DNA from: Candidatus Bathyarchaeota archaeon
GTDB lineage: Archaea > Thermoproteota > Bathyarchaeia > Bathyarchaeales > Bathycorpusculaceae
Direction: 5' to 3'
DNA: 64,000 nucleotides
Assembly (NCBI GenBank): GCA_963770935.1
Contig: CAVYRJ010000005.1
Location: 28,748-92,747 of the forward strand
This document shows, in pieces, positions 1 to 64,000 of the stretch (its first letter is position 1; each line of letters begins with the position of its first letter). The notes under the pieces are model-generated. The model was given only the letters and a program-made list of their open reading frames with translations. It was not told the DNA's origin and made no database searches. The position numbers and the translations under genes were made by a program.

Positions 1-75
1 ACCAAAACTGCTGTTGGTTACCCTTTTTATATTCCAATATACTAATTATTTCATAGGTAATTTTGAGGAATAAGT

Positions 76-751
76 ATGGCTTTTTTTACTGACCGTGTTG
101 ATGCAGGTAAACGTCTAGCTTCAACTTTGAGCAATTTTTCTGGAAAAAAAGGGATTGTTTTAGCGATTCCAAGAGGTGGCGTACCCGTGGGCTTTGAGAT
201 CGCAAAAGCTCTTAAAATTCCGTTGGACTTGATTATTCCCCGCAAAATAGGCGCGCCCGATAATCCATGAGTTGGCTATTGGCGCCGTTGCTGAAGATGG
301 AACCGCAATTCTCGATGACAACTTGGTTAAATATTTAGGCGTTAGCCGAGAATATATAGAAGAAGAGATTGAACGGCAAAAACGAGAAATCAGTCGCAGG
401 CTAGAAACGTATAGGCAAGATGCATCCTATCCGAACCTGAAAGGGTTTGACGTTATCGTTGTAGATGATGGTATAGCTACAGGTTCTACCATGAAAGCGG
501 CATTGGCTTCTGTCAAAAATAGAGGTGCCGCAAGTATTACGGTCGCGGTTCCTGTAGGTCCACCTTCAACTATTGAAGAACTTGAAGAAATGGCTGACCG
601 CGTGGTTTGTCTCTACACACCTGAATATTTCCAGGCTATAGGACAATTCTACAATGATTTTGGTCAAACGGCCGATGAAGAAGTGATAAAACTGTTGCAG
701 GAAAGCAAGCAAAAACTTGCGTATATTTCAAAGGGAAAGGTTGCGGTATGA
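76..751 (+). CDS. Phosphoribosyltransferase family protein (split by +1 frameshift near 268)
   Basis: ORFs 76..270 and 272..751 join as FTDRVDAG...LAIPRGGVPV...RKIGAPDNP/ELAIGAV...VIVVDDGIATGST (PRPP-binding motif). An extra T in CCA-T-GAG breaks the frame. Confidence 0.88.
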
Positions 752-1398
752 TTCACAATAAAGCAGAAATGAAAATTCCAGTGGGCAACGTAATAGTTGA
801 AGGAACATTGACGTTGCCTTCTGGGACAAGAGGAGTGGTGTTGTTTGCTCATGGTAGCGGCAGCAGCAGGTTTAGCCCCAGAAACCAGTATGTAGCAAAA
901 GAATTCAATAAAGCAAAAATCGCTACTCTACTTTTCGACTTGCTTACGCCCGAGGAGGAGGAAACCGACATTGTGACCGCGGAGTACCGCTTCAACATAG
1001 GCTTGTTAGCTGAACGACTAATTGGGGCAACCCAGTGGCTAAGAAACGATCCACAAACAAAAAAGTTAGCTTTCGGATACTTCGGGGCAAGCACAGGCGC
1101 AGCGGCGGCACTGATTGCTGCGGCAAAACTTCCTAAAGAAATAACGGCGGTTGTTTCGCGTGGGGGACGCCCTGACCTTGCTGGAAAATACCTCCCTAAT
1201 GTTATGGCGCCGACCCTGTTGTTGGTAGGAGGTTTAGATACTGAAGTTATTGAACTTAACCGTGAAGCGATGGAGCAGATGCCTGCTGAAACGAAACTCG
1301 TTATAGTTCCAGGTGCGACGCATCTTTTTGAGGAAGCTGGTAAACTTGAAGAAGTTGCAAAGTTCTCGTCTGATTGGTTCCTAAAGTACTTTCACTGA
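748..1398 (+). CDS. Dienelactone hydrolase-like alpha/beta hydrolase (PRT-associated)
   Basis: FAHGSGSSRFSPRN, GYFGASTG nucleophile elbow, SRGGRPDLA, GATHLFEE. ATGA overlap with the upstream gene. Confidence 0.88.
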   Translation: MIHNKAEMKIPVGNVIVEGTLTLPSGTRGVVLFAHGSGSSRFSPRNQYVAKEFNKAKIATLLFDLLTPEEEETDIVTAEYRFNIGLLAERLIGATQWLRNDPQTKKLAFGYFGASTGAAAALIAAAKLPKEITAVVSRGGRPDLAGKYLPNVMAPTLLLVGGLDTEVIELNREAMEQMPAETKLVIVPGATHLFEEAGKLEEVAKFSSDWFLKYFH

Positions 1399-1544
1399 CA
1401 TTTTTCTGCAATGCGGGTCTATGGATGAGCCGATTTTAAGTGGTTTTTTTGTTTAGCCTATTTTTTTACGGTGCATCATTACTGGCAGAGGCATCGACCA
1501 GATAATGCACTACCCAAACAAACGAAATGGCGATAAGTACGGCT

Positions 1545-1973
1545 TTACTGCGCTTTTGGCTGCTTGACCATCTTGAATAGAGCATAGTTTTCTGCGATGT
1601 CTGCAGTGTAGAGGAAGCTGAAGGCTAAAATGCTTTCTAGGGGCACATTCATGTAGGCTTTGTCTCCCTGTACCATTACGGCTTGTGGATCAGAGGTTAA
1701 AATCACGTTTAAGATGTCTCCAATCGCTAATTCATCCCCGATTTTGTGGCCGTCCTCAGATTCCTGGTCGAGAGGTATTGCTGTCTTCCAAGTGCCGCCG
1801 CCAAAATCAATAATGACATAGGGGTGCCCAATTTGAATTATAGACGAAATGGATATTGAGGGCATGCATTTCTCGCATTGCCCAACAAGCTGGGTCATTT
1901 CTTTCTGGTTTAAGGGTATAATTAGAATTTTGTGTTTAACGCTAGATGGATCTGTGACAGTGAAAAACTGCAT
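1545..1973 (-). CDS. Hypothetical protein
   Basis: 142-aa ORF with normal composition; no family recognised. Confidence 0.65.
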   Translation of the reverse strand: MQFFTVTDPSSVKHKILIIPLNQKEMTQLVGQCEKCMPSISISSIIQIGHPYVIIDFGGGTWKTAIPLDQESEDGHKIGDELAIGDILNVILTSDPQAVMVQGDKAYMNVPLESILAFSFLYTADIAENYALFKMVKQPKAQ

Positions 1974-2076
1974 AAAATCACTAATTAACTATTCTTTGGG
2001 TGGGCTTTAACTTTTTCTGTTCTGCAGAGCTTACGCTGCCTGAAAAGAGAAAAAATTAGGTTGATTTGTTATCGGT

Positions 2077-2397
2077 TTATTGAGGTGGTGGTGGCGGTGA
2101 CGTTGGGGGTTGGTTGTTTATGTTGACGGTTACTTGCTGTTGGTTTTTGTCCTTCTTCTTGCCCATCATTGCCAACGTGAATATTAGCCAAGCTATGAAT
2201 CCATAGATTACACCGTTGAAAACTGCAATAATTGCGGTAACTGCATTAACAGTACCGCCGATCAAATAGCCCGAAGCAGCCTCAGTGTTAGGCAAAACAG
2301 CATCGTAAATGGACTTTCCTGGTGGAATGTTTGTGTTGCCCAAGGTTATGACGACAACTATAGCAAAAACAACTAAGAATACTATTGCTCCTTTCAT
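2077..2397 (-). CDS. Small membrane protein with Q/P-rich C-terminus
   Basis: Two hydrophobic segments followed by KKKDKNQQQ...PPPPPQ. Confidence 0.75.
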   Translation of the reverse strand: MKGAIVFLVVFAIVVVITLGNTNIPPGKSIYDAVLPNTEAASGYLIGGTVNAVTAIIAVFNGVIYGFIAWLIFTLAMMGKKKDKNQQQVTVNINNQPPTSPPPPPQ

Positions 2398-2489
2398 ACG
2401 ATATCCATCAGCGTTAATTCGATTGTTTAAAATATAAGCTTTGTTTCAAATAGCATCTTGTGATCATAGCTTATGAAAATTTACCTTAA

Positions 2490-2509
2490 CAAAATTACAT
2501 GTAATTTTG
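2490..2509. promoter_or_regulatory. Perfect 20-bp palindrome, candidate transcription-factor operator
   Basis: CAAAATTACATGTAATTTTG is self-complementary and lies between divergent genes (2397- and 2712+). Confidence 0.45.
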
Positions 2510-2711
2510 AAAATGTTTAGAGTTTTAGTTTGATTAATTTGGAAAAATACCCAAACGGCATTTTAACTTTATTAACTGGCTTTTAATTAAATAAATTTGA
2601 CTTGAATATGTCCACCCAGTTTTAAAGGTGGCGACAAAATTAGATTGGAATCAGAAATTTTATATTTTCAGAAAGCAGTTCATTATATAGCGGCTTTTAG
2701 AAGGTGATTTT

Positions 2712-2903
2712 GTGGCAAAAAAGAAAGGTGAACAGTATAAATGCGAAGAATGCGGCCTTGTTGTTTTAATTGAAAACCCATGTGAATGCGAAGAAACATG
2801 CGAACTAGTATGTTGCGAGGAACCTATGAAGCCCGTTAAGGGGACAACAAAAAGCGCTGCCTCCAAAGCTCAAGTGAAAGCTCCTAAAAAATCCAAGAAA
2901 TAA
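2712..2903 (+). CDS. Small desulforedoxin-like Cys-rich metal-binding protein with Lys-rich tail
   Basis: GEQYKCEECGLVV...LVCCEEPM matches the CxxC...CC desulforedoxin pattern. Upstream AGGTGA SD. Confidence 0.75.
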   Translation: MAKKKGEQYKCEECGLVVLIENPCECEETCELVCCEEPMKPVKGTTKSAASKAQVKAPKKSKK

Positions 2904-2982
2904 TCTGGCGAAAAGCTTTTTCACAATACTCTTTTTCTTTGTAAAAGTAGTAGGAACTTTTTGAGAAGCCATTTCTTGAGTT

Positions 2983-3744
2983 TTATTCTTTTATGGTATT
3001 TACTAATTTCTTAACCTGCTCAATGATGTGCTGATTTATTTTTTTTCCTTTTTTCACTGATGCTACCGTTGGGTCCCCGTTTACTCCACTTGGAAAGTAA
3101 AGTTCAGGATGCGCAAGAACTTCAAAACGGGGTATCTGCCAAACACTAGCTTCGCCTTTTGTTTTTACCAATTCAGGTTTGATTGCCATCATACGAGAAG
3201 TTTCAAGGGTGCCTGCATGCCCGTCGTTTATGTCAGCGTATTTGGGTGTTAATTCTTGTGTGAAGTCAAAATCAGATAAAACCATAATCCGAGTTTTCTT
3301 TTGATCCCCTTCTTCTTGGGTTTTAATTATAACATCCTGCGCCGCAAGCCTTAATGCAACCATGTGTGAGTTCCCAGCATGGCCACTTAGAACGATAATC
3401 CGTTTGAAGCCATTGCGGACTAACTCCGAGAGAACATCGTGTGCTACCTTAAAGAGCGTGTCGAACTGTATGGTTAAAGTTCCTGGAAAGTTGCGTGTGG
3501 CATTGCAGATGCCGTACTTGAACGGCGGCGCAACCAAGCATCCTGTTTTCTTTGCGACTTCAAGAGCGACGTACTCGGGTTGGATGCTGTCAGTGCAAAG
3601 GGGTAGGTGGTCGCCGTGCTCTTCAACGCTCCCCACAGGAAAAATCACGACGGCGCCCTCTTTTGCGGCTTGTGCTGCTTCTTTGGTGCTTAATTCATCA
3701 AGCCACAAGTATTGCTGCTTTTCGAGTTCATGACTTTTTGTCAT
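2983..3744 (-). CDS. Creatininase family protein
   Basis: PVGSVEEHGDHLPLCTD, SGHAGN and GHAGTLETS motifs. Confidence 0.92.
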   Translation of the reverse strand: MTKSHELEKQQYLWLDELSTKEAAQAAKEGAVVIFPVGSVEEHGDHLPLCTDSIQPEYVALEVAKKTGCLVAPPFKYGICNATRNFPGTLTIQFDTLFKVAHDVLSELVRNGFKRIIVLSGHAGNSHMVALRLAAQDVIIKTQEEGDQKKTRIMVLSDFDFTQELTPKYADINDGHAGTLETSRMMAIKPELVKTKGEASVWQIPRFEVLAHPELYFPSGVNGDPTVASVKKGKKINQHIIEQVKKLVNTIKE

Positions 3745-4042
3745 AGGTGTAAGGGAGCGAACGCTCTTTTTCTATCTTGCGGAAGAGTTGGTTACTGTTT
3801 TTGGTTTGACGGGTGAGATTGTATTAGGATTTCAATAACTATCAGGGCTAATTTCAGTTATTTTCATTAGGTTATGCTATTTATGGAAACTTCTATTTGT
3901 TAATCTGTAATTCGCCAGAGTTGATCTAAAGGTGCCTCTTTTTAGATAACTATTTATTATGCTTTCTGGTTTTGAGTGTTTTGCTTGGTAATCTGGCAAT
4001 TGCTTTTACCAAAAAAATATGAATTAAAGGAAAAGGAAAAAA

Positions 4043-6718
4043 ATGAAATTATCAAACAAAAATCTACTAAACAAAACTATGACATCTTTGATTGCAGCAA
4101 TTTTGATATTGACTATCTCGATCACAATTATTGCTTTACCGGCTGTTAGCGCACATACTCCACCACAAAACGTCAAAACCTACGCATTCGTCACTGCTAC
4201 ACCTAGCCCGGCGGGCGTGGGCCAACAAGTTTTAATTGTGTTCTGGCTCAACATGTATCCGCCAACCGCTGGAGGTACCACAGGAGACAGATGGCAAGGT
4301 TTTAAGATTGACGTCACAAAACCAAATGGCGACGTTGATCACTTAGGACCATTTGTATCCGACCCAGTTGGATCTGCATTCACCTCATACATACCGACAG
4401 AAATTGGAGAATACAAAGTTGATTTCAGCTTCCCCGGACAAGTATTGCAAGCAGCTGGCTACACAGGTCTGCTTGGACCTAGCGCGAACAACGCTTATGT
4501 AAACGACACTTTCTTGCCTAGTACGGCAAATACAACTTTCATTGTACAACAAGATGCAATACCACTCTGGACGCAGCCTCCACTTCCAGTTAGCTACTGG
4601 GAACGCCCCATAGATACAATGAACACCCAATGGTATGTCCTTGGATCCCACTGGTTAGGCCAAAGCGAACAAGGCTTAAACTACCTCAGATACAATGCAG
4701 CGGGAAGAGCACCAAGCACAGCACACGTAATGTGGACAAAACCGATTTCTTTTGGAGGAATAGTTGGAGGAACCAACCTTAATACCCCTGACGTAAACTT
4801 CTACTCAGGCACTGCATACCAATTCAGATTCGCTAACCCACTAATTCTTTACGGAAGACTCTTCTACAGTCTACCCCTAGCCAACAGCCCAACTGGAGGC
4901 GGATACGCTAGTGTAGATCTGCGAACAGGGGAAACAATATGGCAAAAAGACATCCCATCTCCATCATTTGGCCAAATCTTCGACTTTGACTCACCCAATC
5001 AACACGGAGCCAACCCCAACGGCTACTTATGGATAACAGGAACAGTCACCGGAACAGGAATAACTAACCCCAATCCAATTGCGACCTATACAAACGCTAG
5101 CTATACCAGCGCCAGTAGTAACTCCACTGCAGTTGTTTCAACATCAGGATGGATAGCAATTGACCCAATGACAGGCAGTTTGGTATTTAACGAGACAAAC
5201 ATTCCTTCAGGCACCCGATGGTGGGGACCAAGAGGCGAAGTGATGATTACCAACATTGGAAGACAAGACAACAACGCACCTTACACGTATATGTGGCAAT
5301 GGAACAACACTAAGCTGCCGGGAAATGACGTCGCAGGCGGTATTACTGCATGGACACCAGGAAGAACCAACTGGAATATGAGTAAATCTTATGATTGGAA
5401 CGTGACGCTATCGCAGCCATTACCCGCAGGGTCTAACACAGCCATAATTCATGTAATGCCAGGTGACTTGGTATTCGGCCGAAGTACATCTTTGAGTTCT
5501 GCAGGATCCACTGGAACAAACCAACTTGGAACTCCAGACTACACGTTATGGGCAGTAAACCTAAACTCGTCAAGAGGACAAATAGGACAAGTTATGTGGA
5601 TAAGGAACTACACTGGAACACCTGACTTTAACATATTGATTGGACCACGCGATCAAAAAACCAATGTCTTCACTACATACTTGAAAGAAACTATGCAATG
5701 GAACGGTTACAGCTTGCTAACTGGAGAAAAACTTTGGGGACCAACGGCACCTGAAGAAGCATTTAACTTCTACGGCGGTACCACAGGACTCACATCTCCA
5801 TACGCAAGTGGCGACGGTATATTTTACTCAGCTGGCTACTCAGGAGTAGTTTACGCATACGATTACCTGACAGGCAAAACCTTGTTTACCTATGGCAATG
5901 ACATCAACGACCCCAAGAACAACACTAGAACACCTAACACAGCCTACGGCGATTATCCATATCAAGTAGCTGCCGTTGCAGATGGCAAAGCCTATTTGAT
6001 TTCTAGTGAGCACTCTCTTGATGCGCCGCCATTCCTAGGAGCAGAAGCACGATGCATTAACGCCACTACCGGTGAAGAAATCTGGAAAATAGTTGGTATG
6101 ACCAATTGGCAAGAGGTCGCATTAGCAGACGGATACTTCGTATACCTTAACCTCAACGACATGCGAATATACGCAGTAGGACCAGGACCCAGCGCTACAG
6201 CAGTATCGGCATCACCCTCAGTAATAACACACCACGAAGGCGTACTAATCACGGGCTCAGTTACAGATCAATCACCCAACACGGCGCTAAAAGGAACAGC
6301 AGCAATCTCTGACGCAGACCAAGGTCCATGGATGAACTACATGGTCATGAAAAACGTTGTAAAGCCAGATGTGAAAGGTGTTGAAGTATCATTAGATACC
6401 TATGACCCTAACGGCAACTTTGTCCACATCGCAACAGTGACAAGCGATTCAAGCGGCATGTTCAAGACAATGTGGACTCCAGAAGTTCCAGGCGAATACA
6501 CAATAATCGCTACATTCGCAGGGTCTGGATCCTATGGACCATCATCCGCAGAAACTGCAGTAGGCGTAGCAGAAGCACATCAAACAACGCCTCCCCCAGG
6601 ATATCCACAACCAATCGACAACACACAGACAATCGTAATCTCAGCAGTCGCCATAATAATCGCGATAATCGTTTCAATGATACTGCTACTTACAATTCTT
6701 CTAAAAAGACGTCCTTAG
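4043..6718 (+). CDS. Secreted, C-terminally membrane-anchored PQQ-like beta-propeller protein
   Basis: Signal peptide (..AVSA). Repeated DLRTGETIW / LTGEKLW / NATTGEEIW blades. C-terminal TM helix plus KRRP. Confidence 0.85.
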   Translation: MKLSNKNLLNKTMTSLIAAILILTISITIIALPAVSAHTPPQNVKTYAFVTATPSPAGVGQQVLIVFWLNMYPPTAGGTTGDRWQGFKIDVTKPNGDVDHLGPFVSDPVGSAFTSYIPTEIGEYKVDFSFPGQVLQAAGYTGLLGPSANNAYVNDTFLPSTANTTFIVQQDAIPLWTQPPLPVSYWERPIDTMNTQWYVLGSHWLGQSEQGLNYLRYNAAGRAPSTAHVMWTKPISFGGIVGGTNLNTPDVNFYSGTAYQFRFANPLILYGRLFYSLPLANSPTGGGYASVDLRTGETIWQKDIPSPSFGQIFDFDSPNQHGANPNGYLWITGTVTGTGITNPNPIATYTNASYTSASSNSTAVVSTSGWIAIDPMTGSLVFNETNIPSGTRWWGPRGEVMITNIGRQDNNAPYTYMWQWNNTKLPGNDVAGGITAWTPGRTNWNMSKSYDWNVTLSQPLPAGSNTAIIHVMPGDLVFGRSTSLSSAGSTGTNQLGTPDYTLWAVNLNSSRGQIGQVMWIRNYTGTPDFNILIGPRDQKTNVFTTYLKETMQWNGYSLLTGEKLWGPTAPEEAFNFYGGTTGLTSPYASGDGIFYSAGYSGVVYAYDYLTGKTLFTYGNDINDPKNNTRTPNTAYGDYPYQVAAVADGKAYLISSEHSLDAPPFLGAEARCINATTGEEIWKIVGMTNWQEVALADGYFVYLNLNDMRIYAVGPGPSATAVSASPSVITHHEGVLITGSVTDQSPNTALKGTAAISDADQGPWMNYMVMKNVVKPDVKGVEVSLDTYDPNGNFVHIATVTSDSSGMFKTMWTPEVPGEYTIIATFAGSGSYGPSSAETAVGVAEAHQTTPPPGYPQPIDNTQTIVISAVAIIIAIIVSMILLLTILLKRRP

Positions 6719-6749
6719 CTGTTAAAACAAAAAACAAACCAACAATAAA

Positions 6750-6773
6750 TTTCCTTTCTATTTTTTTATTTTA
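6750..6773 (+). terminator. Oligo-T archaeal terminator-like tract
   Basis: TTTCCTTTCTATTTTTTTATTTTA just after the 6718 stop. Confidence 0.4.
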
Positions 6774-6879
6774 TAACCACGACAGCATTTAGAGAAAAAA
6801 ACGGTTTTTTAGTCTCAAAAGTTTATCGAAAATATTCAATTTATTTTTCCAAGCGGGAAAATAGGAAAGAAAGTATGGC

Positions 6880-7350
6880 TCAAAAATCTTCTCTGTTTAG
6901 ACGGTAGAGAAACCATTCCAGTTGTTTTGCTTTGTTCTTTTCGTAGAATTCTTGGGCTGTCTTGTTCCACTTCAGTACCGTAAACTCAATTCTACCGCAG
7001 CCCTCGCGTTCAGCCACTTTTCTTGCGTATTCGAACATTTTTTTGCCAATGCCCCGTCTTCTGTATTCTTCAAGGACAAAGATGTCCTCTAGAAAAAGCG
7101 TTGGCTGAGCTAGAAAACTTGAGTAAGTGAAGAAATAAATCACATATGCAGCAGACTTGTTCCCGATTTTTCCAATATACGCCTGATATTTTGGTTTCTC
7201 TGATAAGCAGTCAGCACGCAACCTTTTTTTCGCTTCTTCATCCGGTGGAACCAGTTTCTCGTACTCAGCTAGTTTTTCGATAAGGAGCAAAAAATCATCA
7301 AATGTCTCTGAATCAACCTTCTTTATGTTTAATTGGTCTTTATTTTTCAT
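6880..7350 (-). CDS. GNAT N-acetyltransferase (spermidine/diamine acetyltransferase-like)
   Basis: LAEYEK, YSSFLAQPTLFLEDIFVLEEYRRRGIG, VLKWNKTAQEFY. Confidence 0.9.
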   Translation of the reverse strand: MKNKDQLNIKKVDSETFDDFLLLIEKLAEYEKLVPPDEEAKKRLRADCLSEKPKYQAYIGKIGNKSAAYVIYFFTYSSFLAQPTLFLEDIFVLEEYRRRGIGKKMFEYARKVAEREGCGRIEFTVLKWNKTAQEFYEKNKAKQLEWFLYRLNREDF

Positions 7351-7466
7351 AAAGCTAACTGGTTTGTGTTAGAATAAAAATTTTTCAGTTTTAGCCTGTT
7401 AGAAGCTATATTTAAGATTTATGCAAATGTTAAATATCAAAAACTCCGACTTAGTATAAGCCTGAA

Positions 7467-10225
7467 ATGAAAGATATTCAGGTTAAAAGGAGAATGATGG
7501 AAATGACGACTTTGAAACGAAAAACTATGGCTTTTTTGATTGCGTTGTTTCTAATGTTAACTATTGCTGTTCCACTTATTGCTTTGCCAACAGTCAATGC
7601 TGCTGTAAACTACTACCATTCTTACGTTTACGCTATTCCTGCTCCTTACACGTTAGGTGTTGGTCAACAAATGTTGCTTGTCGCTTGGACAGCAGACATG
7701 CCGCAAGATATTGGTGAAACAGCTGGCACCGTCAATAGCCCCACAGGGAGAGCCGGATGGTACGGCATTCAAATAAACATCACACATCCTGACGGTGAAA
7801 CGGAGATCGTAGATACGCCTTATAGCGATTCAGCCGGAAGCACTTGGCTAGCTTACGTTCCCACAAAAGTTGGTGAATACAAGATTCAAGCAATCTTCCC
7901 TGAAACGTGGAAAAATGCCACTGCAAATCAATATTGGTATAGCTCCGCCGTCAGCGAGATACTATCATTTACCGTGCAGGAGGAACCATTACCGCCATGG
8001 AATGAGTCACCTATTCCAAACGATTACTGGACTCGCCCAATATACGGTGCAAGCAGAAACTGGTATGCGCTTGCCGGAAACTGGCTGAGTGGCGCCGCCA
8101 ACGTATGGCCTGTAGGCGGTGCAGGCGGCACAACTACTTTATTCGGCTACAGTCAAGGCCCAGAAAGTGCTCACATAATGTGGACAAAGCCGCTTTGGGC
8201 AGGAGGCATCATGGACGCAAGAATTGGCAGTATTACCTACACACCAGAGCACTACGGAGGTATCACTTTCGTGCCAGTAATCATCCAAGGAAAAATTTAC
8301 TACCCAGCGCAATATAGCAGCGATATGCGACAAGGCCATTATTGCGTTGATCTCTATACAGGCGAAACGCTATACCTCAAGAATGCCACTATGCCGTCAT
8401 TCGGGCAAATCTACCTCTATGACTCGCCCAACCAGCATGGGGGCTTTCCATACATATGGAGGACTTCTGGAATTGAATTGCCCGAAATAGTTCAGGTACC
8501 CCGTGCGACACTTGCCAACGACGTCAGACAAATGCCAGTCAGAGTAGCTAGTGTTCAGACTATAAATAGAACGGCAACGCCGATAAGCACTGGGAATCTT
8601 AGGGAGATACTTGACGCACAAACAGGGAACACATTATACTATATAGCTAACGTTTCTACCACCGGTACAAATGTCTACGGCGAAGACGGAAGCATACTCT
8701 ACTACAACGCAGCCAACCTAGGCACCACCGCAGAGCCCAAGTACTATTTGACAGTATGGAACTCTTCTCACGGAACTGTGGTAGCCAGCCAAACTGGATC
8801 AGGACTCTGGCAATGGCGGCCTCAGGGCGGGAATTTCGGCGCGTCTAACGCGTATCTAGGGGGCTTGCGACGAACTACGTGCATGACGGAAGCGTCTTTT
8901 ATTCGTTAAACGTGTCAATACCAAGCCTATATGGTCCAAGGAATACCATTATAAATCAAACGGCCAGCATACAAGCGGTGCGTCAAGACAAATACGTAAT
9001 CTTTGGAACTGCAGGACGAAACGACGAACGAGGACTTGCTTCAGGCTGGATGATGGCTGTCAGTCTAGAACCAGGCAAAGAGGGCACAAAGCTATGGGAG
9101 TCCACGTTTACGCCGCCGTTTGCTTCACAAGCAGGCAACGTTAGTGTGAGCCTTACAGGTGTGTATCCAGAAGACGAGGTTATCCTCTTTTGGTCTGCAA
9201 AACTGGTGAAACGGTGGGCTTATGACCTAAAAACAGGGCAGCTACTCTGGGAAAGTAAACCTGAAAATCCAATGAACTACCATATGTACACAGTGACCAA
9301 TGTCTACCAAGGCAAGCTCATCACCACTGGCACCAGCGGAGAAGTGCTCGCCTATAACGTAACGACAGGCGAAATAGTGTGGAAGTACGAAGCCGATTTC
9401 GACTTTCTTTCTGAATCTCCCTATGGTCATTCGCCACTTGTAATATCCTGTATTGCTGACGGAAAAATCTATACGGGACACACTTTTTGGGGCGTTAATC
9501 CTGGATGGCGCGATTATATACGCTGCATCAACGCATCAAACGGAGAGGAACTATGGAGAATACTATATCTTGGAAGGACAGGCGGCACCGCGGGTCAGCT
9601 TTACGTTGCAGACGGCTTTGTTGTAGGCCTCAATTACTTTGACAATCAGATATACTGCTTCGGTAGGGGTCCAAGCGCCACCACCGTTACGGCTTCACCG
9701 GAAGCTTCAGTGCATGGAAGCAGCGTTCTTGTTAAAGGCACGGTGACTGATCAGTCTCAGTCAGGCAGACGCACCACCAATGATCGAATAGACTTCACGT
9801 TGAAGGGAACTCCAGCAATATCCGAAGAAGACATGGGCAAATGGATGGAATACCTGTTCATGCAGCAAGCATATCCGGAAGACGCGAAAGGCGTTGAAGT
9901 AGTCTTAGAGGTGCTTGACCCAAACAACAACCTATACGAGATCGGCAGAACCACAAGCGACATTACGGGCACTTATGGCTATGCGTTTGAGCCGCAAGTT
10001 CCAGGCACCTACCAGATCATGGCAACCTTCAAGGGATCAGCATCCTACGGACCTTCTTTTGCAACAACATACATTCATGTGGACGAAGCACCTGAGCCTG
10101 ATCCAACGCCAACATCACAACCAGCAACTATAGCCGACATGTACTTAGTGCCTGGCGTAATAGGCATAATCATCACAATCATCGTAGTCGGAATATTAAT
10201 CATGCTGATGCTCAGAAAACGGTAA
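7467..10225 (+). CDS. Second PQQ-like beta-propeller surface protein, paralog of 4043..6718 (frameshift near 8860)
   Basis: ORFs 7467..8909 and 8879..10225 share YWxRPI, AHxMWTKP, PSFGQIxxxDSPNQHG and GPSATxVxASP with the first copy. One G is missing in a G run. Confidence 0.85.
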
Positions 10226-10466
10226 ACCCACAACGAAAAACGCACAACCACTCTCCCCTTTTTTAATCTAAGCCCTGAATTGTCAGGATTCCTCTATCCA
10301 GCTTTGTTAGCAGTCCAGTTTGCCTTTCAGTGCAGTTAGCCATTACCCCTTTTTGCAAGGCAAATAATCAACGCGACTATGCTTTAAGGGAACCTTACAC
10401 AGCAACTGCGGTAACTAATCAAAGAAGAGGATTCGATTTAATGAGAATCACCTATATGCAAACAAG

Positions 10467-10541
10467 CGGGTCCGACGGGAATTGAACCCGCGACCCCCGG
10501 ATTAAAAGTCCGGTGCTCTAGCCTGACTGAGCTACGGACCC
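10467..10541 (-). tRNA. tRNA-Lys (anticodon UUU), intronless, CCA not encoded
   Basis: Reverse complement GGGTCCGTAGCTCAGTCAGGCTAGAGCACCGGACTTTTAATCCGGGGGTCGCGGGTTCAATTCCCGTCGGACCCG folds as a cloverleaf with anticodon arm CCGGA-CTTTTAA-TCCGG. Confidence 0.96.
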
Positions 10542-10621
10542 GCAAAGATTCGTTGCGGCTGATAGGAAAACACGAAGGGGTTTTTTAGTATTTCTATTGA
10601 ATTAGCGATAAAAAGAGACTG

Positions 10622-10993
10622 TTAATGGGGTGTTTGGGCTTTGAGGATTGTTGACATGAAACCTTTGATTTTATCGTGTGAGCCAAGGATGGCTGCGATG
10701 GTTTTGGCGCCTTTTTCAGTGAGTTTGTATACTCTTTTTCGTTCAATCCAGATTCCTTCCACTAAACCGTTTCGTTCAAGGGAGTAGAGTAGGGAGTAGA
10801 CTGTGCCTGAGCTGGCGAGGAAGCTGAATTTGTTGTGTATGAATGAGATTGCGTCGTATCCGCTTATGGGTCCATTTTGGAGTTCAGCCATTATTATGGT
10901 GTCCATGAAGCTTTTTATTACGCGTTCGTGCATTTTTTTGATTATTCTTGCTTCGGATTTTTCCCCGTTTACTGTGATTGTTAGTGCTACCAT
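10622..10993 (-). CDS. PadR family winged-helix transcriptional regulator
   Basis: ISGYD...SSGTVYSLLYSLERNGLV...RKRVYKLTEKG. Confidence 0.9.
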   Translation of the reverse strand: MVALTITVNGEKSEARIIKKMHERVIKSFMDTIIMAELQNGPISGYDAISFIHNKFSFLASSGTVYSLLYSLERNGLVEGIWIERKRVYKLTEKGAKTIAAILGSHDKIKGFMSTILKAQTPH

Positions 10994-11407
10994 GTTTTTT
11001 GCTCCTGGATATTGTTTATTCGTGTTTAGATATATAACTATTATTCAGATTTGGAATAAAAAGTTATAACAAAAACAAAAAGTATAAACAAAATAGACTC
11101 CTGAATGCCTAGAAACCCCTCTCAAGACGGAAAAAACCGTTAAAAATTGTTCAGACAAGTTTTCATATATGGCTACATAATATGCAGGTCAATGCGTAAT
11201 AGTTTACATAGAAGTGTTATCTTATTTGCCTTAATTTCATGAAAAATTTCACTATTTATATACATAAACCAATACAAAGACAACCTGTTTTTACTTTAAA
11301 ATTTCCATTTTTCTGCTCAATCACACGAATTTATTAGTTAGCGATATATGTGCATGTTAACAAACGTTAATTCTCATTTTACGTATGGATGCTACGGTGC
11401 CCTAAAC

Positions 11408-13378
11408 GTGATTTCATGGAAATATACATTTAAACGATTAAATGAAGAATACGAAATAGCCAACAAAAAGAAGCAAGCCTTAGATAACCTTTTTGAAACA
11501 GGCAAAATCTCACAAGCTACACGTGATTCATTCACCGGCGACATCAGCGCAGCAATAGCTGAAATCGAAAAACAGCGCAAAGACCTTGCCGAAAAGATGA
11601 ATGCAAAAACCCAAGAACTTGAAGGCCAACTTAAAACATTAGAAATGCTTCTCGCTAACTACGAAATTCAGCATGTTGTTGGAGAAATAGATGAAGATAG
11701 TTACGTACGAGAGATAAACCTCCTCGGAACCACCCTTCAGACAACCCGAAATGAACTAGATGTGATAAAACAAGCAATAAACCAATTATTTCCCATAGAA
11801 CCAGCTATCCAAACGCCAGCTGCTCCCGAAACAGTTGCTCAAGTAATCGAAGCTCCAATTATTCAACCAACGGCGGTAGAAGCGGTCCCTTTAGAGGTCC
11901 CAGTGGAAGCTACACCTGTTGAGACAGCCCCTATTATAGAAGCTTGTCCTGTTGAGGAAGTTGCAATCGAAACTTCTCCAGCAGAAACTCCTGTAGCCGA
12001 AGTAGCTCCAATTGAGTGTGCTCCAGCAGAGACTGCTCCAGTTGAAGCAGCCCCGGTAGAAGCGGTCCCTTTAGAGGCCCCAGTGGAAGCTCCAGTTGAG
12101 CAAGCCACAATCGAAGCCCCAGTTGAAGTCGCTCCAATAGTCGAAAGCATACCTCTTGTTGAAGAAGCTAAAATTGTTGAAGCTCCAACGATTGAAACTC
12201 CAATTGTAGAGGGAACCGCTCCAATTGTTGAAGAATCTGCGCCAGTTGAAGCTGCCCCAATTGTCGAAGCTCCAGTTGTTGAGGCTCCTGCAGTTGAAAC
12301 TCCAGCTGAAGCTCCAGCAACAGAAGCATCAATTGCAGAGGCTCCAATCATCGAGACCCCAGCAGTTGAAGCACCCATAATCGAAGCCGCTCCAATAGTC
12401 GAAACGCCAGTTGAAGCTCCCATTCAAGTCGTCGAAGAAGCTCCAGCAGAAGTGGTCGAAGAAGCAGCCCCAGTTGAAGTCGCTCCAATCGAGACAGCTC
12501 CAATAGTGGAAGCTGCTCCAGTTGAGCAAGCCCCAATTGAAGCTACACCAGTAGAAGTAGCACCCACAATTGAAGAAACTCCCGCAGTTGAAGTAGTTGC
12601 AGAGGCAGATCCAATAGTTGAGATAGCTCCAGTTGTTGAAGAAACAGCTCCAGCCATCGAGGAAGCCGCTCCAGTAGAGGTTGTGCCAGTTGAAGTTGTT
12701 CAAATTGAGCAAGCTCCAGTTGTTGAGGCTCCTGCAGTTGAAACTCCAGCTGAAGCTCCAGCAACAGAAGCATCAATTGCAGAGGCTCCAATCATCGAGA
12801 CCCCAGCAGTTGAAGCACCCATAATCGAAGCCGCTCCAATAGTCGAAACGCCAGTTGAAGCTCCAGCACCAGTCATCGAAGAAACTCAGGTCATTGAAGC
12901 AGCCCTAGTGCAAGAAGCTCCAGTTGTTGAAGCTGCGCCTGAAGCAGTAATCGCTGAGCCAGCAGTTCAAGAAATAGTTGCCGAAGCTCCAGTTGAAGCC
13001 GCTCCAATCGAGCAGCCAATCATCACGGTCGAGGAAGCTCCAGCAATTGAAACTCTATTTGTAGAAGCTCCAGCAGTTGAAGCCCCAGCAGAAATAGTCG
13101 CTCCAACCGAACCAATTGTAGAAGCAGCTCAAGAGCAACCAACAGTGGAAGCTCCACTTCAAGCATTCGAAGTAACCGAGCCAACAACAGTTGAAACTAC
13201 CCTTGAAAAAGTCTTAGAAGAACCAGCAATAGAAACTGTTTCCTTGGTGGAGGAGGCCCACATTCCAGCCCACCCTTCAGAAGCGCCCCCGGCGGCGCAT
13301 TCGGAAGTAACAGCGGAAGCGGACAACAGCGACCAAACCCCCCAAGCAGAAGAAAGCGAAGAAAACACAACTGAATAA
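11408..13378 (+). CDS. CdvA-like coiled-coil protein with very long acidic Ala/Glu/Pro/Val repeat tail
   Basis: N-terminal coiled coil (KKKQALDNLFETGKISQ...EIQHVVGEIDE), then about 520 aa of (V/I)EAP repeats. Probable GTG start at 11408 (ORF open from 11348). Confidence 0.7.
   Translation: MISWKYTFKRLNEEYEIANKKKQALDNLFETGKISQATRDSFTGDISAAIAEIEKQRKDLAEKMNAKTQELEGQLKTLEMLLANYEIQHVVGEIDEDSYVREINLLGTTLQTTRNELDVIKQAINQLFPIEPAIQTPAAPETVAQVIEAPIIQPTAVEAVPLEVPVEATPVETAPIIEACPVEEVAIETSPAETPVAEVAPIECAPAETAPVEAAPVEAVPLEAPVEAPVEQATIEAPVEVAPIVESIPLVEEAKIVEAPTIETPIVEGTAPIVEESAPVEAAPIVEAPVVEAPAVETPAEAPATEASIAEAPIIETPAVEAPIIEAAPIVETPVEAPIQVVEEAPAEVVEEAAPVEVAPIETAPIVEAAPVEQAPIEATPVEVAPTIEETPAVEVVAEADPIVEIAPVVEETAPAIEEAAPVEVVPVEVVQIEQAPVVEAPAVETPAEAPATEASIAEAPIIETPAVEAPIIEAAPIVETPVEAPAPVIEETQVIEAALVQEAPVVEAAPEAVIAEPAVQEIVAEAPVEAAPIEQPIITVEEAPAIETLFVEAPAVEAPAEIVAPTEPIVEAAQEQPTVEAPLQAFEVTEPTTVETTLEKVLEEPAIETVSLVEEAHIPAHPSEAPPAAHSEVTAEADNSDQTPQAEESEENTTE
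12267..12864 (+). repeat. Identical 154-bp direct repeat inside the CdvA-like gene (12267..12420 and 12711..12864)
   Basis: AAGCTCCAGTTGTTGAGGCTCCTG...GAAACGCCAGTTGAAGCTCC occurs twice, 444 nt apart (in frame). Confidence 0.9.
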
Positions 13379-13518
13379 AACAAATTCGTAGTCTTCTTTC
13401 TTTATTTTTTTATTTTCTCTTATTATCTTGATTCATATATTCCATTTTTTGAATTTGTAATTTCATTATTCCCTACAATAAGGGAAAGCTCTCGTGGTCT
13501 GAAAAAAAATTGCATAGC

Positions 13519-14253
13519 TTATTTTTCTAGTTGTGACCTAATCAGGTTTATGGCTGACCAAGCTGCAAGAGCGCTGGTGTGAGGGTTGTCAGGGTGGGGG
13601 TCATTGGCAAACCGCATAGTCATTTCACCGTACCGCCATTTAACTTGGATTTCGTGAGTATTGCGTTTAACAGTTGGGTCAGAGACCACTTGCACTTTTA
13701 CTTTGGCAGGCTTAACTGTTAGCGCCAACGTTGCTGCAACGTTCATTTCCCGTGGGAACTGTCTTGCGGCTTCCTCTGCGTAGCCCTCATAGACGGTTTC
13801 TTCTTGGCTATTGGTTTTTCCAAGGGCTTTGGGAGGCTTGCGAGTAGTCAACGTGACCTGGTCGATTCCAGCTAAAGCAGCAGGAGAGATCGCGTCTAAT
13901 CCTCCGATGGCGCCTGAGGGAAAGTGCAGTTTAGGGGTGTTTGTGTTTAGATCTAAGAGTGCACCCGTGCTCATGACGATGAAGTCAACGTTTGCTGCTA
14001 AAATTTTGTTGTAGTATTCCCGTACGGCTTGCTGGGATGCTGCCTCAACAACTATTGCCGGCTTGGACAAAAGCAACTCCTCTACGTTTGACACAATTTT
14101 TACCGGGAATTCTAATGCTTCTTTGAGCTTCTCTGCTTTTGCCGCATCCATATCGAAAATTACCAGTTCATCACAGACCACTATCTTGCGCTCGATAGCT
14201 TCAGCTAAAACTGTTCCAATTGCACCACAGCCAATCAACCCGACACGTTTCAT
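13519..14253 (-). CDS. nadX: L-aspartate dehydrogenase
   Basis: GLIGCGAIG, VVEAAS, PSGAIGGLD, FPREMNVAA, PDNPHTSALAA. Confidence 0.9.
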   Translation of the reverse strand: MKRVGLIGCGAIGTVLAEAIERKIVVCDELVIFDMDAAKAEKLKEALEFPVKIVSNVEELLLSKPAIVVEAASQQAVREYYNKILAANVDFIVMSTGALLDLNTNTPKLHFPSGAIGGLDAISPAALAGIDQVTLTTRKPPKALGKTNSQEETVYEGYAEEAARQFPREMNVAATLALTVKPAKVKVQVVSDPTVKRNTHEIQVKWRYGEMTMRFANDPHPDNPHTSALAAWSAINLIRSQLEK

Positions 14254-16734
14254 TTTTTAGTTACCGCCCCGAAGACAGCGACGGGAATTACCCCTGGGAA
14301 CTGTGGCACTTCTTGTCCTTGACCCGCTTGGGGAACAACTTTGAAGTCTCCTACAACTTTGAGGGTTCCTGCTATGTCATTTTTGCTTGAGTTGATTAGG
14401 TCAGCGTTTGCTTGATTTGCTGTGTAGACTTCAAGGGAGAGAATGGGAATGTTTAGTGGCAACTTTAACGCGGCTTTTTTTCTTCGCACATCCTCAATTA
14501 GAGCCATCACTTTGTCGCCTTCCTCTTCCACCGCCTTATCGACCAGTACACTGGTCATTTTTGGCCAAGGTGTGATTTGTAAGCTCTCAAAGCCCTTACC
14601 ATCCGCGTACATATTTTGGTATATTTCTTCAGTCAAGTGCGGCGTAATTGGAGCTAGCAGCTGCAAAATCTTGTACAAGACATTGTAGAGGGTTTGTTGA
14701 GCAGCTTGCCTTCGCGCTGAATTTTCCTTTTCTACACGGTAAAGTCGGTCTTTTACTGATTCAATATAGTAGTCGCAGAATACGTGCCAGGTGAAGTTGC
14801 GGATGTCTTCGACGGCGACGTTGAATTGGCATTTTTCGAAGGCTTCTGTGACTTTGTTGACTAGGTTCTCGGTTTTGCTTATGATCCATTTGTCGAGCGG
14901 TTGCAAGTCAACTTCGACGTTGGCTTTGGGGTTGTAATCTGTCAACAGGTTACTTGCGAAGCCTGCAACGTTCCAAAGTTTAACAAGGAAGCGTCTGCCG
15001 TATTCGACGTCTTGGGCGCGGAAGGGAATATCTGAGCCTGTTGCTCCGCCGCCAGCTGCCCACTGCCGCGTCGCGTCAGCGCCGCTTTTGTTGAGGACTT
15101 CTGGTGCGGCTGCATAGTTTTTGAGGGATTTACTCATCTTTCTGCCGTCGGCGCCAAGCACCATGCCGTTTATGAGTACGCTGTTGAATGGGCGCTGGTC
15201 GAATAATGCGAGGTGGCGTACCATGAGGTAGTATGCCCATGTTCGGATGATGTCAGTACCTGATGGGTGAATACTTGCGGGGAACAGGTGCTTCCAGTCG
15301 GCTCGGTCAGGCCAACCAGCGTGAACAGCACAGGTTATTGAGGAATCCATCCAAGTATCCAACACGTCGGTTTCGCCTCTAAATTCGGTTCCGCCGCATT
15401 TGGGACATTTGTCGATTCGCGGCTTCTCCATTCGGGGGTCGATTGGCACCCAGCTTTCTTGGGCAAGAATGACTTCGCCGCAGCTCTTGCAGTACCACAC
15501 GGGGATGGGCGTGGCGAATAGGCGTTGGCGGCTGACAACCCAGTCCCAATCCAGCGCCCGCGTCCAATCGATTAAGCGGTTCTTCATGTAATCTGGATAC
15601 CACGTAATCTCGTTAGCGTTCATTTCCACAGCTTCGCAGAGCGGCATGGTCTTCATGAACCACTGTTTAACCTCAAGGATTTCAACTTGCGCTTTGCAGC
15701 GGTCGCAGACACCGACTTCCTGCTGAATCTTCTCAGTCTTCTCCAGCAAGCCAGCAGCGGTTAAGTCGACAACGATTGCATGCTCGAGCTTGGTTAACGT
15801 ACAAACCAGCATATTTGCAACCTGCTTCACTGATTTTTCCGCTCTCAGTTAGGAGTCGAATAACTGGGAGTTTGTGTTTTATGACGGTTTTCACGTCTTC
15901 TTTGTCGCCGTAAGTGCAGATTTGGACCACTCCCGTTCCAAAGCATGGATCCACAGATTCTTCCCCGATGATCGTTACCTCACGGTTCATGAGGGGCACA
16001 GCGATTTTTCTACCGATGTATTTGCTGTACCGCTCGTCTTTGGGATTAACTTCCACGGCGACGCAGGCGGGAATGAATTCGGGGCGTGAGGTGGCGATTA
16101 GCAGGTATTCGTTGCTGCCTTCCAGGTGGAAGCGTATGTAGTGCAGGGTGCCTTCCTTTTTTACGTGGTCAACTTCTGCGTCGGCAATGGCTGTTTCGTC
16201 TCTTGGACACCAGTTAACAGGGTGTGTGCCCTGGTACATGTAACCTTTCTTATGAAGCAAAACAAAACTGAGTTGCGTTCGGCGCCAGTAGTCAGGGTTC
16301 ATCGTTTTGTATTCAGTTGTCCAATCTATGCTTGCCCCCATCTTGAGTATGCCTTCCTTCATCATGGCGATGTATTTCTCGACGAGTTCGATGCACCATA
16401 CTCGGAACTGATCTGGGGGCACGTCGCGTTTTCGGATGTTTCTTGCTTTTTCCACTTGGATTTCTATGCCTAGACCATGGCAGTCCCAACCTTGAGGAAA
16501 TAGAACATTGAAGCCCTGCATGCGTTTGTAGCGTGCAACCATGTCAAAGTAGGTCCAGTTAAGGACATTGCCCATGTGCAGTTCACCCGAAGGGTAAGGC
16601 GGCGGAGTATCGATGCTGTATGGAACACGCTGCTTGTCGTTCCAGTCGTAGTGGTAGATGCCCATTTCTTCCCATTTACTCTGCCATTTCTGCTCGATTT
16701 CGGCGAAATTATACTCTTTCGGCATAGGCTGCAT
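14250..16734 (-). CDS. valS: Valyl-tRNA synthetase, archaeal type (frameshift near 15781)
   Basis: DTPPPYPSGELHMGN, GWDCHG, DWVVSRQRLFATPIP and KMSKS across two ORFs. An extra T in GCA-T-GCA breaks the frame. Confidence 0.95.
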
Positions 16735-16800
16735 GTGAAATAACCTCTCTATGTTGACGGTAGGAAAACTAAAATATAACCTAAAAACATTATCCCCTTA

Positions 16801-16901
16801 GTTCTTGGGGAGCTGGGAAAGGTAACCTGGCTGAGAGGACGGCTATTTGCTGTCGACCCTTAGGAACCTGAACCAGGTAATACTGGCGGAGGGAAAAGAA
16901 T
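16801..16901 (+). ncRNA. TPP (THI-box) riboswitch
   Basis: GGGGAGC, P3 GCTGGG/CCTGGC, CTGAGAG, P3a GACGGC/GCTGTC, GACCC..GAACCTGA, P5 CCAG-GTAATA-CTGG, CGGAGGGA. P1 is TTCTT/AAGAA. Lies directly before a thiamine transporter. Confidence 0.93.
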
Positions 16902-17436
16902 GAACAAAACTAAATCTAAAGCTAAAATTGAATCAAGAACTCAAATCCTCGCGGAAATAGCAATTTTTACAGCTCTAAGCACAGCCTTAAGCTTGATTAC
17001 GTTTGTAGTCTTTCCGCAAGGCGGCTCAGTCACTGCGGGCTCAATGGTGCCCATGTTTGGTTAGCCTTACGCCGAGGACCCAAAATCGGCATCTTTGTCG
17101 GCATCGTCTATGGACTTGTCCAGTTGGCGGTTTTACCGCAGGTTTACTTTCCAACGCAAGTATTGCTAGATTATCCTTTAGCGTTCGGCTGCATCGGGTT
17201 AGCGGGGTTCTTCAAAAAATACGCTATACTCGGCGTTGTCGTTGCCGTTACAGGAAGATTCATCATGCATCTTAGTTTCGGGAGCAGTTTTTTTCGCTAG
17301 CTATGCTCCTACAGGTATGAATCCTTGGATTTACTCAACATTATACAATGGGAGCTATATGCTTCCTGAATTGTTGATTAGCATTTTCTTTATTTACCTG
17401 TTGCAGAAAAGCAAAGTGTTAAAGGCGTACATATAA
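16900..17436 (+). CDS. thiT: ECF transporter S-component for thiamine, ThiT (two frameshifts near 17056 and 17271)
   Basis: Manual translation from ATG 16900: ILAEIAIFTALS..FPQGGSVTAGSMVP / WLALRRGPKIG..QVLLDYPLAF..GRFIMH / VSGAVFFASYAP..PWIYSTLYNGSYMLPE. These are ThiT motifs. Confidence 0.88.
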
Positions 17437-17437
17437 A

Positions 17438-18436
17438 TTGGGGAAACTTGCCGCTAAAGAACTCCAAGAAATGTTGGATTGCATAAAGAAGGATTTCCGA
17501 GTGATCGTTCCGCCCATGATTGGGTATGATGCAGGAGTTCACCTTTTGCATGGCAAGTACGTGGCGGTTGCCACTGATCCATGCACTGGTGTTCCTGAAG
17601 AGTGGTTTGGGTGGCTGATGATCCATTATGCTGCTTCAGATGTGGCGCTGTTTGGGGCTAAACCTGAATTCTGTACCATCAATCTCCTTGGACCAAGAGG
17701 AACAAAACCAGCGGTCTTCCAGAAAATCATGAAGCAAACCTGTAGTACCGCGGATGAATTGGGCATTGCCATCGTTCGAGGGCACACGGGAATGTACGAT
17801 AGCCTCTCAGGGTTGCTAGGGGTTTGCACCGTTTACGGGACTGTAGAACCAAAGAAGTTGATTACGCCAGGAAATGCTAAACCAGGAGACTTGATTCTGT
17901 GCACAAAGCCGGTTGGTTTAGAAACAGTCACAAACATATCGCTAACTTACCCCGCTTTTGCTCAAACCCTCTTTGGAGCAGAACAACAGAAAATCTTTGC
18001 AAAACAGGTTTCAATGCAAAGTTGCGTTCGCGAAGCACTTGATTTGTCTGAAATGGGAGCTGTACACGCGATGCATGATGCGACGGAAGGCGGTTTTGTG
18101 GCAGCGCTCAACGAATTGTCACAAGCTTCAAATGTAGGTTTTATGGTAGACTGGGAAAAAATGCCAATCAGCAAAGAAGTCTTGGCATTGCAGAGCTACT
18201 TTAAACTCACCGATGAACAATTGTTGGCGATGTCTTCAACGGGTACGATTTTGGCGGCTGTTGAGCCAAAAGCGCAAGAAAAAGTCAAAGAATCATTAAG
18301 AAAGAACGGACTTTCAGCATACTTTTTGGGCGAGTTTACCGCAAACAAAGAACGTGTTCTAATTAGAAATGGAAAAGAAACGCAGTTTCCACAGGTTGCT
18401 GATGACCCCTACACCATGATTCTTTCGGGCAAATAG
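17438..18436 (+). CDS. AIR synthase (PurM/HypE/ThiL superfamily)-related protein
   Basis: GYDAGV, ATDP, IVRGHT, AKPGDLILCTK, MHDATEGG. Confidence 0.88.
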   Translation: MGKLAAKELQEMLDCIKKDFRVIVPPMIGYDAGVHLLHGKYVAVATDPCTGVPEEWFGWLMIHYAASDVALFGAKPEFCTINLLGPRGTKPAVFQKIMKQTCSTADELGIAIVRGHTGMYDSLSGLLGVCTVYGTVEPKKLITPGNAKPGDLILCTKPVGLETVTNISLTYPAFAQTLFGAEQQKIFAKQVSMQSCVREALDLSEMGAVHAMHDATEGGFVAALNELSQASNVGFMVDWEKMPISKEVLALQSYFKLTDEQLLAMSSTGTILAAVEPKAQEKVKESLRKNGLSAYFLGEFTANKERVLIRNGKETQFPQVADDPYTMILSGK

Positions 18437-19316
18437 TTATTTTTTCAGTTCCGCCAACATAAAGTTGACTATTTCTTCAGCAATGTTAACTTTGGCAACC
18501 ACCTGCAAGCCTTTCCAGCCCGGCTGACTGTTCACGTCAACGATGCGTGGTCCATCTGGTCCTTCAAGAATGTCAACACCAGCTATTTTGCATCCGACAG
18601 CTTTAGCGGATTTAACAGCTCATCTCTTCGAATTCTTTGCTGATTTTGGCTGGGGCAGGTTTTGCTCCTTGACTGTAGTTGGTTTTCCATCCGGTGGCTA
18701 CTCTCCGCATAGATGCGACAACTTGGTTACCGATGACAAAGGCACGTATGTCTGAGAATCCATGTTCGACGAATTCTTGCATGTAGATGACCCCGTGATG
18801 GAATGTGATGGCTTTGAATATTGTATCAGCTATATCAATGTCGTTTACGCGTGTGGCTCCTTGTCCGCGGGAGCCGAAAAGTGGTTTGACGACTATGTCG
18901 CCGCCCAGTTCGTGGAATGCTTTTATGGCTTCGTTTACACTTTCGGTAGCTAAAGTGCGTGGAACAGGAACGCCCACGTCTTCCAGAAGCGCCAAGATAT
19001 CATATTTGTCGACGCAGTGCTCAATCGCAGTCGGCGGGTTAACCATGTAAAAGCCCTGGCGTTCCAGCTTGTAGAGCATATCCATTCGGAAAACTAACTC
19101 CTCAAGCGAACCCCGCCCAATCGGACGAATAATAAGCGCGTCCAAGTCATCTAGGATGCTTGTACCGTTAACTTTAAAGTAAGGTCTATAAGCTAACCGC
19201 GCAACAAGTCTGGGGAATGTGAAGCATTCATATGTGATTCCCCGTTTAGTTAGTGCTTCTCGGACTTGTGTGCTGCTCCATGCTTCCATGTTCCGCGTCA
19301 TTATTCCAATTTTCAA
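18437..19316 (-). CDS. RimK-family ATP-grasp alpha-L-glutamate ligase (frameshift near 18619)
   Basis: DKY...VPVPRT, VVKPLFGSRGQG, DIRAFV, WKTNYSQG. The C-terminus (AGVDILE..DVNSQPGW) continues in a shifted frame to TAA at 18437. Confidence 0.88.
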
Positions 19317-19399
19317 TGCTGGTCTGTCCTTACCTTGGTCTTTAGAACATGCTGAAGGATTGCACTCTTAAAGTTTCCGCGGCAAAATAAAAGAGTTCG

Positions 19400-21358
19400 T
19401 TATTTTATTCTTTCTAGCCGTAGCGTATTTAGCAAGAGCAACATGGTTACCCCGTCGTCTCCTGATGCCACTGTGAACCACAAAGGCGTTAAACCCATTA
19501 AGCCCAAAGCACCCAAAATCAACTTAACAACCAGTGACGCGGCAATGTTTTGTTTCGCAATTACCATTGTTTTGTTGCTTAACTTAAGCAGGTAGGGAAT
19601 TTGGGCAAGCTCATCTTTAACCAGCACAACATCCGCAGATTCCAACGCGACATCAACTCCGCGTGCGCCCATGGCTATTCCCACATCTGAAGCTGCCAGG
19701 GCTGGTGCATCGTTTACACCATCGCCAACCATTGCTACAAGTCCATCTTTTCCTTTCATTTCTTCAATGCATTTCAGCTTGTCTTCAGGCAACAATTCCG
19801 CAAATACATCGCTAATGCCCAGTGATTTTGCTGTGTCTTTAGCAATCTCGGTTTTATCTCCTGTTAACATGACAGTTTTAATGTTCGCCTGTTTCAAGGC
19901 GCGAATTGCTTTTAACGCGTCTTCCCTAACTTCATCGACAACACAGACTGCTGCTAAACCTACTTTGCCCACTGAGACACAGACAGCCGTGTGAATGTCA
20001 CCAGAGATGATTTCAAATGCTTCCGTGCAGTCACAGCCCAATTCACGCATGAATTCCAAGTTGCCAATCGCTACGTGTTTATCGTTTACTATGCCGACGA
20101 TGCCTTTTCCTGGGACCTCCACTATGTCGGTTACTTTGATTTTGCTGAGGTCAATGTTTCGCTCTATAGCCCGCCGCACGATGGCTTGCGCAATGGGGTG
20201 ATTAGAATATTGGTCAAGCGCAGCAGCATAAATCAAAGATTCCTCTTCAGCTTTTGAAATATCTACCCGCCTAATCTCGTGAACTGCCTGCCGCCCAAGC
20301 GTTAACGTTCCCGTCTTGTCAAAAACCACTGATCTCACTTGGGCTAGCTTTTCAATGAAAACTCCGCCCTTAATTATTACTCCTCTTTTGGCGGCAATTG
20401 TAATGGCAACGAACACGGTTGCTGGAACAGATATGATAAATGCGCTAGGACAGGAAACTACCAGCAGTATGAGGGAGCGGTAAAACCATGTTTGAAAAGT
20501 TCCTCCAATGAGGAACGGTAAAGCTCCAGCGGTGAAAACTGCAAGCCCAATCACAATGGGCACATAAACCTTTGCAAACCTGTCAACTAACCGCTCTATC
20601 GATGCCTTTCTTTTCTGCGACTCCACCACTAGCTGAACAATCCGCGAAACCAAGGTTTCCGTCGCTTTCTTTGTAACAGTAATCTTCAGAACGCCAGTGG
20701 TGTTTAAGGTTCCAGCATATACGCAATCATTCACTTTTTTGGGGACGGGTACAGATTCACCTGTAACGAGGGCTTGATCAACATGTGAGAATCCATCAAT
20801 CACATTGCCATCCAAGGGGATTCTTTCTCCAGGTTTAACGAGAAGAACTGCTCCAGTTTCCACTTCGTTTACATTTACACTTTTCTCGGAGCCTTCGCCT
20901 AATACACGAGCATTTTCAGGAATAACTTTTGATATTTTTTCAACCGTTCTTTTTGCTCTATCTTGTATGTAACCTTCGAAATATTCAGCTAAACAATAAA
21001 GGAATAGTACAGTGGCGGCTTCAAAGCGAAAATCAAGGAAAAGCGCTCCTAAACCTGCAACCGCCATTAGGAACTCTACACTAAAGCGCCTCTCCAAAAA
21101 TAGCTCTTTTAAGCCAAACACGCCGATGTAGATTGCCGAGGCTAAAATTGCAGAGTAATAAAGAAATAGAGATATAGTTGCTGGAAGATTCAAAAAAGGT
21201 ATAGTAAAGCCAAGCGGCAACCCCTTAGCAAACAAATCCAACAAGCCGCCAACAAGGATAGTTACTCCAAGCCAAACAGCAAACCCAACCAAAACTACCT
21301 TCTTGCGTTCTTCTCCTCCGAATACGGCTTCAGTCTCTTTTTCTTTACATGTACCCAT
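19400..21358 (-). CDS. P1B-type heavy-metal-translocating ATPase (ZntA/CadA-like)
   Basis: TGES, SCPS, DKTGT, HP and GDGVNDAP motifs. Confidence 0.93.
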   Translation of the reverse strand: MGTCKEKETEAVFGGEERKKVVLVGFAVWLGVTILVGGLLDLFAKGLPLGFTIPFLNLPATISLFLYYSAILASAIYIGVFGLKELFLERRFSVEFLMAVAGLGALFLDFRFEAATVLFLYCLAEYFEGYIQDRAKRTVEKISKVIPENARVLGEGSEKSVNVNEVETGAVLLVKPGERIPLDGNVIDGFSHVDQALVTGESVPVPKKVNDCVYAGTLNTTGVLKITVTKKATETLVSRIVQLVVESQKRKASIERLVDRFAKVYVPIVIGLAVFTAGALPFLIGGTFQTWFYRSLILLVVSCPSAFIISVPATVFVAITIAAKRGVIIKGGVFIEKLAQVRSVVFDKTGTLTLGRQAVHEIRRVDISKAEEESLIYAAALDQYSNHPIAQAIVRRAIERNIDLSKIKVTDIVEVPGKGIVGIVNDKHVAIGNLEFMRELGCDCTEAFEIISGDIHTAVCVSVGKVGLAAVCVVDEVREDALKAIRALKQANIKTVMLTGDKTEIAKDTAKSLGISDVFAELLPEDKLKCIEEMKGKDGLVAMVGDGVNDAPALAASDVGIAMGARGVDVALESADVVLVKDELAQIPYLLKLSNKTMVIAKQNIAASLVVKLILGALGLMGLTPLWFTVASGDDGVTMLLLLNTLRLERIK

Positions 21359-21504
21359 ATCTTAAACCAAAATTGCTGAAAACTTTCCTACATTAGTATT
21401 CATAAAATAAGCATTTTATAAAAAGAAATCTGTCTGCGCTCAGACTAAATGTTTGCGGGGCGGGGTTTGCAAAAAAATAAAAGGTACCTAAAAAAGAATA
21501 ACCT

Positions 21505-22359
21505 TTGGCAAAGATGCAGAAAAAAATATTTGCTATAATCACAATCATAACACTCTTCACTTCAGCAACTGTGGGTTATCGACTTTTTTCTGTTGCATCG
21601 GCTAATCCCGACAGCTCTATTCCAACCCTATCAATGCCAGTGGAATACGTTAACTACACTATTAGCCTTATAAACGGCACTTTGTGGGCAAAAATCGATG
21701 GAAACTACCCCATCTACATTCACAACCAATCTAGCTGCGCGTTTAGTGGTGAGTTGCCAATGGTTTACCCTATGCCGCCTCAAACAACCAATATTCACGT
21801 TTGGTTAGGCGACAATGAACTCAGCTGGAGCAACTATACGCAGTCGAACCTCGGCGCTATGCATCATACTGCTATCGGCGACTGGTGGATGATTAATAGC
21901 ATCCTTAGCAACATTTCTGGCTTTTTTGTACTAAAAATACACTATGAGCATCCTTTGAAAGATGTTAATGGGAGTTACCTTTTTCTCTACGACTTAAATA
22001 TCAGCCCATACCTATCGCCGCATGGCAATAACTCCACCGCTTACTTCACGGTACGATTTGAATCAGACATTTCAGATTTTTACGCTTACACCGCAGAAAC
22101 CGATGTCAAATGGAACCCCATAAGTTACTCAACAACCAAAGAAGGCTCAACACAAATAGTTTTCATCCAAATGCGCTCAGAATATAACAAGCCGCTGCTT
22201 GGTGATTTAGTCGTTGTTTTCTCAGAATCTGAACAAGTTGAAGAATTTAATTCGTGGATAATTCCTGTTTTGATTGACGTTGTTTTAATTATACTGTTGC
22301 TTTACATTAAACGGAAAACAGTTCTTTCAGTTTTGTCTTCGAGAAAAACATCTAAGTGA
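21505..22359 (+). CDS. Secreted, membrane-anchored hypothetical protein
   Basis: N-terminal hydrophobic signal, several NxS/T sequons, C-terminal TM plus basic tail. Confidence 0.75.
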   Translation: MAKMQKKIFAIITIITLFTSATVGYRLFSVASANPDSSIPTLSMPVEYVNYTISLINGTLWAKIDGNYPIYIHNQSSCAFSGELPMVYPMPPQTTNIHVWLGDNELSWSNYTQSNLGAMHHTAIGDWWMINSILSNISGFFVLKIHYEHPLKDVNGSYLFLYDLNISPYLSPHGNNSTAYFTVRFESDISDFYAYTAETDVKWNPISYSTTKEGSTQIVFIQMRSEYNKPLLGDLVVVFSESEQVEEFNSWIIPVLIDVVLIILLLYIKRKTVLSVLSSRKTSK

Positions 22360-22596
22360 GCCAACCTTAGGTTTGGTGCAGCTCAGTATCAGTTTATCTT
22401 GCTTGTTTATTGTTTGCTGCGAGTCCGATTGGCCGTTTTCTGTATATAGGCACATCGAATTCAAAGAGTGAAGTTTTCCTCATTTTCTCTCTCAGCAAAT
22501 CGTTTTAACTCGTTGGGTTTAAAACGTTTTCGCTAAACCAACTGTGTTTTACAATGGAAGGAGTCTTAGTTAAAGCTCATGGGCCGCTGAAATGTG

Positions 22597-23238
22597 TCAA
22601 TAGAAGCAGGGAATATACTCTCTGACTTTAAATGCTACACCTAAACCATCAGCAACCGCTTGCACCTTCGCCAAATCAACCTCAGGCAAACGCACAGCCG
22701 TAACTTCGACAGTGAGCACTATCTTGGTTTTGCGTATGAAATCCAGTACCGCCTCGTAGGCGTCTGGGATGGTGGGCTTACAAATCTCTATGTAAATCTC
22801 TTTGTCGCCGGCATTTAAGCTAACGCTGACCCGGTCGATGCCAGCAGCCTTTAAGTCAGCCGCTACGTCTCTGCCAGCATTCAACACATAACCGTGACCA
22901 TTCGTGTCAAGTCTGATTTGAAGCGGTCTCCCATAATTCTGCCTCACCCACCGTGAAACCTCAAGCAAAACATCCAGCCTCTCCGTTGGCTCGCCAAACC
23001 CGCAAAAAACCAATTCACCCCAACTTCGCATATGCAAAACCTCCGCAAGTTCGCCTGTGATTTCCTCCACGCTGGGTTCTTGTGCAAGTTTAAGGTTGAA
23101 GCCGCCCACACCACGCCTATAGCATTTAAGGCAGAAGTAGCAGCAATTTGAGCATTGATTAGTTATGTTTAGGTAGAGTGTGTCATCCAGCCAGTAAACA
23201 GTCTTGGGTTTATCATCTTGAGTCATGATTGATTCCAA
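22597..23238 (-). CDS. TatD-associated-type radical SAM protein
   Basis: LYLNITNQCSNCCYFC, VFCGFGEPTERL, RLDTNGHG, SVSLNA. Confidence 0.88.
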   Translation of the reverse strand: MESIMTQDDKPKTVYWLDDTLYLNITNQCSNCCYFCLKCYRRGVGGFNLKLAQEPSVEEITGELAEVLHMRSWGELVFCGFGEPTERLDVLLEVSRWVRQNYGRPLQIRLDTNGHGYVLNAGRDVAADLKAAGIDRVSVSLNAGDKEIYIEICKPTIPDAYEAVLDFIRKTKIVLTVEVTAVRLPEVDLAKVQAVADGLGVAFKVREYIPCFY

Positions 23239-23445
23239 TACCTCGACGAGGTTCTTGGAAAACTAGATCTATTGGATGCTTTATGGTTTTTTCTTTTTGT
23301 GTCAATTTTTTGGCTTTGGAAAAGATGTTGTGTAATTGTTTCAACTGTACGCAGGGAAAGGCTTGCAGCAATAACTTCTTTTCATTGCGGATGCGGCGAA
23401 TACTTTTTGACTGCCCACGTAGAATAGTTAGAATTAAGTGAATGT

Positions 23446-24321
23446 TTGGTGCCGTTAATCTCAAGCTTTGACCCTTGGCATTCAGGCCTATGCACATGTC
23501 CCCCTAAGCTGACATTTAACCCTTACACTGGATGCGACCATCAATGTACCTATTGTTACGCGTCAAGTTACATTCCTAACTTCAAGGACTGCAGACCCAA
23601 AAAAGACGCCCTGTCCCAGCTCAAGCGAGACGCTGCCAAACTCAAAGGCGATACCATCTCTATATCAAACTCATCCGATCCGTACCCAAGAGCTGAAGCG
23701 ACAGAGGGACTGATGCGGCGGTGCCTCGAAATTCTGGTGGAAAGCAACTGCAAAATCCAAATAATCACTAAAAGCAACCTTGTAACCCGAGATGATGACT
23801 TGCTTTGCAGGGTTCCATCGACGGTTGCGTTAACTATAACAACAGATGACGACGAGTTGGCTAAAGTAATTGAGCCGTTTGCGCCTTCACCCACCCAGCG
23901 ACTTAGAGCAGTGCAGGACTTGACCAAAGCAGGAATCCCCGTTTCTGTTCGAATTGACCCAATTATTCCAACAGTTAACGACAAGCCGCAAAAACTCATC
24001 TCCACGCTCGCAAGCATAGGCGTCAAACACATAACCTGTTCAACCTATAAAGCTAAAGCGGATAATTGGATGCGGCTCTCGCGGGTACTACCCAAAGTCA
24101 TTGAAGAACTAAAGCCGCTTTACTTTCAGCAAGGTGAACGAATCGGCGGTAGCACACTTCTTCCAAAAGAATACCGTTTTAAACTGCTGAAGGCTTTCCG
24201 TGATATGGCTTTGGCGAATGTTATGCAGTTTGGGGTTTGCCGCGAAGGTTTAGCCCAGCTCAGCACTGCATCATGCGATGGTTCATGGCTTATGCCCAAA
24301 CCAAAAGGAGATTTTGTCTGA
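23446..24321 (+). CDS. Spore-photoproduct-lyase-like radical SAM protein
   Basis: NPYTGCDHQCTYCYA, SNSSDPYPRAE, IITKS, EPFAPSP, RIDPIIP. Confidence 0.88.
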   Translation: MVPLISSFDPWHSGLCTCPPKLTFNPYTGCDHQCTYCYASSYIPNFKDCRPKKDALSQLKRDAAKLKGDTISISNSSDPYPRAEATEGLMRRCLEILVESNCKIQIITKSNLVTRDDDLLCRVPSTVALTITTDDDELAKVIEPFAPSPTQRLRAVQDLTKAGIPVSVRIDPIIPTVNDKPQKLISTLASIGVKHITCSTYKAKADNWMRLSRVLPKVIEELKPLYFQQGERIGGSTLLPKEYRFKLLKAFRDMALANVMQFGVCREGLAQLSTASCDGSWLMPKPKGDFV

Positions 24322-25433
24322 TGCAAAACCGGGTGGTGATTCTGGCCGATTTCGATTATTTCTTTGCGCAATGCGAGGAGCTCCGCAAATCAGTCATCAA
24401 GGATAAACCTGTCGTTGTCGGCGTTTACTCAGGACGAACTGAAGAGAGCGGAGCTGTAAGCACCAGCAACTACATAGCTCGCAAATACGGTGTCAAATCA
24501 GGAATGCCTCTTTTTTTGGCGAAACGTAAATTGGAAGGCACAGACGCTGTCTTCTTTAAAGTGGACCATGAATACTACGACCAGATTAGTGAACGCATTA
24601 TGCAGATTTTCCGCGGCTACGCCTCAAGTCTTGAGCAGGTCAGCGTGGATGAAGCTTACTTGGATGTTACTGAGCAAGTTGAAGGCAACTACGAGAAAGC
24701 AAGGGATTACGCACAAAAAATCAAAGTTGACGTTAAAAACCAAGTTGGCATATCCTTCTCTGTTGGGATTGGCCCAAACAAACTCATAGCAAAAATCGCC
24801 TGTGACAGCCAGAAACCCGACGGCTTAACCATCGTTAAACCCCAAGAAGCGAAGACTTTCCTTGAACAGTTGGATGTGAACAGACTTTTAGGGGTTGGCA
24901 AAAAAACCTCGGCAAAGATGACCGAATTGGGAATAAAAACCATCGGCGACCTCGCAAAGTACGATTGTCAAAGGCTCATCGAAGTCTTCGGCAAAGCTAT
25001 GGGTATCTACTTCCACAACGCTGCCAACGCCATCGACAACGAACCCGTCCAAGAACAAGGAGAAGCAGAATCCATCAGCCGAATCGGCACACTAAAACAA
25101 GACACACATGACTTGGCGTTTATTCTACAAAAAACTGACGAACTAACAGAATACGTCTACAAAGACCTTACAGAGCGGAACCTAAGTTTTAAGCAGGTTT
25201 CCATCTACATGGTTTTGGTTGATTTAAGCAGCAAAACCCGGTCAGTTACTCTTGAGCAACCCTCAAAAGACAAAGAAACCATCACAAAAAATGTCAAAAC
25301 TCTTTTCGAAAAATTTATCGGTGAATCTGCACTTGAAATACGAAGGGTAGGAGTCAAAGTCTCAGGGTTCCACAAAGAAGAGCCACACCAAAGACAACTT
25401 ACAACTTTTTTCCAAAACCCCCATAGTCCATAG
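24321..25433 (+). CDS. dinB: Y-family DNA polymerase IV (Dbh/Dpo4/DinB)
   Basis: ADFDYFFAQCEE, SNYIARKYGVKSGMP, SVDEAYLD, KPDG, RRVGV. ATG at 24321 overlaps the upstream TGA. Confidence 0.95.
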   Translation: MQNRVVILADFDYFFAQCEELRKSVIKDKPVVVGVYSGRTEESGAVSTSNYIARKYGVKSGMPLFLAKRKLEGTDAVFFKVDHEYYDQISERIMQIFRGYASSLEQVSVDEAYLDVTEQVEGNYEKARDYAQKIKVDVKNQVGISFSVGIGPNKLIAKIACDSQKPDGLTIVKPQEAKTFLEQLDVNRLLGVGKKTSAKMTELGIKTIGDLAKYDCQRLIEVFGKAMGIYFHNAANAIDNEPVQEQGEAESISRIGTLKQDTHDLAFILQKTDELTEYVYKDLTERNLSFKQVSIYMVLVDLSSKTRSVTLEQPSKDKETITKNVKTLFEKFIGESALEIRRVGVKVSGFHKEEPHQRQLTTFFQNPHSP

Positions 25434-25509
25434 GAATAAACAATTCCCAGTGGCATAAGCTTAAATCAAACTTGAAAACTAAATCGAGCTATTGCCCTGA
25501 GATGAAATT

Positions 25510-25740
25510 ATGAAAAGAGAAGAAGTGCTATCGCTGCTAAAAGAACTAATGGTAGCTTGCGAATCGATGCATCACTCTCCAGTTGTCTCTTTGATGGTAA
25601 ATCCCAACCCTGACCATTGGAAACTAAGCGTTAAATGGGTTAGTAACAACGAAAAAAACTGTTTCGACAAAATAATCCAAGAACGCGGATTAGTGGCTAC
25701 CGAAACAGCAGACGGCTACACAATTTTCCACAAACCGTAG
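25510..25740 (+). CDS. Small hypothetical protein
   Basis: 76-aa ORF with an ATG start in intergenic space. Confidence 0.6.
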   Translation: MKREEVLSLLKELMVACESMHHSPVVSLMVNPNPDHWKLSVKWVSNNEKNCFDKIIQERGLVATETADGYTIFHKP

Positions 25741-25804
25741 ACTTTGAATAATTTTTCCAAATATAGGTAACCTTTTTCATAACCAAAAACAGTATATTCA
25801 ATTA

Positions 25805-26404
25805 GTGATTGTTTTGGCTTCTAAACAACAAAGAAAACTGCCGCCCGACCAAACAGCTACAGACCGCATCCTGCGCTGGGGCAGTGACCATCCAGGCATA
25901 ACCACAACCAACCCCCAACTAAAACAGGAAAACTACACCTTAACAATCGAAGGCGAAGTAGAAAACCCAGTAAAACTTAGTTGGAACGATTTCATGCAGT
26001 TACCAAAAACTGTTTTCGTTAGTGATTTTCACTGTGTCGAGGGCTGGAGTGTGCTGGATTGCAAATGGGAGGGCGTACGCATAAAAGACATCGAAAAACT
26101 TGTCAAACCAAAAGAAGTAGCAAGAGCGGTGTCTTTTGAGAGTGCTGATAACTATTTAACTTCTCTATTTCGTGAGGAGCTCATAGGTGATGATGTGCTT
26201 TTGGCTTGCAAACTAAACGGTGAACTGCTCGAAGAAGGCTTAGGTGCTCCGGTGCGGCTTATCGTACCCAGCAAGTATGCGTATAAGAGTGCGTTGTGGG
26301 TTGTGCGTTTGCGGTTTACTAGAAACAAAGAACTGGGCTTTTGGGAACGGAGAGGGTACAGTGATAGCGCGGACGTGTGGAGAAACGACCGTTTCAACCG
26401 CTAA
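25805..26404 (+). CDS. Molybdopterin-dependent oxidoreductase (sulfite oxidase-like/YuiH family)
   Basis: DFHCVEGWS, GAPVRLIVPSKYAYKSALWV, GFWERRGY. Confidence 0.9.
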   Translation: MIVLASKQQRKLPPDQTATDRILRWGSDHPGITTTNPQLKQENYTLTIEGEVENPVKLSWNDFMQLPKTVFVSDFHCVEGWSVLDCKWEGVRIKDIEKLVKPKEVARAVSFESADNYLTSLFREELIGDDVLLACKLNGELLEEGLGAPVRLIVPSKYAYKSALWVVRLRFTRNKELGFWERRGYSDSADVWRNDRFNR

Positions 26405-26558
26405 CTGATAAAGATACCTGTGTGAAACTAACTATCTTGTTATATGTATTTTCTTATCATTTACAATCATTTGTTAAATCAAAGAACCTTTTTAAAATCA
26501 TGATAAGGTTTATAAGCGTAATCTATTACTTCGTTGGCTCTTCAAGAGGTCTAAAAAT

Positions 26559-26705
26559 ATGTCACAGAAAAATCAAGTAAGGCACCGCTCAAACTGCCCC
26601 GTAGCCGTTGAAACCACGGTTACATTAGCAGAATGCAGCAAACCAAACGTGCCTCAGAAAAGAAAAGAAGACGCAAAACAAACACTCTACTTAAAAAGAA
26701 TATAG
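26559..26705 (+). CDS. Putative 48-aa small protein (below ORF-track cutoff)
   Basis: MSQKNQVRHRSNCPVAV...LYLKRI, preceded by AAGAGGT and an AT-rich TTTATAA box. Confidence 0.4.
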   Translation: MSQKNQVRHRSNCPVAVETTVTLAECSKPNVPQKRKEDAKQTLYLKRI

Positions 26706-26803
26706 CCACAAAAAGCTTGCCTCTTAAGCAGAACAGCTTTTCTCCAGTTTAACTCTTTTATACTTGTACCTTCCGTTTTAACAAAGAAAAAGAGGCACCC
26801 ATC

Positions 26804-27250
26804 TTGAATTACACAGAAGCCAAACTTGGAAGAATCTTTATCCTAAGACTCCAGCATGACGAGCGACTCCACGAAGTCATTGAAAAATTCGCAACGCAAA
26901 AACAAGTCAAAAGCGCCCTGTGCTTTTTCCTAGGTGGCACCCAAGACAAAAGCAAAGTCGTTGTTGGACCAAAAAACGGAGATGCGATGCCTCCCGAACC
27001 AATGGTTACCATTTTAAGGGGTGTCCATGAAGCCTGCGGTGTCGGAACAATCTTCACCGATGAAGAAGACAAGCCCAAGTTGCATATGCATGCGAGTTTT
27101 GGAAGAAACGATAATACAGTTACGGGTTGTGTGCGTATGGGTGTGGATGTTTGGCAGATTGGCGAAGTTGTCATTCTGGAATTGGCTGGCGGCTCAGCTA
27201 AACGTGCCAAGAACAAGGAAACAGGCTTTGAATTTTTAGAAACAGTTTAA
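26804..27250 (+). CDS. PPC/DUF296 domain protein
   Basis: GRIFILRL, GVGTI, LHMHASFG, GEVVILEL. Confidence 0.88.
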   Translation: MNYTEAKLGRIFILRLQHDERLHEVIEKFATQKQVKSALCFFLGGTQDKSKVVVGPKNGDAMPPEPMVTILRGVHEACGVGTIFTDEEDKPKLHMHASFGRNDNTVTGCVRMGVDVWQIGEVVILELAGGSAKRAKNKETGFEFLETV

Positions 27251-27257
27251 GTTATTA

Positions 27258-29048
27258 TTATCCTAAGAAGCGGACTAGAAATAGTCTGTAGCCCTTGTTG
27301 TTTGAGAAAGGACCAAAAAACGGTCGATCTAGAGGATCATCAAATCTGCCTGTTTGAAAAATCTGAGTTTGAACAGCTAAATAATCCAGTGTAGTATTGA
27401 AAAATTTCGTGTGCGGACCCCAATCGAAAAGAATTATGTATTTAACATTGTTGGTTTGACATAGCCGGACAAACTCGTCGATGTCAAAGTTAGGTGTAAA
27501 GGCATCAACTGCTAGGTATGGGTACTGCCAGATTTGTTCTTTTGACATGTTCGGAGGCAAATAGAAGCGGAACATGTTTTGATCCAAGAGGTTAAAGGCG
27601 CAGACTAGCACTGCAGTCTGGTTTTGAGTCAAATTGCCAGCTAAATAATTTGTTGTTTCTTGAATTGGAATGTGAATTTGGTCTCTAACGGTCATCTGAT
27701 AAGCATCATAAGAGGCATACGCAACCGTAGAAATTACTATTGCGATAAAGAATGCCGATGCAAGTTTCTTTAAGCGGTCACCCTTGATTCCGACCGGTTT
27801 GGGCGTCCATGCATGGACTCTACTATAGAGAAACATGATAAAGCAAGTAGCAGAAATTGCCAAAATCGGGAAAAGTGGAGTAACATACCTCCACTGCCTG
27901 TTGGGAATTAAGGTAAAAAAAACATAAACCACCACAAACCACGTTAGGAAGAAGATATCCTGTTTTTTTCTTCGATATGCAAACAAACCCAAACCGCATA
28001 AGCCTAAAACAAAAATTGGCAGCGATATAGGGTGAACAGCTAGGTCTTTGAAAGGCCAGACCATTTCAGTCAAGTAGTAAACTGGAACTGGTTGGAATCG
28101 GTTGCTATAAGCAGGGCGGTCTTCTCCGCCTTCGCCCATAACATACATAATGGTTTCGAATTTGGTTACTCCATTGTAGTGATAAATCATTATAAACCAC
28201 GGCACAACAACCAAAATCACAATCACCACAATCAGCAGAAACTTTAGAAGGTTGATTTTTAATCGCTTTCTGCAGAGAAACAGAATGCTCAGTAGCATAG
28301 CTAAAGCGGCGACTATTATCTGATATTTGGCTAACACGCCGATACCCAAAGCTAAACTGGAAAACAACAATGCACGTTTACTTTCATCCTTGCTTAACCA
28401 TGTGTAGAAGGCAAACATCACTAGGGTAAAGAAGAAGATGAGCGTGGTTTCAAGCATAGTTACCCGGGAAAGCCAAAAGAATCCAGGCATGGTACCCAGC
28501 AATATGCTTGCAATTAAAGCATTTCTTTGTCCATACGTTCGTTTCGTAAACTCGAATACCAGCCAAACTGCCAGCAACGAAAAAGTAACAGCCACTAACC
28601 GCCCTGCACCCTCGCTTACTCCAAAAATCTGGAAATAACCTGTTGTAACAAGGTCGAAGATAGGTGGATAATAGCCATATGTGGTCATGTAATCCCAAGT
28701 TTGCCCACGTGAAAGCAGGGTTGCGCCATAGAGATGAGGCATTTCATCCCATTGCACCGACATATAACCCAAATTAAAGAGCGCAAAAATAGCAAAAATT
28801 ACTAAAAAAATTAGCAGAGCAGGTCGATATTGATATTTCTCCATAAAGGCAAGTGTTGTCTGCCCATATCGATATAGATGGGTTTTGAGTCGCTGCCCTA
28901 GCTTCGCTTTTCTAAATGGCGGTTGCCCGCTAGTGCCGATTGTAATGTTTAGCGACCCCTTTTTTAGGATGAGAATTAGTGGGCAGCATCTAAAAAGAGT
29001 TTGCAATAGCTCACAAAATACTGTTGCAAAAATTTTTGGGACATACAC
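27258..29048 (-). CDS. GT-C fold glycosyltransferase (family 39/ArnT-like); true start probably downstream, e.g. 28844
   Basis: QWDEMPH, YYPP, multiple TM helices, GVLAKY, RQWRYVTPLFP. Confidence 0.85.
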   Translation of the reverse strand: MYVPKIFATVFCELLQTLFRCCPLILILKKGSLNITIGTSGQPPFRKAKLGQRLKTHLYRYGQTTLAFMEKYQYRPALLIFLVIFAIFALFNLGYMSVQWDEMPHLYGATLLSRGQTWDYMTTYGYYPPIFDLVTTGYFQIFGVSEGAGRLVAVTFSLLAVWLVFEFTKRTYGQRNALIASILLGTMPGFFWLSRVTMLETTLIFFFTLVMFAFYTWLSKDESKRALLFSSLALGIGVLAKYQIIVAALAMLLSILFLCRKRLKINLLKFLLIVVIVILVVVPWFIMIYHYNGVTKFETIMYVMGEGGEDRPAYSNRFQPVPVYYLTEMVWPFKDLAVHPISLPIFVLGLCGLGLFAYRRKKQDIFFLTWFVVVYVFFTLIPNRQWRYVTPLFPILAISATCFIMFLYSRVHAWTPKPVGIKGDRLKKLASAFFIAIVISTVAYASYDAYQMTVRDQIHIPIQETTNYLAGNLTQNQTAVLVCAFNLLDQNMFRFYLPPNMSKEQIWQYPYLAVDAFTPNFDIDEFVRLCQTNNVKYIILFDWGPHTKFFNTTLDYLAVQTQIFQTGRFDDPLDRPFFGPFSNNKGYRLFLVRFLG

Positions 29049-29105
29049 AATTCATTTATGGGTTAGAATCATTTGTTTTTTCAGCTTGAATAGGTTGATT
29101 ACAAC

Positions 29106-29828
29106 TTGAAGAGTGGGGCACCTGACAAAGAAATTTCAATCCTGCTGCCAGCATACAACGAAGCAGTACAGATTGAGAAATGTGTGCTTGAAGTTGAAGC
29201 GGCTGTCCGTTCCTTTTCCAAATCATACGAAATAATCGTGTCTGAAGACGGAAGCACAGACGGCACAGATCTTATTGTTGGAAAAATGGCCAAGCATAAC
29301 CCACACCTACTTTTACTTCACTCTCCAACACGTTTAGGCAAAGGCAAAGCCATCAAAAATGCCCTCAGCTCCTCCAAAGGCAAAATTATAACTTTCATGG
29401 ACGTGGATTTAGCAACAAACCTTGAATGTTTACCCCAACTTCAACAAGTAGTTAGAAAGAACGGTGGAATGGCAATTGGCTCAAGGCACATCCAAGGCTC
29501 ACGGGTTCAACGCCGCGTTTCCAGAACTCTCTTTAGTTTAGCTTATAACTTGGCAGTGAGGCTGCTATTTCTAGACGGAATCCACGACCATCAATGCGGC
29601 TTCAAAACAATGAGCCGCGAAGTAGCAGAATCAGTATTAAACATTTCAAAATCTGACGGCTACTTCTTTGACACAGAGATGATTGTGCGTTGCAAAAAAC
29701 TCGGTTTCCCAGTTGCTGAAGTTGCGGTTGAATGGTCTGAGAGACATAAAGGCTCCTCAAAGGTTAACCCTGTGCGAGATGCGAAGAGGATTGGTTTGGA
29801 TTTATTGGCTTTCAGGCTTAAAATTTAG
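29106..29828 (+). CDS. GT2 polyprenyl-phosphate glycosyltransferase (Dol-P-Glc/Man synthase-like)
   Basis: LPAYNEA, EDGSTDGT, GKGKA, FMDVD, DHQCGFK, FFDTE. Confidence 0.92.
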   Translation: MKSGAPDKEISILLPAYNEAVQIEKCVLEVEAAVRSFSKSYEIIVSEDGSTDGTDLIVGKMAKHNPHLLLLHSPTRLGKGKAIKNALSSSKGKIITFMDVDLATNLECLPQLQQVVRKNGGMAIGSRHIQGSRVQRRVSRTLFSLAYNLAVRLLFLDGIHDHQCGFKTMSREVAESVLNISKSDGYFFDTEMIVRCKKLGFPVAEVAVEWSERHKGSSKVNPVRDAKRIGLDLLAFRLKI

Positions 29829-30487
29829 ATTTGGCTAAATTTCTTAACCATCCGCTTTATCCTTAAAACCTGCTGTTTAAGGTTTATGATCGGTGGCACT
29901 GAGTGACCAAATGGCTGGCAATGACCATCTACTATCGCTTTAGCTATTGCTTCAACGCTAGGTTCTGTTGCTTCAATAATCGTGTACCCGTAACCTATTT
30001 GGGGACCATAATGAGCGTCAGTTCCAGCAACACGCGAGAGTTTTAGGCGCTCCGCAGTTTCCTCGGCTTTTTTCACGCTATTTTTGAATGGAAAAGCGCG
30101 GGCATTTATTACTTCTATGGCATCAAAGGATACACAGACATTATCCCTCAAACATCCTTTGAAAAAAACATAAGGGTGACATGCAATTGCAACGCCGCCT
30201 GCTTTATGAATACGTGCTACAGTTTCGACAGCGCTAAAACCCCTTGGGATGAGTTCGTGAACATTAAGAGCAATTATGTGCCCGTCACTGCTAGAAACTT
30301 CCATCCCAGGGATAATTAAAAAATCTGTTTCTTTAGCGATTTTGTATGCGCCCTCAAGATTGTTGTGGTCAGTTACGGCAACAGCGTTTAACCCGCGTTT
30401 TTTCGCGTAATAAACAAGGTCCTTGGGAGTTATTAGTGAATCTTTGGAATAGGTGGTGTGGACGTGGAGGTCTGCTCTAATTTGCAT
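29825..30487 (-). CDS. PHP domain metal-dependent phosphoesterase
   Basis: DLHVHT, AVTDHN, GMEVSS..GH, CHPY, GTDAH. Start placed at ATG 30487. Confidence 0.9.
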   Translation of the reverse strand: MQIRADLHVHTTYSKDSLITPKDLVYYAKKRGLNAVAVTDHNNLEGAYKIAKETDFLIIPGMEVSSSDGHIIALNVHELIPRGFSAVETVARIHKAGGVAIACHPYVFFKGCLRDNVCVSFDAIEVINARAFPFKNSVKKAEETAERLKLSRVAGTDAHYGPQIGYGYTIIEATEPSVEAIAKAIVDGHCQPFGHSVPPIINLKQQVLRIKRMVKKFSQI

Positions 30488-30497
30488 TCTTCGGCCT

Positions 30498-32222
30498 CTA
30501 TTTTTGGGGAGCTTTTGATCTAATCTGCGCGAGCATCTCGTCAAGTTTGACTTCGTCTGCGTCAATTTTGTGGAATAGCGGGGTAGGTTTGTCGATTTTG
30601 TGTCCCGCCTCAATAGGTTTTAATGCATCGTTCCAAGTGCTTTTGTCTACGCTTTCGGGAAGGTTGAGTGTTTGCCAAAGCTGTTGTGCTGTCTGGGGCA
30701 TGAAGGGCTCAGAAACCAAGGCGACTGACTTAACAATTTGCGCTGCCACATAAAAGGTGGTTCCTGCTTTCTCCTTGTTAGTCTTCATCAGGTTCCACGG
30801 TTCCTTAGTGTTTAAATACTGATTGCCTATGCGGCTTATGCCGATGAGTGTGTTAGCAGCGGATTGCAGCCATGAATCTTCAATTTCCTTAGCAGCCTGA
30901 TTTACTTTCTCCTTTACCAACTGCAGTACCGCTTCGTCGTCTTTGTCAAGTTTGGTTGGCGCTGGGATTTGCCCTTCAAACTTGCTGTTTATGAAGGATA
31001 GGGTTCTGTGGATGAAGTTGCCAAAAGTATCGTTTAGGTCTGCGTTAATTTTTTCGATGAACGCTGTCCATGTGAAGTTGGTATCTTTGCTCTCGGGGCG
31101 TGTAGCTATGAGGAAAAAGCGCCAGTAATCCACTGGGAACATCTCTAAGGCTTCATCTATCCAAATGCCCACCCGCTGGCTTTTAGAGGCTTTCTGACCC
31201 TTGAACTGAAGGAATTCAGTGGCGGAAACGTTCCACGGCAGGTTATAACCTTGACCAGAAGCCAACAGCAACGCAGGCAAAATAATTGTGTGGAAAGGAA
31301 TGTTGTCTTTGCCCACGAAATAGAGTGTTTTGGCTTGTTTGTCAAACCAGAACTCCCGCCATTTCTCAGGCTGACCCAAACGCTGACACTGCTCGATAGA
31401 AGCGGAAACATAGCCAAGCACGGCGTCTACCCAAACGTAGATAGTTTTGCCCTCAGCTCCTTCGAATGGCGCTGGGATACCCCATTCAACGTCGCGGGTG
31501 ACCGCTCGGGGTTTTAAGCCTTCTTTTATCCAGTTTAAACTAAAGTTTTTAACGTTAGTTGGAAGTTGCGGGTTATCTTTTATGAATTGGGTTAGGGGTT
31601 CGGAGAGTTTTGAAAGGTCGATGTACCAGTGCCGCGTGGTTTTCACCGTGGGCTTGCCCTTGCAAATAACGCAGTACGGATCCACCAAAGCTGTGGGTTC
31701 CAGAAGCTTGCCGCAGATGTCGCATTGGTCTCCACGGGCTTTCTCGCAGCCACAATATGGACACTTACCTTCCACGAAGCGATCAGGCAAGAACCGTTGG
31801 TCGTGTTCGCAGTAGAGCATCTGAGTGTCTTGAGCAAATATATAGCCGTTTTTTTGGATTTCTAGCAAAGTTTTTTGGACGAATTGTTTGTGGATTGGGC
31901 TTTCTGTGGTGGTGTAGTTGTCAAAAGAGGCTTCCCATCGGTGGAAGAGCTCTGAAACTTTGGCGTGGTTACGGTCGGTTAAAGCTTTAGGCGTTATGCC
32001 TTGCTTTATGGCTTCCACTTCGATGGGTGTGCCATGCGTGTCGGAACCGCTCACCATCAATACGTCGCTGCCCTTCAGCCTATAGTAGCGGGCTGTAACG
32101 TCGGCAGATAGGACTGAACCGACGAGGTTGCCGAGGTGAGGTGTGACGTTGATGTATGGCCAAGCGGATGTAACTAAAACTTTTTCAGGCAAAGGTATCC
32201 TCAACAAATCGTTTGGTGCCAA
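30498..32222 (-). CDS. metG: Methionyl-tRNA synthetase (lacks the C-terminal Trbp111-like domain)
   Basis: SAWPYINVTPHLGN, GSDTHG, two zinc knuckles, YVWVDA, GKDNIPFH, KASKS. Confidence 0.95.
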   Translation of the reverse strand: MAPNDLLRIPLPEKVLVTSAWPYINVTPHLGNLVGSVLSADVTARYYRLKGSDVLMVSGSDTHGTPIEVEAIKQGITPKALTDRNHAKVSELFHRWEASFDNYTTTESPIHKQFVQKTLLEIQKNGYIFAQDTQMLYCEHDQRFLPDRFVEGKCPYCGCEKARGDQCDICGKLLEPTALVDPYCVICKGKPTVKTTRHWYIDLSKLSEPLTQFIKDNPQLPTNVKNFSLNWIKEGLKPRAVTRDVEWGIPAPFEGAEGKTIYVWVDAVLGYVSASIEQCQRLGQPEKWREFWFDKQAKTLYFVGKDNIPFHTIILPALLLASGQGYNLPWNVSATEFLQFKGQKASKSQRVGIWIDEALEMFPVDYWRFFLIATRPESKDTNFTWTAFIEKINADLNDTFGNFIHRTLSFINSKFEGQIPAPTKLDKDDEAVLQLVKEKVNQAAKEIEDSWLQSAANTLIGISRIGNQYLNTKEPWNLMKTNKEKAGTTFYVAAQIVKSVALVSEPFMPQTAQQLWQTLNLPESVDKSTWNDALKPIEAGHKIDKPTPLFHKIDADEVKLDEMLAQIRSKAPQK

Positions 32223-32311
32223 CCTTATTAAAATTCCTATAAGCCTGTTGGAGTTTATTTTTGGTAAGGCTTAAATTTTAAAAAGCATACCTCGTAGCTT
32301 GAGGTTTCACT

Positions 32312-33376
32312 ATGCCTTATTGCCAAAGATGCGGAACTATACTTGACGAAGACCAACATTTCTGCCAAAAATGCGGAACACCAGTCGTCACTTATTTTCC
32401 CCCACCCCCTCCAGCTCCCATGAAGCCAATTAGAAATGACCCCGTAATAATAGCAGCAATTGTGTTAAGTGTTATTTTAGTGGTTGGCGTGGTTGCTGTT
32501 GCCTTGCTTGCGACGCCCTTCTCAACGGTGAACTTTAACCAAAGCTACCCAGACAACTCAGCTAACATTAGCAAGTTAAACCTCAATGTGCAAATTGATG
32601 GGGCTAAAGTGAACGTTTTCACCCAAAGCGTAAACAACAGTAATTTTATAATTACACTTGAGGGTTCAGGTTCAAAAGGCACCTTTGGCGGCGGCAGCGA
32701 CAGCCCCATTCAAGTCGCTTTTAACAATGACACAGCAAATGGCGTGTTAACTGTGACAGCAAAGATTACAGAGTCCACAGCTTTTTCAAGACTCAACGTT
32801 GACTGCAACATCTACATTAACCCAGCCTTAACATTAAACCTCAACATTACCTCACAAGCGGGGCAAATCAGCTTAAACGCTGATAAACCCACAACTTTTG
32901 AATCCCTCAACCTACAAACAAATGCAGGCGCAGTTCAAGCGAACCTGCAGAAAGTAACTATCGCAGGAAACGTGACTGTCAGAACTCAAGCTGGAACCGT
33001 AGACTTTCAGACAAACCAAATTATCATTAAAGGAAACAACACCGTCGACCTACATTCAAACGCTGGCTCCGTAAACATGGATATAACCCAAACTAAGAGT
33101 CTTCCAGGGAACCTTCAGATAAACGCCGTCACTGAATTGGGCTCAGTAAACGTTGGCTTAGTAATTGACGGTGATGTTGGAGCAAAAATTATTTCACAAA
33201 CCAACTTGGGAAGCATAAACCTGGATGTGCAGCACTTTTCAGGCAACCAATCCCCAATCCAATCTGACAATTACCCAGCCGTAAGCAACATCGAAATTAA
33301 CAGCCGAACAAATTTGGGCAGCATAAACATAAACGCCGATTACCAATCCATAGTTACACCCAGCGTCAGAAACTGA
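32312..33376 (+). CDS. Zinc-ribbon membrane protein with DUF4097-like extracellular beta-repeat domain
   Basis: YCQRCG..FCQKCG, poly-Pro, TM, then repeated (A/L)G(S/T/Q)(V/I) strands. Confidence 0.78.
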   Translation: MPYCQRCGTILDEDQHFCQKCGTPVVTYFPPPPPAPMKPIRNDPVIIAAIVLSVILVVGVVAVALLATPFSTVNFNQSYPDNSANISKLNLNVQIDGAKVNVFTQSVNNSNFIITLEGSGSKGTFGGGSDSPIQVAFNNDTANGVLTVTAKITESTAFSRLNVDCNIYINPALTLNLNITSQAGQISLNADKPTTFESLNLQTNAGAVQANLQKVTIAGNVTVRTQAGTVDFQTNQIIIKGNNTVDLHSNAGSVNMDITQTKSLPGNLQINAVTELGSVNVGLVIDGDVGAKIISQTNLGSINLDVQHFSGNQSPIQSDNYPAVSNIEINSRTNLGSININADYQSIVTPSVRN

Positions 33377-33433
33377 CTACAAGAGCCCTAAACGTTTAAA
33401 ACTATCTTTAAACTTTTAGACAGTTAAGAAAAG

Positions 33434-33682
33434 GTGAATTTTTTGGCAGAACAAAAAAAGATAACACTCCAACAACTACAAGAAAACAATGGGAAAAACG
33501 GTAAACCAGCCTACGTAGCATACCAAGGCAAAGTATACGAGGTTACTGATAGTAGTTTCTGGATGGAAGGCGACCACATGGGCATGCATGATGCTGGCAA
33601 AGATTTAACTGAAGAACTTGAGATGGCTCCACACAGAGAGGAGACATTCGCAAGAGTAAAGCTTGTAGGCGAATTAGTCTAA
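33434..33682 (+). CDS. Cytochrome b5-like heme/steroid-binding domain protein
   Basis: NGKNGKPAYVAYQGKVYEV, W..GDHMGMHDAGKDLT, APH. Confidence 0.9.
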   Translation: MNFLAEQKKITLQQLQENNGKNGKPAYVAYQGKVYEVTDSSFWMEGDHMGMHDAGKDLTEELEMAPHREETFARVKLVGELV

Positions 33683-34914
33683 AATATGCATTGTAGCACG
33701 CTGTCAATTCTGCGTAAACCATTCAACACGTTTTTTATTTCTTTTGAGTTCAACGACTGTTTCATTTCATAAAGTTCAACGGTCGTTTTGTATAAACTAT
33801 CAAAGGCAGATTTGACGTCCAAATCGTTGTTCATGTGGTTTTCAAAATCAGAAACGATATTGCTAGTTAGGGTATCCTGTTTCTCAGTTTTGATAGTAGG
33901 CTTTGTTTCTTCCAAACCTGAAATCATGCATCTAAGAGAATTCAATTTCTCACTTGCTTGAGCCAACTTTTCAAACGTGAAGTTCATTTTTTTCCGGTAA
34001 GGTCCATAGATGAGAAAGAACCTGAGCTGCCCTCCGCTAACCCCCTTAGCTAAGAGGTTGCAGGGGTAGTACACATTGCCTTTGCTTTTAGACATTTTTT
34101 TGCCCTCCACTAACAGATGGTCGCCGTGTAGCCAGTATCTTGAGAACTGTTTGCCTGAAACCGCTTCCGCTACTGCAAGCGTGTAGTCGTGGTGCCTAAC
34201 CAAGTTGTCGATTCCGCCGCAGCCAAGGTCAACAGTGAAACCGAAGTGTGTGGTTACGATGGCTGCGTCTTGAATGTTCCATGCAGGTCGTCCGCTGCCA
34301 ATTGACGTTTGGTAACAGACGTCATCTTGTTTGCAGCCATGCCAAAGAACAAAATCGCCTAGGTTCCATGGTGTGCCTGGATAGGTGTCTTTATGGAAGC
34401 GGCGTTTCTTCTTTGGCCATTTGCGCATGTCCAGATGGGCAAGTTTACCGAAGTCTTTGAATTTTAATGGCGCAAAATAAACGTTTTTTGCGCCATTGTA
34501 AATGTACCAGTAAGCGGTACCTTTTTCGACTAGTTGGGCAATGAGTTTTGTGGCTTGGTCAATTGCTGTTGAAGCTCTAACTGCCAAATCGGGCTTTTTA
34601 ATTTTTAAAATTTCAAAATCCTTAAAGAAAACTGCTTCGTTTTTTTGCGTTAATTCTTCGACTGTTATGTTATCTTTTTTTGTCTGTGCAATTGCCTTGT
34701 CTTCTATGTCTGTCAGCGTCATCAGCCGCTTAACGTTGTAGCCTAAAAACTCGAGGTAGCGTTGGAGTATATCTTCAAAGAGGAAGGTTCGGTAGTTTCC
34801 AATGTGAGCTCGCTGGTAGGTTGATGGACCACAGGTGTACATTTTGACTTCTTTACCCTCTAATGGTTTGAAGGGCTCTATTTTCCTGTTTAACGAATTG
34901 TACAGTTTTAGCAT
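33679..34914 (-). CDS. Cysteinyl-tRNA synthetase paralog (atypical, truncated)
   Basis: YTCGPS..HIGN, DFVLW, GRPAW, HH and KMSKSKGN are present. Zinc-site residues are altered and the anticodon domain is absent. Confidence 0.82.
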   Translation of the reverse strand: MLKLYNSLNRKIEPFKPLEGKEVKMYTCGPSTYQRAHIGNYRTFLFEDILQRYLEFLGYNVKRLMTLTDIEDKAIAQTKKDNITVEELTQKNEAVFFKDFEILKIKKPDLAVRASTAIDQATKLIAQLVEKGTAYWYIYNGAKNVYFAPLKFKDFGKLAHLDMRKWPKKKRRFHKDTYPGTPWNLGDFVLWHGCKQDDVCYQTSIGSGRPAWNIQDAAIVTTHFGFTVDLGCGGIDNLVRHHDYTLAVAEAVSGKQFSRYWLHGDHLLVEGKKMSKSKGNVYYPCNLLAKGVSGGQLRFFLIYGPYRKKMNFTFEKLAQASEKLNSLRCMISGLEETKPTIKTEKQDTLTSNIVSDFENHMNNDLDVKSAFDSLYKTTVELYEMKQSLNSKEIKNVLNGLRRIDSVLQCIF

Positions 34915-34926
34915 AGTTCTTTCCCG

Positions 34927-35403
34927 TTAAGCTATGGCTTTTTCTTCTTTCTCTATTTCCATGAGGGTTTTTTTAGCTTCTTCCACATGCCGCTGAGCTT
35001 GAGTTTGAGAAACGAATATGTGCCGAACGATTCCCTTCTTGTCGATTATGTAGGTTACTCTGCCGGGAATTATGCCCATGGTTGAAGGCACCCCGTATAG
35101 TTCCCTTACTTTATTGTTTATGTCGGCAAGAAGAATAAATGGTAACCCATAGTGGGTAGCGAAAGACTTATGGGATTCAACACTCTGCCCGCTTATTCCA
35201 AGCACTTCAGCACCCAGACTCGTTAGCTGTTCATAGTTATCTCTGAAGGTGCATGCTTCTTTGGTGCAACCTGCAGTTTCGTCTTTCGGGTAAAAGTACA
35301 ATACTACATTTTTCTTGCCTAAAAACTCTGATAGCGTTACGTTGTCGCCCATTTGCGATGGAAGAGTGAAATCTGGGGATTTGTCGCCAACTTTAACTGC
35401 CAA
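34927..35403 (-). CDS. bcp: Peroxiredoxin, BCP/PrxQ family
   Basis: LYFYPKDETAGCTKEACTFRD, GRVTYIID. Confidence 0.93.
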   Translation of the reverse strand: MAVKVGDKSPDFTLPSQMGDNVTLSEFLGKKNVVLYFYPKDETAGCTKEACTFRDNYEQLTSLGAEVLGISGQSVESHKSFATHYGLPFILLADINNKVRELYGVPSTMGIIPGRVTYIIDKKGIVRHIFVSQTQAQRHVEEAKKTLMEIEKEEKAIA

Positions 35404-35440
35404 AAGCTCACCTTACAAATAGTGTTTTTTAAGGGCTATT

Positions 35441-36103
35441 ATGGTTTTCGCAGTCAAATTAAATGTTATAAGAGGCTTTGCATATAGGAAACGTGGCGAT
35501 TGTTTGGAAAAAACTTTGATTGCTGGCAGTCACAAATGTCATTCTTTATACTACGTAGCCTCTGGTGTTCCAATAGTTTTTCTGCATGGTTTTTCCTACA
35601 CAGGCGACATTTGGCAACGTATAGGCATAACAGAAGTCTTGATCGAGAAACACATTCCCTTTTTAGCTTTAGACATGCCGTATGGGATGAAAAGTCAATG
35701 TCAACCGAAAACTCGCAGCCCAACACAAAACATAGCAGTTGTAAATGAAGCAGTTAATGCAATTTTTGGCTCTGCCGTACCTGTACTAGTCGGCGCCAGT
35801 ATAGGCGGAAACATAGCGGTCAGATATGCAACGATGTTTCCAGTGAAGGGTTTATTATTGATTGCACCAGGAAAGGCGCTTGACCCAGACTTAGTGCAAT
35901 CTTATGCCAAATTTAAATTTCCAACAACTATTATTTGGGGTTCGCGAGATAACATTGTTGCCAGCGAAAACATGCGTACTTTAGCCGATAAACTGCCCCA
36001 TTCTAAACTCGTCGTTTACGATGAAGCAAGCCACTCTGCTTACAAGGACCAGCCTGACCGCTTTAAACATGATTTGCTAGAGCTCTATGCAAACGCGGAA
36101 TAA
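35441..36103 (+). CDS. Alpha/beta hydrolase (start probably near 35503)
   Basis: FLHGFS, LDMPYG, VGASIGG, IWGSRD, ASHSAY. Confidence 0.85.
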   Translation: MVFAVKLNVIRGFAYRKRGDCLEKTLIAGSHKCHSLYYVASGVPIVFLHGFSYTGDIWQRIGITEVLIEKHIPFLALDMPYGMKSQCQPKTRSPTQNIAVVNEAVNAIFGSAVPVLVGASIGGNIAVRYATMFPVKGLLLIAPGKALDPDLVQSYAKFKFPTTIIWGSRDNIVASENMRTLADKLPHSKLVVYDEASHSAYKDQPDRFKHDLLELYANAE

Positions 36104-36109
36104 TCAAAT

Positions 36110-36664
36110 TTATGGTTTTGCGGTAACAACATAATGATATGGTCCAACATCCTCAATGTCTATCACAGTAAATCTTGTAGATTGTATCAAGCAAGCCGCT
36201 TTTTCCTCGCTAAACCTAATGGCAACAGGAGGACCAAAAGGCATCTGCTGCTTTTTCCAATCCAGATCAATTAATCGCCCTTTTGGTTTTATCATTTGCT
36301 TTGCATTCTGAAGGACTTTTGCCGGGTCATTGAAATCATGGAGGTCCATGCTAAAGAAGACAAAATCGGCGCATCCCATGCAAAAAACTGTGTCTTCAGC
36401 TTTGCCTACTTCGGTGTTTATGTTTAGTAGACCTTCCGATTTAGCCTTTTGTTTGAGCCGTTCAATAGCTGTACCATCAATATCCACGGCGTAAACTTTT
36501 CCGTTTGCACCTACTTTTTTTGCAGCTAAAATGCTAAAGAAACCCTCGCCGCAGCCAACATCTACAAACACCATGTCAGCTTGAAGATCTTGCAAGATGA
36601 CTTCAGGGTTGTACCATGATCGTCTTGTTGCATCGTCGAGGCTAAATCCGCCGTGGCATACCAT
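36110..36664 (-). CDS. Class I SAM-dependent methyltransferase
   Basis: FVDVGCGEGFFS, VYAVDI, DLDWKK, GPP. Confidence 0.9.
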   Translation of the reverse strand: MVCHGGFSLDDATRRSWYNPEVILQDLQADMVFVDVGCGEGFFSILAAKKVGANGKVYAVDIDGTAIERLKQKAKSEGLLNINTEVGKAEDTVFCMGCADFVFFSMDLHDFNDPAKVLQNAKQMIKPKGRLIDLDWKKQQMPFGPPVAIRFSEEKAACLIQSTRFTVIDIEDVGPYHYVVTAKP

Positions 36665-36666
36665 GA

Positions 36667-36978
36667 CTAAAAACCTGCGGGCTCTGGCTTTAGGAGTTCT
36701 CGAATTTGCTTTTCATGTGTCTGGCGAGTGGTTAAGGGATAGATTTCACGTTCAGAATCAAAAAACATGGGGTCTTGCCCAATTATTTTGGAGAGTTTCT
36801 CGTCTGATTCAACGTTGACTATAAGCATGCTGCCTTGCTTCCCGATTAGGTGATAGGTGACTTCGAGGGTGTTTTCTTTTTCCAATTTTTCAAAATATTT
36901 AAATTGTAGGGGAAGCAGTTTTGCCCATTTTTCCATGGGAACATCACGTTTAATTTTTTGCATGATTAAAAACTTCAT
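36667..36978 (-). CDS. Muconolactone isomerase-like / dimeric alpha-beta barrel protein
   Basis: MKFLIMQK...YHLIGKQGSMLIVNVESDEKLSKII..DPMF..EIYPL. Start placed at ATG 36978. Confidence 0.6.
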   Translation of the reverse strand: MKFLIMQKIKRDVPMEKWAKLLPLQFKYFEKLEKENTLEVTYHLIGKQGSMLIVNVESDEKLSKIIGQDPMFFDSEREIYPLTTRQTHEKQIRELLKPEPAGF

Positions 36979-37526
36979 GTTATCACTACTAAAAAAATGG
37001 TGATTTAGGTATAAAATCTTTCTTGAAAAAACTATCCTGCGAACCAACGACCTTTATGATTGATTTTTATCATCTATTTTAGAGGTGTGGACGATTCATT
37101 TTTTATAGTTTTTCAGCTAATACTTCAGTGCGTTAAACTGGTCTTGAACTATGATTACGTTTTCTGAAGTATTTCTTTAGCTGATTATTCAACCGTTGAC
37201 ATGGAACCTGAGTCATTTCTAGCAGTAATCACCCCAGCATAAGTATTTCAGCTCTGAGAGAGGTCTTCTGCCATCCACAACCTACCACAACCAGCCACAA
37301 CCAACATGAAAAAACAGCTCCCACAACCACAACTAGAAAGAAAAAAAGACAAATAAAAACTGCAACCTAAAACAAAGGATAGAATTTTTACAAGCGAAAA
37401 TATTTTTCTATCAGACAAAAATAATGCACACCTCTCATCTATTTAGTTAGGAGAGAAATATCGATTTTGGAATAAATTTTTATACATTCATGCATGGTAA
37501 GTTGATACTGTTAGATAGGTGAGACG

Positions 37527-37775
37527 TTGTCTGCTCGTATTTCCAAGAAAGAAATTGATGGCAAATCTGGGCTGTCTGCAATTAAATGTCTTTGTGGAGC
37601 AGTTATTTTGCTTGTGCCAAACGTTAAGGCTATGAGCGAAGCCATTGAATCACACGTTTCAAAGCACTCTCAAAAAGTTAAAGACCCAAAAGAAGCTCAG
37701 ACAGAAGCCGAAAGCGTACGTGACGACTTAATTACGAAAATACTAGAGAAAGCAAGCAAATCAAAATTGAAATAA
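37527..37775 (+). CDS. Small hypothetical protein with CxC...HxxxH putative zinc site
   Basis: IKCLCG..ILLVP..AIESHVSKH. Upstream AGGTGA SD. Confidence 0.7.
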   Translation: MSARISKKEIDGKSGLSAIKCLCGAVILLVPNVKAMSEAIESHVSKHSQKVKDPKEAQTEAESVRDDLITKILEKASKSKLK

Positions 37776-37813
37776 CTAAAAAATAAGAAAAAAAGAAACT
37801 TTAGGTTGAAGCT

Positions 37814-37966
37814 TTACTGTTTGTTTTCTGTGCTTCTCCTCATCATCTCAGGAATTTTTGTGGATGCCTTAGACATTGCGTCTTTAACAACACCCATCAA
37901 TTCTTCGTTAACTTCAAGTTCAACGGTTACTTTCAGCTTACCTTTCTTCTCTGGCATTTCAGTCAT
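37814..37966 (-). CDS. 50-aa small protein (missed by the ORF track)
   Basis: MTEMPEKKGKLKVTVELEVNEELMGVVKDAMSKASTKIPEMMRRSTENKQ, with a strong AGGAGGTGG SD. Overlaps the end of the upstream ORF. Confidence 0.7.
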   Translation of the reverse strand: MTEMPEKKGKLKVTVELEVNEELMGVVKDAMSKASTKIPEMMRRSTENKQ

Positions 37967-38261
37967 GGAACCACCTCCTGAACCTGCTTAACTGTTTAGG
38001 AAACAAGTTACCCAAAAGATGAATTGCTTGCTTACCTGTCAAATCCAAATTAATTTCGATTCGATAGTGGTATTTCCCCAGGCGTTTTGTGTGGGTTTTA
38101 TAATTGCTTATGGCACCTGCTATCTTGAAACGGCGTAATTGCTGGTTCATCAGAGCAGTGATGGCTGTTGGCGCTAAGGGTTCAAAGACAAAGGCAACTC
38201 TCATTAGAACGCGAACTGCGCTGCTGATCAGAGATTCAGAGACTGATTCTTGATTTGTCAA
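37959..38261 (-). CDS. Hypothetical protein
   Basis: 100-aa ORF, TKRLGKYHYRIEINLDLT. Confidence 0.65.
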   Translation of the reverse strand: MTNQESVSESLISSAVRVLMRVAFVFEPLAPTAITALMNQQLRRFKIAGAISNYKTHTKRLGKYHYRIEINLDLTGKQAIHLLGNLFPKQLSRFRRWFHD

Positions 38262-38366
38262 TTTTTTCCCCAGATATATTTAGCCTAAAAACTACCGAAT
38301 ATGTTCCTGTTTTTGACACGCAAGAACTTGATTCACTAGTAGTTAGGAGGCATTTTTTAAGGTTGC

Positions 38367-38906
38367 GTGACTGTTAGTAGCCAACAACAGGTGCCTTATG
38401 TGTCGTTGGAAGAAATTAACGTGCAAGTTTATAGCTGCAAAAAATGTAGGCTCTGGCAGGGTGCGAAACATGGTGTGCCGGGTGAAGGACCACTTAATGC
38501 GAAAGTCATGCTGGTGGGGCAGAATCCTGGAGCTGACGAAGACGAATTGGGTAGGCCATTTGTTGGTAGGGCTGGAAAATACCTGACAAAAACACTCTTA
38601 GAATTCGGTATAAACCGTGAAGAGGTTTTCATAACTAACATAGTCAAACACGTTTCACCAGAAAACCGTAAGCCATTCGATGATGAAGTTAGGGCATGCT
38701 TACCTTACTTAATCACCCAGATCAGAATTATCAAACCCAAAATAATCGTTCTCTTGGGCGCATCTGCAAAGGAAACGCCTAGATTGGAAGGCATAGAATA
38801 CATCCAAATTATTCATCCGTCAGCAGCTATGCGTTTCACGAAAATGCGCGAAAAATTCCGGCAGCAAATTGCTGAATTACCAAAAAGAATAGAAGCAATA
38901 ACTTAA
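38367..38906 (+). CDS. Uracil-DNA glycosylase, family 4-like
   Basis: CKKCRL, VPGEG, GQNPG..ED..GRPFVGRAG, TNIVK, HPSAA. Confidence 0.9.
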   Translation: MTVSSQQQVPYVSLEEINVQVYSCKKCRLWQGAKHGVPGEGPLNAKVMLVGQNPGADEDELGRPFVGRAGKYLTKTLLEFGINREEVFITNIVKHVSPENRKPFDDEVRACLPYLITQIRIIKPKIIVLLGASAKETPRLEGIEYIQIIHPSAAMRFTKMREKFRQQIAELPKRIEAIT

Positions 38907-38908
38907 GT

Positions 38909-39517
38909 TCAAGTCATGGGTTGCCTTATAATGGTTTTCAGTTTTTCCGAAGCAGTCGTAGCTGGATTGTTTAGGTAGATTTCGTGGTGTTTGCCGCTTA
39001 GTGTGTGTCCACTATTTTGGATGTATGCATGTATTTTAGTTATGGTCGGTCCCTCAGCCGAAAACGGTCCAACATACATTATTTGTGCGGCTGGTCCCTC
39101 CTTGAACCTTTCAAACCGAACTTTAGGCAGCGCGGTCGGATTTTTCTTCTTTTTCACTTGTTCAACCGCAACTTTAACTCCATCTGATGAAACATATTCG
39201 GGCTGCATTATCATGGCCGTCCATTTCCATTCCTCTTTACGGTCTGGGCTGAACTTAGTCATGTCGTCAACCCACCATAAACCTTCAAGCGGCATAACAG
39301 CATAATCTATGCCTTTGTTTTTCTTAATTGTAAATTTGAGCGTATAAGCGACGCTAAATAATGCCTCTATAGCTTCACTATACTGTGGTGATGTAGGAGC
39401 GCCTTCGCCGTTAATTAATAGGAAGTTCATAGCTGGGACGTCAACAACATTAACTTCTCTCGCTGACGGATTGTATAGGTTTTTTAACTCTTTTTTAAAG
39501 TCAATTTTATCCAACAA
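38909..39517 (-). CDS. GyrI-like small-molecule-binding domain protein
   Basis: IDFKKELKNLY, VMPLEGLWW, HHEIYL..P...LKTIIRQP. Confidence 0.9.
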   Translation of the reverse strand: MLDKIDFKKELKNLYNPSAREVNVVDVPAMNFLLINGEGAPTSPQYSEAIEALFSVAYTLKFTIKKNKGIDYAVMPLEGLWWVDDMTKFSPDRKEEWKWTAMIMQPEYVSSDGVKVAVEQVKKKKNPTALPKVRFERFKEGPAAQIMYVGPFSAEGPTITKIHAYIQNSGHTLSGKHHEIYLNNPATTASEKLKTIIRQPMT

Positions 39518-39649
39518 ACTCGCCTATTCTAATATTTGGCGAACTAAAAATAAAACTAGTGCACTGCCAACTAGCAATTGCCTATCAACTTAACAACCAG
39601 AAATGTCATCGTTAAAACTATAAATGAAAGCAGCCGCAATTGTTTTTAG

Positions 39650-39970
39650 GTGAATTTTGTGGTTTTAGCAAGAATGTCTTTTTGGAATTTCAAAATGGGA
39701 AAAAGAGAAGGTGCTTTTGCAGAACTTGATAGAATTCTAAACACTTTATCTCAGGACGCAGAAGGGTTCCGCGGCTATATGTCGTTACTTTCTTATATGG
39801 ATCCAAATGCATTAACCGTCTTGACTCTTTGGCAAGATGAAGAATCAATGATAAAGTCTGAGAAAGGCGTTTTTGCCCAAGCCGTAAAAAAAGTCCAAGA
39901 CTCCCTTGAAAGAACTCCACGAATCGAAAATTACAGAGTATATTCAACACAGCTATTTCAGCGCCCATAA
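39650..39970 (+). CDS. ABM (antibiotic biosynthesis monooxygenase)-like protein
   Basis: EGFRG..L...LTLWQDEE pattern. Confidence 0.65.
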   Translation: MNFVVLARMSFWNFKMGKREGAFAELDRILNTLSQDAEGFRGYMSLLSYMDPNALTVLTLWQDEESMIKSEKGVFAQAVKKVQDSLERTPRIENYRVYSTQLFQRP

Positions 39971-39995
39971 TAAAACAGCCCGATAGGCGACATTT

Positions 39996-42057
39996 TTAGG
40001 TTGCTTTCTGATTTATTGTTCCTTTCGTGTAGGGCACAAACTCGCGGACTTGTTCTATCGATGTTTTTCCTGCTTTTTCGCGTTGTTCTTTAGTCAGCTT
40101 TAGCATTAGAAATTTAAGAATCTGCTTGAGCAACTCTTTGCCAGTTAAATCTCCAGGAACAATAACCACGTAAGCTTTGCTTTTTGCCTTAACTGCCTCT
40201 ACTGGTCCACCCACAAAACTGGTTTCCTCACCAACAATTATGCCAACAGCAACCTTCAGCGCCACATTACGAGTCCAATTACGTTTGCCAACCACAAAAA
40301 ACGCTCCATGAGGAACCGACTCCCCAGAAGGACCACTCTTGCTAAGCTGATCAAGTTTAACCCAGTAAACATCTGCTGAACCAGCGTTTTCACGCCAAGC
40401 CCGCGAAAAAGAAGCTGCAAACTCGCCAGCTTCATGTAGCGCTTGCTCACTTACCTGTTTGCCCTCAGATTTAATGACCACAAACGGCGCACCTGTGATT
40501 TCAGCGTGAAAAACTACATCATCCTGAGTGGTGTACTTTTTTATCAGCACCTCATTGCTAACGGTGTCTTTGCCTGCAACAACCAAGAATCCGTCTGAGG
40601 AAGTGAACCAGCGGAATTTTTCGTACCACTCCTTATTCTCCATCGCGACTTTGCGTTTTGCGAGAGCTTCCATCATTTCTGCTGGCTTTAGACTTTTGAT
40701 TTCTTCAGCTTCAGCTAGCTCCCGCTCGATCTTAGTTAGTTTCCGCTTAGAATCCATAAGTGCTGACAATGCACCTTGCGATTTCTCTTTCGCGTGCTTA
40801 CCGTGTTCATAATATCTGTTGGCGTTGTCAAAAATTGAATCTCTTAGGTTAAAACTAAAATGGAAATTATCTATACACAGGTTCAATGCGAGGTTTTTGC
40901 CGTCGAATCCATCAACATAAGTTGCTGGAGCTCTCCCTGTTTTCTTTGCTGACAAGACAGTTGTTATGATTTCGTCCCAGTCGTGTCCCTGCATGTTGGC
41001 TTTAAGGAGCTTTTCTTGGAAGGCTTGGAGTTCAGTAAAGTGAGCGTAGATGTCATCGCCGATTAGTTTGTCACGTTCAGATTTGGCTTCGTCTTCACGA
41101 ATAGATTTTTCCTGCTCCGCAACAACACGCCTTAACCTCTCAGCTTCTTTTTTTAGCTTGTCCACTTCAACGCTGGCAAATGCCCTCTCAGCAGTGATAA
41201 CCCGCAAATAAAACTCGTCAAGCGCCCGATTAAAAGAATCGAAAACTTGAACTTTGCAGCCTTCATAACGTTTAAGCTTAATGGGCACAACGTCCAAAAA
41301 ATCACCCTCCTCACCCAAAACAATACAAGCCTCCAAATTGCCGCCTGAAACTGCAGCCAGCAGGGTCTGCAAAGCATCAAAAACTCCCTTGACTTCACCG
41401 CTTGACAACGCGTTGCAATGCTTGGTTTTTTCCACGTTAGCCCGCAGAAGAATTTCCTCCGCATAGACTCCTCCGACACCCAGAAAACGTGCAACTGGCC
41501 TAACAACTTCGGTTTCGCCCGCATTTTTGAGAGCTTCTTCCAGTTCACTTTGGGTGACTTTGAAGGGGTTTTTGCCACTTGCAGGCGGAAGCTGCAGAAC
41601 TACATTATGAAGGATGTCGCGGTCACGCATTTTTTTGTAAACCAAAGCATGGATAATTAGGTTTTGCTCGTTTGTTAATATGATGTTGCCTTCCCCGAAG
41701 AGCTCTACAACTAGTTTTAGCAAGCCAGTTTTTGTTCGAAAGCTAATAGTCACGATTCTTTCAAACTCGTACTGGTCAACCCCAGCTACCCACGCGTTAC
41801 GTAGGTATTTTCTTAGAGCCATGCAGAATGCTGGGGGTTCAGCTGGGTTTTCTTCTGCGTAGCTAGTGACATGTAACCTTCTTCCTGCTTCCACTACCAA
41901 GCGTATCGGTTGCATGTCTGTTTTGTGTAGTTTGAATACTACGAGTTTTTTCGGTGAGTTGATAGATGTTGTTCACTCTGGATTCAGCTAAAGTGGTCTT
42001 TAGTTCTTTGATTGCTGCGGCAATGTCAAAGCTTGAGAACTCTTTTTTACGCAACAC
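39996..42057 (-). CDS. rqcH: Ribosome quality-control factor RqcH/Rqc2 (NFACT/FbpA family; frameshift near 41947)
   Basis: FSSFDIAA, PPAFCMALRKYL, ELFGEGNIIL, WYEKFRWF.SSDGFLVVAGKD, NE, SGE...GAF. An extra A sits in an A run. Confidence 0.92.
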
Positions 42058-42184
42058 CTACACCGTTGGAATTCTATATAGTGATTTACTATAAAATAAC
42101 CATTTACGTGTTGGCAGAAACGATTAATACTTAGGCATCTTTTTTAAGGAAGAACAAAATATACACAGCAAGGATTGGATTTAC

Positions 42185-42550
42185 ATGACACCTGTCGTTC
42201 AGCTTTACTGGTTAAGAGTTGCATTGGGAATTACTGCAGGAGCAATAAGCGCGCTTTTAGCCGCTTTATTTTTTGACATAAATTCGGTAGACACGCTCAT
42301 AAACAGCATAACCATCGCGTTGCTCATCTACTTCGTAACCTACTATATCCTGAGAGCATTCTACAAAAGCAAAATAGAGAAGCAATCAAAAATCCTCAGC
42401 ACAGCAATAGGAATGTACTTCTTTAGTTGGATAACCTTCTTTGTGCTCATTCTACACAATAATCCAAGTTGCACTTGGAAACGTTGCCTAAAATGTTTTT
42501 ATTCTTCTTTATCTTCGGATTTTTTTAGAAAATTCGCTATAGTAGCTTGA
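42185..42550 (+). CDS. EMC6-like three-TM membrane protein (probable frameshift near 42449)
   Basis: LYWLRVALGITAG...IGMYFFSWITFFVL; the shifted frame gives FYTII. Resembles the EMC6/Rab5ip family. Confidence 0.55.
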   Translation: MTPVVQLYWLRVALGITAGAISALLAALFFDINSVDTLINSITIALLIYFVTYYILRAFYKSKIEKQSKILSTAIGMYFFSWITFFVLILHNNPSCTWKRCLKCFYSSLSSDFFRKFAIVA

Positions 42551-42969
42551 CTTTTGTCGCTTCTGAGCGTTTCGATTTTTTCTGCCTCCACGGTGCCTTT
42601 ACTGTTGCCGTTCTGCGAGCTTGGAACCTCCATGCGTGTTAGGATTCGCATGCAGTCTGCCCAGGCAGAAAAGTATCCGCGGTCAAAGTCCCCATGCAAT
42701 CCGTTGCCCATGTGCTCGAGGAACTCTTTTCGATAAGCGTGCAGGTTTACTTTGTCAGTTATATCTATTTTTGCAAAGAATGCGTAGTCGTCTGTGGCGC
42801 TGTTTTTGCGTGAAAGGTACATTCCGTAGAGTGCCCTGAAGTATCCTCTGTTCCATTCAGTTTTCTGCATTTTTTGTTTAACTCGTTCCAATTCGCGTTC
42901 AGCTTCGGTGAATTGCCTGCTGACTATAAGCTGGAAGTACCGTGTTACGAGGGCTTGTGAGATAGGCAT
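42499..42969 (-). CDS. Conserved-looking hypothetical protein downstream of radA
   Basis: WNRGYFRALYGM...DFDRGYFSAWAD internal repeat. Confidence 0.75.
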   Translation of the reverse strand: MPISQALVTRYFQLIVSRQFTEAERELERVKQKMQKTEWNRGYFRALYGMYLSRKNSATDDYAFFAKIDITDKVNLHAYRKEFLEHMGNGLHGDFDRGYFSAWADCMRILTRMEVPSSQNGNSKGTVEAEKIETLRSDKSQATIANFLKKSEDKEE

Positions 42970-42971
42970 GA

Positions 42972-44018
42972 TTACCGTCCACGAGGTTTAGTTGCTTTCT
43001 CTTCTTCAGAGACATCCTCTATTCCGTTCTCGGTTACTTTAAGGATTTCCTCTCCTTCCGGCAAATATGGACTTGAAACTAGTCTTGCGATGCGTATTGG
43101 TCCGTGTGATGCGCGTCTGAGGTAGATTCTTGTGTGGCTTGTGTGTCCGACAATGTTTCCGCCGATTGGGTGGATTGCGTCACCGAAGAACTGGTCTGGT
43201 TTTGCCATGACTTGGTTGGTTACGACTGCTACTGCGTTGAATGCTCTTGCTAATGCGATGAGTTTGTGCATGTGTTTGTTGAGTTTTTGTTGCCTGGACG
43301 CAAGCATTTCTCTTCCAATGTATTCGCTTCGGAAATGTGCTGTTAACGAGTCTACTATGATTAGTTTGATGTTGTTTGCTTTGATTATTTCATCAGCGTT
43401 CTCTAAGAGGAACATTTGGTGGTCTGAAGTGTATGCTTCTGCGTAAATGATTTTTTTCACGGCTTCTGCTGGGTCTAAACCAACACCTTTTGCCATCTGC
43501 ACGATGCGTTCCAGCCTAAACGTGTTCTCGGTATCAACGTAGAGTGCTGCGCCGTTTAATCCTCCTTTTTCTGGAGGCAGCTGGACATTGATGCATAGTT
43601 GGTGGCACATTTGGCTTTTGCCGCTGCCGTATTCACCGTAGAACTCTGTTATTGTTTGGGTTTCTAATCCTCCATCGACGATTTTGTCTAGGGCTTTGCT
43701 GCCTGTACTTATCCGCAGGACGGTTTGCCGCATTTTGTAGAGTTCATCTGCCCTGATGAATGCGATGCCGATGGATGAACGTGCAGCTTCGATGATTTGG
43801 AAGGCTTTTTTCTCGCTTACTCCGACTGGATCAAGTTCACGTGCTGTTGCCATAGCTAAGGATTCTACGGTGTGGTAGCCGAGTTCCTTGAGTTTTTGGG
43901 CTGTGGCTGGACCAACTCCCGGCAAATCTTCTATGAACTCATATTTTTTCCTATTTGTTTCAAGTATAGATTCTTCTTGCGGTTGGGCATCGGAGTCTTC
44001 AGTCATTTTAATCTTCAC
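42972..44018 (-). CDS. radA: DNA repair and recombination protein RadA
   Basis: N-terminal HhH, GEYGSGKSQ Walker A, DTENTFR, IVDSLTAHFRSEY.GR..LA.RQQ, PIGGNIVGH. Confidence 0.97.
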   Translation of the reverse strand: MKIKMTEDSDAQPQEESILETNRKKYEFIEDLPGVGPATAQKLKELGYHTVESLAMATARELDPVGVSEKKAFQIIEAARSSIGIAFIRADELYKMRQTVLRISTGSKALDKIVDGGLETQTITEFYGEYGSGKSQMCHQLCINVQLPPEKGGLNGAALYVDTENTFRLERIVQMAKGVGLDPAEAVKKIIYAEAYTSDHQMFLLENADEIIKANNIKLIIVDSLTAHFRSEYIGREMLASRQQKLNKHMHKLIALARAFNAVAVVTNQVMAKPDQFFGDAIHPIGGNIVGHTSHTRIYLRRASHGPIRIARLVSSPYLPEGEEILKVTENGIEDVSEEEKATKPRGR

Positions 44019-44261
44019 ACTTTGAGTGTTGATGTATGGTATGGTGTATTTAAAATAAGCTGAAAAAGATGTTGCGCCCGTAGTGGAGAGGGAAGTGAAA
44101 GTGAAGAATTTAGGGTTAATGCGATTTTTTTCTGCAAGTTCTTGGGAAGTCTGGTTTTTAGGACGGGGTGACTCTATAAGGCAAAGTCAAACTTTCTTGA
44201 TCGAATGCATCATATGTTGGTCTAGAAAGAATTAAATCCGCCTGCTTTCCACTTATAGCGC

Positions 44262-45659
44262 ATGCAGTCTTTTCTCAGTCTTCTCAAGCAGGAAAACATG
44301 AGCTTATTCACCGATTACTACGAGTTAACGATGTGTGCAAGCTACTTTGACAACAAAAACTTTGAGCCTGCCACCTTTGACCTCTTCATTCGCCGTCTGC
44401 CAGAAAACCGGAGCTACTTCCTGTTCGCAGGATTAGAAGAGACTCTTCAGTATCTGCAAAACATTACCTTCACAGATAAGCATCTATCTTACCTGAAAAA
44501 GCAAGGCTTCAATCAAGACTTCCTCGACTATCTTCATGGTTTCAAGTTTAAGGGGGAGGTGTGGGCTGTTCCAGAGGGCACCGTGGCTTTTCCCAACGAA
44601 CCATTGATCCGCGTTACAGCCCCAATTATTGAGGCTCAACTCGTGGAGACGTTCCTGCTCAACTCGATTAACCTTCAAACAATGATAGCGACTAAAGCCT
44701 CACGCGTGGTCCACGCCGCCAACGGCAAATCAGTGATTGAGTTCGGATTGCGAAGGGAACCTGGCATTGATGCTGGGCTGAAAGTGGCTCGCTCAAGTTA
44801 CATAGCTGGATGCCAAGGAACCAGCAACGTACTCGCAGGTATGGCTTATAACATACCAGTATTTGGTACCATGGCGCACTCCTTCATCATGTCCTACCCC
44901 AAAGAAATCGATGCATTCCGAGCATTCGCCAGAACATTTCCACACAAATCAACCCTCCTAATCGATACCTACGATGACTTGGTAGGTGCAGAAAAGGCTG
45001 CTATAGTGGCAAAAGAACTCGAAGCAAAGGGATTCAGACTTGGAGGAGTTAGACTCGACAGCGGTGACTTGGCAGAAACAAGCAAGAAAGTTCGAAGAAT
45101 CTTGGATGCCAGCGGTTTGGAGTATGTGAAGATTTTTGCCAGCGGTGATCTCGACGAATTCAAAATCGAGCAACTTCTCTATGATGGTGCACAGATTGAT
45201 GCGTTCGGAGTCGGTACCAAAATGGGGACTTCAGCCGATCGACCATATCTAGACGTCATCTACAAACTTTGCGAAACATTGACCTCTGATGGTAAATTCT
45301 CGCCGATTATGAAGTTGAGCAAAGATAAAATTACTTTGCCTGGCAGAAAACAGGTTTTCCGCTATAAAAATAAGGCTGGAGTTTTCACAAAAGATATTAT
45401 AGCCTTAAGTAACGAGCTGATAGAAGCTGAGCCTTTGCTGACTAAAGTTATGGAGAAGGGTAAAATAACTTACAAGTTGCCTTCCCTTAACGAAATTCGC
45501 GCCAAAGCATCAGATAGTCTCTCTAAGCTTCCATCAGACTATAAGCTGTTAACCAATGCTCCCACTTACCCAGTTGAGTTGAGCCAAAAACTTAAAGACC
45601 TAATAGAAGCCACAAAGTCACAGTTGACTAGAAATGAGATAAACAACAAATTTACCTAG
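44262..45659 (+). CDS. pncB: Nicotinate phosphoribosyltransferase
   Basis: LFTDYYELTM, EFGLRR, GTMAHS, LIDTYD, VRLDSGD, SGDLDE, FGVGT. Confidence 0.95.
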   Translation: MQSFLSLLKQENMSLFTDYYELTMCASYFDNKNFEPATFDLFIRRLPENRSYFLFAGLEETLQYLQNITFTDKHLSYLKKQGFNQDFLDYLHGFKFKGEVWAVPEGTVAFPNEPLIRVTAPIIEAQLVETFLLNSINLQTMIATKASRVVHAANGKSVIEFGLRREPGIDAGLKVARSSYIAGCQGTSNVLAGMAYNIPVFGTMAHSFIMSYPKEIDAFRAFARTFPHKSTLLIDTYDDLVGAEKAAIVAKELEAKGFRLGGVRLDSGDLAETSKKVRRILDASGLEYVKIFASGDLDEFKIEQLLYDGAQIDAFGVGTKMGTSADRPYLDVIYKLCETLTSDGKFSPIMKLSKDKITLPGRKQVFRYKNKAGVFTKDIIALSNELIEAEPLLTKVMEKGKITYKLPSLNEIRAKASDSLSKLPSDYKLLTNAPTYPVELSQKLKDLIEATKSQLTRNEINNKFT

Positions 45660-45804
45660 AAGAGATAGCTCGCCTGCAGCAGCCCAGATCTCCTATCTTG
45701 TTAAACCGGTATTTTTGTAAATCGCATATTTCATGGGGAATTTGGCAAACACTTAATAGTCGTTTCGAAAAACCTTTACTGCTATCCAAAAAGGGGAACA
45801 TGAA

Positions 45805-46998
45805 ATGCAAAACCGCCCAGCCATCGTTGCTGTTGGCCGAACCAAGTTTGGAGAATACTACGGCAAAGAACCCGAAAAACTAATTGAAGAAGCTTGGCTT
45901 GCCGCTTCAAACGAATACAACATCGAACGCAAAGACCTAGAAGCCTGCTACTTGTCAGACTGTTTTCTTCCCATTACCAACAAATTAGGCTTAGAAGAGG
46001 GTTTTCTTTCAGAGTTAACTGAACTTCATGTGCCCATGGAAGTCACCCGATCTTTTAGCGCCGCCTTGCTTACTGCATGCCACGCAATTCAAGCTGGTGT
46101 TTACAGTACGGTTCTGGTAGGTGGCATCGAGAAGATGACGGATCGCTGGGACAAAATCCGCGACGACCTCATGTTACTTGACGACCCTTGGAGCTACTAT
46201 GCAGGTGGAACACCTGAATCCAACCATGAACTCATGCTTCGTGCATACATAAAAAAACACCATATAACGGGCGAAAATCTCAATAAGCTTAACATGGCGT
46301 TGGCAGAGGTTACTGTTAAGAACCATGCAAACGCAACCAAAAACAAGTTTGCTCAGTTCCAAAGAAAAATCACCATCGAGCAGGTTCTTAATGCAAGAAA
46401 ATCGGCGCATAAACCCTTGGGACTCTACGATTTTGCTCCAGTCTCAGATGGTGCATCAGCATTGATTCTTACAAGCGACTTAGTTGCCAAGAAAACGACT
46501 AAGCAACCAATCTCTGTTTTAGGCATCGGTTCAGCAACCGATTATCTTAACTACCCAAAACGAGAAGACCTATCCCATTTTGTCGCAACTGAATATGCTA
46601 TGAAAAAAGCCTCTCAAATGTCAAAAGTAGCACCGTCGGATTTGCAGATTTTTGAAGTCTACGACCAATCTACCGTGATGGAGATGGTTTCTCTTGAGGA
46701 CTTAGGCTTCTGCGAACCTGGAACCGCTTGGAAAAGCATACATGGCTGCCAAAACTGCTATAACATCGGCGGAAAGCCGCTCTATGTTAACACGGATGGC
46801 GGCTTAAAAGCAAACGGCAATCCCTTGGGAGCAACTGGAGGCGCACAGATTTATGAGATTTACCGCCAACTCCGCGGTGAGGCTGGCGAAAGACAGGTTC
46901 ACCCTAGTGATGGTTTACTTCAAAATGGTGGTGTATTGGAGTTTGAAGGCTTTGGAACTAAAGCCTACGTTACTATTTTAGGAGTGGATAAGAATTAG
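45805..46998 (+). CDS. Thiolase-fold protein (archaeal acetoacetyl-CoA thiolase type) with degenerate active site
   Basis: GRTKFGE, GGIEKMTD, PVSDGASA, EDLGFC, GGLKANGNPLGATG. Confidence 0.9.
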   Translation: MQNRPAIVAVGRTKFGEYYGKEPEKLIEEAWLAASNEYNIERKDLEACYLSDCFLPITNKLGLEEGFLSELTELHVPMEVTRSFSAALLTACHAIQAGVYSTVLVGGIEKMTDRWDKIRDDLMLLDDPWSYYAGGTPESNHELMLRAYIKKHHITGENLNKLNMALAEVTVKNHANATKNKFAQFQRKITIEQVLNARKSAHKPLGLYDFAPVSDGASALILTSDLVAKKTTKQPISVLGIGSATDYLNYPKREDLSHFVATEYAMKKASQMSKVAPSDLQIFEVYDQSTVMEMVSLEDLGFCEPGTAWKSIHGCQNCYNIGGKPLYVNTDGGLKANGNPLGATGGAQIYEIYRQLRGEAGERQVHPSDGLLQNGGVLEFEGFGTKAYVTILGVDKN

Positions 46999-47029
46999 TA
47001 GTGAACCGATAGAGCGACGGGTTTCTTAC

Positions 47030-48502
47030 TTGGGCGACCGCTTAAAGGCATGTCGCTGTCAAACCTGCGGCAAAGAATACTTTGAAGTCCGCGATTACTG
47101 CAGCAACTGCGGCAGAAAAAGCTACGGAAAAATGGACAGCATAGACCTATTCTATGACAAAGGCAAACTAGAACTATGCACTTTCATCAACGAACCCACA
47201 AACAAGTTCACGAAACTCTCAAATTTCGTCTACGGTATCGTTTCTTTTCATGACGGCAAAATCCGAGTTCCCGCAAGGCTAACCGACCAGCTAATATGTG
47301 ATGGCGAGAATGTTGATTTAGCAAGCCTTGAAGGAAGAGAAGTAATTCCCCGCTTCCGAAGACGCTACTCGGTAGCAAAAAGTGACGTTATACCAACGAT
47401 TTCTCTGGCTTTCACCTTAGCCGACGAGTACTATCCACATCAAGAGTACACAGTTGTTCAACCAAGCAAGGAAAGTGAATTGCCAGGCATAGTTGGCTAT
47501 GGCGCTTACACCTCACGTTTCCGCATAAAAGAAGGCAGCTTGGAGCGTGCTGTTCCCTTCATCGACGAAGACGCTGTGACAGCGGCAGTTGAAGCTGGCA
47601 AACTTGCACTTATCCATTCAGGTCTTGACAGCTCATGGGTTGGAAAAGTCTACGTTGGCTCAGAATCAAACCCCTATGCCGTTAAACCAATAGCATCCAA
47701 AGTTGCTCAGGTTCTTCAACTCGGCGAAGAAGACGGCGATGTTCAAGGCGTCGACGCCGTTGATACCGAGTTTGCCTGCAAAGCTGGCACAAGCATGTTC
47801 AAAGATGCATCATCCCTTGTTAGTTATCCACGCTCAGGCATAAAGTACGCTATGGTTATCGGCGCCGACAACTCTCAAGCAGCACCCCGAGGTTGCCCAG
47901 GCGGAGAACTGGACACTTTTGTCGGCTACGGTGGCGCATCTTTCATCTTTGGAAAACACGATGTTATCGCTGAAGTTGAAGGCTGGTACTCATGTACATC
48001 TGACACTCCCGATTTTTGGCGCCGAGACGGCGAACAATATCCAATGCACGGCGGAAGATTCACAGGTGACCCAGCATACTTCAAGCATGTACGCAAAGCC
48101 GCCTGCAAATTAATGGAACGTTCCAACCTAAAAGCAAGCGACATAAATTATTTTGTTCCCCACCAACCCAACCCCCAGTTCCCAGTCCGCATAGCGAAAG
48201 AACTTGGGTTCAAAGAAGAACAGTATTCCCCCTCACTTTTAATCAACAAGTTCGGAAACACCTACTCAGGCTGCTCACTTGTTGGTTTGGCTGCAGTGCT
48301 TGATGTAGCAAAGCCTGATGAACGCATTTTAGTCGCAAGCTACGGTTCAGGTGCCGGAAGCGACGCCTACCTACTTAGAACCACAAGCCAACTGCTAGAT
48401 AAACGCAAACGCCAAAAAATCAACGTGAAATTCCAAGCCGAAAACCCCTTCATAGAATACGTAGACTATACAACGTATAGACGTCTCAAACAAGGAATGT
48501 AA
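47030..48502 (+). CDS. DUF35 (Zn-ribbon/OB) - hydroxymethylglutaryl-CoA synthase fusion
   Basis: N-terminal CQTCG..CSNCG plus OB fold, then EDAVTAAVEA, GSESNPYAVKP, EFACKAG, DFWRR, HQPN, GNTYSG, SYGSGAGSDA. Confidence 0.92.
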   Translation: MGDRLKACRCQTCGKEYFEVRDYCSNCGRKSYGKMDSIDLFYDKGKLELCTFINEPTNKFTKLSNFVYGIVSFHDGKIRVPARLTDQLICDGENVDLASLEGREVIPRFRRRYSVAKSDVIPTISLAFTLADEYYPHQEYTVVQPSKESELPGIVGYGAYTSRFRIKEGSLERAVPFIDEDAVTAAVEAGKLALIHSGLDSSWVGKVYVGSESNPYAVKPIASKVAQVLQLGEEDGDVQGVDAVDTEFACKAGTSMFKDASSLVSYPRSGIKYAMVIGADNSQAAPRGCPGGELDTFVGYGGASFIFGKHDVIAEVEGWYSCTSDTPDFWRRDGEQYPMHGGRFTGDPAYFKHVRKAACKLMERSNLKASDINYFVPHQPNPQFPVRIAKELGFKEEQYSPSLLINKFGNTYSGCSLVGLAAVLDVAKPDERILVASYGSGAGSDAYLLRTTSQLLDKRKRQKINVKFQAENPFIEYVDYTTYRRLKQGM

Positions 48503-48654
48503 GGAAAGTAAGCCAAAAAATTTTTTCAAATATGTTTTCCAATGTTTCTACTTATTTTCATGTAGATTAAGCCACTTACCGTCGGCTAGGTTGGTAAAGT
48601 TAAAAACACTTAATAAATGCCGAGTAATTTCACATTTGCGAAGGGAAAGACAGA

Positions 48655-49924
48655 TTGATTATTAACGACATCTTGCAAGTCATTTATGCGCCTAAGAAAG
48701 CTTTTAAACAAATAATTGAGAACCCAAAATACCTTGGCGCATTTATCATTTTAATCGTTTTCCTAGGCATCCAAATAGGATACGAGTATACGCAGTTTTC
48801 CAAAACATACGCCGAAGATACATCTCTTAGCCACTATACTACTTTTATTAACGCAACTTCAGGGAATTGGCATGGTAATTCAGGACGTAAGTTTAGCTAA
48901 CGACGTTAACTACTTCAACTACACTGTTTTCACGGCCACTCAACAAGGCTACATGTTTGTCCCAAATGTCTTTGGAAACAGCAGTCTACAAATCAAAGGA
49001 GTAAATACCAGCAACGTATCCGTGACTCTTAGAGATCTCTTCAACGTTGACTGTAGTCAGACGGGATACCAAAATCTTTCAATGGTCATAAAACAAGGAC
49101 AGCCTCAGAGTGCACCTCAAAAAGTAACAATGTCGCTTTATTCACTTAGCGACACTGATTATTACCAAAAAGATATAACTAATTCTCTGTCAAGCACTTC
49201 AACCGTCAATCAATGGAACAATTTGACTCTTCCAATTGGCCCTAACGCCTCAGGCTGGACAAGCAACGGGGCACCAACTTGGAGTAACGTAACAGCATTA
49301 AAATTGGAGTTCATTTATCCAGCTAACTCCAACGTAACCGTAAACATCGGTGCCTTGTTCTTCCGCGGTCACTACCTGTCATTCACTGAATATGACAGTA
49401 CAGGCGTGTTCTTGCTGCTTTTGCAGGCGTTCTCTTTGCAGTTCTTGCTTGCATGGATTCTTATCACAGGAATATTGTATCTAATATTAAAGGGACTGAA
49501 AAGTGGTGTATTTTGGAAACCCATGTTTATCGCGGTAGGATTTGCCCTGCTCGTAATGGTTTTCCGAGCAATAATAAATCTCGTTGCCACGCTTGCACTT
49601 CCAGTCGTCTACTATCCCTTTGACTTATCGGGAGGTGTCGGCTTCACTCCTTACGGAACACTGGCTTATCCACCACAATATATCGGAATAACTTTTGCCG
49701 ATACACAAGCTGCTTTTAGCAACATCGAAGCATTAACCTCAACTTTCAGGGCGATAAATGTCGGATCCGCTGCGTTGGCATATGTTTGGCTGGGAGCATT
49801 AGTCGCTATAATCTTGGGAACACTAAAACCAGAATTCTCGCTGACCAAGCGTCTTGCTCTCTCTGCATTGGCAATAGGCATAACCATCTTGGTTTTGATT
49901 TTCTTAGTCGTTGGCATCGCTTAA
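48655..49924 (+). CDS. Yip1-like membrane protein with inserted extracellular domain (frameshift near 48885)
   Basis: VIYAPKKAFKQIIENP N-terminus typical of Yip1, an NxS/T-rich loop, then several TM helices. Confidence 0.65.
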
Positions 49925-50045
49925 AAGCTCAAAGCGTTAACCACACATTTTTTCATTTTTTTATAGTTAGCAAGATTTATATGATTGTAGATCACCTTTG
50001 CAATTGAAAACCGACCGTTATCGGAAAGTTTAGAAGTGAATTGAA

Positions 50046-50339
50046 ATGGTTGCGATTAAAGATTTACAAGACGGCATGAAACGGGTTAGTGTCGAAGCCA
50101 AAGTTGTCGACAAAGGTGATCCGCGAGAAGTTAAATCACGATTCAAAGATGAAACTTACCGAATAGTTGACGCTGTGGTTGCAGATGAAACAGGCAGCGT
50201 AAAGTTAACTCTTTGGAACGAGCAGATTGACCAAATCAACGTTGGAGATAACATAAAAATCGAGAACGGCTACGTTACAAGTTTTAAGAGTGAAATTCAA
50301 CTTAACGTGGGCAAATTCGGAAAATTAACTGTCGAATAA
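50046..50339 (+). CDS. ssb: Single-OB-fold ssDNA-binding protein (crenarchaeal SSB-type)
   Basis: VADETGSVKLTLWNEQ, IENGY, QLNVGKFG. Confidence 0.88.
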   Translation: MVAIKDLQDGMKRVSVEAKVVDKGDPREVKSRFKDETYRIVDAVVADETGSVKLTLWNEQIDQINVGDNIKIENGYVTSFKSEIQLNVGKFGKLTVE

Positions 50340-50505
50340 ACGCTCAACCTTTGTGCAGGAAATAGTATTGCTCTATGTTTTTTAATTTCCCAAATCATTA
50401 ATCGATTTCTGAAACACAAAGAGATGCCTGAATTAACCTGTTTTTTAGAAAAAACTTAATTAATTCAAACTAAACGTCATTTCTTGTTACTTGTGGGGAA
50501 GCTAA

Positions 50506-52449
50506 GTGCAATTTGAACTTGTCGCACCATTCAAAATGTCTCCTGGACAGGAAACTGCAGTTGAGCAGTTAGTGAAAAACTTATCTACAAAATCCAAACA
50601 AACCCTCCTCGGCATCACTGGCAGCGGCAAAACCTTTGTCATGGCAAACCTCATCAACAAACTCCAAAAATCCACACTGATTCTAGCACATAACAAAACC
50701 TTAGCTGCACAACTCTACGCCGAGTTAAAAGAGCTCTTTCCAAATAACCGTGTTGAATACTTCATCAGCTTCTACGATTTCTACCAGCCAGAATCGTATT
50801 TGCCAGCCCAAGATATGTACATCGAAAAAGACTCAGACGTAAACGAGCAAATAGAAAAGATGCGTATGCACGCTGTCTCGAGCATCGTTAGCCGAAATGA
50901 TACCATAATCGTCGCCAGTATAAGCTGCATATACAGCTTAGGGAACCCAGATGACTTCCGAACAATGGCGGCGGAGCTGGAAGTGGGCAAGCAAATGTCA
51001 CGTACCCAACTCATCCATGATTTAGTGGATATGCAGTACGAGCGCAATGACATGGTACTTGAGCCTGGAAGGTTCCGAGTGCGAGGCGAAACCGTTGACG
51101 TGGTGCCGTCCTATGAGAACGACATCTTACGCGTCGAACTCGAAGGCAACACGATTAAGAAAATTAAGGAAGTTAACTCATTAAACGGCGACGTAAAGGT
51201 GTCAGTTGACAAATTGACGCTTTATCCTGCACGCCAATATGTCGTGCCTGAAGAAAAGCATGCTCTCGCCCTTGAGCATATTAAGCAGGAGCTGGAGCAG
51301 CGGTTGCTTGAGCTTCCGCCGCTTGAAGCACATAGACTTAAACAACGTACAAACTACGACTTGGAAATGATAAAAGAACTCGGTTACTGCGGCGGCATGG
51401 AAAACTACAGTCGGCATTTCGATGGACGCAAACCCGGGGTGCCACCCTTCACATTGATAGATTACTTCCCCAAAGACTACCTGCTTATCATCGACGAGAG
51501 CCACCAAACTATCCCACAAGCCCGTGCAATGTACAACGGGGACTACTCGCGCAAGAAAAACCTCGTAGACTTCGGTTTTAGACTCCCAAGCGCGCTGGAT
51601 AACCGACCGTTAAAGTTTGAAGAGTTTGAAAAGAAAATGGGTAATGTTCTTTTCGTTTCGGCAACCCCTGCAGAATACGAATTGGAAAAGAGTGGTCCAC
51701 CTGTTGAATTAATCACTCGTCCTACTGGGCTCTTGGATCCAGAAGTCGAAATTCGTCCTATTGAGGGTCAGATGCAGCATCTAATGGCTGAAGCTAAAAA
51801 AACCATTAACAGGGGCGACCGTATCCTTATCACTACCCTGACAAAACGAATGGCGGAGGACCTTGCAGATTACCTTGCAAAGGAAGGCTTCCGGGTTAGG
51901 TACATGCATTCAGACATCCAAAGTCTAGACCGAATCGAACTTGTGAGGCAATTGCGAGTCGGCGAATTTGATATTCTTGTTGGAATTAACTTGCTACGTG
52001 AAGGTTTAGACATCCCTGAAGTCTCAACTATTTTCATTTTGGATGCTGACAAAGAAGGATTCCTGCGTGACGAACGTAGTCTAATCCAAACAATTGGTCG
52101 AGCCTCAAGAAACGTCAACGGAAAAGTCTTCCTCTACGCTGATGTGCTAACGCAGTCAATTAAGCGTGCTATAGAAATCACCTATTACAGGCGTAGCTTC
52201 CAGAAACGCTACAACCAACAGCATGGTATTACTCCAACAACCATAATCAAGGGTATCTCAAAGAAAGAAGGAGTAATCAAAGGCACCAAGCACCTGCCAA
52301 AATCCGACATAAGACGCCAGATTATCGAGTTGGATGCGCAGATGCGGGAGTCAGCGGAGAAGTTGGACTTTGAACGCGCCATAGAGTTGCGGGATGCAAT
52401 TGCGGAACTCAATAAAGCGCTAGCTCGGAAGCTCGAAAATGAAGCGTAG
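50506..52449 (+). CDS. uvrB: Excinuclease ABC subunit B
   Basis: LLGITGSGKT, HNKTLAAQL, YQPESY, DESH, VSATP, GINLLREGLD, IQTIGRA. Confidence 0.97.
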   Translation: MQFELVAPFKMSPGQETAVEQLVKNLSTKSKQTLLGITGSGKTFVMANLINKLQKSTLILAHNKTLAAQLYAELKELFPNNRVEYFISFYDFYQPESYLPAQDMYIEKDSDVNEQIEKMRMHAVSSIVSRNDTIIVASISCIYSLGNPDDFRTMAAELEVGKQMSRTQLIHDLVDMQYERNDMVLEPGRFRVRGETVDVVPSYENDILRVELEGNTIKKIKEVNSLNGDVKVSVDKLTLYPARQYVVPEEKHALALEHIKQELEQRLLELPPLEAHRLKQRTNYDLEMIKELGYCGGMENYSRHFDGRKPGVPPFTLIDYFPKDYLLIIDESHQTIPQARAMYNGDYSRKKNLVDFGFRLPSALDNRPLKFEEFEKKMGNVLFVSATPAEYELEKSGPPVELITRPTGLLDPEVEIRPIEGQMQHLMAEAKKTINRGDRILITTLTKRMAEDLADYLAKEGFRVRYMHSDIQSLDRIELVRQLRVGEFDILVGINLLREGLDIPEVSTIFILDADKEGFLRDERSLIQTIGRASRNVNGKVFLYADVLTQSIKRAIEITYYRRSFQKRYNQQHGITPTTIIKGISKKEGVIKGTKHLPKSDIRRQIIELDAQMRESAEKLDFERAIELRDAIAELNKALARKLENEA

Positions 52450-52548
52450 AACCCAGAAATTTAGGGGTTTGGCGCAAAAAGGTTCTAATCTATCAAGCTA
52501 AAACTGGTTAGAGTCTCAGAAGCGGAGAAGGAAACAGGGTTTAGAGTA

Positions 52549-55444
52549 ATGCGTGACAACATTTCGATTAAAGGTGCACGGGAGCACAACCTAAAAAACA
52601 TTGATTTAGAGTTGCCCAGAAACAAGTTGATAGTTATAACAGGGCTTTCTGGGTCAGGAAAATCCACCTTGGCGTTCGACACCATCTACGCGGAGGGACA
52701 GCGAAGATACGTAGAGAGTTTATCGGCTTATGCTCGTCAGTTCCTCGGTTTAATGGATAAACCCGATGTGGATTCAATTGAAGGCTTATCTCCGGCAATA
52801 TCTATCGAGCAGAAAAGCACAAGCAAAAACCCCCGCTCAACCGTTGGCACAGTCACTGAAATCTACGATTACCTTAGGCTGCTCTTCGCAAGAATCGGCG
52901 TCCATCACTGCCCTAAATGCGGCAGCAGCATTCATCCTCAGAGCGCTGAAAACATAACCAGCCTCATAATGGTTGATAAAGGCAAAACCCTAACGTTTCT
53001 AGCCCCAATCATCCGAGGCATGAAAGGCACTCATGAACAGAGTATTTGATGATCTCAAAAAAGAAGGCTACACTAAGATTCGGGTAGATCAGAAAATCTA
53101 CGAATCCGATCACATCAAAGAAGAAGTAAAGCTTGTTCGCTACGAGAAACACTGGATAGAAGCTGTAATAGACACAGCCACCGTTTCCGATGAAGAGCGT
53201 TCCCGCGTGGCTGAAGCCGTCGAAGGGGCGCTCGAAACAGGTAAAGGCACCATGATCGTAATTGATGCAGCAAATCAGGATGCTGGCAAGAAAAAAGAGC
53301 TGGAACGTTTCGAAGGTGAAACTATGTACAGCACCTTTGGAGCTTGCCCAAACCACCCTGAAATCGTGTTTGAAAGCCTTGAGCCGCGAATGTTTAGCTT
53401 TAATTCGCCCTTTGGCGCGTGTCCAACATGCCATGGACTGGGCGAAATCACTGAAGTAACAGCGGACAAAGTGATTCCGGATAAAAATCTCACAATCATG
53501 GATGGTGCATTGGCGGTTTACAAGGGTACAATGGAACTTAGTTGGCGGGCACAGCAGATTGCGACTGTGGGCAGAAAGTATGGATTCGATGTTTTTACTC
53601 CAATTAAGAATTTTACGGAACAGCAACTTCAAGTGCTCCTGTACGGCGACAAGGAACCAATCAACGGCAACTGGTCAAACGGCGCTAGTATGTGGATGCG
53701 GGACGGCTGGGAAGGAATAATCCCGCAGACAATGCGGCTTTACCGTCAAACAGAAAGCGATTGGCGAAAAGAAGACATTGAAAAATACATGACTTCCAGA
53801 CCATGCGGCACATGCAAGGGCAAAAAACTTCAACCGGTGGTGCTTGCCGTGCAAATCTTAGATAGGAGCATTATTGATGTGACTGATCTTTCGATAGAAG
53901 AATCAGTTGACTTCTTCCATGGACTGCCACCCAAATTAAATGAAAAAGAACTCTTCATTGCTAAGCAGGTGCTAAAGGAAATCAACGAGCGGCTGGGGTT
54001 CCTTAAGAATGTTGGTTTGGGTTATCTTTCGCTGTCTCGTGCCGCCAAGACTCTTTCAGGCGGAGAAGCCCAGCGTATTCGTTTGGCTACACAGATTGGC
54101 AGCAACCTGATGGGTGTACTCTATATCCTTGATGAACCCAGCATTGGTTTGCACCAGCGAGATAATGCCAAACTCATCAGTACCCTTCAACGTCTTCGTG
54201 ACTTAGGCAACACCCTTATTGTGGTTGAACATGACGAGGAGACGATGCGGCATGCTGACTACATTGTTGATATGGGTCCTGGTGCAGGCGTCCAAGGTGG
54301 ACACATAGTCGCAGAAGGTACCCCACAAGAAATAATGGATACACCTAGAAGTCTCACAGGTAAGTATCTTTCAGGGAAACTTGTGATTGAAGTTCCCACT
54401 GAGAGGCGACAACCCGTCAGCTTTATCACAATAAGGGGTGCAAAGGAAAACAACCTTAAATGCCTCAATTTGCGGTTGCCGCTTGGTGTTTTATGTGGAG
54501 TTACGGGCGTTTCAGGTTCAGGCAAAAGTACGTTAATGAATTTGACGGTTATTCCTGCCCTGCGGAAGAGGTTCGGAGAACAAGTTGACAAAATTGGAAA
54601 ACATGAATCGCTAGATGTTCCCTTAGTAGTTCGAAACGTAATAGTTATCGATCAGGATCCAATCGGAAGAACGCCACGCAGCAACCCAGCCACATACACT
54701 AAATTGTTTGATGAAATTCGCCGAATCTTCGCTTCGACTAAAGAAGCCAAAGCACGCGGCTACAAAGAAGGCCGCTTTAGCTTCAACGTAAGAGGTGGCA
54801 GATGTGAGACCTGCCAAGGCGACGGTGTTCTGCGTATTGAAATGAACTTTCTTCCAGACGTCTACGTGCAATGCAGCGAGTGCAAAGGCAAACGCTACAA
54901 CAAAGAAACCCTTTCCGTTCTCTACAAAGGCAAAAACATTGCCGAAGTTTTGGATATGACAGTTGAAGAAGCTGCAAAATTCTTTGAGAATACTCCGCGG
55001 GTTGCACGTAAGCTAGAAACGTTGCTTGACGTTGGCTTGGGATACATTAAGCTGGGGCAAAGCTCAACCACTCTGTCAGGTGGAGAGAGCCAACGTATTA
55101 AAATCACCCGGGAGCTAAGCAAACACAAGACAGGTCATACTGTCTATATGCTTGATGAACCAACCACTGGGTTGCATTTTGATGATACCAAACGGCTCAT
55201 TAAAGTGCTCAATCGATTGGTTGATAATGGCAACACCGTTTACATCATTGAGCACAACCTAGACGTCGTAAAAAGTTGCGACTATCTAATTGATTTGGGA
55301 CCTGAAGGTGGAGCAGCAGGCGGCGAAGTGCTTGCAGAGGGAAAACCTGAAGAAGTCGCAAAAGCTAAAGGCTCTGCCACAGGCATGTTTTTGGAAAAAA
55401 TACTTAACCTTAAGCCTCAAGAAATCATTGTGGCAGTGAAATAG
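52549..55444 (+). CDS. uvrA: Excinuclease ABC subunit A (frameshift near 53039)
   Basis: [47 protein letters not shown] and zinc fingers across two ORFs. Confidence 0.96.
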
Positions 55445-55449
55445 CCTGC

Positions 55450-57072
55450 ATGATCCAAATAAATGGTCCATCAGACTTCAAAAGTTGCGATATCCCAACC
55501 AACCCGGGCGTCTACCTGTATCGAGACGAAACAGGTGAAATCCTCTATGTTGGCAAAGCAAAGAGTCTGCGACCCCGCGTTAAAAGTTACTTTTCAACTA
55601 CTGACCAACCCATTAAAACAAAGCAGTTAGTTTCTAGAATTCGCAATATTGATTGGATCGTGGTGAACAGCGAGGTTGAAGCCTTGCTTCTAGAGAACAA
55701 GCTCGTTAAGCAACACACCCCTAAGTACAACGTGAACCTCAAAGACGCTAAAACCTTCGCTTATATCTCGCTGACTAGGGAGGCTTTTCCGAGGATACTG
55801 ACTAGCCGCAAGGTTTCGCGAAAGCTCGAGTCGTTTGGACCATACACCGATGGCTTCACACGGCAGGATCTGCAGCGTTTGGTGGTGAGGGTGTTTAAAC
55901 TTCGAACCTGCAAGACCATGCCTAAAAGAGCTTGTCTAAACTACCACATTCACCTCTGCACAGCGCCTTGTATCGGCAAAGCCACAGCCGAACAATACGC
56001 TGACCAAGTGAAGCAGGCACGCAGCTTCCTAAACGGAAACTACATTCAAACCATTGAACAACTTAAAAATCAAATGCAAACTGCATCCGCTGCTCAGCAA
56101 TACGAGACTGCTCTTGAACTCCGCAACCAAATCCAATCCATAGGGCTCCTCACCGAGCATCAAATCGTTGATAACGAGCGGCGCTTTGATCAAGATGTTT
56201 TGGCGTTTAGACAAGTTGGTGAGAAGATGCTTGCTGTTCAGATGGGCGTTCGCCGAGGTGTTTTGCTTGGTAAAAAAGATTTTAGCGTTGACCTTCAACC
56301 TCAAATTGAGCAGGAGTTTTTGAAAGCTTTCTACACTACTAACCAGATTCCAAGAGAAATATTGCTCAACAAGCCCTGTTGGCAGGACGCTGAAGAGAAA
56401 AAGGCATTAGAGGAATTCTTAGCTGCAAAGCGGGCTGCGCCAGTTTCATTAACGATTCCGCGGCGAGCAGATAAACTTGCGCTTGTTCAGTTGGCTGAGA
56501 AAAACCTTGAATCCAGCCTAGACGTCGACTGCTCACTTGTTGACTTACAAAACAACCTTAACTTGCCTGTGCTTCCACATATAATCGAGTGCTTTGACAT
56601 CTCTAATCTGGGAACTGAACATGTGGTTTCAGGCATGGTTACTTTCAAAGAAGCCAAACCCGACAAGAAGAATTACCGCAAATTCAAAATCAAAACCTTC
56701 CTAGGGCAAGACGATTTTGCCGCTGTCAACGAGGTTGTCGCCAGACGTTACAAGCGTCAAATCGAAGAGAAAATCCAACTGCCCGACCTTGTGGTTATTG
56801 ACGGAGGACCCGGACAGGTTAGCGCGGCAAAGCGTGCTTTGCAAACGCTCGGTTTGCAGATTCCGCTTATTGGTTTAGCTAAGGAACATGAAGAAATCTA
56901 TCTGCCAGACGAATCTGCGCCAAGATACTTCGATAAGAACAGCCGAATGATGCTTCTTTTGCGGAAGATCCGCGATGCTGCACACGATTTCTCGCTGGGT
57001 TACAACCGCAAACGAAGGGAGATGAAAATCCGAGAAGAATTCAAACAAAATAAGACTAAAGAAACTGCTTAA
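55450..57072 (+). CDS. uvrC: Excinuclease ABC subunit C (short, no C-terminal HhH)
   Basis: GIY-YIG PGVY..YVGKAKSL, IECFDIS, PDLVVIDGG.GQ, IRDAAH. Confidence 0.95.
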   Translation: MIQINGPSDFKSCDIPTNPGVYLYRDETGEILYVGKAKSLRPRVKSYFSTTDQPIKTKQLVSRIRNIDWIVVNSEVEALLLENKLVKQHTPKYNVNLKDAKTFAYISLTREAFPRILTSRKVSRKLESFGPYTDGFTRQDLQRLVVRVFKLRTCKTMPKRACLNYHIHLCTAPCIGKATAEQYADQVKQARSFLNGNYIQTIEQLKNQMQTASAAQQYETALELRNQIQSIGLLTEHQIVDNERRFDQDVLAFRQVGEKMLAVQMGVRRGVLLGKKDFSVDLQPQIEQEFLKAFYTTNQIPREILLNKPCWQDAEEKKALEEFLAAKRAAPVSLTIPRRADKLALVQLAEKNLESSLDVDCSLVDLQNNLNLPVLPHIIECFDISNLGTEHVVSGMVTFKEAKPDKKNYRKFKIKTFLGQDDFAAVNEVVARRYKRQIEEKIQLPDLVVIDGGPGQVSAAKRALQTLGLQIPLIGLAKEHEEIYLPDESAPRYFDKNSRMMLLLRKIRDAAHDFSLGYNRKRREMKIREEFKQNKTKETA

Positions 57073-57475
57073 GTGTTTCTTCAAGCTTGCTGAAGTCTTT
57101 TATAATGCTGTCTGAGTGAAACACAATCCATGGGCTTAGGCATTTAATCTCCGATACTACAATCACTTTTTTACCATTACGTTTTGCGTAGAACATTTCC
57201 ATGCAGGCACCCGCGGAAAGTATTGGGAGGTAAACAACCATGATGTCGCATCGGTCAGCGTCGTCGAGATCCCGCTGGACAAAATCAAAAACCGGAACCT
57301 TGTCCCACCAGCACTCCTCAGTCCCATTGTATAGAACGCGCTCTCTTTTCCATGGGTCAATGATTTCGTAGCCTATTTTCGCGGCGATGTCAGTGATGGT
57401 TTTTCGGTAATCCTGTTGTTTTTCCATTCCAATTATGGGTCCTGAAATAAACAATTGCTTAGCCAACTTTATCAA
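57056..57475 (-). CDS. Nucleoside 2-deoxyribosyltransferase-like protein
   Basis: FISGPI, RDLDDADRCD, SAGACMEMFYA..GK.V. Confidence 0.8.
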   Translation of the reverse strand: MIKLAKQLFISGPIIGMEKQQDYRKTITDIAAKIGYEIIDPWKRERVLYNGTEECWWDKVPVFDFVQRDLDDADRCDIMVVYLPILSAGACMEMFYAKRNGKKVIVVSEIKCLSPWIVFHSDSIIKDFSKLEETLKQFL

Positions 57476-57948
57476 CTTATAATTTCAACAATTACTTCAA
57501 CTAATATTCTTTCCCAATTGAGTTAGAATGTTTTAGGTGCTTATGTGAGTTTTTTCTTTTTGATTGATTGTTGTAGTTGGTTTGTGTGCACAAGTTTTGT
57601 GGGCGGTTGTTTTTGGGTTTGTGTTTTATGTTTGAGCTGTGGTTTGGGGTTTTTTGGTTGTTGTTGACTGGAAGACATTTTTTCCGTGTTGGTTGTTGTC
57701 TGCAGAAGGTTGGAATTTTTCGCGACCTGTTTGTGTGGTCTAGAATTAGGCTGCGCCCTGGCAGGCCAACGGTATTTAAGGCGATTATGCCGGTTGCTCC
57801 CTAACCAAAAATTGTAAAAAGCACCCAAGACCACTGTTAAAGACTTATACTTACGAATTCGTTTGCCAATCCAAGTCACATAAACCTTCAAATTACTTGG
57901 CGGGTGCAATTCTTATTAGCTGAATCTCCCTTAATGGTTACGTTGAAA

Positions 57949-58866
57949 ATGTCTAAAAATAACTTGGTGTTTGAGAAAGCACGAGACTACGATAAAGACG
58001 GGTCGATTAGGCGTGAAGCTGATAAAACACTTGCCGTGTTAAAGGATTTTAGGCAGAAATTCCCATTCGCCGAAAACCTCCGAACAATAGAATGGCTAGA
58101 TCCTGATAAACTGTTTAAATTGAACCCTGACGAAGTCGGCGAGTTCTTCAACCTTATGGAGACCATTTTCAAGTTGCTTGGTTACTCAAGTCTCAGTAGC
58201 TCGAACGTTTACCGTAACGCAAGACTGCAAATCAGCGACCTTAAAAACTTGCTCCGAATAGCTGTGGATAGTAGGAAGTCTTTGGCGCAAAAAGTGGATG
58301 CTCCTTGGCAAAAGATTGGCGGACTTGGAGAAGATAAGCAGCTTGCAAAAAAAATCATATTCTGCTTCAATTATGAGAACGGAACCGTACTGCCGATTTT
58401 TAGCAATCATCATCTTCGGTATTTCATTAACCGAATGGTTGATGCCCCCAGTGTGCAAGCAAAATATTTTTCGTTTGGACAAGAATACGAACACTACACT
58501 GCCGAATTACTGAAAGCCAAAAAAAACCTACCCCCAACCCGAAGTTGGGACGTAATGTATTTCACACGTTTCTTGTACAAAAATTATCCGCCGCCAGATA
58601 GTGAACCCGGCGCTTCAGAAAAAAGAAATGTCGGAAATGTAGTGACCGAAGAACAGTTAGACATGCAAGGTTTCATGAAGTTGCTTGGTGAATTGCAGAG
58701 GCGAGGCAAAATAAATGGCGAACAATTTAGAGAAAAACGCCAATTATGGATGCAACAGCAACCCAACGATCGAGATGTACTAATCTGGCAACTAAAGCAA
58801 CTACTAAACAAAGAAACCAACCCTAATCCACCACGAAATCAACCAGTTGAAAGACAAAAAATGTAA
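57949..58866 (+). CDS. Hypothetical protein
   Basis: About 305-aa ORF (open from 57904) with a coherent globular sequence. Confidence 0.75.
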   Translation: MSKNNLVFEKARDYDKDGSIRREADKTLAVLKDFRQKFPFAENLRTIEWLDPDKLFKLNPDEVGEFFNLMETIFKLLGYSSLSSSNVYRNARLQISDLKNLLRIAVDSRKSLAQKVDAPWQKIGGLGEDKQLAKKIIFCFNYENGTVLPIFSNHHLRYFINRMVDAPSVQAKYFSFGQEYEHYTAELLKAKKNLPPTRSWDVMYFTRFLYKNYPPPDSEPGASEKRNVGNVVTEEQLDMQGFMKLLGELQRRGKINGEQFREKRQLWMQQQPNDRDVLIWQLKQLLNKETNPNPPRNQPVERQKM

Positions 58867-59197
58867 AAAAACAAAAATTTAGGTTTTCAAAGGTCATAGT
58901 TCTGCCCAAAGTTTCTATCATCCGTTTAACCATCGGCAAACCAAAATCGTGACCCTTAAACCTAGCTGAGAACGTTGTCGTAAAAATCATGGATTGTATC
59001 TCTCTGGGCTGCCAACAACTAAAAACAAGAAATAAACGACTTCGTGTATAATGGAGACATAACCCTCAAAAACCCCAATTTTTTTAGTATTAATGACTGA
59101 GGCGGTTCAGCTTGTAATACATTTAAGCCATAGCTAAACGTAAGTCTCGCGAGATACTTGCCCAAACCTTAAAAGTTGGCTGTAGCCCTTTGTTTAG

Positions 59198-61468
59198 TTG
59201 GGAGAAGGGGTTATGCAAAGAGGGACTTCATTTAGATTGGCCTTAGCTTTGTTGCTGCTATTATCTTGCATTTTAGTTTTTAAAGTCCAAATCCCAGTTG
59301 CTAACGCAGCATTATTTAGCGATGATTTCGCCAACCTCAGCAATTGGACGGTAGTTAACGGTGCTTGGTCGGTTTCCGGGGGTGTGCTTCAAGGAGTTGC
59401 TCCTAGTGAGAATTGTATGATTTGGGCAGGTGATACTTCTTGGACCAATTACCAATTAACTGCATACGGTTCCAAGCTTAACTCTGGAAACGTCATAGGC
59501 GTTGTTGTGAGGTATACGAATCCTGACAACTTTTATTGGATGGGTTTAGGCTGTTTTGGTCACAAGTTTAGCATCTCTAAAATGGATAATGGCACGGGCA
59601 CAGAGTTAGCTTCTTCTGGACTTATCAGCGAGGTCGAAGTGGGTAAGTGGTACCTGATTTCGGCGGTCGTTGTTGACAACACATTACAGTTGTTTGTTGA
59701 TGGGGTTAAGGTTTTGGAAGTGCAAGATAATTCGCTCCCTCATGGAGCTGTAGGTTTCATTACGTATGACGGAACAATGAGAGCCAAAGAACTAGCTGTG
59801 CAAACTACCGCGTTAGACCCGGATTCGTGGCCAATGTGGCGTAACGACCCAAGTCATTCAGGATATACCACTTCAATAGGACCAATAACAAACCACACCC
59901 TTTGGACTTTTACGACTAATGCATCAATTTCGGATGCTGTGGTTGCAAACGGTATTGTGTATTTCGATGGAGGTGATGGTTATTTTTACGCTTTAAACGC
60001 TTCAACTGGAAAACAATTATGGAATAAACTTGGTTCAACAGGCACTCCTGCGGTTGCAAATGGTATAGTTTATGTAACTGGCCAATTCGATGAAAGCGGA
60101 GGTTCTGGGGGTTTATATGCTTTAAACGCATCAATGGGCGAAAAAATTTGGAATGTTACGAGTTATAATGCAATTTCTCCTGTTGGCACACCTACTGTTG
60201 TTGAAGGTAGAGTGTACGTAGGCTACGGCGTTTTTGATGCATACACTGGTAATCTTATATGGACTCCTCTTGGTCAGCTGATAACATCCAATGTCTATAT
60301 GGATGTTCAACTTCATAATCCTCCAGTCGTCAATGGCATAGTATACGGTCGAAAACAAACAGCTTCCTTTATCTATGCTTTGAATCAAACGAATGGCAAA
60401 GAGATATGGAATCAATCGACTGGAACTGGTGTGTATTCAGGCTCAGAATTTACTGTTGTCAATGATGTAGCATACTTTGGCGATGATTTTACGGGCTTAA
60501 ATGCTTTGAATGCTTCAACAGGCGAAAAAATTTGGCGTATTGCGGTGCAATATACACCATGGACTGGTCCTTATAGTTTTGTGATGTCAACACCTGCCGT
60601 TGCAAATGGCATAGCATATATCGGTGCATACGGTCAAATGCTCGCTGTGAACGCCTCAACTGGAGAAAAAATATGGAATTACACTACAGGCGTAGGTATG
60701 AGATCTTCACCTGCTATTGCAAGTGATGTTGTGTATATCGGCTCCGGTCAAAGCCACTTCCTTGATGAAGCTCGTCCCCATAATATACTTGTGGATAACA
60801 AAGTATATGCTTTCAATACTACAACTGGTAACATGATATGGAGTTATCAAACAGACGATTCAGTAGATTCGTCTCCTGCTATTGCTGGCGGCATAGTTTA
60901 TGTAAGCTCAGGCGGCAAATTGTATGCCTTCGGTCAACTTCCGACCCCGACTCCATTCCCAACACCTACACCCGCACCATCACCAACTTCCTCCCCAACA
61001 CCAACGGTTGCACCAAGTCCCTCGCCCTCTCCATCACCTACACCAACTCAAACTATGACGCCAACACCTACTCCTACACCAACTTCTATGCCTACATCAA
61101 CACCCACTCCTTCACCCACGGCAACGTCTTCACCCTCTCCGAGTTCTTCTCCAACTCCAACTGCAAGCCCCGTGCCCAATCCTTCTTTATCACCATCGCC
61201 TTCACCGTCACCCTCTCCGACAACTGCACCCACACCAACCTCCACAAGCACTGTTACAACCCCTCCTGTTACCACACCAAATCCGAGCCCCTCTGAAGCC
61301 CTTTCCCCTGCAAGTCCATCTCCAACTCTAAACCAATCTCCTTCAACCTCGCCTTCACCTCTACTACAGTCCCCGGCAACGCCTCTCTACCTTTACCCAG
61401 TGGTAGTTCTCATTATTTTGGCAATCAGCATCAGCCTTATTGTATTAATAACCAAGAAAAGAAGATGA
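59198..61468 (+). CDS. Surface protein: lectin/DUF1080-like beta-sandwich, PQQ-like propeller, Pro/Thr/Ser linker, TM anchor
   Basis: Signal (VANA), FSDDF..W..GAW, HGAVG, WPMWRNDPSHSG, repeated YALNASTG.KIW and SSPAIA, (PT/PS)n, TM plus KKRR. Confidence 0.87.
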   Translation: MGEGVMQRGTSFRLALALLLLLSCILVFKVQIPVANAALFSDDFANLSNWTVVNGAWSVSGGVLQGVAPSENCMIWAGDTSWTNYQLTAYGSKLNSGNVIGVVVRYTNPDNFYWMGLGCFGHKFSISKMDNGTGTELASSGLISEVEVGKWYLISAVVVDNTLQLFVDGVKVLEVQDNSLPHGAVGFITYDGTMRAKELAVQTTALDPDSWPMWRNDPSHSGYTTSIGPITNHTLWTFTTNASISDAVVANGIVYFDGGDGYFYALNASTGKQLWNKLGSTGTPAVANGIVYVTGQFDESGGSGGLYALNASMGEKIWNVTSYNAISPVGTPTVVEGRVYVGYGVFDAYTGNLIWTPLGQLITSNVYMDVQLHNPPVVNGIVYGRKQTASFIYALNQTNGKEIWNQSTGTGVYSGSEFTVVNDVAYFGDDFTGLNALNASTGEKIWRIAVQYTPWTGPYSFVMSTPAVANGIAYIGAYGQMLAVNASTGEKIWNYTTGVGMRSSPAIASDVVYIGSGQSHFLDEARPHNILVDNKVYAFNTTTGNMIWSYQTDDSVDSSPAIAGGIVYVSSGGKLYAFGQLPTPTPFPTPTPAPSPTSSPTPTVAPSPSPSPSPTPTQTMTPTPTPTPTSMPTSTPTPSPTATSSPSPSSSPTPTASPVPNPSLSPSPSPSPSPTTAPTPTSTSTVTTPPVTTPNPSPSEALSPASPSPTLNQSPSTSPSPLLQSPATPLYLYPVVVLIILAISISLIVLITKKRR
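60941..61380 (+). repeat. Low-complexity Pro/Thr/Ser-coding repeat linker
   Basis: PTPTPFPTPTPAPSPTSSPTP... codon repeats. Confidence 0.85.
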
Positions 61469-61575
61469 AAGTTAAAGATCAAGAGTTGCTTATTGAAATC
61501 TGGAAAAAAATTAACCGACCTGATGACCACATTTTTCTTCAAGTCAAAAAGAGCCTTTCGTTTATCAAATTATTT

Positions 61576-61824
61576 TTATTTTAGTGACCGAATCACTCGT
61601 TGGTAAATGCAAATGAAGTAGATTAGGGTAAAAGCGGTGAGAACTATTTCAACTGAGAGTATGATTGGATTTGCTTCGACTGCGTTGAAGTATCCTTGGT
61701 ATAGTATGCTTGAAAAGGTTAGAATTTGGAGGAATATTGCGCCGCCAGTGCAGCTTAAGCCTAAGCCATGGAAGATAATGCGGGTTTTTCGGCTAAAAGC
61801 TAATTCTGGCATCATAGTGTTCAT
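61576..61824 (-). CDS. Small two-TM membrane protein
   Basis: Two hydrophobic helices around GYFNAVEANP. Confidence 0.7.
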   Translation of the reverse strand: MNTMMPELAFSRKTRIIFHGLGLSCTGGAIFLQILTFSSILYQGYFNAVEANPIILSVEIVLTAFTLIYFICIYQRVIRSLK

Positions 61825-62075
61825 TTAGCAATTAGCTTTTTTTAGACTTATGTTTTATGAATATATAGTCATGATTTTAACTAATTTCTATAGATATCGC
61901 AATTCAGCACTTACTTGCTCTACTAAAATTGTTGTTGATTCAGAGTCTTCAATATATTTTGGTATTTTTCATGCTTGTTGGTTGTATTATGACAACTTTT
62001 GAAAAGGTTAATGTCCACTTTAAATATTGTTCGTGTTTGTTCTGACTGAAGAAAAAAAGAATTGAAATTTTGGGT

Positions 62076-63152
62076 TTAGGTTAACGCAGTGGTTTGATCA
62101 ATGATCTTTGCCATTGGAGCATTCTTCTTCACTGATGCTATTCCAGTTTCAACTGATTGTCTTGATAGGTAGGACTGACTTGCAGCAATTATCTCTCCGT
62201 TAGCAGCCTTTAAGTGGAAACGGAACTTACCAGCAGCATCACACAGAATCTCAAAAGCGGGGTCTTGGACAATTCCAGCAGTATTGGTTCCTTCAGGCAT
62301 TGCACCCGTTGCGAAATCAGTGATCTTAGCGATCGCAGCGTTCTTTTGGATTGAAGCGATGCCTTTTAGAGCGGACTCTTTTTGTCCGTACGATTGGCTT
62401 ACAGCAATTATTTGTCCATTAGTAGCTTTCAGATGGAAACGGAACCTGCAAATAGAGTCATAAAAAACTTCAAAAATGCCTGTCACTTTTGCTGCTACTG
62501 GCATTTGTTCCGTTATGACTTCAGTGGGTGGCAATGGTTCAGGCACTGCCTCAACTACTGGCATCACCTCAGGGATTGGCATTGGCTCAGGGGCTTTTTC
62601 AACTACTGGCATAACTTCTTCAGGCATCGATGTCTCAGGAATTTTTTCAACTATGTGAGCCGTCTTTGTGTGATCCTCCAAAGCTTGCATGGTCAAGAAG
62701 CCCATTCCGCATACAGGACAAGTAAGCTCCATATTTGGCATAAGCACTCTGTCCACAACGTGTACTATGCCGCTTTCTGTTACAATGTCCGTGCTTATAA
62801 TGTGTGCGTCATCATTAATTATCGGATTCATGTGAAGATGCCTCCAACCGGTGCCATGAATCTTTACTTCTTGGCCTTGAACAGTTTTAGCAGTTTTCAT
62901 CAGAGCTATTTCGTCAATCGTAAACTTTCCCGGAATAACATGGTACATGAGAATCGCTTTGAGTTTTGGAATATTCTTCAATAGTTCATCGACTGTGCCT
63001 GCGGGAAGCAATGCAAAAGCACCATCATCTGGCACAAAAATGGTGACTGGGCCTTTATCTTTCAATAATTCAACTAATCCTACTGCTTTTACTGCTGAAA
63101 CAAATGTTTTGAAACCCCCAGCCTCAACAGCAATATCAACTATATCTTCCAT
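62076..63152 (-). CDS. Fasciclin (FAS1) - C2H2 zinc finger - tandem DUF1508 (YegP) fusion protein
   Basis: DIVDIA..TIFVPDDGAF..ILMYHV..GIVHVVDRVLMP; CPVCG...HTKTAH; two copies of FRFHLKAxNGxIIAxSQSY...GIAS..KNA. Confidence 0.85.
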   Translation of the reverse strand: MEDIVDIAVEAGGFKTFVSAVKAVGLVELLKDKGPVTIFVPDDGAFALLPAGTVDELLKNIPKLKAILMYHVIPGKFTIDEIALMKTAKTVQGQEVKIHGTGWRHLHMNPIINDDAHIISTDIVTESGIVHVVDRVLMPNMELTCPVCGMGFLTMQALEDHTKTAHIVEKIPETSMPEEVMPVVEKAPEPMPIPEVMPVVEAVPEPLPPTEVITEQMPVAAKVTGIFEVFYDSICRFRFHLKATNGQIIAVSQSYGQKESALKGIASIQKNAAIAKITDFATGAMPEGTNTAGIVQDPAFEILCDAAGKFRFHLKAANGEIIAASQSYLSRQSVETGIASVKKNAPMAKIIDQTTALT

Positions 63153-63498
63153 TCATTTTCACCTCTTGCAAAAGTTAAACTTACAGTCTGTTAGCGTACT
63201 CTAAGCAAGTTAACTGTGAATAGCTTCACTTAAAAGGAATTGTGATTGTGGTGGAGCAAGCACAAGTTGCATTTTCCTTTTCAATAATTCCTATTTCGGG
63301 TTCGACAATTGCCATAAGGGCTTTGTTTTAGCGCACCAGTCAATAACTTAAGCAATGTTCTATTTTTTCTTGATCCACCATTTATATAAGAACCATAGGA
63401 ACTTCATTGCGCAAATAGGTTATTTTGGGATTCTGTGGGAGATGTATTTTCAGCATAAATTTACCCAATCAAGATTCTATTTTTAACTATAGTTCTTC

Positions 63499-63773
63499 AT
63501 GAAGGGTGAGGAGCTCTCGGCAGAACAGAAAGTATTCAATAGAGCTCTTTTCAAAGACCGGGTGGTTGTGGAGCATACGAATTCTAGGATAAAGAAGTTC
63601 CGCATATGGGGTGATGAGTTTAGGAACAGGCTTAGGCATTATGGGCTTTTGACTGACATAGTTTGTGGTGTAGTTAACTTTCGAATATCCGGTAGTTTAA
63701 TTATCTGAGAAGATACACAAACAAGGGCAAGAGTTACAAAAAATCCAACCAAAATAATAGCGACTAAGGTCTA
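63499..63773 (+). mobile_element. IS5-like (DDE_Tnp_4) transposase C-terminal remnant with possible right end
   Basis: LSAEQKVFNRAL..RVVVEHTNSRIKKFRI...FRNR..IVCGVVNFR matches the C-terminus of this family; the N-terminus is missing. AAGGTCTA at about 63766-63773 may be the terminus. Confidence 0.75.
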
Positions 63774-64000
63774 ATGACATTAGCTTGATCCAACGCCTTG
63801 TCTAGCTCCGCGTCTTCTATGACTGTTTCTCTGTTTTCCCTGAAGGCATTATTACTCACACGAGTCAAAACAATGCATCCATTAAAATTAAGGCAAGAAA
63901 TAATATTTTCAAAAAAGTCTGAAAAATTGAGTTATAATTAAACAAATCAAAAAAAGAAAAAGGGAATAGTTTGTTTGCAGTATAAATTCGTAACTGGAAA

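Follow-up and report, generated by a model that had tools for sequence, protein, structure and literature searches.

The window (the whole stretch of DNA analysed, 64,000 nucleotides from a Candidatus Bathyarchaeota archaeon) carries two adjacent genes on the forward strand, encoding a thiolase-like protein and a fusion of a DUF35 domain with HMG-CoA synthase (HMGCS), the enzyme with which membrane-lipid synthesis begins. The initial annotation described the thiolase ORF as full length and intact and the DUF35-HMGCS fusion as in frame, and both ORFs were recovered as described. Their neighbours in the window encode RadA, NAPRTase, membrane proteins and UvrB. The features are:

45805..46998, + strand: thiolase-like ORF, 397 aa, ATG start
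45805..46998, + strand: predicted thiolase-fold pseudoenzyme (Pfam domains, 6esq_A match, AlphaFold2 model, low dN/dS)
46045..46047, + strand: T81 codon, site of the lost nucleophilic Cys (alignments, codon check)
46660..46668, + strand: Y286-D287-Q288 codons, replacing H-D-C of HDCF, i.e. the catalytic His and the acid/base Cys (alignments, codon check)
46819..46821, + strand: N339 codon, replacing the His of the GHP motif (alignments, codon check)
47030..48502, + strand: DUF35-HMGCS fusion ORF, 490 aa, TTG start
47030..47434, + strand: DUF35 domain of the fusion (zf-ChsH2 at residues 4-30; 6esq_E at residues 6-97)
47477..48502, + strand: HMGCS domain, archaeal short type (NF003274, 6esq_I, E/C/H/N tetrad)

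The true start of the fusion may be an ATT at 46994. Three sediment runs in all matched small shares of the stretch. Two of them, metatranscriptomes from one study, gave short contigs on 45800-46046 only, which is too little to show transcription, and the third, which is probably DNA, covered HMGCS with four contigs of 151 bases.

The thiolase-like protein matches the Pfam domains Thiolase_C_1 (PF22691, 9.1e-30) and Thiolase_N (PF00108, 6.3e-10), and matches the solved thiolase 6esq_A with an E-value of 1.6e-48 (HMMER). It falls far below the NCBIfam cut-offs, scoring 282 bits with NF004720 (cut-off 420) and 228 bits with the M. thermolithotrophicus-type equivalog (cut-off 600). The AlphaFold2 model (pLDDT 93.4, pTM 0.94) is best superposed by Foldseek on 6esq_A, with TM scores of 0.90/0.92 and an rmsd of 2.1 Å. 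By both Pfam and this structural comparison, the protein has the SCP2-type thiolase fold.

The catalytic residues are a different matter. In HMMER alignments to 6esq_A and 7yvy_A, PMEVTRSFS stands opposite VEAACASGS, EVYDQS opposite EVHDCF, and GNPLGATG opposite GH.LGATG; the codons of Y286 (46660-62) and Q288 (46666-68) were confirmed. The loss of all the catalytic residues, which the initial annotation had claimed, is thus confirmed by the methanococcal alignment and the AlphaFold2 model. Where archaeal acetoacetyl-CoA thiolase has the Cys of CxS, this protein has T81; Y286 and Q288 replace the His and the Cys of HDCF, and N339 replaces the His of GHP. A deletion of four residues just upstream of T81, relative to intact thiolases, is a further loss. 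The annotation had allowed that another Cys, for example in the LTACH motif, might occupy the nucleophile position, but no conserved Cys is found there. C92 of this motif is the only Cys nearby, and it was rejected as a substitute nucleophile, since the model places it midway along helix 84-96, T81 itself terminating the strand 78-81, and since its position varies in the clade (C, Y or I).

The DUF35 domain of the fusion consists of a four-Cys zinc ribbon (C10, C13, C24, C27) and an OB-like part. It scores 24.7 bits against zf-ChsH2 (PF12172; cut-off 23.2) and matches 6esq_E at 4.4e-9, while PF01796 was not detected on the fusion protein by Pfam search. The HMGCS domain scores 371 bits against NF003274 (cut-off 244) over residues 158-485, matches 6esq_I at 1.4e-77, and is the only HMGCS match in the genome. 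The in-frame fusion to an HMGCS that keeps its Glu, Cys and His was reported in the initial annotation; these residues were verified as E212 (47663-65), C250 (47777-79) and H378 (48161-63), and N410 (48257-59) completes the tetrad. All four are invariant in 32 fusion proteins. The suggestion, made as an alternative in the same annotation, that this HMGCS runs a different condensation finds no support, given the intact tetrad and a score above the HMGCS equivalog cut-off.

The complex of thiolase, HMGCS and DUF35 is described as near-universal in archaea in two papers (PMC12960953; PMC11522927), which propose as its reason that channelling pulls the unfavourable thiolase condensation forward. 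In the solved complex, as presented in the same papers, thiolase and HMGCS have one CoA site in common, and DUF35 occupies the place of a C-terminal subdomain that archaeal HMGCS lacks. The window pair resembles this complex, in that 6esq_A, 6esq_I and 6esq_E are the best PDB matches of its three modules, and both have the short archaeal HMGCS with an intact E/C/H/N tetrad, a DUF35 zinc-ribbon/OB scaffold and adjacent genes. It differs in having a thiolase without Cys/His/Cys/His and with the four-residue deletion, in having DUF35 fused at the N-terminus of HMGCS so that there are two genes and not three, and in the presence of a second, intact thiolase/DUF35 pair elsewhere in the genome. The co-location of genes expected for the complex was seen at every locus examined: in 23 of 23, the thiolase-like gene with the lost residues (dead-type below) lies directly upstream of the fusion on the same strand. 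The description of archaeal mevalonate entry as a three-gene system, with which the initial annotation began, is incomplete for Bathyarchaeia, where an intact thiolase followed by a DUF35-HMGCS fusion is a common two-gene form. These other Bathyarchaeia have the same gene order, the same N-terminal DUF35 fusion and thiolases that are sisters of the dead type. Unlike the window protein, their thiolases keep TEAAC, HDCF and GHP (13 of 13 checked); their DUF35 ribbon has three Cys where the window type has four, and their HMGCS lacks a four-residue insert. No published account of this intact two-gene form in Bathyarchaeia was found in the literature, and none of the dead-type arrangement, although supplements to papers may list fusions or Cys-less forms.

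A decaying pseudogene or a sequencing artefact could explain the loss of all the catalytic residues, if that fact is taken alone. The reading frame is however intact, and Cys, His, Cys and His are all absent in 120 of 120 homologues among the matches listed (79-99% identical), which come from many assemblies. Of 201 genomes of the class, 49 contain an orthologue with an identity of 57% or more. The dN/dS ratio of the dead-type thiolase is 0.043-0.079 (10 pairs, 5 genomes), to be compared in the same analysis with 0.029-0.055 for the fusion and 0.033-0.073 for intact thiolase. Decay or error was rejected on these grounds, and has a negligible probability. The initial annotation had proposed looking at conservation and dN/dS across Bathyarchaeia, and would have been undermined by intact motifs in close orthologues; the substitutions are conserved, the close orthologues also lack intact motifs, and dN/dS is as low as in true enzymes. 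It is concluded that the thiolase-like gene is under strong purifying selection and is not decaying.

At and around the former active site, R82, F84 and D287 are invariant in the clade, and S83, Q288 and N339 nearly so. Position 81 may be T, A, M, S, C or L, and position 286 is Y in 97 sequences, N in 21 and C in 4 (the 120 listed homologues, the window protein and P0121), and C also in G065. There is no invariant or near-invariant Cys column among 17 diverse members of the clade. In these same members the segment S214-D215-G216-A217, which we take to be the pantetheine loop of thiolases, is invariant.

The explanation that we favour, and think reasonably probable, is that the dead-type thiolase is a non-catalytic subunit of the HMGCS complex, and that acetoacetyl-CoA comes from a separate, intact thiolase. 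The pair would then derive from the archaeal thiolase/HMG-CoA synthase/DUF35 complex. Its HMGCS would be active and carry the DUF35 scaffold as its own N-terminal domain, while the thiolase subunit, having lost the four residues of thiolase chemistry, would be retained without a catalytic function. Its role would most likely be to hold the assembly together and to preserve the CoA-binding chamber common to thiolase and the short archaeal HMGCS. We infer that the thiolase-like protein and the fusion bind each other and that the former has such a structural or CoA-site role; the CoA site shared in the solved complex and the invariant SDGA segment speak for it. This supports the view of the initial annotation, which saw a rewired two-gene complex with the thiolase as a pseudoenzyme scaffold or CoA carrier. 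Loss of activity is consistent with mutagenesis described in PMC12960953, where little or no activity is left by H284A in an archaeal thiolase or by H294Y, a change of His to Tyr, in a homologue from bacteria. If the subunit is indeed inactive, channelling of acetoacetyl-CoA from it is excluded, and HMGCS would take acetoacetyl-CoA that is free or handed over. The pattern of conservation counts against this explanation. It is as tight as in a working enzyme, and a pure scaffold need not keep R82 and D287 invariant or Q288 and N339 nearly so.

A second, active thiolase was sought in the genome, as the initial annotation had advised, and a candidate with intact motifs is present on another contig (C8). 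It scores 508 bits, above the cut-off, contains TEAACGSSG, EVHDCF and GHPVGATG, and is followed by a stand-alone DUF35, to which the DUF35 of the fusion is 28% identical. The neighbours of the pair are DUF1638 and CobD, with no reductase or dehydratase genes alongside. Several ketothiolase/DUF35 pairs per genome occur in several archaeal phyla, according to the preprint of Schmerling et al. (2024, 10.1101/2024.07.05.601840). The C8 pair is of the same general kind as the archaeal fatty-acid synthase pairs described there, except that it has no adjacent reductase or dehydratase genes. In the favoured explanation this archaeal-type thiolase with its own DUF35 would be the one that supplies HMGCS with acetoacetyl-CoA. 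More widely, at least two PF00108 matches are found in 40 of the 42 dead-type genomes, bearing in mind that matches are not gene counts (the three in G049 represent two genes, and in G111 the dead-type gene is split over two contigs). Where the fusion is of the 50-54% form, 13 of 14 genomes have a single match and the remaining one has none, and the neighbouring thiolase was intact in all 8 of these 14 that were checked. This contrast between dead-type and intact-type genomes represents one evolutionary event each, and is effectively n = 1.

The presence of another thiolase in 40 of 42 genomes also fits a different suggestion, that the dead-type protein is an adaptor, which pairs with or recruits the separate intact thiolase, so that channelling is kept by one live and one dead protomer. 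The ketosynthase/chain-length-factor pair of type II polyketide synthases is an analogy. The second thiolase has kept a DUF35 of its own in the window organism's genus, and thiolases act as dimers in the solved complex, where two of these dimers are assembled with two of HMGCS and with four DUF35 (PMC11522927), both of which are in keeping with such pairing. The dead and live copies are however only 38% identical and far apart in the tree. The type of the second thiolase also varies by lineage, from archaeal with DUF35 to classical PF00108 (more than 270 bits in G049, G138, G441, G436, G299, G327 and G366), which is difficult to reconcile with one heterodimer interface. We regard the adaptor as distinctly unlikely.

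The two exceptional dead-type genomes, G027 (97% complete) and G107 (95%), had no other thiolase by searches with three Pfam models, and no strong 3-hydroxyacyl-CoA dehydrogenase was found in them. For these two genomes, the production of acetoacetyl-CoA elsewhere is therefore undemonstrated. They raise the suggestion that the thiolase-like protein still forms acetoacetyl-CoA in a non-canonical way, or that HMGCS itself catalyses the two condensations while the second acetyl-CoA sits in the thiolase-like pocket. The invariant, pantetheine-loop-like SDGA segment agrees with this, as does the Cys at position 81 in three of the seven members outside the window's class (L049, L051, L052). Against it, none of the four catalytic positions keeps its residue, the clade has no conserved Cys, and in homologues single His mutations are enough to remove all or nearly all activity (PMC12960953). 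Another thiolase-family match is present in all dead-type genomes but these two, and their assemblies are 95-97% complete. As a general explanation it is very unlikely. There is a slim chance that in at least some Bathyarchaeia, such as G027 and G107, the Cys-less thiolase and DUF35-HMGCS constitute the whole of mevalonate entry, with acetoacetyl-CoA made by an undescribed route or chemistry. In one version, the remodelled pocket (R82, D287, Q288, N339) would hold or activate a CoA thioester for HMGCS. If this is true, the similar Cys-less thiolase-like proteins of Thermoplasmata and Heimdallarchaeota assemblies could mean that isoprenoid synthesis in archaea widely begins without a thiolase.

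The conserved pocket residues and enzyme-like dN/dS could also indicate a neo-functionalised enzyme, in which the Cys-less fold has acquired a new CoA-thioester chemistry (retro-aldol/aldol or decarboxylation). The models would be the DUF35-associated steroid aldolases Ltp2 and Sal, whose DUF35 partners are ChsH2 and Shy, and the trypanosomal SCP2-thiolase-like protein. According to PMC12329534, these share with the window protein the SCP2-type fold and the absence of a nucleophilic Cys; they dock on DUF35 domains, and have YDHF, YDCY or YDCF for HDCF, and so Tyr for the His. The window protein has Y-D-Q-S at this site and also a DUF35 partner, and 6ok1 (Ltp2) and 9myr (Sal) are among its structural matches, with TM scores of 0.79-0.83. 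These are lower than the 0.90 for the mevalonate thiolase 6esq_A, to which the fold is thus closer. In addition, Tyr286 is not conserved among close orthologues, where the position is Y, N or C, and Gln288 occupies the second catalytic position of the aldolases (the His/Cys of YDHF/YDCY), which is the place of Cys304 in Sal; in Ltp2 the second catalytic residue is Tyr344. The partner is an intact DUF35-HMGCS, with no MaoC-type hydratase and no steroid side-chain operon. Absence of the gene together with the short HMGCS in three genomes, described below, also speaks against this reading. A new chemistry is on balance rather unlikely.

Non-catalytic subunits are found in related bacterial systems. 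PhlABC, MucABC and the P. fluorescens ACAT/HMGS-DUF35 (Liao et al. 2026, PMC12960953) have the same three modules with one non-catalytic subunit, a fused HMGS-DUF35 in some cases and a retained interfacial CoA chamber. They differ in that DUF35 is C-terminal to HMGS, that they function outside the mevalonate pathway, and that catalysis lies with the thiolase-like subunit, the HMGS-like subunit being the dead one. The initial annotation had called the window pair the inverse of PhlABC, and this agrees with that account, the dead thiolase mirroring what was published for bacteria in 2026.

In the tree, the 15 dead-type rows form a single clade (support 100/100, stem 0.68). Its sister group (100/96) consists of the thiolases that adjoin the same fusion in other Bathyarchaeia, where 12 of 14 rows have intact motifs; the bootstrap is not fully settled (correlation 0.969). 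The dead clade arose once, from an intact thiolase that partnered the fusion. Three genomes of the same order (G028, G071 and G077, 95-98% complete) encode a long-type HMGCS of 454 aa and have one thiolase-family match each, and neither the fusion nor the dead thiolase was found in them. Wherever the long type was found instead, dead thiolase and fusion are thus absent together, which links the dead thiolase to the short HMGCS and speaks for the favoured explanation.

The best 80 of 547 relatives in a contig scan are nearly all titled Bathyarchaeota or Bathyarchaeia, the others being uncultured archaeon, Nitrososphaerota, MCG-6, Bathycorpusculum and one Sulfotelmatobacter, and this set is uninformative on other phyla. 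Cys-less thiolase-like representatives with Thermoplasmatota and Heimdallarchaeia source names fall in a different part of the tree. A metagenome scan with P0126 gave 20 loci, with only Cys-bearing relatives, and no linkage to HMGCS was seen for these Cys-less forms.

A large and environmentally abundant archaeal lineage would thus have kept the architecture of the complex with its thiolase half switched off. This raises the question of what the thiolase body contributes without catalysis, for example by forming the CoA chamber or stabilising the short HMGCS, and of how the cell copes with the thermodynamics of the condensation without channelling. The case offers a natural series for the birth of a pseudoenzyme, from three genes, to fusion with live thiolase, to fusion with dead thiolase, to replacement by a long HMGCS. 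The homologues of the dead thiolase carry the automatic source name 'acetyl-CoA C-acetyltransferase', and such labels may be misleading metabolic reconstructions of Bathyarchaeia.

The two genes lie on the same strand with a gap of 31 bases between them, and together they represent the archaeal thiolase/HMGCS/DUF35 system in variant form. The features are as follows, where 6ESQ is the solved complex from M. thermolithotrophicus (chains 6esq_A, thiolase; 6esq_I, HMGCS; 6esq_E, DUF35).

Features of the thiolase-like protein and the DUF35-HMGCS fusion
45805..46998, + strand: thiolase-like protein (dead thiolase), ORF of 397 aa with thiolase N- and C-terminal domains
47030..48502, + strand: DUF35-HMGCS fusion, ORF of 490 aa
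Fusion residues 4-30: ChsH2/DUF35 zinc ribbon (domain match)
Fusion residues 6-97: stretch resembling the DUF35 chain of 6ESQ (match 4.4e-9)
Fusion from about residue 150: archaeal short-type HMG-CoA synthase (371 bits against an equivalog cut-off of 244; 6esq_I, 1.4e-77)

Around the pair lie genes for RadA, nicotinate phosphoribosyltransferase, UvrB, membrane proteins and an SSB-like OB protein, and none nearby belongs to the mevalonate pathway. Most homologues of the fusion have 502 aa and begin 12 codons further 5' (MSSEPIERRVSY...). In the window the codon at that place is ATT (46994-46996); it shares bases with the stop codon of the thiolase-like gene, and no stop interrupts the frame after it. 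The true start is thus either this rare ATT (46994) or TTG 47030. Two metatranscriptome runs from a single study gave short contigs on window positions 45800-46046, whose first bases, 45800 and 45806, place their beginnings at the ATG (45805). As evidence for a leaderless transcript this is a weak hint, and it does not prove transcription.

The dead thiolase scores far under every NCBIfam thiolase cut-off: it reaches 282 bits where 420 are required, and 228 where the Methanothermococcus-type equivalog requires 600. When aligned by HMMER with the solved thiolases 6esq_A and 7yvy_A, it has T81 in the position of the nucleophilic Cys; the His and Cys of EVHDCF correspond to Y286 and Q288, and the GHP His to N339. 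All four codons were confirmed in the window DNA. The segment ahead of the old nucleophile is four residues shorter than in intact relatives. An AlphaFold2 model made from a 121-sequence alignment was confident (pLDDT 93.4, pTM 0.94), and its top structural match is 6esq_A (TM 0.90/0.92, rmsd 2.1 Å). With H284A in its thiolase, the archaeal complex no longer formed HMG-CoA, and a His-to-Tyr change in a bacterial thiolase homologue nearly abolished thiolysis (Liao et al. 2026, PMC12960953). The window protein has the same His-to-Tyr change plus three further losses.

The reading in the initial annotation would fall if another Cys, for example that of LTACH, sat at the nucleophile position, and no Cys can take this place. 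The LTACH residue, C92, is ruled out as a substitute nucleophile: the model puts it midway along helix 84-96, and clade members have C, Y or I there. No invariant or nearly invariant Cys column was found in an alignment of 17 diverse members of the dead clade.

A search of 5.8 billion proteins gave, among the matches listed, at least 120 homologues at 79-99% identity, several of them named Bathyarchaeota or Bathyarchaeia. In the alignment, Cys, His, Cys and His are all absent at the four positions in 120 of the 120 listed homologues. The signatures, counting the window protein, are T-Y-Q-N (95), T-N-Q-N (20), T-C-Q-N (4) and two others. Conservation peaks in the N-terminal half, where the old nucleophile position is a variable spot (T, A, M, S or L, with Cys in three distant members) within an otherwise invariant segment, which would be the expected look of a residue freed from constraint. 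Position 286 is also variable (Y, N or C). Selection was estimated by the Nei-Gojobori method with our own script, for 10 pairs from five genomes of the genus. Values of dN/dS were 0.043-0.079 for the dead thiolase (dN 0.045-0.10), 0.029-0.055 for the fusion (dN 0.037-0.086) and 0.033-0.073 for the intact thiolase (dN 0.045-0.085), the ratios being rough because dS is near saturation (0.9-2.0), while the dN values are directly comparable between genes. The dead thiolase is not decaying.

The HMGCS half keeps its tetrad E212, C250, H378 and N410, which is invariant in 32 fusion proteins, and a search of the window's own genome (G000) found this one HMGCS only. In an alignment of the fusions, those with a dead partner carry a full four-Cys ribbon (CxxC...CxxC; window 47057-47110) and a four-residue insert (PRGC) in the HMGCS domain, and those with an intact partner have three ribbon Cys only and no PRGC insert.

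Orthologues of the dead thiolase at 59% identity or more occur in 27 of the 31 sampled genomes of the order. The exceptions are G004 (71% complete), G011 (58% complete, its fusion gene interrupted by a contig end), G020 and G028. In the class sample, 49 of 201 genomes have an orthologue at 57% identity or more, and ten others have 40-43% relatives only. Full-length fusions in the phylum sample (301 genomes) fall into two groups. One group, with 63% identity or more to the window fusion, comes from the window's order and from 10 further genomes, which belong to four families coded outside the window's class; here the neighbouring thiolase was dead in all seven fetched. The other group, with 50-54% identity, comes from 14 genomes, and the neighbouring thiolase was intact (TEAAC, HDCF, GHP) in all eight fetched. 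At further loci from the class sample, an intact thiolase adjoins the fusion at five, a dead one at one (G065) and a partly degraded one at one (G034; no Cys, HDAT, GHP retained), and four loci have the classical operon of three genes (HMGCS, thiolase, DUF35), the thiolase being intact. A dead thiolase lies directly 5' of the fusion at all 23 dead-type loci examined.

In a 60-row maximum-likelihood tree, whose bootstrap is not fully settled, all 15 dead rows group together as a single clade (100/100), which has a long stem (0.68) and whose sister (100/96) consists of fusion-partner thiolases with intact motifs. The other thiolase of G000 and the three-gene thiolases occupy the other half. The fusion thus arose first, and catalysis was lost once, in situ, in the fusion-partner thiolase.

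Two members within the intact sister clade have independently lost the nucleophilic Cys, namely the G034 thiolase (locus L032), which has a deletion of the same size, and protein P0124 (GGGSASG, HDSY, GNP). Decay of the fusion-partner thiolase seems to be recurrent. There are also thiolase-like proteins without the Cys whose source names are Thermoplasmata and Heimdallarchaeota, and these lie elsewhere in the tree. Two metagenome contigs (L144, L145) carry Thermoplasmata-like three-gene operons (HMGCS, thiolase, DUF35), whose thiolase retains the nucleophilic Cys and has HDAF or HDSY in place of HDCF.

Within the window's order, three genomes that belong to the same family (G028, G071 and G077; 95-98% complete) have a 454-aa long-type HMGCS (NF041302, 312 bits; TIGR01835, 268 bits) and one thiolase-family match each, and no fusion or dead thiolase was found for them in the class and phylum samples. 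The dead thiolase is thus missing wherever the short, partner-dependent HMGCS is missing, which ties its function to the short HMGCS and not to an independent pathway. The joint absence is probably one event. G020, a 98% complete genome of this order, has four thiolase-family matches, and searching it with a single protein query and a single family model found no HMGCS of short archaeal or long type.

G000 has exactly two thiolase-family loci. The second, on contig C8, scores 508 bits, above the NF004720 cut-off, has TEAACGSSG, EVHDCF and GHPVGATG, and is followed by a 132-aa DUF35 with both Pfam domains, which is 28% identical to the fused DUF35. The same pair is present in all four other genomes of the genus fetched. 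Among the 42 genomes of the 301 that have the dead-type fusion, 40 have at least two PF00108 matches and two (G027, G107) have one, and among the 14 with the 50-54% fusion, 13 have exactly one and the last (72% complete) has zero; a match count is not a gene count, and since each group amounts to a single clade, contrasting them gives just one evolutionary comparison. The additional thiolase is of archaeal type with DUF35 in the window's genus, and classical (>270 bits) in G049, G138, G441, G436, G299, G327 and G366. In G027 and G107, no other thiolase (three Pfam models) and no strong 3-hydroxyacyl-CoA dehydrogenase were found; either the thiolase gene is in the missing 3-5% of the assemblies or acetoacetyl-CoA comes from another source.

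Outside the window, G000 has a genuine 3-hydroxyacyl-CoA dehydrogenase (contig C4, 70785-71330; PF02737, 203 bits), so the intact thiolase may additionally serve a butyrate or β-oxidation-type route, and such a route could itself give acetoacetyl-CoA. The HMG-CoA reductase (C8, 176458-177556, - strand), also outside the window, matches PF00368 in two pieces in two overlapping open frames (307 + 140 aa), so that this next enzyme of the pathway may carry a frameshift, or the assembly may be wrong there.

The segment S214-D215-G216-A217, the counterpart of the pantetheine loop of thiolases, is invariant in the 17 diverse dead-clade members, and is compatible with a retained CoA contact. HMGCS and thiolase are each present as two dimers in the solved archaeal complex, together with four DUF35, and a single CoA site is common to thiolase and HMGCS (PMC11522927 and PMC12960953, citing Voegeli et al. 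2018), and archaeal HMGCS lacks the C-terminal subdomain of the bacterial and eukaryotic enzymes, with DUF35 in its place (PMC11522927, PMC12960953). Because of this shared site and replaced subdomain, the short HMGCS may require the thiolase body for its substrate chamber and assembly, even once the thiolase is inactive. We consider with moderate confidence that the most likely role of the dead thiolase is as a non-catalytic part of this chamber and assembly.

The Y-D-x-x motif and DUF35 partner of the window protein recall the thiolase-like aldolases Ltp2 (YDHF) and Sal (YDCY), as well as trypanosomal SLP (YDCF) (PMC12329534). Several things speak against a shared mechanism: the Tyr is unconserved in the dead clade, the second catalytic place is Gln, the partner is different, and the fold is closer to 6esq_A. 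Nevertheless, R82 and D287 never vary in the clade, Q288 and N339 hardly do, and the gene is under selection like that on enzymes, so the protein may have a ligand-related function of some kind.

Full-text literature searches, of main texts other than the primary 2018 paper, turned up no publication that describes this arrangement in Bathyarchaeia. It mirrors bacterial complexes that were characterised in 2026: there the HMGS half is dead, whereas here it is the thiolase half. The fusions described from Streptomyces albus and Pseudomonas fluorescens have DUF35 at the C-terminus, in contrast to its N-terminal position in the window fusion.
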